DNA of 54,144 bases, filler included, from Sphacelaria rigidula (lineage: Eukaryota): NCBI GenBank assembly GCA_964200075.2. It is 5 parts of 5 records of this genome, joined end to end, with 100 filler letters (N's around TTAATTAATTAA, not from the genome) between each part and the next. Parts side by side here need not be neighbours in the genome. Positions count along the whole stretch, not along the records: positions 21,701 to 32,449 come from CAXNAA020005977.1; 4 more parts are not named here. One strand, 5' to 3'. Each line of letters starts with the position of its first letter. Position 1 is the stretch's first letter. This document shows positions 1-54,144 of the stretch, piece by piece. Made by a program: the position numbers and the translations under genes. The notes beneath the pieces are model-generated. The model saw only the letters and a program-made list of their open reading frames with translations. It did not search any database and was not told the DNA's origin.

Positions 1-170
1 TTGAGCTGCATCCTGCTAAGATTGCTCGGCCCGAGGCCTACTGATTATCTTGCATTTGGATGACAGCCTCCAATGAGTTGCTTTATTATCTAGTATCGCC
101 ACTTCCAGAGACAGCCACGGCTTATATTATACACTGCCTCACGGGTGTCTCACCACAGGGGGGGGGGGGC
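1..170. repeat. Fragment of a high-copy unclassified dispersed repeat embedded in G-tracts
   Basis: Matches the reverse complement of 37525-37690 and 32330-32449 (e.g. TTATCTTGCATTTGGATGACAGCCT..AATGAGTTGCTTTATT). It ends in a poly-G run and the contig starts inside it. Confidence 0.8.
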
Positions 171-676
171 GGTTGAATAAAAAAATGTAGTACGTTGAAC
201 AAAGTTCTGGACGGTGGACAACAAAACCTAAACTCCTTCACCAACCCGGAGAGACCCAACCAAAGTTTATTCCAGGATGGTATGAATATACCTGGAGGGA
301 GCCGCAGGGCACGCTCATGGTCGAAAATCACTTGAACAATGTATGCATGTAGAGAGACCTTCGGTAATAAATGGTTAATGCAGTCCGAGGTTTCTGGTCA
401 CTCTGAGTTACTCGAGAGAAAAAGACTAGCGGAATCTTTTGAAGAGAAATCATCGCTCGGCGGGATTCTTCATTACTGGAATACGACACCCGTTACATAC
501 GCCCACGTGGAAAAACTTGAAGCAAAAGGTCGACGTCTAACTTGTGCAGCATGTGCGTCAGCATGCGCAGGGTAATTTCTCCCCAACAGTGTAAAAGTCC
601 TTGATAAACCTACGCGAAAAAAAAATGGGCGTGGACGTCACTTGATAAAAGTTATGGACACTCGCACCGAAAAAAG

Positions 677-841
677 CACGGTCTACACGATACACGTTCA
701 CGTTCACGTTCACGTTCATGTTCACGTTACGTTCATCACGTGAAAAAAAATTTAACGTCAACGTTTACGTTACGTTTCGGCCAAAACGTAACGTGAACGT
801 AACGTGTAACGTTGTGGCATGTGTAAATGTGTAGACCCCTG
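677..841. mobile_element. hAT-like MITE with ACGT-rich internal repeats
   Basis: Imperfect TIRs CACGGTCTACAC / GTGTAGACCCCTG. The 8-bp flanks are GAAAAAAG / GAAAAAAA. The interior has (CACGTT)n and AACGT repeats in both orientations. Confidence 0.55.
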
Positions 842-1396
842 GAAAAAAAAATCACCACTTACTCAGCTTGACTGATTGACTGATTCATTTATTCATTCAT
901 TTGTTCATCCATTCATTGGTTGGTTGAGTGTCTCACTTCAACTGACCCCCCAAGGATCCAACCGTGGTCACATGATAGACGTATCCGAGACAAACCAAAC
1001 CTGAAATACTCGCTGAAGAAAAAAGAAAAAAAGCAACAAAAAAAGTAGGACAGAACAACAGAGTAGACTAAAAATAGAAGAACAAAACAAATACCTGTAG
1101 ATAAAAACAAAAAAAAAAGGAAATGGCCGGCTTTTGCCACATGACTTCGGCGGAAAAGGTCTCGCGCAGAACCACCCTCTTCCCCAGTCGTAGAGACAAC
1201 ACAAGGCCGTGGGAAAATAAAATACTACATCTCATCTACTACGACCGCGCGATTACCAGCACGCACGTAAATTATAAATAAGGGCACGCATATAGAGATG
1301 CACGTACAAGATAATATATAATCACCAACGAAATAAGAAATTAAGCATGACCGACGCATGGTGAGTTGGGCCGCCATACTGTTTTGGCATTCTCAC

Positions 1397-1494
1397 CCAT
1401 CTGATCTTCCCCCAGCCCCCTTCTCCGGCACTCCACCCAGGGGCACTGGGACCGCGTAGTACAGCACCGCACTCAAAGGTGGGTTTCCAGGAAC
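1397..1494 (-). CDS. EDR2 C-terminal (DUF1336)-like protein, last exon visible (VPGNPPLSAVLYYAVPVPLG...); gene continues off the contig
   Basis: CAG acceptor after a pyrimidine tract and a GTGAG donor. It joins the upstream exon to give FLIIINLQ|VPG..LSAVLYY, the NxQVPG motif of DUF1336. Confidence 0.8.
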
Positions 1495-2618
1495 CTGGAC
1501 GGTGAAGATGAAAAAGTGGAAAAGGGAAGAACGGAGAAGAAAGGAAACGAGGGGAAGAGAGACAGGGAGAAAAAAGACCGGACAAGAAGGAAAAGAGGGG
1601 GAAGAAGAGAAAACAAGAAAAAGAGCAAAAGTAGAAAGACAAGAACAAAGGGGAAAAGGAAGGGGAGAGGTTGTGACATAGGCTTTAGTTCGTACATTGT
1701 TTGCGGAAACATATTTATTCAAGGGCGTGAATGAGGGGGGGAAACACACACAAACATACTTGAGGTGGCGAGATGGAAAACAGCCCCCTCTCTCACCAAG
1801 ATGAACATGTGTTGTGTGGATACTAAGCGACTGGCGCTATTGTACCCTACCCTGTCCAAGTTCGAAGCACGTAATATACGCCGTCGCGTTTCTTCGAGAT
1901 ATTTTTTCGGGACCAATCTTCCAACTATGTCAAACAGAGCAAGATATCTGCATCATTAGCCGCTGTGCCTGTAAAAAAACGAACACGGCTGCACACATGC
2001 CCGTGAACGAACCTCAAATTTCAGCTCCTTCGCCATGCACCCAATGGTCATGGCATATGAGCTCGACGCAACACATACTGTACCCTGCCTCCCCATCTCC
2101 CGCATTTCCTGCTCAGCACTTCCCACGGTGGTCGACAAAACAGGTCGTTGTCCACACATACACCCAGATGAAAACCCGACATTTTTTCAGTCTACCGAGA
2201 AGAATGGTCTTGACCCGTACAAATCAAATCATAATATTTCATGTGCGTAGTGTGCAAAAAAACAAACATAATGAAGTGACGATGATTATTTCGCCATCCA
2301 TTTGAGCAATGTTCATCATCAACCTTTTGATCTTTTCCGTCACTTCAATCCACTCATCACTATTTTGTAGCTTCCTTTTTTGTTTCCCCGTTTTCAACCA
2401 TATCGATCCCAAGTCCGCTTTACATCAGTATCCTTTTTCCCGCTTCCACTTCCAACGTCAAGCATTTTTAGTATAATTCTTTCTCCTGTCCTCGCCACCT
2501 TTAACGTTTTCTGCTCTTTTCTTAGAACATATCCTCCCCACGTTCCACCTCAAAACTCAAAACCCCCTCTTGTTCATTCTGTTCATTTTATTTCCCGATT
2601 ACGTTTTATTGGTGGTAC

Positions 2619-2729
2619 CTGCAGGTTAATGATGATGAGAAACTCTCCGCCCTTCTGGAGTCGCCGCACGACCTTGGCCGCCCGCCCCACAGATCCGATG
2701 TTATCCATTCTGTCCACGCCCGGCTCCAT
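2619..2729 (-). CDS. EDR2_C/DUF1336-like protein exon (MEPGVDRMDNIGSVGRAAKVVRRLQKGGEFLIIINLQ)
   Basis: TAG acceptor, GTACC donor, 111 nt, phase 0/0, in frame with both neighbouring exons. Confidence 0.8.
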
Positions 2730-2795
2730 CTATCACCAAGATCGGGTGTAGAAAACAGTGCAACAAATTGGGAGAGGGGGAAGGGGGGGGGGGGG

Positions 2796-3118
2796 GGACT
2801 CATGATCTTGCATACCGTAGTCGTAGGACCATTGACCTCGTATCCCTACAAAGCCGGGACGGAGCATCTACGTCCTCGCCGGATCAGGCTTACAGTCAAT
2901 CACCGAGGGCAAAGCGTCGTGATGCGTTTGGCGAGTCGCAGAGAAGATCGAGCAGCATGCTGCAAAGATCATTCAACCCGAAGCGTATTGACTATCTTGC
3001 GTATGTATGACAGCCTCCAATCACTGGCTTTATTCTGTAGTATCGCCACTTCTAGAGACAGACACGGGTTACACACTGCCTCAAGTATGTCCCACCACAT
3101 ACATGGGGGGTGGGGGAT
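2796..3118. repeat. Copy of the G-tract-embedded dispersed repeat (..ACTCATGATCTTGCAT..GTAGTCGTA.GACCATTGACCTCG..)
   Basis: Homologous to 37525-37850, 30540-31110, 21560-21600 and 11030-11080. G-runs flank both sides. Confidence 0.8.
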
Positions 3119-3576
3119 AGGAGGCGGGACATAATTCGCATATGCATGTCAGCTACGCGGGTAAGCAGCACCGGGACTTGATCACCCCCCACCCCCTCCT
3201 GCGCGAGACCGTGATTTGGGTCATGACCCTGAGTGGCCGTTTCACCTACTCTCGTGCCTACCAACCCCTTGCTTGCCTTGCAGTGCTTGTATACTGCAAC
3301 AGAACAAAAGCTGTACCAGTTCTACAACTATTTGCACTTTCTGCTGTACGCTTTCTCTTTCAAACTTCCAACTCAAGACAATCTCTGTAACGTATGATCA
3401 TGATCCACAAGATTATCGCACACACTTATACTATGACACCACCAGCCCCATTCCCCGAGAGGCTGTCATTTGAAACCCTGCCTGGTTCATTCAAGTACTC
3501 TCGTTCTAAAAATCGCACCCTTCATCCTCCTAGAGTGTGAGACAACCATTCACTTCTCCGCCGCTCGACAATATTT

Positions 3577-3783
3577 CAAGGGTAGGTCGAGTAGAGTATA
3601 CTCAACTGCGGGGTATTTTGAAAGTCGTACTCGAAGTACACAAATTGGGGGTAGGGTTTCAGGGATCGCTTTTACAGGTATATTTTGGGTACGACTCCCA
3701 ACACTCTACCCTAATTTGAGCACCCAAAGTACGTCTTTCAGAATACCCGGTAATTGAGTATACTCTACTCTGACCTGCCCTTG
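3577..3783. mobile_element. hAT-like MITE (~207 bp), second copy at 34205-34414
   Basis: ~45-bp TIRs CAAGGG(C/T)AGGTCGAGTAGAGTATACTCAA..; 8-bp TSD CAATATTT / CAATACTT. Confidence 0.8.
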
Positions 3784-3938
3784 CAATACTTCTACGCTTC
3801 TCTGCGTGTTGATTACGATCGTGACCATACTTGACACTTTCTACGATAGCCCCCCCAAAAACCAGCTAAAAGTGTCACGAAAAAAATGGACATACAGCGC
3901 CTGATATTCGGGTGCAGGCTGCATGAAGCGCCTCATAT

Positions 3939-4015
3939 TGGAACATCTCACCACCCCACGTAGCGAAGTAGTGCTCTCGGAACATCTCACCACCCCACGT
4001 AGCGAAGTAGTGCTC
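3939..4015. repeat. Tandem duplication with a 39-bp period
   Basis: GGAACATCTCACCACCCCACGTAGCGAAGTAGTGCTC is present twice in tandem. Confidence 0.85.
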
Positions 4016-4983
4016 AACATGAGCAGCAAGCAACATCTCGGGTGAAAACTTACACCCGCAAAAACTTCAGGGTGTCTTCATTTCTCCGATAGGCAAAGAA
4101 TCACGGCCAACTTGATTAAAATCACTTGTCAAACAAAGCTATACGTGCCAGGGAGTATGAAGCGGAGCAGTCGCCCATTTTCCGCTGCTCTCGAGATAGT
4201 TGAACGCATCTGCCCGTTGGCTTTGTACGAAGAAGAGCGTTTGTCCATACGGACCACCACCCGCTGGCTTCATAAATCTGCCCGCAACGCCGTGCCATTA
4301 CTGTACGCCGAACAAAACGTATTGCCGGGTACAATCATTGCGGGGAAAAGAGGTGCTTCGCTCTTCACTGACTCGTGCGTCATCTTTCTGCCCGCGAAAA
4401 CGAAAAATGCTCCCCCAAGCATTATGGATGGAGACTAAATCAGTCAACAGGGCACTTGATACTACCCGTGCGCATTTTTGATGGGAACATATTGCACGCC
4501 GTTTGCCTTGCACGAGTCCATGCGCACGGGAAACCTAAGCCAAACAACGGCAAAAAAAAACGTTCTATCGCATAGCGCCTGAGCGATAACACAACGACCA
4601 CGACTAGCTCTTCGGCTTCGAGATGCAGAATGCATCATACACACCCTCAAGTCGTTTTTTCTTCAGTTCTATATTCTCTGTCGTTGTCCCGAAATAGCCT
4701 CCGTTCGCCGCCCTTCCCCTCCCCCCCCCCCTCCCGATTCTCAACACCTACCTCTCTGTCACCATTGAAAAACTCAACATCCGAGGACAACATTTAGGGG
4801 GGTGGTATACTGCGTACGGGTGATATACCGTGGGCGTCCCGCCACAGTGCAGTCAAAATCGTTCGTCTCATGCTCAACCTCATGTGCTAATACCAACTAT
4901 TTACACTATACCCGTGTACGGTACCGGTATAGTGCGCAGTCTCACGACAGTGCGGGGTCGGGCTAGAGTACAGTACTGTACCG

Positions 4984-5121
4984 CACACCCGAGACAATGG
5001 ATTTCATCATCACGAAGTGTTTGGCGTACGGTGTGGAATATATCGTCTATTGCAATGGGCACAATTGTCGATACTGTACGCCGTACACTTTTTGACAATG
5101 TAATTTATTGTCCAGGGTATG
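4984..5121. mobile_element. Degenerate copy of the ~140-bp CACACCCTGGAC MITE
   Basis: Aligns with 25689-25829 and 35007-35144. No TSD is recognisable here. Confidence 0.6.
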
Positions 5122-5401
5122 GTCAAAACCACTTGCTTCAAGTCCGATCCAATCTACGAAATTACCACGTAAATGTATTGTACCGGTAAAGTGCAGGGTC
5201 CCGCCACAGTGCGGTCGACATCACTCACCTGAAGCCCGATCCCACATACTAATATCGAGTAATTACACTACACCGTTACATCAAGTAAGTGCACGGTACC
5301 TGTGTAGTGCAAGGTCCCGGCATAGTGGGTGTCATGCCGGACAGACGACCTACCGCACCATGCTTGAATTCCCACTGTACACCACATTCTACGGTATATA
5401 C

Positions 5402-5579
5402 CTTGAACAAATCAGCGCGGACAAATCTCCCGAACGGCGTTCCGGCATCCACCTTCCCCCCGCCGGACATGTATCCCGGTCCCCGTACCCTGAATGCGTG
5501 CGTCTCGCCGTTATTCTCCCACGTATCTTCGAACTGAGGGTTGCTAAGCGGGACCGCTGCACCCGCCGAATGTTTGGGC
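5402..5579 (-). CDS. EDR2_C/DUF1336-like protein exon, start of the second domain (..WENNGETHAFRVRGPGYMSGGGKVDAGTPFGRFVRADLFK)
   Basis: TGCAG acceptor and GTATA donor. The W..F.VRGP.Y....K..A...........DLF pattern is the N-terminal signature of DUF1336. Phases 2/0 fit the neighbouring exons. Confidence 0.85.
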
Positions 5580-5907
5580 CTGCAGCGGCCAGATGAGGAT
5601 TTTCAATGTGTGTGGGCGCGTGCGTGCGCATGTCATAATATGTCATGTACGGAGAAAATCAACAGAACAAAACGGAAAATATGTTGACGTTTTAGCTTCA
5701 ACTAGCTAGATTCGCTATATAGTTACGAGTAGCGCTGATATATACTGCCTCTCTTCTCTCATGGAACAAACGTCAAGTATGTCATGTTCAATTGCATTTC
5801 TTCTCATGTTCCTCAGTATTACACCGCATGTCGGTTTCGAATCTGCTGCTGTAGAGGGTTGTATTTTCTCGTCGTTTCCCGTCAAGGAGTTCTCGTGTTT
5901 GCGCGTG

Positions 5908-5928
5908 CATGCGTGCGTGCGTGCGTGC

Positions 5929-5986
<58 letters not shown>
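5908..5986. repeat. (GCGT)n-(GT)n microsatellite
   Basis: Directly visible. Confidence 0.95.
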
Positions 5987-5987
<1 letters not shown>

Positions 5988-6883
5988 ATTCTCCGGTTGT
6001 AATCAGGAAGCATCGGTACAATAAAAAAATGAACGAGATCATACTTTCATTTCAGACATTTTTTGGTTTCCAAATATTTTCGTAACATTTTACTTCCTGA
6101 CCCAACATCTTCCTGGGGACTATGGGTGAGATCCCACCATACCGTTCTTTTCTTTGAAAAAGGCCACAACACGGACATACATGCATCGATGCACTCGAGA
6201 GAAGGGATTCCCACATGACGACCAAAATATTGAACCCCTCACAAAAACACGCGTGACGCGTTTCAGATAGCTGTAGCGGCGTTTGGGACACCGCAAGAAA
6301 AATGGTGGTAAATCGGGCAAAGCTCACATCCCGCCAACGTCCCTGTTGAGGCTTGCCGCAACTAATATTTTTTAGCCCACATTTATCGCTGCAGGGAAAA
6401 AAATATTGCGGCATTTTCACCGTAGGCAAAAAACAAAATGGGGTACGTTATTTCTCGCCAAAGGCGAAGAAATCGCCAAATGGCTGGAAACCCGTCGAAA
6501 AGCACTCATTTTACAGTGATTTCTGGTGAAAAAATTGTCAATATCCCCAAAACAGCGTTGTCGCGGCAAACTGCGGCCTACGACCCATCTGACACACTGC
6601 ACACATGTGTACCATTGTTGTTGTTGTTGTTGTCTTCACATTAAAAGCCGTTCCGATATCTGCGCGGTACATTGGTACTGGGCATCTTATGCGGACGCCT
6701 TCCGTGGTCACACCATATTATAGAAAATCAATGACTAAAACATGTGCATGAACATATCCATCCAAACCCGCACACAGCAGCGGTTTTTCAAAATAAAGCA
6801 AACTGTCAGCCCCCTCCGGATGCATCTCTATAGATTATAAACATCCTGAATCCCACTCGCAACTACACGACCATTCTGCATAC

Positions 6884-7140
6884 CTGCGGGAATGTTTTCC
6901 GCGTGGCGATATCTGGAAGTCGGGAAGGACAGCGGCAGGGACCGTTCCCGGGACCGTTCCAGAGACTGCCCCCGACAATTGTGTTGAAATACTTCCAAGC
7001 GAAGACGAAGTTGATGGGAGAAGAGGTTCCGCGAGGGAAAGATTTACGCCGGAGACCCTCACGCAGCCCAAGATACGCCGAGAACCTTCCAGGAAAAATC
7101 CCACGTCCAACACGCACTGTTCCGTCAGGCACACTCCGAC
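6884..7140 (-). CDS. EDR2_C/DUF1336-like protein exon: end of the first domain (VLDVGFFLEGSRRILGCVRV) plus a Ser/Pro-rich linker
   Basis: CAG acceptor, GTATG donor, phase 0/2. It resembles the DUF1336 C-terminal D..F.IEG...R.LG..R motif. Confidence 0.8.
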
Positions 7141-7595
7141 CTGGTACGGTGGGTTGGTAGGATACCCCAAATAAATGGGGGTGGAGGGGAGGCGGAACTT
7201 GCCCGGTTGATTCAGTCACGCTTGGTTGTCATTCCTACTGCGGTGTCACCCAGGTGAATAGACAGCGCTCCATGAGATTCTGACGCTTCTTGAAAGATTG
7301 ATGTTCTACATGCTCTTTATGTATCAAACGAGATGGAAGGCAATGATCGCCTGCCCACCCGCCCGCCACAACTTGCCCACCGCAGCTACGGTTATGGCAT
7401 ATAGCAATGCTTCAAGTACCAGCACACAGGAAGACAAGGAGAAAGCGTTGTACATGCGATACGCTTGGTACGGTGTAACATGACATGAAGAGTACATATA
7501 TTGATATCTCCCTGAGCACGAGAATCTCCAACCTACGTATTACACTGATCAGCCACGGTATGATAATAAAAACAAAACAGGGGTGGAAGGAGGTA

Positions 7596-8146
7596 CAGTA
7601 GTGGGCGGTCTAACTATTCATCTTGTGGTATTTTGTGATTTTTTCGTAATTAGCGATTTTCTCGGACTTTTCTCGCTCGCCACCGCTCATCACATTGAGG
7701 ATCTGACGACATTTGTATCCGCTCCACATCCCAGGAAAAAAATAACAATCTATACTCAACATGGAGTGATTTACGGGCTGACCGATCATCGGGGATCCTG
7801 CCACGTTTCAGTCCAGATTCTTACTCTTCGGTATTTTCGGTAGATTGAGCCTGTCCCCATCATGTTTTTGAAAAAATGTGGAGTTTCATATTTCTGAAAT
7901 TCTACCTACTCATTACACTAGAGTCGATAGACTGTATCAAACGGTCAATAGCACCCTCCTGATAAATGAGGTATCCACTCGTATCGACCAATAACACCAC
8001 CTAACGCTGACATGGGCACTGCGTTTCGAGGACGATTTGTTCGTTGTACAAAAATCCACCGACACTAGCACTTTCGAGTTCTATCGGAGAGTTGTACGCG
8101 AGGAAAACCCCGAAGCACCCCCGAACAGTTAGACCACCCACTACTG
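7596..8146. mobile_element. Tc1/mariner-type MITE (~550 bp), second copy at 29538-30086
   Basis: TIRs CAGTAGTGGGCGGTCTAACT / AGTTAGACCACCCACTACTG with TA on both sides. It aligns end to end with the second copy. Confidence 0.9.
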
Positions 8147-8291
8147 TATGGTAATTCATTCCTTCATTCAGATGGTTGTTGCGGCCCTGCAGTAATATCT
8201 TGTTTGTCGGGGGAGGTTGATTTTTCTTTCTTTCGTATTGACATTTTCTTGTCCGGTCGGTTGTACGGTTGTATTTCGTTCTTCAGCTCAC

Positions 8292-8387
8292 CACACTCTC
8301 CGCGGCGACTGACGAGCCGACCTCGACATCGGTCTCCATGTACAGGCTTCCACGAAAGTATCTCTGGGTGAGCTTCCGAGAGAGCAC
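8292..8387 (-). CDS. EDR2_C/DUF1336-like protein exon (VLSRKLTQRYFRGSLYMETDVEVGSSVAAESV)
   Basis: TTTCAG acceptor, GTGAG donor, 96 nt. It matches the Y.RG..Y.E.DVD.GSS..A motif. Confidence 0.85.
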
Positions 8388-9044
8388 CTGAAAAATGACA
8401 GAAACAACAAAACCAAGCGCACACACACACATGACCCGAATACTCGTATTCGTCCGGCGAAACATTGACTGACGACTCCAAATTATTTTTTTTACTAAAT
8501 ATTATATATTATAATAATGAATAGGAGAAAATGTCTCCATCACAAGTGACCAATCACCTCCTTCCATGATGATTGACAAGAAAAAAAAATCTGTATATAC
8601 ACATAAATACGTTGATCGATGCACTCACCGTTATTATTTCCTTGCGCTTCCTTTGGGTTTCACAATCGATGTTACTCGAAATTGAACAACAAACAGATTC
8701 ACATGTATGCACACGTCGGACAGATCATGACTCGTCTGAAAATTGTTTCCTCTCAGTATACTGATCCAGATCATGATCTGGATCATTTGATCCCTCTTTT
8801 CCATGTTTTCTCCCTCCAGCACCGGACGCAGGGCACGCCGTGTAGCACGAAAGTTGCGCTTTGGCTTTTCTGACTCCACGCTTATTGAAATATGTGTTGA
8901 GCATATCTTCGTACGAGTTCCTCTGTATCAATCCATCTCCAACAGGTGAAAGGCCGACAAACGCGAGCCCGCCGAGTGGTGAGCGCCCCGAATCGATCAC
9001 TGAGACCATGTAACAACACAGTCGCTCTGGTTAAACCGTAACAC

Positions 9045-9352
9045 GTTCATCAGCTGATGCGCGACAACCAACCAACCAACCGATCGACCAATGAAACTAA
9101 CAACCGACCAACCAACCAACCAACCAATCAATCAATCAATCAATCAATGCCACTCACTCACTCACTCACTCACTCACTCACTCACTCACCCACTCACCCA
9201 CTCACCCACCCACCCGCTCAATCAATCGACCAACCAACCAACCGATCAATCAATCAATCAATCACTCAATCAATCAATCACTCAACAAACCGACCAACCG
9301 ACCAATCAATCGATCAATCAATCACTCAACGACCAGCCAACCGACCAACCAA
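9045..9352 (+). repeat. Compound (CAAC/CAAT/CACT)n tetranucleotide tract, probably the expanded tail of a retroelement
   Basis: The tract follows CATCAGCTGATGCGCGAC. A similar junction (ATCAGTTGATGTTCGACGATCAATCAATC) lies on the minus strand at 32805-32850, and a related end at 868-1015. Confidence 0.6.
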
Positions 9353-10473
9353 TGTGTGCTGGTACGTGCAGTCGTTTGGATATTGCGCCCTTAATCAAGA
9401 GAGCAACTGCTCAGCCATAGCGCCGACGTTAGCGGTGTCGTGAGGTCAGCCGAATATATTGCTCCGACAATCGTCGTCGTTATCCAGAGACAGGGTTGAG
9501 CGGAAACTGCCACCCACAGAGGGAACAAATCTCTCCTTTCTAATTCAGCGTTCAAGTTTCACATTCCCAATTCCTCGGGACAAGCCTGTAATTTCGAGAG
9601 GTCTATCCACATCCCTCCCCCGCCTAGACTATCTTGTCGTAGGCTCTACCATTCATTGCCCGAGCGTTGAATAAATCACCACTTCCTCCCGCAGTTTGTC
9701 GATATTTTATGAAATTTTCATCCAATCATCTCCGGCTTTCCATCCCACATATTCATAAACTCGTCAAGGTAGAAGTGACCAGCAGACAAACACAATGCTA
9801 CTCGGTCTTTTGCAGCTCATGCGGGAGTCTCCCGATCTGAGCAGAAAGGTGATGAACCAAAAGTCAACGTTCAGAGAATCGGAGATTTCATCTGGTTTCC
9901 TCAGCGCTAGGCGAAAAACATTGCCCAACGGACTGGGGGTCCGAAAAATCAATCCACGGGGGAAAATCGGCTGTAGACGGGCTCACATCTTCATATTTGT
10001 ACAAATACGGATTGGTTGTCATACAAAGCGGTCTGATCACACCAATTAAAGCCGGCCATGTACAAGGATCCAGTGCTGGAATCCGCGCCGGAGGTATTGT
10101 CGTTGGTGGTGGTGCGTATTGTGCGTGTGTGCTGGTGTGTGGTCCGCACCTCAAAATCTGGTGCTCTTTGCGTCGCCTGGCTAGGTTGACTTTTCTTGCT
10201 ACTTCCGACCACGGGATTGAGAGGGTCATGATCCATTGGAGAATAAGGACTTGCCCCGAGGAAGGGGAGGGACCAAAGGCGTGACGGCAATACTTAAAAT
10301 TTATGTTTAGATAATAATAAATATAGAGAAAGATAACACAAGCGCGAGAAAAAGGAGGTGAAGAAATAATGAACACATGAACCACAAACAAACAGAACAC
10401 GCGTAACTTACTTGTCAATACAGAACGGGACATGTTTCGTGTACACATCAAGGTTCATTCTCCACATTATCAC

Positions 10474-10539
10474 CTGAGAGCTGCCCTCATCCACTGCCTT
10501 GCGCACAGTCCATCGCCCTTTCACGACCGACGTCATCAC
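10474..10539 (-). CDS. EDR2_C/DUF1336-like protein, first exon visible (VMTSVVKGRWTVRKAVDEGSSQ); the 5' part lies off the contig
   Basis: ACAG acceptor, GTGAT donor, 66 nt, phase 0/0. It matches the V.KG.W.V...V motif of DUF1336. Confidence 0.8.
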
Positions 10540-10750
10540 CTGTAATCTCGGCACATGAGTACATGTAGTAGTACGCGGGGAGAAGCAAACGCACGAGACC
10601 GTTTGAGGGGGAATCGAAGGGAATCGAAGGGAATCGAAGGGAATCGAAGGAAATATAGGGGTAGGTGGTAGGGGGGGGGGGGGGGGGCACCTCTATTTTT
10701 TGGATGCCTCTTGGGGGGGGGGGGGGTCGAAGCGACTTCTTTGATGGAGG

Positions 10751-10850
10751 NNNNNNNNNNNNNNNNNNNNNNNNNNNNNNNNNNNNNNNNNNNNTTAATT
10801 AATTAANNNNNNNNNNNNNNNNNNNNNNNNNNNNNNNNNNNNNNNNNNNN
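10751..10850. other. Artificial contig linker (44 N + TTAATTAATTAA + 44 N)
   Basis: The 12-mer gives stops in all six frames. The same linker recurs about every 10.85 kb. Confidence 0.97.
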
Positions 10851-11617
10851 GGAGTTGAGGTTCTCCCACGCCGCACAACATGATCTAGCTCGACTACCAT
10901 CATGGTTATCGGAGAAAAAACGCGAGCGCGCAAAACAAAAACGGTAACCTGGTTTGCCTAGCTTACGCAGTGGGTGGCGTGTTTTACAGCGTTGTTGCCA
11001 ACCGACGCCACCCCCATCATGGGCATTCGCCCCTACAAAGCCGGGACGGAGCACGCCGGGTTCTCGCCGGACCAGGCTGAAGGGGGAGGGGGGGCGTACT
11101 CATTTGTTGCTTGCCTTAGTCGTTTGACCATTGAAGGGGGAGAGGGGGGAGGGGGTTCGATTTTATGAACAAATGTGCCCATAGATACGTCGAATGACGT
11201 GAAACACTCGCGGTGCGCTTGTATTTCTGTAAAAGTGGTGTAAAGCAGTATGAATGAGCGTTATGTATTGGGAGCGAGCGCGTTCGAACAACTGTTGGCT
11301 GCTTTCAACGGCGATTGAAGTAGAATCTCGTGGAGGGGAAAGCCCAAAATACCCCCCCCTATCGCAGCATGACTCCGTTGTTAGATCTACCGTACAATCG
11401 TGAAGTATGTGTTTTTTTGTCTTTGAGCTGTTACACCCTTACACGTGGTGGGATTCACAATCGAAAGTGCTGTGTCAACAACATACATGAGTTTCGAATT
11501 TGATGTCCGAGTGTGCGGCCAGGCCTTCACCCTCGCGTCTTCCCTTTGCGTTGTCTCCACACGTCGGACGAGTCATTACTCGTCAAAACGAGTGCACCCG
11601 TTGATGTTTTAAACATA

Positions 11618-12060
11618 ACGAGCACGACTCGAGTGCTCGCCCCAAGAACGTTTTCACAACGAGCTTGACTCGAGTGCTCCTCCTATGAATTTTTCCACAA
11701 CGAGCAATGACTCGAGTACTCGCTTCATGATTTTTTCCACGACGAGCGATGACTCGAGTACTCGCCCTATTAACGTTTCAACAACGAGCAATGACTCGAG
11801 TGCTCGCCCTATGAATTTTTCCACGACGAGCGATGACTCGAGTACTCGCCCTATTAATGTTTCAACAACGACCAATGACTCGAGTGCTCGCCCTATGAAT
11901 TTTTCCACGACGAGCAATGACTCGAGTACTCGCCCTATTAACTTTTCACCAACGAGCAATGACTCGAGTGCTCGCCCTATTAACTTTTCCACAACGATTA
12001 AGGACTCGAGTGCTCGCCCCATTAATTTTTGCACAATGATCAATGACTCGAGAGGTCGAG
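11618..12060. repeat. Tandem array of about 11 x 42 bp (ACGAGCAATGACTCGAGT(A/G)CTCGCCCTAT..TT..CAC)
   Basis: CTCGAG recurs every 42 nt. The units partly alternate between two variants (84-bp higher order). Confidence 0.95.
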
Positions 12061-12138
12061 GACCTCCAAAAACGGCCCACGAGCACCCCAACGAGCGCGG
12101 GTGCCACGAGTCATAGTCGTGGTCGTCCGACGTGTGAT

Positions 12139-12406
12139 GAAGTCATCAGCAATGCCCCGCTCATGCGGCGTAGCCAGCTACGTGACGCTTGACACTGTGT
12201 CTCTCATCACATGAGCGGAGCCGCACTAGCGAATGCAGGGAGCCTACGGTGGCGTGGAGCACTGTACAACAAGCAGGAAAGTTGCAGTCTTCTTGCTGTA
12301 CTGTTGACGACTGCGGCTTTTCTACTTGTACAGTACTCCGCACCACCGCAGGGTCCCTGCATTGGCTGGTGCAGCTCCGCCTACTGTTAGCATTGCTGAT
12401 GACTTC
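12139..12406. other. Long foldback hairpin (core 12215-12380) inside a perfect 17-bp inverted repeat
   Basis: GAAGTCATCAGCAATGC / GCATTGCTGATGACTTC. The inner arms of ~75 nt are reverse-complementary, and the mismatches are mostly transitions. Confidence 0.8.
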
Positions 12407-12838
12407 TTACGGGTATATTGGCTGTGCACAACGGATGCGCACTCACTGTCTAGCCCCCCCTCGCACCTACTGCCTGCACGGTTCAGCTTATTTGTTCGAA
12501 ACGACGCACGTCCCAGCATGTCGGGTGTTTCCGAAACGATTTGGAGGCATGTGCTATGTCGATTTTGTCCTCCTTGGTATGCTTGTACACGCACAAGATG
12601 CCTTGCACATGCGCCAGGTTGTCTGGTGCGACCGTGAAGGCACGACAGTCTGAAAACATCATCCAGCCTTTTCATGATTTGCGACGTGGGATACCACTCT
12701 GGTCCGCTTTGAAGCTTGACGATTGTACATGTGCAGATATTCATATGGACTTGAAGATTATAGGTCCGAGATCGTCGAGGAGCTCCATATGATTAGGTGC
12801 TCGTCAGATTGCTGACTCCTTGACCCAAGTAGTTCACC

Positions 12839-13075
12839 ACGAGCAATGCCTCGCGTGCTCGCCCTCTTACCGTTTCCTCAACGAGAAACGACTCGAGTAC
12901 TCGCCCTATGAATTTTTCCACGACGAGCAATGACTCGAGTACTCGCCCTACTAAAGCTTCCACAACGAGCAATGACTCGAGAGCTCGCCCCATCAATGTC
13001 TCCACAACGAGCAATGACTCGAGTACTCACCCTATCCATTTTTCCACAACGAGTAGTGACTCGAGCCCTCGGGGA
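12839..13075. repeat. Second array of about 6 x 42 bp of the same unit
   Basis: Same unit and same downstream end module (GGACCTCCAAAAACGG..GTGCCAC..TCGTCCGA.GTGTG) as the first array. Confidence 0.95.
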
Positions 13076-14768
13076 CCTCCAAAAACGGTCAACGAGCAGC
13101 CCAACAAGCACGAGTGCCACAGGTCATACTCGTGCTCGTCCGATGTGTGGTTGCCTTACAGCTATACACATTTCTATCGAAACGTTATCGGCTGCCAGCC
13201 GTGTCCTCTGGTCGACTCGCAGAATCGTGTCCATCGAACAGATGCACCGGGTCAGACTAGGCAGCACTCTAGAGCTTCAGCCGCCACACTTTGATTCGTC
13301 AGCACAAGGAGTACGAAAGCGATGCGGACTTGAGAGGAGTGATTCTACTGCAGGGGTGCACATTTTAGTCCAATTGTTTCTGAGACTCCACACCAAGGCC
13401 CAGATCTTCATCATAACGAGGCTCCCAAGTGCCGAGCCTCACAGAACAATGTGCACCCCGAAGTAGATCAACTGAGGGAATGTAGGTAACATGACACGTA
13501 GCCAAGTCCCAAGAAGTGCAAAGGACACCGCCTGAAGGGCCGAAGATCACTGTAGATGGCGGAAAGAAGGTGTGCGGCGGGTCGTACCCGCCACGGGTGT
13601 AGGATCAGGAAGGTCCTTGCACGGCACGGTGAAGAAACCACGTTCGGCCCGCGCGGGGTAGTGGAGCTGGTTCATCAAGAATCTGCGGCGCGTGTGGGGA
13701 CGTGTGTGCGCAAAATGCGCCGCCGTCACACAGGGACAACACAAACTGCGTTGGGAGCGGGCTCTGTTTACTTCGCGTGGGGAGAAGGGATACACGAGAA
13801 ACATGAGGGGTAACGTGACCCAAACGTGACTTGTGGTGTAGGAACTTCTCGACGCGTTTTGTCTTTCCCGTGACGGTCCGCGCGGTGATGGGTTTTGGTT
13901 CTGTGGGTGTATCCAAATCAGTCATGGTAGCGTTAGTCGTCAAATGTACAATTGGTCCACAAGCGACACGCGTACGTTGCCCTGAACAACCCTCGCTCGC
14001 GGGTGAAAGATGTCTACTCGCCCTTCCCAGAACATGCGAACGTCGACCGCCTCGCGTCAACAGTGACTCGTCCTGTTATACAGTATCGCTATCTCTCTGT
14101 GATGAATCTTGATTACAGGCCGTTTGAGGTGTATCTGGAGCAAGCAGGTCCGGTGTCGATGAGAGGATTCCATCGAACGACAGCTATTGCGCGCATAGCG
14201 TTTCAGGTGAGCATATAAATCGAACTTGTTCCCGTGGGATACCTCTTAGGATGTCAGAACGGTCGTCACCATCGACATGCGGCGACGCAATTCTCCCCGA
14301 TGGGGAAAAGAGCTTCAAACCATATTGCCCTCTCCATCACGACCTACCCGAACAAGCTACCCCCTCTTGCTCTGGGCAATAGCGTCCATGCCGTGTATAT
14401 TTGGCACTCGTCGCTTTGATGTACTCTTGAGATGGTGTGTTTTGTGCATGGCCGTTCAGCGGGAGGTGATTGCGATGTGCGGGAGGACCGCGTGCCATCT
14501 AGACCACATCGGAATTTGGATATCCCAGGACCGACGTGTCGGGAGGATTGCGCGGACGTCGTCAATGCAGAGACCGCGCCCCGAGCAAACCTGGGGCGCG
14601 CACTTATCGGGCCAGGGGTAGCGAAGTCAGTAACTGCAGCGACACGACGACGACGCGGTGTGACTCGAAAGGGAGGAGAGCGAAAATTTCAAGCCAATAG
14701 AAATCAGGCACCCGTAGCTCGTGTGGGAGTCACTGTTCCATATGAATTGTGGTGGAAGTTGGTGCCAG

Positions 14769-14978
14769 TGTAATGCGTGAGAGGACCGCGTGCTCAGAGG
14801 ACCGCATCAGAATTTGAACATCGTCATGGTTAGGGTTAGGGTTAGGGTTGGTGTTGGGGTTAGGGTCAGGGACGTGGTACCTGCAGGGACTGGCCCGATT
14901 GGTTTTTAAAACGTCGATCCTGACGTGTTTTGAACTACGGCGCGGCCCTCCAAGCTCGCGGTCTTCTCACGCATTACA
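14769..14978. mobile_element. Short TGTAATGCG MITE with an internal (TTAGGG)n-like tract, nested in foldback element 1
   Basis: TIRs TGTAATGCGTGAGAGGACCGCG / CGCGGTCTTCTCACGCATTACA; flanks CCAG / TCAG. The interior reads GGTTAGGGTTAGGGTTAGGGTTGGTGTTGGGGTTAGGGTCAGGG. Confidence 0.9.
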
Positions 14979-15737
14979 TCAGTGTGTTTCGGGGAGGTAT
15001 CGACGCCTACCGCGTCATGTCCGCTATGAAAATTATTGCTCGGCACTTGAAGGTACCAGATGTTGAGACGACCCACCTCTTGGGTACTCACAGGAACGAG
15101 TTGCCGAAATGACTCTTCTGCTCCGTTCTTGCAGGTACTAGGTACCGAGACGACCCATCTCCTCGGTACTCGCGGGTACTGAAAGGTGGTTCGCAAGCGG
15201 TCCACTTTGTCATCAAAGGCAGCTTCAAGGTAAACACACATGTCAAGACCACGGACCTTGCATTCCTTCTCCGTGGAGATGGCATCGCAGTAACTTGACC
15301 TTGGCTTCAGTGCATAGCCTGAAGCCGCCTTGAATGATTAAGTGGAACACGCGAACAACATTTCAGAACCTGCAAATACCGAGCGAAGGGGTCGTCACTT
15401 GAGGGTACCTGGTACCTGAACGTACGGAGCAGAAGGGTCGTTTCGGCATCTGGCATCTGCGAGTACCGAGTAGATGGGTCGTCTCGGCATCTGGTACCCT
15501 CAAGTGCCGACCATCAGTTCGTCGATGCGGTCATGACGGCGTGATACGTGATACGCGAGTTACGGATGCTTGATTGTTTAGTTTCGAAATCCTCGCTCTC
15601 CTTCCTTTGTTCGAGGCACGCTACGTCGTCGTCGTATTGCTCCGATCACCTCGCCTGGATTCGTTACCTCTGGCTCGATAAACGCGCGGTCCAGGTCGCT
15701 CGGAGCGCGGTCCCTGCACTGACGAGGTCCGCGTGGT

Positions 15738-15948
15738 TGCAATGCGTGAGAGGACCGCGTGCTTAGAGGACCGCATCGGAATTCGAACATCTCTATGGTC
15801 ACGGTTAGGCTTAGTGTTAGTGTTGGGGTCAGGGTCAGGGGCGTGGTCCCCGCAGGGACTGGCCTGATTGGTTTTGAAAAACGTCGATCCTGGGGTATGT
15901 CGAACTATGATGCGGTCCCCTAAGCACGCGGTCCTCTCACGCATTACA
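15738..15948. mobile_element. Second copy of the TTAGGG-bearing MITE, nested in foldback element 1
   Basis: ~40-bp TIRs; aligns with 14769-14978. The TSD is degenerate (GTGGT / GCGAT). Confidence 0.9.
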
Positions 15949-17198
15949 GCGATCTCCCCGACACGTCGGTGCTGAGGTGTTCAAATTACGATGCGTTCCA
16001 AAAAGCACGCGGTCCTCCCACCCATTACAGTGATATTATGCCAGATGTATTCCTCGAGTCGGTGTGATCGGCCTGCCGTGCTGTCCAAGTATAGTGTTGA
16101 GCCTGCAACTGGATGGCAATACATTTGCCATGTTTGTAGCGCAGTGCTTTTGTTCCATTAATTCATTTTTTTGTCGAAGTGCAACGCTGGTCCATCACCT
16201 ACGCGCCCTTGTCGTTTTTCGTCAGCTGCTGCAGTTCATCGTGACGGCCGACGCCTTCCAGATGATGCACAAAGACATCAGCATGCGAAACCTTTTCGTG
16301 CGGAACGCCGACAACGCCCAGGAGGCAGAGCTTGGGGTGGGCGGATTTGGTGCTGCGCAGCGGGCAGAAGTTCATGTCAGTTGTGATCCCCGCTGCTGTC
16401 CTGCTGTGGTAGCTATTCCCTCGGAGGAATCCGATCTTTGCCATAAGAACATTTGATAACCCTGGACACACTCCTCGCTCAGGTTCGAATCAAGGGTCGG
16501 CTTGACATCCATCCAACGCTCTCGTGCTCGTTCAGCACCCCTATTCTCACCAAAGATGATATCAAACGTTGTTCAAACTACCATGAGTTTGTCTTGTGCT
16601 CGATCCAGGACGAAGGAGACGTCACCTACAGTGCCGGTGCCTACACTTGGGGGCACACCAGCCCTCGCCTGGTGAGTACCCCGGCAGCGACCCACCTACA
16701 GGCAGAAGCAGAGTGAGCCGAAGGCTATATAGTCTCATACTAAGCAACACTAGACCACGGTACTCATGCGAATTCATCGCTGTCGACATGAACCAGACCG
16801 GACAAGCATAGTATGGCGGCTAGCACCCGGCAAATTGAAAGCAAGTGGCATGTCTTTATATTTCCTAAGCGACCGCCTCCCCCGTCCCACGCGAACTTGT
16901 CGTCTGATTGATGTCAGATTGACTACGTGAACACGGAAATGGTTAGCAACGGCGCAGCACGCGAGAACGTCAGGCTTCACCGGCAAATAACCTTTTACAA
17001 CGACATGTTCGGTTGGGCTAGAGTGACCATCAAGGCGCTCACTCATCATGACCCTCCCGACATTTTGCGCGGCCCATGCCCCCTCGGTAAGAGTAAAGAC
17101 CTGAGAACGGTAGCTCTAGGGTCAAGAACGAGGAAAGAGGTGATGTCAAATGACACGCAAAAAAAACGTATTTTCCTAGCTGGGATAATGGAATGGGG

Positions 17199-18484
17199 TG
17201 TAATGCGTGTTCAGCCCGCGTGCCCTTCGGATCGCACATGAGTATGAACACCCCGGGACCGACGTGTCGGGAGGACCGCTCGGAGCAGATGAGAGCAGGG
17301 ACCGCGCCCTGATTATACCGGAGCCGCGCTGTTTATCGAGCCAGGGATAGCGAAGACAGGCGGCGTGACTGGACCGGCACGACGAAGAAGCAGTGTGCCT
17401 CGAGAAGGAGGACAGCCAGGATTTCCAAACCCTAAAATTCAGACACCAGTGTCTAGTCTAGGTGTCATTCTCGCAGGTGTATTGTGGCTGGTAGCAGCGT
17501 ATTTTAGGGAGGTGTTTGGCCGTTACCACGTCGTCATGACCGCATCGACGAACTGACGCTCGGTACTTACAGGTAGTAGATGGCGAGAAGACTCATTTGC
17601 TCGGTAGTCACGGGCACCAAATACGGGGGCGATCCATTTTTTCGGAGCTGAAAGATACTTAAGTGTGGTTTGCATGCGGTCCGCTTCATTATTCAAGGGA
17701 GCCTAAAGGTGAGCGCACAAGTAAAGACCGAGACACCGCGATGTCACCTTCACGGTGAAAAAAGCAAGGTTCGTGGTCTTGACTTGTGTTTTTACCTTGA
17801 ACTCGCCTGGAATGACAAAGTGGACCGCATGCAAACCACATTCCAGTACCTGTAAGTACCGAGGACATGGGTCATATCCATATCTAGTACATGTGAGTAC
17901 CGAGGAGATGGGTCGTCTTGGCATCTACTACCTGAAAGTGTCGGGTATCAGTTCGTTGGTGCGGTCATGCCCACGTGGCAACGGCCGATACCTCTGTAAT
18001 GCGTGAGAGAACCGCATGCTTAGTGAACCGCATCGGAGTTTAAACACCCCCATGGTTAGGGTTGGGGTCAGGGGTGTAGTCCCTGCAGGGACTGGCCCGA
18101 CTGGTTTTGGAAAACGTCTACCCTGAGGTGTTTTGAACTATGATGCGGTCCCCTAAGCACGCGGTCCCCCCACGCATTACACCTCCCTGAAATGCACTGC
18201 TACCAACCACAATACACATGCGAGACGGGTTACTGGTGCCTGAATGTTATGGTTTGGAAATCCTTGCTATCGTTTTTCCCGAGGCATACTGCGTCGTCGT
18301 CGTGTCGCTCCAGTCACGTCGCCTGTCTTCGCTATCCCTGACTCGATAAGCACCGCGGCTCCGGTGTGCTCGGTGCGCAGTCCCTCCTCTCATCCGATTC
18401 GAGCAGTCCTCCGGAAACGTCGGTTCCGAGGTGTTCAAACTTACATTGCGATCCTAAAGGCACGGAGTCCAAACACGCATCACA
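17199..18484. mobile_element. Foldback DNA element 2 (same family as element 1, opposite orientation) in a kinase intron
   Basis: Termini TGTAATGCGTGTT / AACACGCATCACA; 4-bp TSD GGGG. The arms are reverse-complementary to a centre near 17745-17760. Confidence 0.85.
17995..18181. mobile_element. Third copy of the TTAGGG-bearing MITE, nested in foldback element 2
   Basis: TGTAATGCGTG..CACGCATTACA with a perfect 4-bp TSD CCTC. It interrupts one arm of the host palindrome. Confidence 0.92.
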
Positions 18485-18491
18485 GGGGTGT

Positions 18492-18765
18492 GAGCAATGC
18501 TACGGTAGGGGTTGCACTTTTTCTTTCTAGGTCTCTTTTTTGTAGGAGCCTAAATATATGGGGCTCACGGTGCAACTCAAATTTCCGGGGACCGGACTCC
18601 CAGAAACATGGTGCTTGCACGCAGGGGCCCTTTCGTGAATCGGCATCATCTTCAGTCTTCTTGAAATAAAAATGATGCCAATTCTTGAATGATCCGTCCA
18701 ACACCCCGAGAAGCCCAAAGAAACGTTTTCGCTAAATAAGTGCAACCCTTACCGTAGCATTGCTC
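18492..18765. mobile_element. MITE (~275 bp) with GAG termini
   Basis: 28-bp TIRs GAGCAATGCTACGGTAGGGGTTGCACTT / AAGTGCAACCCTTACCGTAGCATTGCTC; 4-bp flanks GTGT / ATGT. Superfamily uncertain (Sola-like is an inference). Confidence 0.75.
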
Positions 18766-21600
18766 ATGTCGACACTTCTCGGGTCAGTAGATCTGTAAGG
18801 ATCTCTCCCCCCTCTTTCCATACGGGTAGATTTTCAAATAAATTGAACAAGTTTTCCCTCTGTAGGTAACTACGTACTCGACAATGACGCGGCATTCTCG
18901 GCATCATACGTTATTTTGTCAATTATTGAAGATACTACTGGGGCAAACATGCCTCACATTTTGCTCTTATGACTATAGCAGTTACGGCCGGTTGTGGTCA
19001 TGCTGGGGATTGCACTTGAACGGGTAACATTCTGCAACATGACACGTTTTGATAATTGCCGTGCCGCGTCACCTACTGTTTACGAGCTCATGGAGAGAGG
19101 TGCAACCGGCGGCTTTGGCTTGCCCTCGCCCTCCAAGACAGTAGCTGGTAGCGTTTAGGGTAATAGAACGTCTTTACAGAAACGCTTGCGAGTCCATGTG
19201 CAACGCAGTATCTCAAGCATGTCCCCGTCTCGTCACTGACAGCAACAACAGAGCTCTCAATTGTGAGAGGGATACGCCGCGTCTAGTTCTTCAAACCCCC
19301 GGCAACAATCGACGACGATAGAAGAATAGACAAGTAACGGAAGCAACGGACGCTCAGTCCCGTGTTTATATCTGTCCCCCACCGCCACGAATGGGAGTAA
19401 AGTGACGGGTATCCGTGGTCACTAGGGTAATTGCATAACGTGACACGTCAAATTCTCTCCACGGGAAGGAGTGTTCACGCATGCCCTCGAGGTGCGCAGG
19501 GACTAGACTGTTCAATCAGTAAGGTCAATCGTATAAAGACTAAGAGATGACCCCCAATCTAGAAAAATCTATCCGGATATGGTTCTGTTCTTCGGCGACA
19601 TGATGTTTGTGAAATCCTCAGGTATTTGACCAAGTACATGAAAGATCTTCCGTTTCTTTTCGTCCATTCCACTTAACGCGAAACCCCTGACCAATGTACG
19701 GGTGCGGCAGACTACTCAAGGGTGCCCCAAGTAGGGCATGGGCCAATGGTGGACGCCGTTCATCACCTGCTGCACCTGGCTCTCAGCGTGCACACGCCAG
19801 GGCACATCGAGGAACTTGTTGACGCAGACTATGTCACCGGTTTGCCCTGGTACAACGGCATGCCCGACATCCTCGACGGGAGTGATGTCTAATGGTTCTT
19901 ACTTGCGTGGGGAGCACCGTCCGGGAGTAGCAAATGCAACGATTCTGCAGGGACGAATGGGACCATCCGTTAAAGTCAGAAGAATAGAAGGGAGATAAGC
20001 ATGGCAACTGGAGTAAAGAGGGGACGAATACATTGAGGGATGTACCGAAAAGTCTATTCTTGCCGGTGTGTCCCGATGCTTTGACCGGTACAACTGATAA
20101 CAGTTAGAGCAGCAATTGCAGGTTTGAATTGCGACAGATGGGTCTTCGAGTTTTAAATACCGAGAAGTCTCTAAGTTTGGTCGTTGAAAACATGAGAAAG
20201 CCAGCAGCAAAGGAGGATTATTTCTCGGGAGTCCTCTTGACGTAGAAGTGCTGATAGTCATGATCCAATCAATCCACGATCCAACTTGCAAGGCGTGCAT
20301 CGGGGGAGACATGGGTTGATACCTTGGGACGGCGGGCTTCTCCCGAGGAGGGCGGGGCTTGTTTCCACGACGAAACCCAAAGTGACGCTGAGTCTTTAAG
20401 ATTGGTCAGTATTCATGTCAGCAGTCCGACTGCATGTTTAATCTATGGGAAAGCTACCTGGTACATATTTCCCTGAGTTATCTCCCGAGCCGATGTATTA
20501 GGCCCACGGACGAAACGATCGTATATTCCCCGGTAACACCCAAATAAATACTACTCCTCAGTGCGGGGAGGGGGGTGTCCACTGCAATGGGAGCTACAGA
20601 TGGGACTGTCCCATTCTACGAGAAATGCACCATCAACAGAAGAACCTCGGATTGGACGAACCCGGAGCTATGGCACATCAGTAAAGATTTCCGCCACGAT
20701 AGCCCCCCCCCCCCCCCCCCCAAACCAGCCCAAAAACTGTCAACAAGAAAATGGCCACACAGCGCATGACAGCAGGATAGCAAAAACAACAACAACAACG
20801 ACGACGACGACGACGACGACAACAGCCCAGGAGATATGTATTGAGAACGAGCCATGGTTCTTGTATTCGTCGCATTAACCCAAGATGTACCGCATTATGC
20901 TGCAGACTGGATTTCAAACACGAATGTGCAGCCTGTGGCATCTGCGCTTCCAACATCCCAGCCTGCCTGCGTTTCTAACATCACGTAGGTTCAATACCAA
21001 AATAGCACTTCAAAATAGCACTTCAGCTATGTATCGATCAAAGAAGATGCGCCATTTGTTCTGTCTGTACTTCCTCCATTGTCTCAGGCGAGAGTGATGG
21101 TTGATCGCAATCAAAGTTATAAGTTTTGAACGTTAACGTCATAATGTACTCCGTACATGCGGCTGTCGCAGCGCCCGGTGTGCACACTACTCCGGAGTAT
21201 GAGTCGAGTAGGGTACGGGTGAAAATTAGCGAGGTTGTGTTCTGCAGGGTACGGGTTCGCTCGGTGAGATATGGACTTCTCACAAAACTCACAGACATAT
21301 TGGGCATCGGCATGAAGGTCTTACAGAACTTACAGAACATGTCGGGTGCTGTATGGAGATTGGACAGAAACCTGTACCCACAACCGGTAATATCTACAAG
21401 GGTACACCCGTATCCCGGGTAAGGGCACATATTTCGCCCAGATCAAAACAGAATCGTCAGATACCGATATATAGGAGGCATGCAGAGCAGAGTTATGTTG
21501 TTGTTTACCCAGACTTTTTTTCAGACGAAATCCCCAACATTTTTTTTTCTTGGGGGGGGGTGTACTCATGATCATGCATGCCATAGTCGTAAGACCATTG

Positions 21601-21700
21601 NNNNNNNNNNNNNNNNNNNNNNNNNNNNNNNNNNNNNNNNNNNNTTAATTAATTAANNNNNNNNNNNNNNNNNNNNNNNNNNNNNNNNNNNNNNNNNNNN
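21601..21700. other. Artificial contig linker
   Basis: 44 N + TTAATTAATTAA + 44 N. Confidence 0.97.
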
Positions 21701-21754
21701 ACTCAACCATCAGAAGGTTACGAGGTCACCAACTGAGCCACCGGGGCGACCGGC
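21701..21754 (-). mobile_element. 5' head of a tRNA-derived SINE, truncated by the contig end
   Basis: The minus strand reads GCCGGTCGCCCCGGTGGCTCAGTTGGTGACCTCGTAACCTTCTGATGGTTGAGT, with a Pol III A-box (TGGCTCAGTTGG). No cloverleaf can be completed. Confidence 0.6.
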
Positions 21755-21789
21755 CAAGGTAACAGCTGTGGGGTTAGATAAGTCATGCT

Positions 21790-24700
21790 TATAATACTCC
21801 ACCGTTGAAATTCCGGGATTGGCAGTTCCTCATCTCGGAACATTCACTCTCCTCAAGCTTCTCCGCCCCTTTTTCGACTCCATGATGTCATTTCCCCCAT
21901 GTTCTTCGCCACAGTGATCCAATTATGTGCGTCTCCAACCTCCACACCGTAGACGAACCACTTTCGTCGTGCTCCATCGCGTGGAAAAGCCCCTACTGCA
22001 CGGAGGTTCTCCCTGAAGGCGGTTCCCCCAGTGTTTGAGAGGTTCCCCAGCCTCCTTGAGCCCTTGTGTGGCTAACCCTCCGAACATGATGCGCTTTGGC
22101 AGAAGTTGTTCGTCTGGCCGGACAAGTGCCCCCGCAAGCCAGAGTGAACGCCAGTGGAGGGTCGTCTCGATATGTTCACAGTTGATCATCTCGAGCATAC
22201 ATCTCTGTTCGAAAGACTCTCGTCGCCAGTTCGCTCCTTCCTGCAGAATCCAACCACCCGCAGTAGAAGTTGGTGGTGGGCAGCCCGCAGACTCTCCAAG
22301 TCCTCGACACGCAGCGTCCATATCGCACATCCGTGCAGCATGGCTTCCACCACCTCCACTTTGACCAGCCGGATCTGCATAGGTAGCTGGGCGTTGCGCC
22401 CATCTTAGAGCTGGGAATTATACCTTTCGGAGCCGTGCCCACGCAGCGCTGGTGCTGCGGTTGATCCCGATGGAAATATTTGCATCCGCGCTGATAGCAC
22501 CACCGAGGTAGACAAATTCGGTAGTTCTTCTTCTATCATTGACCTGCACCGTTGACGTGCGGTGTATTTATTCTATACGGAGCTGGATGCTGACCACAGG
22601 CGCATGGACTTCGTCTCACTCTCCGATACCGTCAGACCGATTCCCCGACAAGCCATCATTACCACGGCCACCATTCCAGCAAGTCCGCTTGGGAACCTCG
22701 AGAATGCGCCGCCGTCATCCGTATATAGCATTGCCCACACTGCGCGCCGCACGTTCTCCAGCGGGGTCCCTTCCAGGGGCTTCCCATTGTCGCCCTTTGG
22801 CGCATCACCTAAATAAACCGAGTCTGAGACGACGGCTGGGTCGGCCGCGAATCGATGTAAGATCACGTCAACCGATGCTGCGCCGACGATGTTGAACAAT
22901 GGAGGACGAAACGCATCCTTGTCTCTGAGTCCCTGGCACACGTGGAACCACGCTGATGGTTCGCCATCATCTAGCTGTACAGCTCGCATGTCACTGTAAA
23001 ACACACGGGTGACCTTGGTCGTCCGCGGCGGGCCTCCGAAACGGGCAAAAGCACCCTCCACAGGAGCGTGCAGTCTACGGGATCGTAGGCCTTCTGGACG
23101 TCGATCAAGCATATGAGACTAGTGGGACATTGCTCACCCGTCCCAACTCCTGTAGTCGGCGTACCACGAACATCATCTCGGTGGCGTCGTTGGCGCCGAA
23201 ATCCGCACTGCTCCTCCGGGAAGATCCCTGCCTCCTCGAGGAAACTACCGGGCCTGTTGGCCAAGATTTCGAGGAGAGCTCTACCGGCACGTGCCACGAT
23301 GGATATTCTCCTGTAGTTACCACTCGTAATCCCATCCTTTTTGTGTAGCACTTTGATGGTGCCGTTTCCCACCCCTGTTGCACCTCACCCCATGTCCAAA
23401 CCGCAGCGATGATGCTGCGAAAATGGTACAGAATCTCCGACGGCTCCCCGACCAACCCAAACTCGAGGACTTCAGCGAGTAGACCATACGGGCCCGTCAC
23501 TTTGCCGTTAGCTACAGCCCTCAGGGCCTCCTCAGCTTCATTTAGGCTTGGCGGGTCTCCAAGTAACGACGCCGTCGGTCGTTGCGCAATGTTCTCGATG
23601 ACGGCTCGATCGAAAATTGCCGAGAGTATAGAAGTATCATCCCCATCTCTCACAAGTTGGACCTTGGCTCCACAGCAGGTTCCCGTCCTCGTCCCTAATC
23701 TGCTGCTCGCTAACTACCTTTTGTCCCGCCAGACTCCACTTCCCTTGCAGATCTCTGTACCATCCTTTCATGTTCATGATCCTAATTTACTCCTCCAGTT
23801 CCTTCGTACACACATCCGGGTACCTACCCACCCCAGCTTGGATCGCCTCCTTTGAGTTTCTTGCACGCTGTTCTCAAGGTGCACCATGCTGGGCTATTCC
23901 ACGGTCCCATTTGCAACATCAACCTGGCTCTTTCCCTCTCATCCCAGACCTCTTCGAACTTCGTACGGATGACAGCATCTTCGAATCACCCCGATATACC
24001 AGCTGACGGGGCACGACCTTTTCAGCGGAGCTCAGGAGTATGTCGGCGAAGTTCGCAGCCAATGCACTGTCCGTATCGCTAGTTCTACCCTTGCTCGATC
24101 TCGCTGATAATGATCTGGAGCTCTATGTCCGTCAGTGTCGGGTATTCTTGCCCGTCTGTCGATCCGTTTGCACCCAGTGAGGTTTCACCGAGACTTATTG
24201 CATATGCAGCGACCAAGGAGCCACAATGGGGCGTGCACGATGTTGTGGTCAGAGCCCGGAGAGTTGGGTGGTTAATGGTGGACGGTGACATCGCGAACAA
24301 GGCTGCGGTGATCTTGCCGTGTAAGGATGTAGTCCATACGTTTTTGTCCGCGAAGCGGCGGAGCGGCTCCGAATACCATTGAACATAAGCGACGTGGCTC
24401 CCTTGGAGGCAGAAACAAACGCGTTGACCAGGGCAGGCCTGTTGTCACCCGCAAACTAGAGAAAATAGATCCTGCCGCTGTTGTTGGCTCGGGAGCCACC
24501 AACATTTTACACTGCTCTTCCCCGGTTCGTACCCCAGTCTTAGAATTAGTGCTCATCACAACAAGTGGTGATTGTTCGGAACTCGGTTCACAGCGCTGTC
24601 GAACTCAGTCTGGAATATGTCTTTCTCTCCTCTTGACTATGTTGTGTCCGTAGAGGCATAGGCGATTACAAACGTGTCCGCGTTCGATTTGCTTGCGAGA

Positions 24701-25660
24701 TTGAGGGTCATCGACACGAGGCATTTGCTGATGAGCGCCTGAGTCCACGTCGCCTTAACGATGGTCGACTCCTTTACCGCCAACCCGAACCCATAGTGTC
24801 CAGCCCTTCCCTTGCCCCCTTCCACCTCACAGCAGGAGACACGGTATCCCGCGGCAGCGAACACGGTTCGGCTTCGCCTCCTTTTCTCCTGGAGTCCTAT
24901 GACGTCACAACCTATTGCTCGACAGTTGTTCAGAACCACCTCAGCATGTCGAGCTCCGTTCTTTCCCATGACGGACAGTGTACGGACGTCGCATGTCGCC
25001 ACTTTGAACTTCCTTATGTACGAACTAGCTCTATCCTTATCTGTATATACACGTTTTGCTCTTTGTTTTGCGCTTCTTTTGGATCTGTTCCTCCCTCGAA
25101 TCTTTCGCGCGAGATTTCCTTTTTCTGTTTCAATTTTTCCTTGCCATATCAATAATGATTCTCGCCTTGCCTTCCGTTTTTTTATCTCACGTGGAGAGTG
25201 TAGCTGTTCCAGCCCGCGTCGGCCACTACCTCCAGTCCGCTGAAGCTGGCACCTACTCACACATATTTCGTCCCCGTTGATGTGTTTACCGTGACAGAGC
25301 CCCAGCTTGGGGTAAAACTCTGCAGCTGCGGGGACGAGTTCGGGTTCCCATACGGGGCAAAACACAGCAGCTGCAGGGTCGAGTCTGGAGTTCAACGCTG
25401 TCAGCATGGCCCGCTGCCTAGACGGTGTGTTGCATCACCACTGACACAAAGCACAGATTAGTTTGCAGTTCATGCGACTCTCTCCTACGCATGGTTGTGT
25501 TGTTTGGTTGCTGGTTGCGGTTAGCTCACCGCACAATATTCGCCGGAAGCCACAAATGGATCCCAGTTGGTCACACATACTTTGATGCACAAAACGGCTG
25601 ACTTGGTTACGCCTCATAGTTGATTCAGGGATTGGGGATTACGGAGCTTATTTTGTGTCC
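21790..25660 (-). mobile_element. Near full-length degenerate non-LTR retrotransposon (LINE, single APE endonuclease + RT ORF, RTE-like)
   Basis: Frameshifted pieces give APE motifs (VATCDVRTL, DVIGLQE, GFGLAV, VIAYAST, DYILTRQ). RT motifs are also present (PPSLNEAEEAL..GKVTGP, IKVLHKK..NYRRISI, EEQCGFR, IDVQKAYD, QGLR..PPLFNI, MLYTDD), followed by the C-terminal WLAGALVR..LPKRIMFG. Boundaries are approximate. Confidence 0.92.
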
Positions 25661-25688
25661 TTACTGGAGCTCGTGTTCGCAAACAGGG

Positions 25689-25829
25689 CACACCCTGGAC
25701 GACGGATTATTTTGTTAAAATTGTACCGCGTACAGTATGGAATCCACTGTCTATTGTAATAGACGCGAAAGTCGAAACTGTACGCAGTACACTTGTCGGC
25801 TTGCAATGTAATTTTTTGTCCAGGGTGTG
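25689..25829. mobile_element. hAT-like MITE (~140 bp)
   Basis: TIRs CACACCCTGGAC / GTCCAGGGTGTG; 8-bp TSD AAACAGGG / AAACAGAG. Confidence 0.85.
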
Positions 25830-26913
25830 AAACAGAGAGGAGCCGGCAAGCATCACCGGAGTTACCGCCGTTGAGGTCAGCAGGGAATACTGTTCCGAAA
25901 AAGCAGGTCAGACGCCCAAGGGGTTGACAGAGGTTGAAACATTGAGGTGCCCTGACTAATGTATCTCAACTATTATACTATTTGAGTATGCCATGGTGTG
26001 CAGTACAATCCTAAGCATCATCGTTCTCCGATGTATGGTACCACGCATGCGTAGCAACAAGCCGAGAGAAACTCTAACCCTCCCTCGAACTCTGACCGTA
26101 ACCGTATTCCTGATCTCACACTGGATCTCTAGAGCGCATTGGCATATACATATGATCAAGCTATGGACGTCGGTAGGGTGCACATCTGGGCGAGGTGTGT
26201 TGGTATGGCGCACGTCTATGCTAGGCGCGGGAGTGGACTGCATCTGGGCTATACGTTGTTGGAGTGTATGTCTGAGCTAGCGGAGGTAGCTGCGCAAGAC
26301 TTGAGGAACGAAGGCAGGTGGTCTCATGTAGTGGAGAACGACTATAGGTGGTACACGACTGTACTGTACAACATGGTATACTGAATACAGGATACAAATG
26401 AGATAAACCAGCTACATCGAACATTCGACACAGACAGTAAAGACAAGAGCACGGCAGAGGCAGAGAAGAGGCCCGTGTATAGGACCCAAAGAGGAACCTG
26501 TTGCTACTGGGCCACCCTCCTACGATATTAGGTGTACATCAGTATGACAGGCCGGTGTGAGTTGCAACGGAGGTCGTTGACTCCCACGGCATGGATCTCA
26601 GTCACATCGAGTGATTCTAGGGCCGGATGCCGGAGGATTTCGCCCCGCAGAGTCCTACTGCGATCTGCTATATTTGCGACATGCGCTTACTTTCAAAGGC
26701 AACACTGTTGTGGTGTGGTAAGTGCAGTACAGTAATGTGCAACCAGCACAGAAGCATCACCATCACACCACAATGCGAAATGCGTTGCAAACACTCGATT
26801 CACATCATGGTTGCCAAGCAACCCTCCCGCGTACACATACCACCTTTGGCTACGCAAACATTCTTTCGGTACTACTCGTAGATGATACGGCTCCAGCGCA
26901 ACTTTTGTCTCAC

Positions 26914-26996
26914 TTTCTGCTGAAGAGCTCCCCGAGCTTCGTGTACTTCTCCGCCATCTCCGGGTATTGCAATGCCTGCTGCTCCACGTACTCCAT
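26914..26996 (-). CDS. RPN9: 26S proteasome lid subunit RPN9/PSMD13-like, first coding exon (MEYVEQQALQYPEMAEKYTKLGELFSRK)
   Basis: ATG in a CATCATGG context and a GTGAG donor in phase 2. The peptide resembles the RPN9 N-terminus that precedes K-LWHQLT. Later exons are not on this contig and the exon is absent from the ORF track, so identity rests on 28 aa. Confidence 0.62.
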
Positions 26997-27849
26997 GATG
27001 AATCCTGCTCCTTTGACACAAACACCAGAGTTGTAGCTGTAGATAGGCAGAACCTACTCCCTATGCTCAACCCAATGCCAGTCCGTAGGAACGAACCCGC
27101 GATACAAGGGGACACCAACTGCTCCAGATTCGCTCTCACTCTGTCCGCTGTTGAGACTATTGCGCCCTTGTGCCAATACCTTTCCAACCACAAATTGGAT
27201 CACAGAAAAACTAGAAGACCTAAAATCCTACCCTGCTACTCTATCTTAGCAACCTTGTCTAGTTCCTGCAACGCAATGCGGCCGGCGGTAGAGATGTACG
27301 CCACGCAACTCGACCTCTGGAGAATCCATGTGAAAATACTGACTTTTCCATTTCACATTCGTCGACAAATGTCAGACCCGTGACTCTAGTCCACAAGTGC
27401 AATTCGGTGTAGAACCGATGAGAAAGACAAGGTATATAAAATGGGCATGTGTGAAGAGCTGAAAATATTTCCCACAACTAACTTTTTTTGTACACATATG
27501 GTATACACTTTGAAATAAGATTAAAAAATCTCTAATTTCATATTTTGTACAAGTTATTTGTACCATCTATGAGTTGCGATGGAATATGACAGAAGGACTG
27601 TAGGGATATATCCCCGAAAAACTGGCTCTTGCCGCATACTGTTGTGCAAAGTTGGTCGTGGTAACAGACGCAGCTATTACGAGACCTGAGACTGAGGAAG
27701 CGCCGAACTACCGCTGAGTTTCTCTCACACGTTTGTTGGACTTTTCTCTACACGGGTTTGTTTTCGAGGAACCAAAGCAGGCAAGGGAGAAAGCAACAAA
27801 GGATTAAAAACACAATCGACCGATTGGTGTATCTTTGTGTTCCGAAAAG

Positions 27850-28570
27850 ATGCCTGCGGTGTCTCCGAGTATGATGGCTCGGCCGACCGGAATCAATGAC
27901 CAGGTGGGTGAGAGAGAGTGGGCGTGTGTATGTATGTGCGGCATATCAGTTATTCCTCTGTTCTTGGATATGATTTTCGTCTGGGGTCAATCCTTCCGTT
28001 CATTTGTCTTGATATTGCAAATTGGGCATTATTTGTGGCCCGACTTCAGTTGAGGTTGCGCCGTCCCAGACTCGGAACAGTACAGACAGGCAGTATTATA
28101 CTTTGCTCAGGGCACCCTTTGCACCCCCCTCGCCCGGGGGTAAGGACTGGACTGTACTCTCTCTATTTTTCACTAGAGCATGGACAGATTCGTATCGTGA
28201 ATCCAAGTAAGGTGAGAGACTGTTCTACTTGAACGTTGGGCACTTGCCAAAGAAGCATACCTACAGTAGGGTAGCCTTGAGGTCGGTGAACGCGGGGTTG
28301 ATTCAAACAGTTCAGGGCGTGCAAGCGTAAATGAAAAAAAACGCTCCGACCCATAGCCCACCCCCTCCCCCGCCCACCTCTCCCGTGGCTGGTCGATTTT
28401 TTTTTGTCCCCGAGAAAAAGGTACGGTTGGTGAATATGTTGGACGAGTTGACAGCTTCTTTTTGTGGCCCCATCTATCACGACAAGATCCAATGTGCCGA
28501 AGATCCGATGCGCCGCGGACGTTCGAATGTGGCGCGTTGTAATACATTACGGCATCTATATGATTGTACG
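27850..28570 (+). CDS. Candidate first two exons (27850-27903, 28421-28570) of an unidentified gene divergent from RPN9
   Basis: ATG..CAG|GTGGGT, then a T-tract..AAG| open frame VRLVNMLDELTASFCGPIYHDK..|GTAGGA; phases 0/0. No homology recognised. Confidence 0.3.
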
Positions 28571-29537
28571 GTAGGAGTCATGATCTGGTTGCGATCTCGC
28601 GCCGTGCGCGCGTGTCGTCGGAGAGGAGGGTCTCGCCGCGTTTCCGAACTCCTAAATTTGAAACAGAGAACAGAGACCAGTCTCTTTCGCCGCCGCAGCA
28701 GCTACACTCAGTTCAAGTAACTTTCTTCACCACCCCAACCACCAACTAACTGTTGAATGAAATGACTTGGTTCATCTGCATTTGTTAACGCTTAGACAGC
28801 GAGCATCGCCTCGGAGCCGTTTCACAGGCCGACAGTCCGGAGACATTCGGGGGTTTCCAGTGGCCGGGGGGGGGGTAGTTTTTCGCGGCGGGGAGTGTCC
28901 GTCCGCAGAGCAGCCTAAAAGCTCACCAAGTCAACCATGTGTCTGTGGAAGTTTCCCGCGGAAGATTCTGAGCCAGGAACGAGGCCCCAGATGCGCGGAA
29001 TGACCATCCTGGCCAATCACGATCGTCAAAATGAGCACGTAGTTCCCCTACAGGTGGACTATAGATGGACTACTGCGCTGTCTGCTGGCATATTTCATTT
29101 TGGTCATGGCGTTTCAACCATAAATTACATGGGTATAAATAACTTGTTTCGTACTCTGCTCGAGGTCTGTGCCGCCTCTCTGACGTCTCTGTGTGTTGCC
29201 AGGATAACTTCACACTGTCTACAGTGTTGCTGTTGAACACTAAGCAGGCGCATAGGCAGTATGCGGTACATTCTGTCCGGTCGAGAGCGATGGCGCATTA
29301 TACTGTCCCTTGCCGTTGTATCCAGCGAAGGCAAACAGCACACATACGTGTTGACTCTGCGCGCAATTGACTGGAGGGTCAATACTGGTCAGGGGTTCTC
29401 CAGGACTATTTTATATGTAGATGCTAACTATCAACATGTTCATGCAAAGAGCGTTTTATGTAGCGAGAAAAGAGCTGCTCTGAACCCAAATGTGGCATAC
29501 TCCGACTCAGTTCCCCTGCGGGGGGGGTTGCTGTCTA

Positions 29538-30086
29538 CAGTAGTGGGCGGTCTAACTATTCATTTTGTGGCATTTTGTGATTTTTTGTGATCAGCAATTT
29601 TCTTCAGCTTTTTTCGTTCGCCACCGCTCATCACATCGGAGATGTGGCAATATTTGTATCCGCTCCACATCCCGAGAAAAAAAAAGCATATGTCCTCAAT
29701 GTTGAGTGAATTACGGGCTGACCCGTCATCGGGGGTCCGGTCACGTTTCAGCCCAGATTCTTACTCTTCGGTATTCTCGGTCGATTGAGCCTCTCCCGAT
29801 CATATTTTTGAAGAAATGTACAGTTTTACATATTTGAAATTCTACCTACTCATTGCACTAGAGCCCAAAAACGATATTTCACGGTCAATAATACCCTCCT
29901 GATAGACGGGGTATTCACTCGTATCGCCCGATAACACCGACTAACCCTGACTTTGGCACTGTTTTTCTAGGAAAAAATATGTATTGCACAAGAATCTACC
30001 GACGCTAGCACTTCCAAGTTCTATCGAAGAGTAGTACGCGAGGAAAACCCTAAAACACCCCTGAATAGTTAGACCGCCCACTACTG
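29538..30086. mobile_element. Tc1/mariner-type MITE, second copy
   Basis: Perfect TIR CAGTAGTGGGCGGTCTAACTATTCA with a TA TSD; homologous to 7596-8146. Confidence 0.92.
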
Positions 30087-30104
30087 TAAAGGTTAAAGAA
30101 ACTT

Positions 30105-30490
30105 ACCTCAGCTACGTAGTCTACGATCAAGTGTCTTGGCTCACCTACTGTACGATCAAATGACTTGGTTTGCCCACACTCGGTTCTACCAACTTGCTTC
30201 ACCAACTCAGTAGACCAAGGAACCTGCCTCAGCTGGTCGAAGATCAAGTGACTTGGTTCATCTATACCTACTTCAAGTCAGTTGAATCAGCTCGTCCAAG
30301 ATCAAGTGACTTAGTTTAGCAATACTCAATTCAAGTGACTTGCTGCCCCGACTGTTGGATCAAGTGACCTGCCTCAGCTATTCCAAGAGCAAGTGTCTTG
30401 CTTCACTTCTTCTCAGTTCAAGTGACTGGCCCCAGCTGGTCTATGATCAAGTGATCTGTCTCAGCTAGTCTAAGATGGAGTGACTTGTTG
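30105..30490. repeat. Degenerate minisatellite with a ~30-bp period and core (GA/T)TCAAGTGACTT
   Basis: About 11-12 recurrences of TCAAGTG(A/T)C(T/C)T with variable intervening sequence. Confidence 0.75.
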
Positions 30491-30539
30491 TGTATATGGA
30501 TTAGTGGGGAAATAGTTCAGTTTAGAAGTTAGTATGCCC

Positions 30540-31110
30540 GCCCTGGAGGTTAATGACCATACGACTATGGCATGCAAGATCATTAGTACTCCCTTGCAGG
30601 GTTTCCCTTCAAAGTTGGCATCGGTCGGCAAGGATGCTATAAACACGCCATTCACAGCGTAAGCTAGGCTATCAAGTTACCGGTTTTTTTCTCGCTTGCG
30701 TTTTTTTTCGGTTATCATGATGGTATTCGAGTTGGATTATAGTGTGCGGGGGTTTTGAACCTTAACTCTGCGCAAACGAGATGATCGTACTATGTACACT
30801 AGTGTTTAGATGATGGGACACCCATGAGGCAGTGTGGAACTTCTGGCTTTCTCTGCAAGTGGCGATACCAGAAAATGAAGCATTTCATTCGAGTTGTCAT
30901 GCAAGATAATTAGTGTGCTTTGGGCCGAACAATCTGAGCAAGATGCAGATCACCCCTCATGCGACTCTCTGAACACACCATAGCGCTCCGCACTTGATGG
31001 TTGATGGCAAGCCTTGCCCGGAGAAAACCCGGCGTGCTCCGTCCCGGCTTGGTAGGGATGCGAGGTCAATGGTCTTTCGACTACGGCATGCAAGATCATG
31101 GATACCCTCC
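30540..31110. repeat. Long copy of the G/C-tract-embedded dispersed repeat, bounded by ~45-bp direct repeats
   Basis: AATG....T.CGACTA.GGCATGCAAGATCAT...TAC.C occurs at both ~30552-30594 and ~31068-31110. The interior aligns with 32125-32449, 37525-37850 and 10851-11020. Confidence 0.75.
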
Positions 31111-32119
31111 TCCTGGAATGTCAAAAATGAAGAAAAAAATCTAGGAGTATAGGTCTGCAAGATTTGTTTCCCACCCTCGAGGCACAAGGTACACCTCTAT
31201 TTATTCGCAAAGGAGGTGTTAAATTGGGCGACTTCGTGTGCATCCTTCGTTTGGCATACAGTTACCTACCTCGTGCAAGGCACGCGGCACAAGTAAGCAT
31301 GGTACAGTACAGTGGAAGATTTGTACCGGCCTGTCGATAAATATCTTCATTGATCAAGAAGATGCAATTATAAAATTCACCCTGGTGGACGGTACAGTGT
31401 TGGTCAAGGTCGCAAGATCGAGGAGGGGGGGTGGTAGCCCCCATTTCGTTCTCGGGGTAGTTGACGTTTTCTTTTTTTTCAATATCTCGCAAGGCGATAG
31501 CCGTCGCACCCAAGCGGGAAAGGCACGGATACATGACGTAAATATACAAAACTTTCAGTAGATACCTTTGTGGATCCACCAAGACGATGTATCCGTAAAG
31601 TTCCGCAGAGAAAGAGGCAGCGTCTTTCAGGGGAGGGGTAACACGTAAAGAATCGAAAACGCCCACGTGTGATATCATGGCAAAACATGCTCCCGCCCCT
31701 CCCCTGTGATCAATGGTCAAATGACTAAAGCAAGCAAGGAATGAGTACGCACCCCCCCTCCCTCCTTCGTTACTTGTGTACACCAAAGCTTTCGAAGGTT
31801 GTGCTGAGTTTTTGGTAACTCTCCTTGTTGGCGAGCTGGCAAGAGGTGAAGAGCGACAGACGATAAACGACACACAGATAATATTGTGGTACAGAAGGCA
31901 TCCACTGCGTTGTGCGGGTCTTTCTCTGGCCTCAAAACCCTTACGTACATTCGGCAGCCGACTAGGCTGATGTCGTCATCTATCACTGTGTTTTGATTGT
32001 CTCGCTTTCGGAGAAACTTGTTACAGCACGAATAAAACAATTTTAGTGGTAATAGTGTTGTTGTCTCCTATAGTTTAAGGTGTTGAGCGTGTGGCGCATC
32101 AATCAATTCCTGCACACCC

Positions 32120-32449
32120 CCCATGGGGTTGGCGCCGGTTGGCAACGACGCCGTAGGACACGCCACTCACTGCGTGAGCTAGGCAACCAGGTTACCGATT
32201 TGTTTTTGCGCGCTCGCGTTTTTTCTGCAATAACCGTGGTGGTAGTCAAGCTAGATCATGTTGTGCAGCATGGGAGAACCTCAACTCCGCACAGTGGGGA
32301 TGATTGTCCCACGTAGTGTTTACGTGGTGAGACACCCATGAGGTAGTGAAAAAGCCGTGGCTGTCTCTGGAGGTGACGATACCAGAAAATAAAGCAACTC
32401 ATTGTAGGCTGTCATCCAAATGCAAGATAACCAGTAGACTCGGGGGCGA
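32120..32449. repeat. Copy of the same dispersed repeat, truncated by the contig end
   Basis: Reverse complement of 10851-11022 followed by that of 25-160. Confidence 0.8.
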
Positions 32450-32549
32450 NNNNNNNNNNNNNNNNNNNNNNNNNNNNNNNNNNNNNNNNNNNNTTAATTA
32501 ATTAANNNNNNNNNNNNNNNNNNNNNNNNNNNNNNNNNNNNNNNNNNNN
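32450..32549. other. Artificial contig linker
   Basis: 44 N + TTAATTAATTAA + 44 N. Confidence 0.97.
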
Positions 32550-32659
32550 TGCAATATGCTGTAGCTCCTCAACACCGCGACTCTGGTATTATTTTTGTTT
32601 TGGGGGGGGGGGGGGGGGGGTATCGTGGAAAGTGTCGAAAAATGGATAAAAATTAGAAA

Positions 32660-33750
32660 AAAGAAAGTCCTGTGTTGATCTCCCTCCTGTGTGGCCCCGG
32701 CTGATGCGCCCATATACACGGAAAGGTTTTAGACTGGCGTCCAAAACAGGTAGGGATGGCAACACACACATATTTCACACACACTGTAGTGGGATCCGCG
32801 CATGATTAATTGATGGATTGATTGATTGATCGTCGAACATCAACTGATCGGGTTCGAACCGTCCAGCCGCGGTCACAAAGGAGGCGGGTGTACACAAGGT
32901 CAGTGAACGACAACACTCGCTTGAGTAAACTCGAGAAGAGGAGGAAATCCAAGGGGATAGGGTAAACCAGTACACCAAAAATTTGGAGCAGGAAACGGAA
33001 AAAAAAAAAGGCAGGGAAAAACACTAGCCCAAGAAAAAGATCTAGGACCGATCTCGAGGAACAACCCTGTCAGGTCCCCTGCCAGGGAGGGCTTTGAGGT
33101 AAGGAGGTGGGTAGAGGACGACACCGTGGAAGCAGGTTTCGACCAAACGGTCTGGGAACGGCACCATGTGGGCAAGAATGCTCCGGGGAGGGGGGGGTCG
33201 AAAAAATAATGGATCTTGTGAAAAAATAGTTGCTTTTGGTGGGATTGATTCGTACCGTACAAATCAATCCTCGGGAGAGCTCGGAAATGGTACCAGTTAT
33301 AACTGGCCATTATCATGATAATGGTAATAATGGTAATGGTTATATGAACTTTTTGGATAATGGTTTCAAATCATCATTTGCCGTTACCGGCTTCATAAGC
33401 CGTTACCTTACTACGTATGCTTCATACAGCCCTTGAAAATTGGCCCAAATTTAACGTATCTTTCAGCTCTAGTGAAGCCAAATCGCGTAAAAACGTGCCT
33501 CCGGCACGGCGTCTCCAGCGGGGCCCTCCGGGGGCGCCTCCGGCGGGGCCCCCTCTGTCGGGGGGGGGGGCTTTTTGCCTCGCGGCTGCACCGCTCGATA
33601 ACCTAACCATTATATACCATTTAAGTGGTTAATGAGTGTGTGTTGCCATCCCATCTATTCTGGACACCGGTCCTTACCTTTCGGTGTATGTGGACGCATT
33701 AGCTGGGGGCACACAGGAGGAAGCTCAACACAGGAGCTTTTTCTTTTTTA
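32660..33750. repeat. Two inverted copies (32660-32772 and 33635-33750) of a ~110-bp SINE-like repeat
   Basis: GTGTGTGTTGCCATCCC..TGGAC.CC.GTC..CACACAGGAGG..TCAACACAGGA occurs on opposite strands. Confidence 0.65.
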
Positions 33751-34204
33751 TTTGTCTTTAGTACCCCACCTTCGAGTGCGCTATGTAATCCTCGAGCTTT
33801 TTTTCCAGCATTGCACTTTAGGTACGCATACCCCAAGCACGCGGGATAGCGTAATCAATCGTTGAGCGTTACTTTTCAGCGTTGCAACTCAGGTACACGC
33901 ACCGCAGGCACTTGGAAAAACGCCATTAATCCTTCCTCGGGCTTTTTGCTTTTCAGCGTTGCACCGCAGGCACGCCCACCCCAAGCATGTACAATAGCGC
34001 AAAAAAATATGAGTTGAGAAATATTTCGACCCGCGCGCAACATTTTTCTCCATTTCGAGCAATCAGGCGTCAGAAATCGTAGATTTTGGTTGTTCGAACC
34101 AGCGATGACTTGTTCAACCCTTGAGAACCAGCACGCGTCAGCTTCGTAGGAGTGAGGTGCGAACACTTTACACTATAGTATCGGTAAGTCGAAAAAATTA
34201 ACTT

Positions 34205-34414
34205 CAAGGGCAGGTCGAGTAGAGTATACTCAATTGCGGGGTATTTTGAAAGTCGTACTTGAAGTACACAAATCGGGGGAAGGGTTGTAGGGATCACTTC
34301 CCAGTTATCTTTTGGGTACGACTCGTAACACTCTACCCTAATTTGAGTACCTCAAGTGCGTCTTTCAAAATACCCTGCAATCGAGTATACTTACTCTAGT
34401 CGACCCTGCCCTTG
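34205..34414. mobile_element. hAT-like MITE, second copy of the 3577-3783 family
   Basis: Aligns end to end with the first copy; TIRs CAAGGGCAGG / CCTGCCCTTG. Confidence 0.85.
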
Positions 34415-34578
34415 CAAAAATTATTGGAATCAGTCCGGCGGATAGAATTTGAAACGCGGTGATTCTGATCGAACCACGGTAAGACCCCCCCCCTCCCCCC
34501 CTATTACTGGTCATGAGTACACCTCCCATTGTAATAGGTATTCAAACATAGGATGATAGGTGATCCCTGAAATGTCAG

Positions 34579-34867
34579 GAATTTGTAGACCTGTTGAATC
34601 GCGAAAACCAAAGAGACGTGACCGCGGGTCAGAGACATCGCGGTCCGACTTGTGCGCCAGTACTCCGTGTGCCCGTCAGTCAGCGCTTGAGTGGAGCTCA
34701 AGCCCTTCCACGTCCGCAAATGTAAACCGGGGCCGTACAAAGGTTGAGCTAAATATAGAGGTCAATGAGAACTCGTGGGTCATGTACACCAACCGTGTAC
34801 ACCAGAAGGAATTCAATGACCAGGCAAATGATGATTCCATTCGACCCTGTGTGAGGGCTCAAGGCCG
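34579..34867 (+). CDS. MAPKKK-like kinase, exon upstream of the kinase domain
   Basis: The open frame ends ..VRAQGR with a CG|GTATAT phase-2 donor that joins the next exon to give QGR|WLCGDVIGEG. The acceptor is uncertain (34579 or 34589). Confidence 0.6.
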
Positions 34868-35006
34868 GTATATGTGAAGATCCTCAAATGAAGAAAGTAC
34901 GTCCCATAGACAGGTACGCGAACGGTACACTGAACGCAAGTTATTGACCGGGAAACTGATGATTTCTTCTGACCCTGAGGGAGATGTAAAAACCCTGTAT
35001 TTATTA

Positions 35007-35144
35007 CACACCCTGGACAATGAATTCTATTGTAAAAAAATGTACTGCGCACAGCATGGAATCTGTTGTCTATTGTTATAGGCGCAGTAGTCTATACTGT
35101 ACGCAGTACACTTTTTGACTGTGTATTCTATTGTCCAGGGTGTG
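35007..35144. mobile_element. hAT-like MITE (~140 bp) in a MAPKKK intron
   Basis: TIRs CACACCCTGGACAAT / ATTGTCCAGGGTGTG; 8-bp TSD ATTTATTA / ATTTATGA. Confidence 0.88.
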
Positions 35145-35257
35145 ATTTATGACGATTCGAACGTGGAACAATATGCGCCCCCGAGATCGGTAAAAATGGT
35201 GATACTTTGTTTTTGTTTTTATCGGTGGGCATGCCGCTTTCCCACTATTTCGTTCAG

Positions 35258-35431
35258 GTGGTTGTGCGGCGACGTGATTGGAGAGGGTGCTTTTGGCACT
35301 GTGAATATGGGACTCAATCTGGATACGGGAGAGCTCATGGCGGTGAAAAGCATCACTCTCAACCAAGGGGACCTGAGCTCAGTCGACGCTAAGTCGTTGG
35401 CGAACGAATTGGCTATCCTCCGGGACAATAA
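35258..35431 (+). CDS. MAP kinase kinase kinase (STE11/MEKK/NPK1-type) exon, subdomains I-III
   Basis: WLCGDVIGEGAFGTVNMGLNLDTGELMAVK..NELAILR; TTCAG acceptor, GTGAG donor. Confidence 0.93.
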
Positions 35432-37304
35432 GTGAGATGCCGAACCCCAGAAAGGGAAGACAGGGGCTGCAATGCCACAATTTCGAGCAAACACGCTGTG
35501 CTGTTGTCAGTCGTGATGTGCCTCTGTGTGTCATTCATCCAAAAGAGCGGGCTGTTGACGTTTTTAGTCCCATGGTTATGGAGCTTCATAAAAGTTGAAT
35601 CAGCGTTCACACGGGTTGACTGACTTCCCGTGAGAGTTGAATTCGAAGCATGAACCAAAGCGTCATTCGGTATGAATCACGGATGGTGAAGTTGTACGTT
35701 CAAGGTCATACCGCGTGGATCACGATCTAGAGTTGTGTACACTCCAAGTAGTGTCACACGAATTTAAGGGTATGTGTGTACGTATCACAATTTCTGTATG
35801 AATCATTGGTGGGAGAAATGTATCTACGATTCATGCTGCATGGATGGAAGGTGTGAGAAACATGCATCTATGATTCATGGCGTATGGATGGAAGGTGGGG
35901 AACGTGTGCCCGTGACTCATGCTGCATGAAGGAAAATGAAGAAACATGTACCTGTGATTCATACCATACGAATGGAAGGTGTAATAGTGTACCGCACGAA
36001 TCACGAATCCGAAACGTATACGAATAACAACTTGTTCACGAATCGTGTGATAAATTCGTACTATGTTGAGTGTAAGTCGAATCACGATTTCATTCGTCCG
36101 AACCGTGACATGTTTAGGGTGATTATGCGAGAGAAAATGGCGCCGATTTCGTCAATTATTTTATCTGGAAGGGACTGCTGTGACTGCGCCGGATGTTGTG
36201 AGATGCGACAAACTAGACATGCCATGTTGCTCCCATGAGTGATGGCTCTCACCGTTGTTTCGGGTGCATCAGCTATACAGCTCATCATTTAGGCCAAGTG
36301 TAGAAGACTAGGAAATGAAATAGGATCTGAAGTAAAGATTACCACCCGGTTTTACACGAATATACTGTCACCGGCGTATTTCTGTATTTTCATGCATCGC
36401 GGGGTTCTGCTTTCGTCTCAGTCATCGTGTTCCTTTTTCCCGTTGTGTGTCGCGCTGCTGATGTTTGTCCTTGTTTCCTTGATTTGTTGCGATCGCCGGT
36501 GGATTTACTCACGATTTATGCTGCCTTGTACAGCGGATTCATGGTTGTAATATACGTTTCGATTTTCATGTTCAAAATTTGCATCACAACGAAATGAGTT
36601 ACTTGATTGATTTTCGGACCGCCCTTGATTTTCGCCGTATTTTTTTTCGGAATTCGCCATGTCTTGACGATTGACCGTGGGGGTCGCCATTCCTCCGTTG
36701 ACGGGAAGTTTAGATGCGCACATGACCACAAATGTACCGTGCAGGATGCCAACAACTATCGCGACTTTATGTGACATGGTACGGGTGTTTGATATTCCCG
36801 CAGTGCCCGCGATATGTTCATTTTACCGCGTAGGTACCGCATTCGTCCGGCTCCGTACCATCTGTACCGCACTTTCCGAAAGGCCAGATGCCGAGGTTCC
36901 GTAGAACTCACGAGTATTGAATTCTGCGCCGTGCGCTGCTGTGATACCGCGAAAATCAAGTGTCATACCGTATGGTCAACTCCGGAGAATCTATCCCCTG
37001 AAAATATCCCACATGTGTCAAGCCACCCGTGTTCCATTTCACAAGAAAACATAAATGGTTTGATAGTTTCAGTGAACAGCGCGTTGACGAGTCTATACAC
37101 AGATTATTTTATCGCACACATTCCGCCTTGACTTTACCCGTCCTTCATTTCTGACGGGACTGTGACTTGAGCCCTGGTTACTACTCTGGTGCAAAGGGGG
37201 ATGGATGGGGGGGGGGGGGGGGGGGAGTTTTGGTGTTGCCAAAGAGAAAAATATGGGTAAAAAAGGGGGGGGGGCTCCCCCCTTGGTTTNNNNNNNNNNT
37301 GGTG

Positions 37305-37352
<48 letters not shown>

Positions 37353-37524
37353 GCTTTGATGCTGCCGAAGAGTAACATATCGGTATAACATGGGTGGCGG
37401 CTTCCACCTTGGTATTTGCAATCAATTTCGAAGTAGTCGTATGGCACACGGTAGCAAAAATGACCAAAAGCAAGGCTATTGAGCAACACGAAAGCTGAAA
37501 ACACTCACTCCTTCAACACGCTCA

Positions 37525-37850
37525 CCTCCCCAATGGTGAGGCACCCATGAGACAGTGCATGGGCTGTGGCTGTCTCTGGAAGTGGCGATACCAGATAATG
37601 AAGCAACTCATTGGAGTCTATCATCCAAATGCAAGATAACCAGTAGGCTTCTTCGGGCCGAACAATCTTAGCAGGGTGCAGCTCACCCTTCATGCGACTC
37701 GCCGAACACACCACGGCGCTTCGCGCTTGGTAATAGATTGCGAGCCTGGTCCGGCGAAAACCCGGTGTGCTCCATCCCGACTTCGTAGGGATGCGAGGTC
37801 AATGGTCTAAGGACTATGGCATGCATCATCATGAGTACACCCCTCCCTCC
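37525..37850. repeat. Copy of the G/C-tract-embedded dispersed repeat in a MAPKKK intron
   Basis: Reverse complement of 2796-3118; C-runs at both ends. Confidence 0.8.
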
Positions 37851-37931
37851 CCCTTCGCCAAACACAAAACAACGCGAGTTTCAAGTCTACCCATTCAATC
37901 CATGTCGTCGAATCCATCGAAATCCGAACAG

Positions 37932-38139
37932 ACACGAAAACATCGTACGGTGTTACGGGAGCGGTACTAGGGACAACACAATGTCAATTTTTTTGGAGTA
38001 CATGCCGGGGGGCAGCGTACGCAAAATCTTGGACAGGTTCGGGGCGTTCGAGGAGAAAATCACGCGCATTTACGCTGCGCAGATGATGCGAGGGTTGAAC
38101 TTTTTGCATCGGAATGGCGTGGCCCACCGTGACATCAAG
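37932..38139 (+). CDS. MAPKKK exon, subdomains IV-VIb
   Basis: K|HENIVRCYG..IFLEYMPGGSVRKILDRFGAFEE..YAAQMMRGLNFLHRNGVAHRDIK; CAG acceptor, GTACG donor, phases 2/0. Confidence 0.95.
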
Positions 38140-38783
38140 GTACGCTTACTTTTCAACCGCCGGATCGTTTGGCGTCGTTTGGTCGTGGTGTGGATATGTG
38201 AGCGTTAGCTTGAGCGGGTTTTGGGGGCTTGAATTTTCCAAGACTATATATATATACATATATATATTCTACTGGTTTTTCATTGTCGGAATATGTGAGA
38301 ATAACGTTTTTTTCTAAGTAATCAACTGCGATGAAAGTGGACAGGTAACGCGAGTACCTGCTCAATGCTCGATAGGGCGATCTAAGGCAGGTACAGTATA
38401 TTCTTGGGGAGATATGGGTTGAATATCTTTTGACTACGGACTCGACTCGAGGAGGGAGGATTGAAGGGTTGTACTTGCTTAAACAAAGATTTTTTTTTTT
38501 TTTTCGCTCCATGGCGACGACGGCCGAGGTAGTTTCTGCTATAGCCTCTGACCTGTTGTGTTTGCAGTAGTACCAGCTTTCTACTTTGTTGACTTCCATT
38601 TTAACAGCAGCAGCAGCGATAGTTATATTTCTTCAAGTATTCATACCGCAATTTTTACCTGCATTTTTTGTTTTCTCCGAATTTTGCTTCAACTTTCATG
38701 TTAAGGCTAAGTACTCGACGTCGCTGGTTGTTGTTGTTGTTGTTGTCGTTGTTGTTGTCCTTTTCTTGTGATTCCGTGTGCAG

Positions 38784-38855
38784 GCGGCCAACTGTCTCGT
38801 GGATCAACGGGGCGGGATAAAGCTTGCAGACTTCGGTATGTCCAAGCGGATGGTG
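38784..38855 (+). CDS. MAPKKK exon, subdomains VIb-VII
   Basis: AANCLVDQRGGIKLADFGMSKRMV; TGCAG acceptor, GTGAG donor. Confidence 0.95.
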
Positions 38856-38904
38856 GTGAGTTGGGCGCAATATGCACAAGTGGAGACCAATGCAGGAAAT
38901 ATAG

Positions 38905-39164
38905 CACACTTCGGACGAATCATCCCCGAAACAAACCACCGAATCCACGGTTTTTCAGGCTAGGTTGCTCATCAAAGAGAAAAAAAAGTTCATCGGTGGT
39001 CAGAAAGATCTCGATGCATTTCTTGCGCCATTCTACGTGCCTGGGCTGCGCGTACCTGGGTTGCAACGCTGAAAACAAAGTTGAAGGATTGATTCGTACG
39101 GTACGAATCAATCACACTAAAATCATGTCATTTTCAGACGAATCATTAATTCGTCCGACCAGTG
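38905..39164. mobile_element. hAT-like MITE (~260 bp), second copy at 40165-40428
   Basis: TIR core TCGGACGAAT / ATTCGTCCGA. The 8-bp flanks are degenerate (AAATATAG / GAATATTG). There is an internal 13-bp-arm palindrome GATTGATTCGTAC-G-GTACGAATCAATC at 39087-39113. Confidence 0.75.
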
Positions 39165-39976
39165 GAATATTGATAGGCACCGATTGACAAGGCATTCGAA
39201 CGCCAAGAGCGAGGGTGAGAGAGGAAAGAGGGAGACATGGATAGACTTGACAGATGAACCAACAGACGAGCAGACATGAGACAGGCAGGCAAGAGTGATC
39301 GACACGAACACAGACAGATGGAGGAAAAAAAATATCGACAGAGCGCAAGCGACATGTGAGAAAAAAGATGATGGCACAGGAGGTAAAAGAGGCAGATAAG
39401 GGATGAAGACAAGGCAAACATAGAGACGAATGCAGAAGGGCACTGGTCGTGAAAAAGGTAATCCTGGATGTGGGTGGGGTACAGCGGTCAGCGAGATTTC
39501 ACTCGTGCAGATGAAGTCAAGGTACGCCTTTTTGATCCACCGAGGGGTTTAGCGGAAAGAAGTACGAAAGAGACAAGCATTCGCCAACCGTGGCTTCAAA
39601 TGATCATGAGCGGTGGCGCTCAAGGAGAGTAGACACGAAAAAGTATACCTTTATGTTGTTCCGGGCCGAGTTCGGGTATAGCACAGCCTTGGTGAGATAC
39701 CAGCAACTCTACGGCGATGCTGAGCATTATCCCGTTGGTTTCTCGCAGTAGACGTGTAGAAAGGAATCAACACCGCGTGTTTCCGGAAAAAAGGACACGT
39801 CGGGTCAGGTCCGCGTCTCTGATGGACCGTAAAAAATACTCGCTGATCGCTGCGCCTTCAAGTGACTTCAAACAACAAGGTATACCTTTTTCCTGGCCAC
39901 TATCTGAGACACAGTGAGAGAGAGAGCGGCGGGATCATTTGACGAACATTGCGGAACAAATGAAATTAAGAGACGC

Positions 39977-40018
<42 letters not shown>

Positions 40019-40164
40019 TTGTTCGGGCGATGTGGTTCGGTTGATTTCTCTGCCACGCTTTCTACATGAACGTTTGCAGCCCACCTCCATAGCTTGTTGG
40101 TGTGAAACTCTTTGTCGTTGGTCATGCTGCCACTTTCAGAATGGAACCTATTGGCCAAGTTGTA

Positions 40165-40428
40165 CACGGTTCGGACGAATCATCGCCGGTTCGAATCACC
40201 AAATCCACGATTTTTGGACCTGATTGATCGAAAGAGGGAAAAAAAGTCGACTGCTGGTCAAACCGGTCTGTCTCCACGCAACTTTTGCGCCATTCCACGT
40301 GTGTCTGGGCTTCGCGTACCTGGGTTGCAACGCTGAAAACAACGCGTGAGGATTGATTCGTACGGTACGAATCAGTTACACTAAAATCAAGTTATTTCCA
40401 GACGAGTCATTAATTCCTCCGACCCTTG
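40165..40428. mobile_element. hAT-like MITE, second copy in the same intron
   Basis: Aligns with 38905-39164; 8-bp flanks AAGTTGTA / AAATTGTG. Confidence 0.75.
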
Positions 40429-40603
40429 AAATTGTGTACTATTTTTGCATCACTGTACCGTAATTTTTGTGACCCGACGGTGGTGCCTTTTCTTGTGTGT
40501 CTGTGTGTCCGTGTGTCCGTGTGACCGTGTGACCTTGTTTTTGTGTTCCTACGTATTTGTTATTCTGCGTTTTGCTCTTGCCTCGCGACGCTGACGTGAC
40601 CAG

Positions 40604-40681
40604 GGGCTGGCCGGCACGGCAAATGCTGGTGTGCAAAGCGTTAAAGGCACTCCATTCTGGATGGCTCCAGAGGTTTTGCAG
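40604..40681 (+). CDS. MAPKKK exon, activation loop and subdomain VIII; later exons lie off the contig
   Basis: GLAGTANAGVQSVKGTPFWMAPEVLQ; CTGAC branch point, CAG acceptor, GTGCC donor, 78 nt. Not in the ORF track. Confidence 0.95.
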
Positions 40682-41491
40682 GTGCCATATTATTCTGATC
40701 TGATTTGGTGTGCGCCTACTCCGTTTGTACAGTGTAGCAGCTTGCGCTGATTTTTATTATCTTTTCTTATTATTGTTTTTTGTTTGTCGAACTTTGAAGC
40801 CCACCCTTTTCCTCGGGACAAGTCCGTGGTCTTAAGGGATCAATCCATCTCTCCCAGGCGCTGGTATGGTGTGATTTAGCATTATCACCTGATTTGATAT
40901 GATTCTATTTTAGATTGCATTAGACTTGGAACGATATGCACGGTGAGACGGCAACATCAAGTCGACAGTGTCGACAAGGATACTGCTGCGCACGAAAGTC
41001 TTCACCACGAGCCGCGTGTAGAATGAGTGACTGCAAAAGAAAAGATTCCACGACATGAACACACGGCCGATGGGATGGATGCTGACGCTACTCGGAAGTT
41101 GAGTTGCACTACAGCACGAGCCAGGCGTTAATTTTCGCGGCATGTTTTCGTTTCAACTGAATATATTCATTCATGTGTATGGTACGGGATATCTGATATG
41201 ATGGGACAGGTGACGACCTCAGGGTCTTGCACGTAGTGTGCATTATGATGTGATGTAGTGTACCTAGAAGTACTCAATACGACCCACTGGCCTGATGTGA
41301 TATGAGATGATATATATAACGTGGAATGATCTGAGATAATAGGAGATGGTGTAAGATGATGTGTATGAGTTGAGATGAGATGATGTGTATGAGAGAATAT
41401 GAGATAATACGGTATAATAAAGTATGATGAGGCATTATATGGCCTCATTCTGGATGGCTCCAATTATCATCAGTCGTAGTATTGATGTTAT

Positions 41492-41543
<52 letters not shown>
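41492..41543. repeat. (TAG)n microsatellite
   Basis: Directly visible. An (AG)n tract also lies at 39980-40015. Confidence 0.95.
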
Positions 41544-41546
<3 letters not shown>

Positions 41547-41575
41547 TGTCGGTACTGTCATTACTAACACTGCTA

Positions 41576-42152
41576 CTTCCTGCCTCGTAAGTCTGGGCAC
41601 CTACGGGCGTTTAATCGTTCGGGTTTTTCAACGTTGACGATCCTATGGTTGTGTTCGTCAGGGAGGTGAAGCGCAGACGAAGCTGATGAAGAAAAAAATA
41701 TATCTGTTTTCATGATCAAAATTATGTCGAAATATACCCCATTTTGACCCTTTTTGATCCATTTATACCCCATCATTGACCTAATTTGGACGTTTTCACG
41801 TCGATCATTAGCAATTACATGCTAACAACTATTAGATGGGGCGTGCGTAGGTTAGGACATGTCCAAAACCAATGGTGATTTCGCGATTGTCACATTCTCT
41901 GGCCCATTTTTCGCGATTTTTCGTGTTCCCGGGTCTCTCATGCTTTCCTGGGGAAACGAGCAAAAAGTGGACGTTTTCGGACCAACCTACTTTTCTCGGC
42001 CGCGCAGCTTCATGGGTCAAGCACCCACGTTGTAGATTGTTGGTCTTGGCTAACAGAACGTCGACAAATGCAATGAAATAATCGAAAATCAAATATCACC
42101 CCGTTAAGGACTCGTACAACCGTAAGTGCCCAGACTCATGAGACGGAGGAAG
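41576..42152. mobile_element. Stowaway-like (Tc1/mariner) MITE
   Basis: TA|CTTCCTGCCTCGTAAGTCTGGGCACCTACGG ... CCGTAAGTGCCCAGACTCATGAGACGGAGGAAG|TA. The TIR resembles CTCCCTCCGT. Confidence 0.75.
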
Positions 42153-43007
42153 TATGTCGTGATTATCGTCATGGGTTGTCATCGCAGTCATCATCACTAT
42201 TAAATATTGATATCATGTTATTGTTGACCCTTAGACAGCGACCCCACCGCAGGTGGACGGACACCAGCTCTTTACTCAGTACAAAACGCATTTTTTTTCA
42301 TAAATAGGCATGTGTGGGGCATCTATACAGGAAATAGTCCCGAAGAACCCCTGACCGGTCTCGACCTTACAGTCTGGTGCGTGTAGAGTCTAAATGTGTG
42401 CTGTGTGTCTTCGTTAGATTCAACGGCAGGAAACAGTCAGCGTACCATTGATTTTCACTGAACACAGTATGCTGCATGCTGCTCATGTCTCTGCTTAGTG
42501 TTCCACAACAACACGACAGATCGTGTGAAGCTACGCTGACAACGCATGAGGAGTGAGGCAGGCGGCATAGACCACGAGTAGAGTAAAAAAATCTTCATTT
42601 CTGTCCATTTTACGTATGGTTGAATCGTCCCGACCAAAATAAGATCAACGGCTAGACAGCGAAGTTGTCCATCTGTATTTTCCGTCGGTAGGGGAACAAA
42701 ATGACCCTTTTGATAGCCCTGATTGATCAGAGTAGTCACTTTGCTCCTCTTGGGCCTCGTTCCTGGCTTTCAATTTTCTCTGGGAAACTCTCAAAACACA
42801 CATGGTGTTGACTTGGTGAGCTTTTCGACTGTATTGCGAACAGGTCCCCACCCCCCTGTCAGAACTCCCCCCTCCCCCTCCCCACCGCCTGGAAACTCCG
42901 GGATGACCCTGGACTGCTAGTCTGTGGAATTGTTCCAAGGCGACGCTCGCTGTCTAAGCGTTAGCGTTAGCGGCTGGTTCACGTTCATCACCCAAAAAAC
43001 ACTCATC

Positions 43008-43290
43008 GGCAAAACCTCACGCCGTTTTAAGGAGTTGGACCCTGAAAATTTGCACGAATGTTTTATGGGTCATTACGCAATTTTGCAGGAACGTTTTTAT
43101 TTTTTACATTTATTTTTACTTTTTTCACCGTTATCGAGGGTCCCAGTTTTTTGGGGGAAACCTCGACCCAATCGGACCCCCGTAAAACGGTAACAAAAAA
43201 ACTTGTCCACCCAAAGTTGCGTAATGTCCCAAAGCACAGTTGTGCAAAATTTCAGGGTCTAACTCCTTAAAACGGCGTGAGGGTTTTGGC
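43008..43290. mobile_element. MITE with ~50-bp inverted arms, right end at the contig break
   Basis: CCTCACGCCGTTTTAAGGAGTTGGACCCTGAAAATTTGCAC / GTGCAAAATTTCAGGGTCTAACTCCTTAAAACGGCGTGAGG. Confidence 0.75.
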
Positions 43291-43297
43291 CTTTGTG

Positions 43298-43397
43298 NNN
43301 NNNNNNNNNNNNNNNNNNNNNNNNNNNNNNNNNNNNNNNNNTTAATTAATTAANNNNNNNNNNNNNNNNNNNNNNNNNNNNNNNNNNNNNNNNNNNN
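43298..43397. other. Artificial contig linker
   Basis: 44 N + TTAATTAATTAA + 44 N. Confidence 0.97.
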
Positions 43398-44354
43398 GCA
43401 AGTGATCTTCACTTGCTCCATCCCCCACCCCGCCCTTTCCCCCCCCTTCCCCCCCTCCCCTCCCCCTCTCCAACTACCCACCAACACCCCAAAAGGGAGG
43501 CGAAAACACCGTCAATCTTCCGGAAATTCCCAAGCGGTTTTTTTTTTCCCGAAAAAATAGCAGATAGCAGATTGGCTCTTGGGGGCGGCTTACGAAAAGG
43601 CAATAGCGGGTCGGCAGTTCCAAGTTGACAAGCCGAACTTCGACCCACGCCGATGCCCATCTTTACCCACCCCTCGCATGTAGGTGGGACTGCGAAACAA
43701 CCCCAGCCAGCCCCCAGCTTTATTTCCCCTTTCCTCACCCCCAGCGGACGAACTGAAATATCTGACGTACGTAAAAAAGACGAAGAGTAAAAACAAAGGA
43801 GAAAAACGCAACTAGACAAGACAAGACAAGCAAAGACAAAACGAAAAAAACAAACAAAAGTAACTTCACATACAGTACAAAAGACAAAACGAGCGGGGGG
43901 TTGGGGGGGGGGGGGGGGGGGCAAAGATCAAGGACCAACCACCACGGTGACTGATACGAAAAAATTGATATCATTTTCTTTTCGCTTACAGTACCACCCA
44001 ACACTTTTTCATCGCGTTCTCAACTTCGTACAGAACACGAGCCTGGGTACACCCCCCACAGGTCAACGTTTCAAGTTGTTAATGGTAAAAACAAGATAAA
44101 GTCACCAACCGCTTCACATTCAGCCTCTCTAAGGGAGATAGAGATATGCTACGAGTCATTTTGAGCTCCCGACACCGAGGGTCGCGTGATATTTGGGAAC
44201 GCGTGCAGTAGAAGACGCAACGCGTGCAGTTTCCTCTTGAACCTTCCCCGATTTTTTTTCGTCGGTTGTTCTTTCAACTATGTGCAGTGTAAATGCTTGT
44301 TACAAGAGAGGAATACTTCCTCAACATATTGTCCGGCCATCCTCAATCGCTCAG

Positions 44355-44447
44355 GTGTCCCCGGCGCCGGCGGCGTCGGAGGGTTTCAACATTCGTCCTC
44401 TCGACCAACAGTCAGGATCGCCAAGCACGTCCCGACTATTCTTGTAA
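44355..44447 (+). CDS. Possible terminal exon of a convergent plus-strand gene (VSPAPAASEGFNIRPLDQQSGSPSTSRLFL*)
   Basis: CTCAG acceptor followed by a GC-rich open frame to TAA. No homology recognised and the frame is unconstrained. Confidence 0.22.
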   Translation: MSPAPAASEGFNIRPLDQQSGSPSTSRLFL

Positions 44448-45541
44448 AACGTCTTACACAACAGTTCCCAAGGACTTCGAGAAAGAGCCAGTACACGGGG
44501 AACAAAGGAAAAAGTAAATTGATCGGAATTAACACAAAACAATATTTTCGGAAGAACTCCCACAATATCGTACACTCACCATATGAGTACAAATTTCCCC
44601 TCTGTATGTAATACTGGCAGACCGGCAGACTTAACACGATGCTCAGGAGGAGCAAACACAGCACTCCACCCACGCTTGCCACACACACACAGCAACGACA
44701 ATTCAAAACGGGGACAAACATGCAGAAGTCTGCGATTTTGGACAACGGGACGAACATTCAATAACCCTCCCGCGAGAAAAAAACACAAAAGATAACGAAC
44801 AGAGAATACCGGTGGGGAAGGGGGTGACACCGAAGAACAGCACATCTCGTTTATTTGGCATCCTCCATGTTCATCGCAACGGCCAAATGAGTAGCGATGT
44901 AGGATACCGCAAGCCATATCCTACCACAAAATGTGCAAATGAAGAAATGACTACTCTCTCTCTTTCTCCCCTTGGGTGGGTTTTCACAAACGCATGGGAT
45001 GGGTGGAGACATCCGCAGCACACCTGCCGAGTAGAAAATACAAAAAAAAAAAAAAGAGTGAAGAAAAAGTGACCGACTCCCCGACTCTGTCATCATCCTT
45101 GTTGACCTCTGTCGCCCTCATCTAAACTCCCCATGAAGTGTTTCCCCCAAAAGACAACAGGTACAGAAGCGAAGCGATAAGCAGAAGTAAACAGCACACA
45201 ACCCACGAGCTACACCAAAGGGACATGAAGATAAAATACACTCAAGTTATCAAAAACGAAACGCCCGACAAACATGCAAAAAGTCTCGGTCACATCCACA
45301 ACCGCTGCGCGCCCGACCGGGCCACAGGAGCATGGCAATAACAACGACATAATTTCGTGCTAAGTGCGCGCGCACGGAGTAAACCTCAAGCACCGCTGCG
45401 GCCCACGAAAATCGCTCCTAGCTTTCACCTCACTTTGTACTACCATTTCCCGGGGCTTCGAACATGAGGTGAGAAATGCTTACAGATATTATCCCGATCC
45501 TTCCGCATCTCCCTCTCACATCATCTCACCATTGCGTGGTT

Positions 45542-46952
45542 TCACATATAGGCATAACGCTCGTGTAGCACCCCGCCCGCGCCGGCGTGTACACCATACC
45601 CGTCGCTCCGACCGCCAGCGGCCGCCACCGCCGCCAGCCTCACCAGCGGGGGCATATACCCGCCGCCACCCCTCACCCGCCGCCCGACAGTATCTTCATC
45701 GTGGTTGCTGCGCCGTTCCCACTCGGAGATGCTGTGGTGAAACCTTCTATACCCCGAGTCACTTCCCCCCGGGTTGCGGCGAAAACCACCGCTACTGCCG
45801 CCGCCGTGCTTGGTCTCGCCTTCCACACTCCGCTCAGCAGACAGCTTTTTCCCTGAAGCAGCGTCGCAACTCGCGGCGTCACCACCGGTACCGCGGTCGC
45901 CTACCGCACCCGGCGCCACAGTGTCGCTGTGCTCACTGTCCGTCTCGCCGCTTGCACTCGGGGACCCCGGCGTCTTCACGATAGGGGGAAGTGCTCGGGA
46001 ATTTCGCGAGGCTGTCTCGTTGCCAGCGGTCGGTGGGAGAAATCCCACGTCCGAATCTCCGGGCGGGGCTTTCGAAGAAGACGACTTCTCTGAGGAGGAC
46101 GATGCCGCGACGGTAACGCGAAGCCCGGCGGCTATGACGCCGGATCGTGGCGTAGTAGTAGCGGCGCTGTCACCGCTCAATGAGGTGTTGTCTCCGTCGT
46201 CGTGGTCATTGCTGGTATTGCCGATGTGACTCTCGGGTCCTGCATCCGTGCGCACAGGCGCGCGAGAACCGAAGGACAAGTGTTGCTTTTGTTTTTCTTG
46301 CTGCCGCTGGCATGTCAGCGCGCCGTCTCTGTCCAGATCGCTTCCCATGGCATCTACCTCTGCAGAGTGCGACTCTGAGGCGGCAGTGCGGCGCGCCGAC
46401 GGATAACTACTTTCCCGGGGAGAAAGTTCTCCACAAGTATCTGCGAGTCTTTCTTTGCCGTTGTCGCGGCTGCGCGGCTTGTCCGAACTCCCGGTCTGTG
46501 ATTCTACCGTCTTGTCCGCTAGGGGATCAGTGTCGAAATGTTTTTTCGGCGACGGCGACGACGATGATGGTGATGAATTCATGGGTACCTTCCCCAGACC
46601 AACAAGGATCTCAGCCTCAGCTTTGCAGTCCCCCATCGCCTTATCGGCTGTCGTCGACGCCGGAGAAGCAGCAGCGTCGCCCTTGCCTGCGGTCTCAGAG
46701 CTTCCCTGCGACGGCGGTCGGCTCGCCGAACGGTCCCGAGCGCAGCACACGGAGTTCTTTTTGGTCAGAGTAGGGCTCGTCGCGGCTGCCGTGCAGTCGT
46801 CGGTGGAGGCGGCCGGGCCGTTTTTCTCGTCCGGCGAGTTTGGCGAAGAATAGGCAGCCCTTTGCCCCGCCACAGCCAAGAGCTGATCCTGTTTAGCCCT
46901 GTGCGCGCGGCTCAACCCGTCGTATTTTCTTCTCGCGGCATCGAGTTCTCTC
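45542..46952 (-). CDS. Probable terminal exon of a large low-complexity protein (short coiled coil, then a Ser/Ala/Gly-rich disordered tail)
   Basis: 1.4-kb GC-rich open frame. A CCCTCAG acceptor extends the listed ORF with RELDAARRKYDGL. It ends at TGA. Confidence 0.8.
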
Positions 46953-47989
46953 CTGAGGGTTAATAGGTGAAAGTTGTTCGGAAGGCGGTGGTAAGCACAA
47001 GGCGTGGTGACGGAGTATCGAAATCAACAGAGTGAGACAGGCACGAGCGGGAAGAAGTGGAGACAGCAAAACCTGGAGAGAAGCCCATGATCGTCAGTGA
47101 CTCGGGAGTCGGTACCCAGGGTTCGGTACCGGCTTTGCGCTGAATTGTGCTGTTGGCTTGCCAATGCCATTGGGATTGCGCCCGAACACGAAAGCTTGAG
47201 TATTTTCAATACTGAAACACCGTTGTACACGCTGGGTGGCTCGCCATCAGTATGTAGGACAACCCCTCGCAACGGGGCATTTCTATAAGCCGACAAAAGG
47301 TTGGGTCCCGGTAAGCATGGAACCGATACATGTTCACGCGTCAACTATAGTTTGTCCTTGGACCGGAAATCACACCGTTTCGACGGTTCTATAGATACTG
47401 GCGGTGTTGTGAAGTACCGACTGCATTCCCCAACCCACGCCTATAAATGGCTACATACAGCACGGCCATCAAATACACAATAGTCTATGCTGCTCCCGTG
47501 TCAGCGTCATGAGCTTCAATCAGTGCCCCGATGCGTGAGACCTCTTCGAAAATCAGTAAGGGCGGGTGGACGACACAAACAAGGACGGTTATTTTTTTCC
47601 CGTGAGCTCGAAAAGTCTACTCGTCGGTGGGAAATGTCCGTTAACTATCTCGCTCCGAAGATAGACCAAAAATCAAGTCTGTTCGTAAAGGAACATAGTC
47701 GTAGCTATAATAGGATTGCTGGTGTATTTATTCCACCTATTCCTGGGCCGTCCTGACAAGTGCCCCGCTCCCCACCACAAGGTACACCCCGCTTCTGCTC
47801 GTCTGCGGGACTACCACCCAAAATTTCTTGTTCCGAGGTGAAGCTGGCATTGAAAGGATGGATGGGCATTATGGAGAGCAAGCTTCACCTCGCGTACGTT
47901 CCTGACCACTCCATATTGGAGACCCACGCCTACTCGGACATCACTCCACTACATACGTGAACACAATTGAGATATTCGCAACAAATTAC

Positions 47990-48036
47990 CTTGCTGACAG
48001 CAACTCCTGCTCGCTCTCCACCAACTCCTTCGTCAG
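47990..48036 (-). CDS. Small exon (LTKELVESEQELLSAR), coiled-coil-like, same gene
   Basis: CAG acceptor and AG|GTAATT phase-2 donor matching the terminal exon. Confidence 0.65.
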
Positions 48037-48146
48037 CTGATCGCACAGCTCGGGCGGGGCAGACGAAGAGCGGCGGGCCGAATGTGCATCTTGGCCATGG
48101 TATTTCTCACCAGTCACGTAACCGTCACCGTCAGCAAAACACTCAC

Positions 48147-48279
48147 CGTTTCTTGTGTCTGCGGCATCCGGCTAGCGATCGAACACGGGGCGCAAGTAGC
48201 CAAAGCAGAAATATGGTCGGAAGCAATTGGTGATGAATCTGACTCGACAGCGCTCTTGATTGATTTTTTTGTGGTGTAG
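48147..48279 (-). CDS. Exon (YTTKKSIKSAVESDSSPIASDH..PQTQET), same gene
   Basis: CTGAC..CCAG acceptor and GTGAGT phase-0 donor matching the next exon. Confidence 0.55.
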
Positions 48280-50055
48280 CTGGTACGAAATGGTCAGAGT
48301 ACGAATCTCCGCAAATACGGTTTGTATATGAGAACACCGATTGTGGCCCACAATATGGCCCACATCGGTGAAGCTCGAATCAGGATGTCGAGGTGGGAGA
48401 ACGATTTTCGATCGATTTTCTCCCATTTGGGCTCCAAATGGGGGAGAATTCAGCCCCCCCCCCCTCCAATCTGTGGGAAGGTGACGTACGTACAGTGATG
48501 TACGGTGATAGGGCAAGAGGTATTCAGTGTTCTCGAAACCGCAGCAGCAGACAGTCTCGTGCCGGCACAGACCGTGCCGACCCGCACCAGGTGCTGGAGC
48601 AGCTTCGTAGCACCGGTAGCGCGCACAAGGTTTGACAAGCGGATGAGAACGCCGCCCTGCGGCGATGGTAAAATACTGCAATGCACAGTGCCGTATGTAT
48701 CACCGTAACGAACGGTGCTGTACTATCCTACTACTGCCGGTTGTCGTTGTACGCGCAGCGTCATGTACGGCACTGCACTCGTACTGCGTGGCTCTCATAC
48801 CGTGTTCTCACAATACTCACTCCATCATGTATTACCGGGCGGCATTGTCGTGTACTGTGGTGGACTGTACTGACTGCGTTGTACCGTAGGGTACCAAGAT
48901 ACGACGCTGTTCTGTACGGGTGATTCACGGCCTGCCTGTTCCTCGGCTTCGCAATCATGTATGTAGGTGTGTGCGATATCACAACCGCGCAGAAAATGAC
49001 CCTCCGTGTAGAGAACTATTTCAACAAATATGTGACGTCATTGTGGGGCCCCTGCAAATCTGACTTTCGCAGATGCGAGTCACCCCAAGTTTACACATTT
49101 TGGGGTCTCTGCAGATTCGAGAGTTGTTCCCGTAAGGGCCCATCTTACTGAAGAGGATTTTCCGCTTTTTCACAATCCCCTTTGTACAGGAGATTGATCC
49201 CATAACGCCAAGTCCTCAGTCCCATCGTGAAGCAGTTTTGAACAGATTGGACCCCAGATCTACATGCAGGTTCAGAAACGCGGCGGGTCTAGAAGTGGTG
49301 GTTAGTCCAAGGTCTGTGTAATGCTGGAGACAAGACGCAACAAGGCAACACAACACCTTCACACCAAGCCCCGGAGAACACGCACAGATATCCGCCACTC
49401 ACGCGCATTAGTTTCACTGCTATCCCTTGCCAATTTACACAAGGCAGTCTGTTTGACGAAAATCCGTGCTGTTTCGGACCAATGGCGGCAGCGTGCGTGT
49501 CAAAAACAACCGAAAACGTCGTTGCTGGTATTTGGAAGCGTGTGCTGCGCGCGCGTGTCACACAAATCATCATACTTCAATGAATTCTGACTAGATTTAA
49601 GCAAGGTCGCGCACAACGCGCATAGCTGATGAGCAGCTACGGCTCGAGCAGGGTGTTCTTGGTTTGTGGGGCCACCAAATTCTCCGAGTTCAGCTGATTG
49701 TGTTGGGATGTGCGGTAAGCCTTTGCATGTGCCCCCGTCAACGGGACATGTGTTTCCTCTTCGAGGTGCACAGAAATACCCTTGTCAAAAGGGGATTTCA
49801 GCAAGTGTTTTCCTGAATCCCCTCAAAAAAGTGATTTCTGTGCACGTTGAGGGGATTTTTTTCCTGGTGGGGGGGTTGGGGTATCGCAGCGACTAATCAG
49901 CGGTCGTTTCTCAAAAAGGGTTTTTTTAAAGGGGATAGTCCCCTTCGTCAATCCCTTCGCCACGAGGGTATATCACCTCCTGAAGCAGCGTCAATTTCAC
50001 TTGAAAAAGTACGCGTGATCTAGATGGACTATCCGCATCGTGGTTTGAGGGTTAA

Positions 50056-50642
50056 CCCTTAGACCGCGAGGGTAGTCCATCTAGATCATGCATACCTTCT
50101 TGAAGTGAAGTTTGATGCCGATTCAACAGATGGTCTACTCTCGCGGTCTAAGGGTTGAGAAGGGCCCCAAGAAATGGTTCTAGTACCTGATTTTCGTCCT
50201 TTGCAAAGAGAGGATGTGAGTAGCGGAGGAAAAATTGACGGAAATTCACCCGGTGCGGGAGTGCCGATCCACTCGGCGATATAGTACCATAATGTCATGA
50301 TTTGAACCGGTGTAGTATGGAATGATTCCCAAAAATTACCGACTCGTCCAGAGGAATAAGGAGAGAAGTTTTGAGGCAAGACAGAGACGATAAAATACAC
50401 TTTTTTTTACAGTAAAATATTTTAAAGTTTTGCTCTACCATAGGCGCACCTCTGCAGTGGGTACTTTGGGTCACGAAGCCTCGTGTAACAACAATCAATT
50501 TCTCAACAATGTCATGTCGTTGCCCGTTCAGTTCATTTTTCAACTCCCGAGACCGCGACGTTGGTCTTCTGTTGAATCGGCATCAATTCCAAGTGAAGAA
50601 AAGTATCCATGATCCAGAAAGACTAATCTCGCGGTCTAAGGG
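50056..50642. mobile_element. piggyBac-type MITE (587 bp), inserted next to the right end of an older related copy (~49985-50051)
   Basis: TTAA|CCCTTAGACCGCGAG ... CTCGCGGTCTAAGGG|TTAA; ~100-bp compound TIRs. Confidence 0.9.
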
Positions 50643-51642
50643 TTAACCGCGATCACGAAAGTATCGACTGCAGTGGGCTCCGCTATCGAGCAATGCCCTG
50701 GGCATTCATGGACTCCGAATGGCCAACATGTACTCCACATGCACTGGGTCAAGACAGCGGAGTATTGTACACAATTACGTCAACGTATTCCGTCCATTCG
50801 TTCGACACTGAGATGCTCATCATCAACGTGCGGGCAGTTTCACGTGATCCCAGCGTGCCGATACGAAAAAAAGTTCCAACTGCACACTGACAGGGCGATT
50901 CGAGCTCTCGCCAACGCACGCGCTGCTAGCGCACGCTACACCCGGGACACCACCCTGTGGACCTCCCCCCTGCTCGATTCCGAAAGGGATGCATGGTCAG
51001 CGGTCGAATGACTACGGCAAGCAACTAATGAGTAAGCCCCCCCGCCCCCCTGCTTCTCGAGGTTTGGTTTCGGGGTGCGAGTTTCGGTTACAGGCCGCTT
51101 CGAGGAGATTCCATGAACTTTCCGGCAGCCATTACTTACGCCGTTTTCAAGAGTTGGGACAAAAAAAATGGCACATATGTTTCCTGGAGGTAAGCCAAAG
51201 GTCGACAGTAACGGCGCTTTCAATGCACGTCAGCGATTGACCATTTCATGGCAAATTCGCCAGATTTTTCCTCACTCATGCTGTATCTGTGTGTAATAGA
51301 AACGAGAGCCTCGCAGCGCGAAATCTCAAGGATTCAGGGGGCGCGAACGACGGTCATCACGTGACCACGCTCCCTGCACTCTGAAGGTGTATCGATAAAC
51401 AGCAAGTGTATCACGGAAGGAACGTGGGTGTGGGCTTGCAACCCGCGTGGTTCCGATAAATCTGTCGGGGCAGAGTTTTCACGCGAGATTTTTCTTTCCG
51501 CATAAGGCGATCCTAGGTACAGTACGAAATTCCCTGCAACAAACCACCAGGGACACACAGTACATACATTGATATTTTTGCTCGAACGTCACAAGAGGGA
51601 AATAACCCAGCCGTCGGACGCGTAGAAACACGAAACACGTAC

Positions 51643-53635
51643 CTGTCCCGCGCGAACATTTCCGGAGGCCTCGGTGTTACTCCCCGACGACCCGCAGCGC
51701 CGTTTCTTCAGCGGACGCGCGCGATCTTCGCTGGGGGAACGGCTCCGTCCATCTATTTCTGCCGACGCCCGGCCCGACTTCCGTGCGTCGGGAATTACTT
51801 GGGAAATAGCAGGCAGACACCCACTGCCGCGGTACGGCGCAGTAGAGTTCAAAGACTCGCCGGTCGCAGGTCTTTTCGGGGCGGCCGGGATCAAAGCCGA
51901 CGACGTCCCGGGAGCGGCGGCAGAGAACGTGGGCCCTTCCGCCGCTCTGTATGGCCTGTCGTGAAGATAGCTGGGAGAGGAGCGCCCACCGGTCTCCGGG
52001 ATACCGCGAGGGGCGGGGGACGCAGAAACCCGTCTCTCACTGCCACCGCCGCCGCCGCCGCTTCTGCTGCTGCCGCACGAGCTACGCATGGCCGCAAGGC
52101 GCATGTACCCCTGAGCAAGAAGTGCCCCATCGCCTGAATCAGGGGCCTCGGGGGCAGCAGCACGAGTGTCCCTGACGACACGAGCATCAGCAGCCGCGCT
52201 GCGTGGGTCCATGTTCATCGAACCTCGCGCGTCTAGGTGACGCCCGAATCTGGCATCGTGTTCTACAGCGGGCTGTGAAACATCGCCGTACCCACCGCCG
52301 CCGATGCTATTGCTGCTTTGGCGACCACTTGCGCCATGGAAATCCCGCCCAGTCATCAGAACGTCCTCGTGGCGAGGGTGGCGGGCTCCCACACCAACGC
52401 TTCCGGCGAAGGTTGCCCTCCCGAAGCGGTCACCATCGGCGTGCTCATTCATACCCCCTCTACGGACACGCTCCCACGCACCAACGCCCACAGCACGTTC
52501 GTCCACATCCCAAGGCGCTTCTCGATGTGGCGGCCCTTGCCCAACCCACAGGCCACCAACAGCCCGGCCCAAAGGATGACACTGGTGATCCCACCGCGTA
52601 GAGCTAGTCGCCGGGATTGTCTCCGGCACCATCGAGCGATCACGATCGTGCATATCTCGATCTGTACCGCTCCCCACAACCCCCAGGGCGGCCGGTCGTA
52701 CGCCCCCATCGGCCCCTCGCTGCACGCGCCATTGCGGCCTCGGGTTTTGTCCCCAGGTCGCCGCGCCGAGCACAGGGCTACCAGCGCCGTGAATTGGCTG
52801 CCATACCGACTCACGGCCCCAGCGCGGATGCTCGTTCAGCCTGTCGCTACCCCCGGCACCCCCACGACTACCCATCGTCTGGGGCAGCGGTGGTCTGCGC
52901 TCCCTTTCGCTTCCAGATTGTTGGCAATGATACGGCCCTGCCGCAGGTGACATACGCGAAGGGACACCGATGGAGAGCCCGTTGGCGTCGTGGCTGCTGC
53001 TTCCTGCAGTGGTGGTAGAGGATACGGATGCAGATCCTAACGAGCGCCCCGGCGCCCCCACGCCGTGGGGATGATGGCGACGCACCGCCAAGGACGGGGA
53101 TGGCGGAGTTGGCGAACAAGAACTTGGGGAGCGCGGTCGACCCACGGAGACAACGTCGCCATCTGTTGCGCCATCATCGCCACCACCCTCGCTGCGTTGA
53201 TAGCGGTGATGCTGATGATGCTGCTGCTGCTGCTGCTGCCGCTGGGGCGGCATCACAGCCGGCGGCGACACGTTGTTACTGCCGCCGACATCGTTGGCAC
53301 CATCCCTCTTGCTGTCCCGGCGCCGACTGCGGAAGTGACGAATCTGCAGCTTGGACCCCAGACTTTCGTCGCGATGCATGCCCAGCGCTTCAACCTCTTC
53401 TTCAGTCAGGGTTGAGGCATCGAAACGGGTGCTATTACGCAGGCCGCGGCGGATGATTGTGTCAAAGAACGGCGTCCTCTCGAACTTACCATCCGACGGC
53501 CGGATCAAAACTTTGGCCTCCTCCCACCCGCACTCGTAAAAAGCCTTGCGCGCGCGAGACGCACTTTGTAGAATTTGGGCCGTGAAGTCCATCCTCTCAA
53601 ACTGCGCTGGGTGTCGCGTTACGAGCCATCGATAA
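51643..53635 (-). CDS. ~2-kb internal exon of a large unidentified protein (ordered-looking N-terminal ~90 aa, then Gly/Ser/Arg/Pro-rich disorder with a poly-Q/H run and a PLKKRR NLS-like motif)
   Basis: 664-codon GC-rich open frame. A CCAG acceptor adds YRWLVTRHPAQFER before the listed Met, and the donor is CAG|GTACGT. Probably the same gene as 45542-48279, but the connecting exon(s) are unresolved. Confidence 0.82.
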
Positions 53636-54144
53636 CTGGTAGTGTTTCAAGGTAGAGGCCGGGTGCGAGGTGCGGGGAAACGGGGTTGGGCCGCTTCATG
53701 TCTGTACTACGACGGGGGTATGCATCGCACAGCAGAACCATTCACGTCAACTTTACGAGGAAGGAGTGTAAAATTGTAAGTTGAGGCGTGGGGTATGAAA
53801 GGATGTACACGAGACATGGGTATAATAACATTGATGACATTCACAGAGAAAAAGCTGCACGTCTTCAGGCCGCTTCTTCTGGTCCCCCCCTCCGCCAAAA
53901 ACTAATCTGCTGCACAACCGCCCAATGGTTCCTTCTGCGTCGTTTTACATGCGAAAAGGGCTGGAAGGATTTTCACACCTTACAATCATTTGTACTCTCA
54001 TTTTCACGTTTCGTGAGAATGGTGTCGCGTGAGGACGAAGGGTTAGGGGGGCGACTGCAGTGATACCTTTCCACTACGAGCTGGGCCAGCCTAGAAACGG
54101 ATTTAAGCTCTAACAGCAATATCTCATCGACACAGACGAGTTGG

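Follow-up and report, generated by a model that had tools for sequence, protein, structure and literature searches.

How a retrotransposon protein chooses its own RNA (cis preference) is a long-standing question, on which one structural proposal has been made, for human L1. Residues 272-297 of L1 ORF2p (the PIE) contact RRM1 of PABPC1 in an AlphaFold3 prediction supported by mutations, and co-translational binding of PABPC by ORF2p has been proposed to set cis preference, with protection of the tail as a further role (PMC7617806; here and below, PMC numbers refer to excerpts of the articles). The PAM2 motif, which binds the MLLE domain of PABP, has the consensus xxLNPxAxEFxP, and its Trp variant (PAM2w) also binds oligo(A) (PMC6486636). 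The roles of the motif positions in binding have been described, as has the pair of motifs of eRF3, which overlap, share a Phe and bind 1:1 (PMC2854688).

Here we describe a LINE of the brown alga Sphacelaria rigidula whose single ORF begins with two PAM2-like motifs. As in human L1, a LINE endonuclease-RT protein would carry its own PABP-docking element near the N-terminus. However, the L1 PIE lies in the linker after the endonuclease and contacts RRM1, whereas the algal motif precedes the endonuclease and should contact MLLE; PAM2 and MLLE are not mentioned in the excerpt of PMC7617806. Moreover, L1 has an ORF1 and a poly(A) tail that is used for priming and copied, whereas the algal LINE has one ORF and (CAAT)n ends. 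By analogy, the algal motif may work like the L1 PIE, but it would not be the PIE system.

There is also a likeness to the cellular MLLE ligands eRF3, Paip2, ataxin-2 and LARP4: the consensus is matched, sister copies pass the cut-off of the Pfam family PF07145, and a LARP4-like Trp variant is present in three relatives. These ligands are host proteins, whereas here the predicted motif rides on mobile elements. The analogy with the eRF3 pair is loose, because the eRF3 motifs overlap and bind 1:1, while those of the LINE have a 15-residue period without overlap. Elements of the RTE clade have a single ORF and a 3' end in short tandem repeats, not poly(A), and RTE-1/BovB-type elements likewise encode APE endonuclease and RT in one ORF and end in short tandem 3' repeats. 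An N-terminal PAM2, which is a feature of the present families, was not found described for RTE elements or any LINE in the literature searched.

The LINE copy and its single ORF

The window, i.e. the whole stretch of DNA analysed (54,144 nucleotides), consists of several contigs joined at runs of N around a 12-base linker (10751-10850, 21601-21700, 32450-32549 and 43298-43397), and order across these gaps is not assured. It contains on the minus strand a dead and decayed copy of a brown algal RTE-type LINE, with the following features:

25408..25530, minus strand: 5' UTR of the LINE, the portion alignable to sister copies; the extreme 5' hairpin of the family is decayed or lost in this copy
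25418..25435, minus strand: five-codon upstream ORF (MQHTV*) in another frame, overlapping the in-frame TGA (25437-25435) that closes the main frame upstream
24637..25407, minus strand: open 5' part of the single LINE ORF, 256 codons, with a premature stop within the endonuclease
25354..25389, minus strand: PAM2-like motif 1, residues 7-18, SRLDPAAAVFCP (sister copies SRLNPAA[S/A]EFYP)
25309..25344, minus strand: PAM2-like motif 2, residues 22-33, PELVPAAAEFYP (sister copies [T/P]KLNPAAA[A/E]FYP)
25003..25308, minus strand: basic leader of about 100 residues (24-38% K+R in relatives)
24194..25002, minus strand: APE endonuclease and following linker, interrupted by stops and frameshifts
22010..23852, minus strand: reverse transcriptase and C-terminal region in several frame-shifted pieces, located by tblastn with the relative P0004
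21852..25447, minus strand: entire aligning stretch, 70.5% identical to a younger copy of the family

The ORF starts at the ATG at 25407, opens with MLTALNSRLDPAAAVFCPVWEPELVPAAAEFYP, continues with the basic stretch, in which no Pfam domain was found, and enters the APE endonuclease at KFKVATCDV..IGLQE; it remains open for 256 codons up to the stop at 24637-24639. The two motifs had been placed at 25309..25389 in an earlier note on this DNA, and these limits proved exact and in frame with the endonuclease: position 25389 belongs to Ser7 and 25309 is the last base of Pro33, so that residues 7-33 are covered. Apart from these two peptides, none of the window's six frames contains a match to a loose PAM2 core, and both peptides hold the five core residues (Leu3, Pro/Val5, Ala7, Phe10, Pro12). 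The Pfam PAM2 model gave no match in the leader of the window copy itself. Neither the 3' UTR nor the repeat tail of this copy was seen before the assembly gap at 21700.

The upstream ORF (25418-25437, minus strand) reads ATG CAA CAC ACA GTC TAG in most copies and ends 10 nt before the main ATG. The TGA that it overlaps is conserved. The ATG of the upstream ORF is missing in some older copies. A further fragment of the same family, a 3' end with decayed repeat tail that is 73% identical to the copy L066, lies at 870-1071 of the window (minus strand).

Sister copies in the genome

A DNA search of the assembly (244 Mb, 27,214 contigs) gave 178 candidates, of which 40 were scored and 30 fetched. 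All of those fetched are dead; among them, the closest pair is 90% identical and the median is 73%. The sister copies are closer to the PAM2 consensus than the window copy, their canonical reading being SRLNPAASEFYP...KLNPAAAAFYP. In the 29 copies of the DNA search, a set unbiased as to the motif, motif 1 retained L in 26, N in 20, P in 23, A in 25, E in 24, F in 23 and the final P in 23 copies; for motif 2 the counts were L 21, N 21, P 22, A 27, F 23 and P 27. Among gap-free dead copies, the full set of five core residues survives for motif 1 in 15 of 28 and for motif 2 in 11 of 26. The consensus match of the sister copies includes the named binding determinants L3, P5, A7, E9, F10 and P12 (PMC2854688, PMC6486636). 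A Pfam scan, which the earlier note had suggested, gave a divided answer: one sister copy reaches 24.2 bits against a gathering cut-off of 20 for PF07145, and the window copy goes unmatched.

Of 39 copies, 30 retain the ATG, and 26 of 29 have an in-frame stop at most 12 codons upstream of it. Homology within the family starts only about 200 nt 5' of the ATG, and there is therefore no room for an ORF1; together with the retained ATG and the upstream stop, this led us to reject a separate ORF1, in agreement with the first reading of the sequence. A later start codon was likewise rejected, on account of the upstream stop, the retained ATG and the finding that the motif is in frame in five copies from this genome and in seven database relatives. 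Two of the objections foreseen by the earlier note, a downstream start and an out-of-frame motif, thus find no support in the copies. The motif and the endonuclease share one open frame in the window copy and in L065, L066, L071 and L072. Only 18 of 38 dead copies have an ATG-to-endonuclease distance divisible by three, a count blurred by an A-run. A copy with an open frame reaching from the motif to the end of the RT was not found, nor was any intact full-length copy seen.

A conserved 5' hairpin (CCCCGAC...GTCGGGG) is shared by the 5' UTRs of L010-L030, as is a stem that closes immediately ahead of the ATG. Rfam gave no match on 18 loci, and therefore no described ribozyme is present in the 5' UTR; RNAalifold of 20 5' UTRs returned a weak structure without covariation.

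Selection on the motif codons

The ratio pN/pS was calculated between the majority codons of 19 younger and 11 older copies, the dead copies serving as a proxy for their source elements. Nine of the 39 aligned copies belonged to neither age group and were omitted; among the 19 younger copies, seven had been obtained through the PAM2 scan. Conservation of the motif with low dN/dS had been named by the earlier note as a test, and the motif is indeed conserved at the amino-acid level: motif 1 has a pN/pS of 0.11 between the subfamilies (three synonymous changes and one nonsynonymous, which are small counts), and the key codons change only synonymously. For motif 2 the value is 0.67, from one synonymous and two nonsynonymous changes, one of the latter being a counting artefact of a Leu-to-Leu codon pair; the younger subfamily has Ala for Glu at position 9. 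By comparison, the endonuclease has a pN/pS of 0.10 and the basic leader has values of 0.49 and 0.24 in its two halves, and the five-codon linker between the repeats shows four nonsynonymous changes and no synonymous one. The residues L, N, P, A, F and P are constant across five versions of the motif (both repeats of each of the two subfamilies, and the motif of the second LINE family described below), and each of their codons varies synonymously. A value of 0.28 for the motif codons of young copies was set aside, because some of those copies had been chosen by the PAM2 scan. Small as the counts are, these data show that the binding residues are under purifying selection.

Database relatives

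A profile search gave 10 longer proteins and 624 representatives at 50% clustering, of which 150 were listed; most of the listed relatives are fragments beginning inside the leader or the endonuclease, and one is named Ectocarpus. Fourteen proteins have a leader of 95-165 residues, one of them being the window's own protein; one more row was dropped as a false endonuclease match. Among these listed full-size leaders, the PAM2 core starts at residue 3-9 in 8 of 14, and in three of the eight Phe is replaced by Trp (LNPYAPAWTP, LNPNAPAWTP, LNPKAPAWTP). The chance control gave no core match in 12,730 downstream residues of the relatives and none in 2000 leader shuffles. The six leaders lacking the core are those of one decayed member of the second family, two proteins with a doubtful start, two in a motif-less lineage (P0009 and P0024) and P0004, the only complete ORF seen (1236 aa). 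In an endonuclease tree of 17 rows, with weak deep branches, the rows that carry the motif are spread over four separate clades. These motif-bearing rows are 35-70% identical over the first 60 residues of the endonuclease, their leaders being otherwise 19-51% identical.

Further searches were unproductive. The window ORF found no homologue among 3377 candidates of the longer proteins, a metagenome scan gave 66 pattern matches, none a relative, an Atlas search with the leader returned only matches under 0.9, and a PDB sequence search with the 38-residue tandem peptide gave none.

PAM2 matches in other mobile elements

A six-frame scan of the genome with PF07145 gave 91 scored candidates and 89 listed matches, all of which were classified. 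Retrotransposon N-termini account for 85 of the 89: 35 belong to the LINE family of the window, 19 to a second LINE family and 31 to a Ty3/Gypsy family. The best Pfam E-values per genome are only 0.03-0.15. Because the copies of each family descend from few sources, the 85 matches amount to about three independent observations. The earlier note had missed the presence of the motif at the start of the ORF in a second LINE family and in a Gypsy family.

The second LINE family has a different leader with one motif (MMTALNPDAAEFFP), in frame with the endonuclease. In this RTE-like family (L071:4673-5599, minus strand; L072:704-1798, plus strand) the PAM2 is followed by an EFFP-x-EFFP echo, the leader is longer, and the CAAT tail is the same.

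In the Gypsy family, the first ORF begins with MSGNPLNPQAQPFYP, followed by a Q/P-rich tract. Long copies encode RT, RNase H and integrase in the order of other Ty3/Gypsy elements, from which the family differs by this start. No Pfam Gag domain and no zinc knuckle were found in the first ORF, which is presumed by its position to be Gag. An in-frame stop lies nine codons upstream of the Met in two copies, and in others the frame is open further up. The ten codons of the motif vary almost only synonymously among 28 copies, all of them picked by the motif. Loci of this family include L064:2285-9899 (plus strand, G000:C5640), L061-L063 and L073-L077, with two subfamilies about 77% identical. Some copies (L109, L112-L114, L116, L117, L128, L131) keep the PAM2 start but depart from the long ORF some 40 codons on, where they have another sequence in common; they are possibly non-autonomous derivatives. 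Four PAM2 matches without a repeat-bait match (L092, L097, L102, L107) are probably exons of host PAM2 proteins.

No paper on PAM2 in retrotransposon proteins was found in a literature search whose coverage stopped short of most subscription journals and of the Repbase reports, and the term 'PABP-interacting motif' was absent from the Gag papers listed. For human L1, docking of the LINE protein on PABP as a basis of cis preference is in print, with another motif and another PABP domain (PMC7617806).

The 3' end and the clade

Both LINE families have a U-rich 3' UTR of about 500 nt followed by CAAT repeats. Two or more (A)AATC units are present in 28 of 30 LINE 3' ends of the window family, and the second family has a repeat tail in two of two complete ends. 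A plain tail of poly(A) is absent from all 30 ends, although a run of 8 A interrupts the repeats of one. Unlike in L1, PABP therefore cannot supply a primer template of poly(A), and this is the main result against the L1 form of the model in the earlier note, in which the protein would capture its own poly(A) RNA. That idea stands only as tethering through a tail that is not copied.

A strongly conserved segment at the 3' terminus of the LINE family could alone select the template RNA; the hairpin at this terminus does not exceed shuffled sequences in stability (z -0.46). The final 100 nt of the element (L066:4728-4878) are far commoner than its 5' end (2328 vs 178 first-look candidates), with a steep rise in depth in the contigs, an excess that may reflect heavy 5' truncation or SINE-like partners sharing the tail.

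In this LINE family the APE endonuclease is followed by the RT, as in RTE elements, and the nearest named Atlas clusters are endonucleases like CFDP2, which we take to be of RTE origin. The single ORF, the repeat ends and the CFDP2-like neighbours point to membership of the RTE clade.

The host PABP

An exon of the host PABP is 96% identical to a protein of Scytosiphon promiscuus. The gene, on G000:C725, runs off the contig before the MLLE exons, and searches of the assembly by family, pattern and protein did not find a host MLLE exon. However, the host exons are 80-98% identical to PABPs that have a C-terminal MLLE domain bearing the KITGMLLE signature, and this domain matches solved human MLLE chains at E about 5e-26. 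As judged by these sequences, brown algal PABP has a conventional MLLE domain.

A possible role in cis preference

The best reading of the LINE peptides is that they are functional PAM2 motifs, placed singly or in pairs at the very start of the only ORF of brown algal RTE-type LINEs. It is probable, on the grounds of consensus and conservation, that they bind the MLLE domain of cytoplasmic PABP. We favour, by a modest degree, the further view that the nascent protein is tethered co-translationally to its own mRNA via PABP, provided that the RNA has an uncopied poly(A) tail beyond the repeats. The PAM2, being the first part to leave the ribosome, would bind PABP on the poly(A) tail of the mRNA under translation, and the nascent endonuclease-RT protein would be kept close to the 3' end of the RNA that encodes it, until its basic leader and RT grip the 3' UTR and the (CAAT)n repeats. 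Reverse transcription would then begin in the repeats, leaving the poly(A) tail uncopied. The 15-residue spacing of the tandem motifs might let the pair engage two PABP molecules on one tail. The Gypsy family in this genome has a like device where its first ORF begins, and there it could serve cis-packaging. A motif fixed at the extreme N-terminus in two unrelated classes of element fits co-translational tethering.

Several other explanations have to be weighed against this one. The motif might bind MLLE and yet serve the stability or translation of mRNA, shielding its own (or any) mRNA from deadenylation through competition with PAN3/Tob-type PAM2 proteins, in the manner of LARP1/LARP4, or drawing the RNP into PABP-rich granules. 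Competition for MLLE does govern deadenylation (PMC2854688, PMC9753129), and a like protection has been suggested for L1 (PMC7617806). Such a role needs no link to poly(A) priming, fits the (CAAT)n ends and would suit the long, U-rich 3' UTR. Alone, it does not account for a motif that in LINE and Gypsy ORFs invariably begins at one of the first nine residues, whereas cellular PAM2 motifs are often internal. We give it a minor but appreciable share of the probability; it is compatible with tethering, which is the best explanation. It appears much less likely that the motif competes with eRF3 for MLLE, altering termination or shielding a long-3'-UTR RNA from nonsense-mediated decay. The two PAM2 motifs by which eRF3 binds MLLE (PMC2854688), the length of the 3' UTR and the short upstream ORF before the start speak for this idea, but a single-ORF LINE needs no read-through, decay should be promoted, not blocked, when eRF3 is displaced from PABP (PMC9753129), and the LINE motifs do not overlap as those of eRF3 do.

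Conservation of the peptide for some other cause, i.e. direct RNA binding as in the PAM2w of LARP4A, another MLLE-bearing protein, or constraint at the RNA level, is unlikely, if somewhat less so than an effect on termination. The LARP4A PAM2w binds both oligo(A) and MLLE (PMC6486636) and three relatives have the Trp variant; most lineages, however, have Phe at this place, and in LARP4A a Phe does not sustain binding to oligo(A). As for the RNA, both repeats contain the Ala-Ala-Ala codon palindrome GCAGCTGC, but the second LINE and the Gypsy families encode the conserved amino acids by other codons and lack the palindrome, which was rejected as the cause of conservation on this ground. Finally, PAM2 is short, the Pfam E-values are weak and the independent observations few, so that a chance likeness multiplied by copy number, without function, might be considered. 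The synonymous-only change at key codons, the N-terminal position fixed in deep lineages with divergent leaders, the zero background matches and the recurrence of the motif in an unrelated LTR family have largely refuted this already, and we regard it as very improbable.

Tethering through PABP thus remains our preferred explanation. More tentatively, and with less confidence than we place in tethering itself, PAM2 at the start of RTE-type LINEs and Ty3/Gypsy elements may be an independently acquired, portable device for cis capture via MLLE, working even where no poly(A) is copied, and a second solution beside the PIE-RRM1 contact of L1. Its presence at the ORF starts of both classes means that PABP tethering may have arisen more than once. 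As the motif is a 12-residue textbook motif with known affinity-killing substitutions, the model can be tested by a point change. If true, it would extend to single-ORF elements without terminal poly(A), the type used as gene-insertion tools (PMC13708176), and the elements described here would be mimics of host translation factors.

Other features of the window

A microsatellite array of (CAAT/CAAC/CACT)n lies at 9065-9329 (plus strand), with no link to the LINE 3' UTR by blastn. Two arrays of a 42-bp unit are present at 11617-12052 and 12835-13065 (10.4 and 5.5 copies, respectively), and a 29-bp array at 30358-30484. Two long low-complexity open frames of 493 and 685 aa, at 45542-47023 and 51589-53646 (both minus strand), have no Pfam match and are probably large exons of a host gene.
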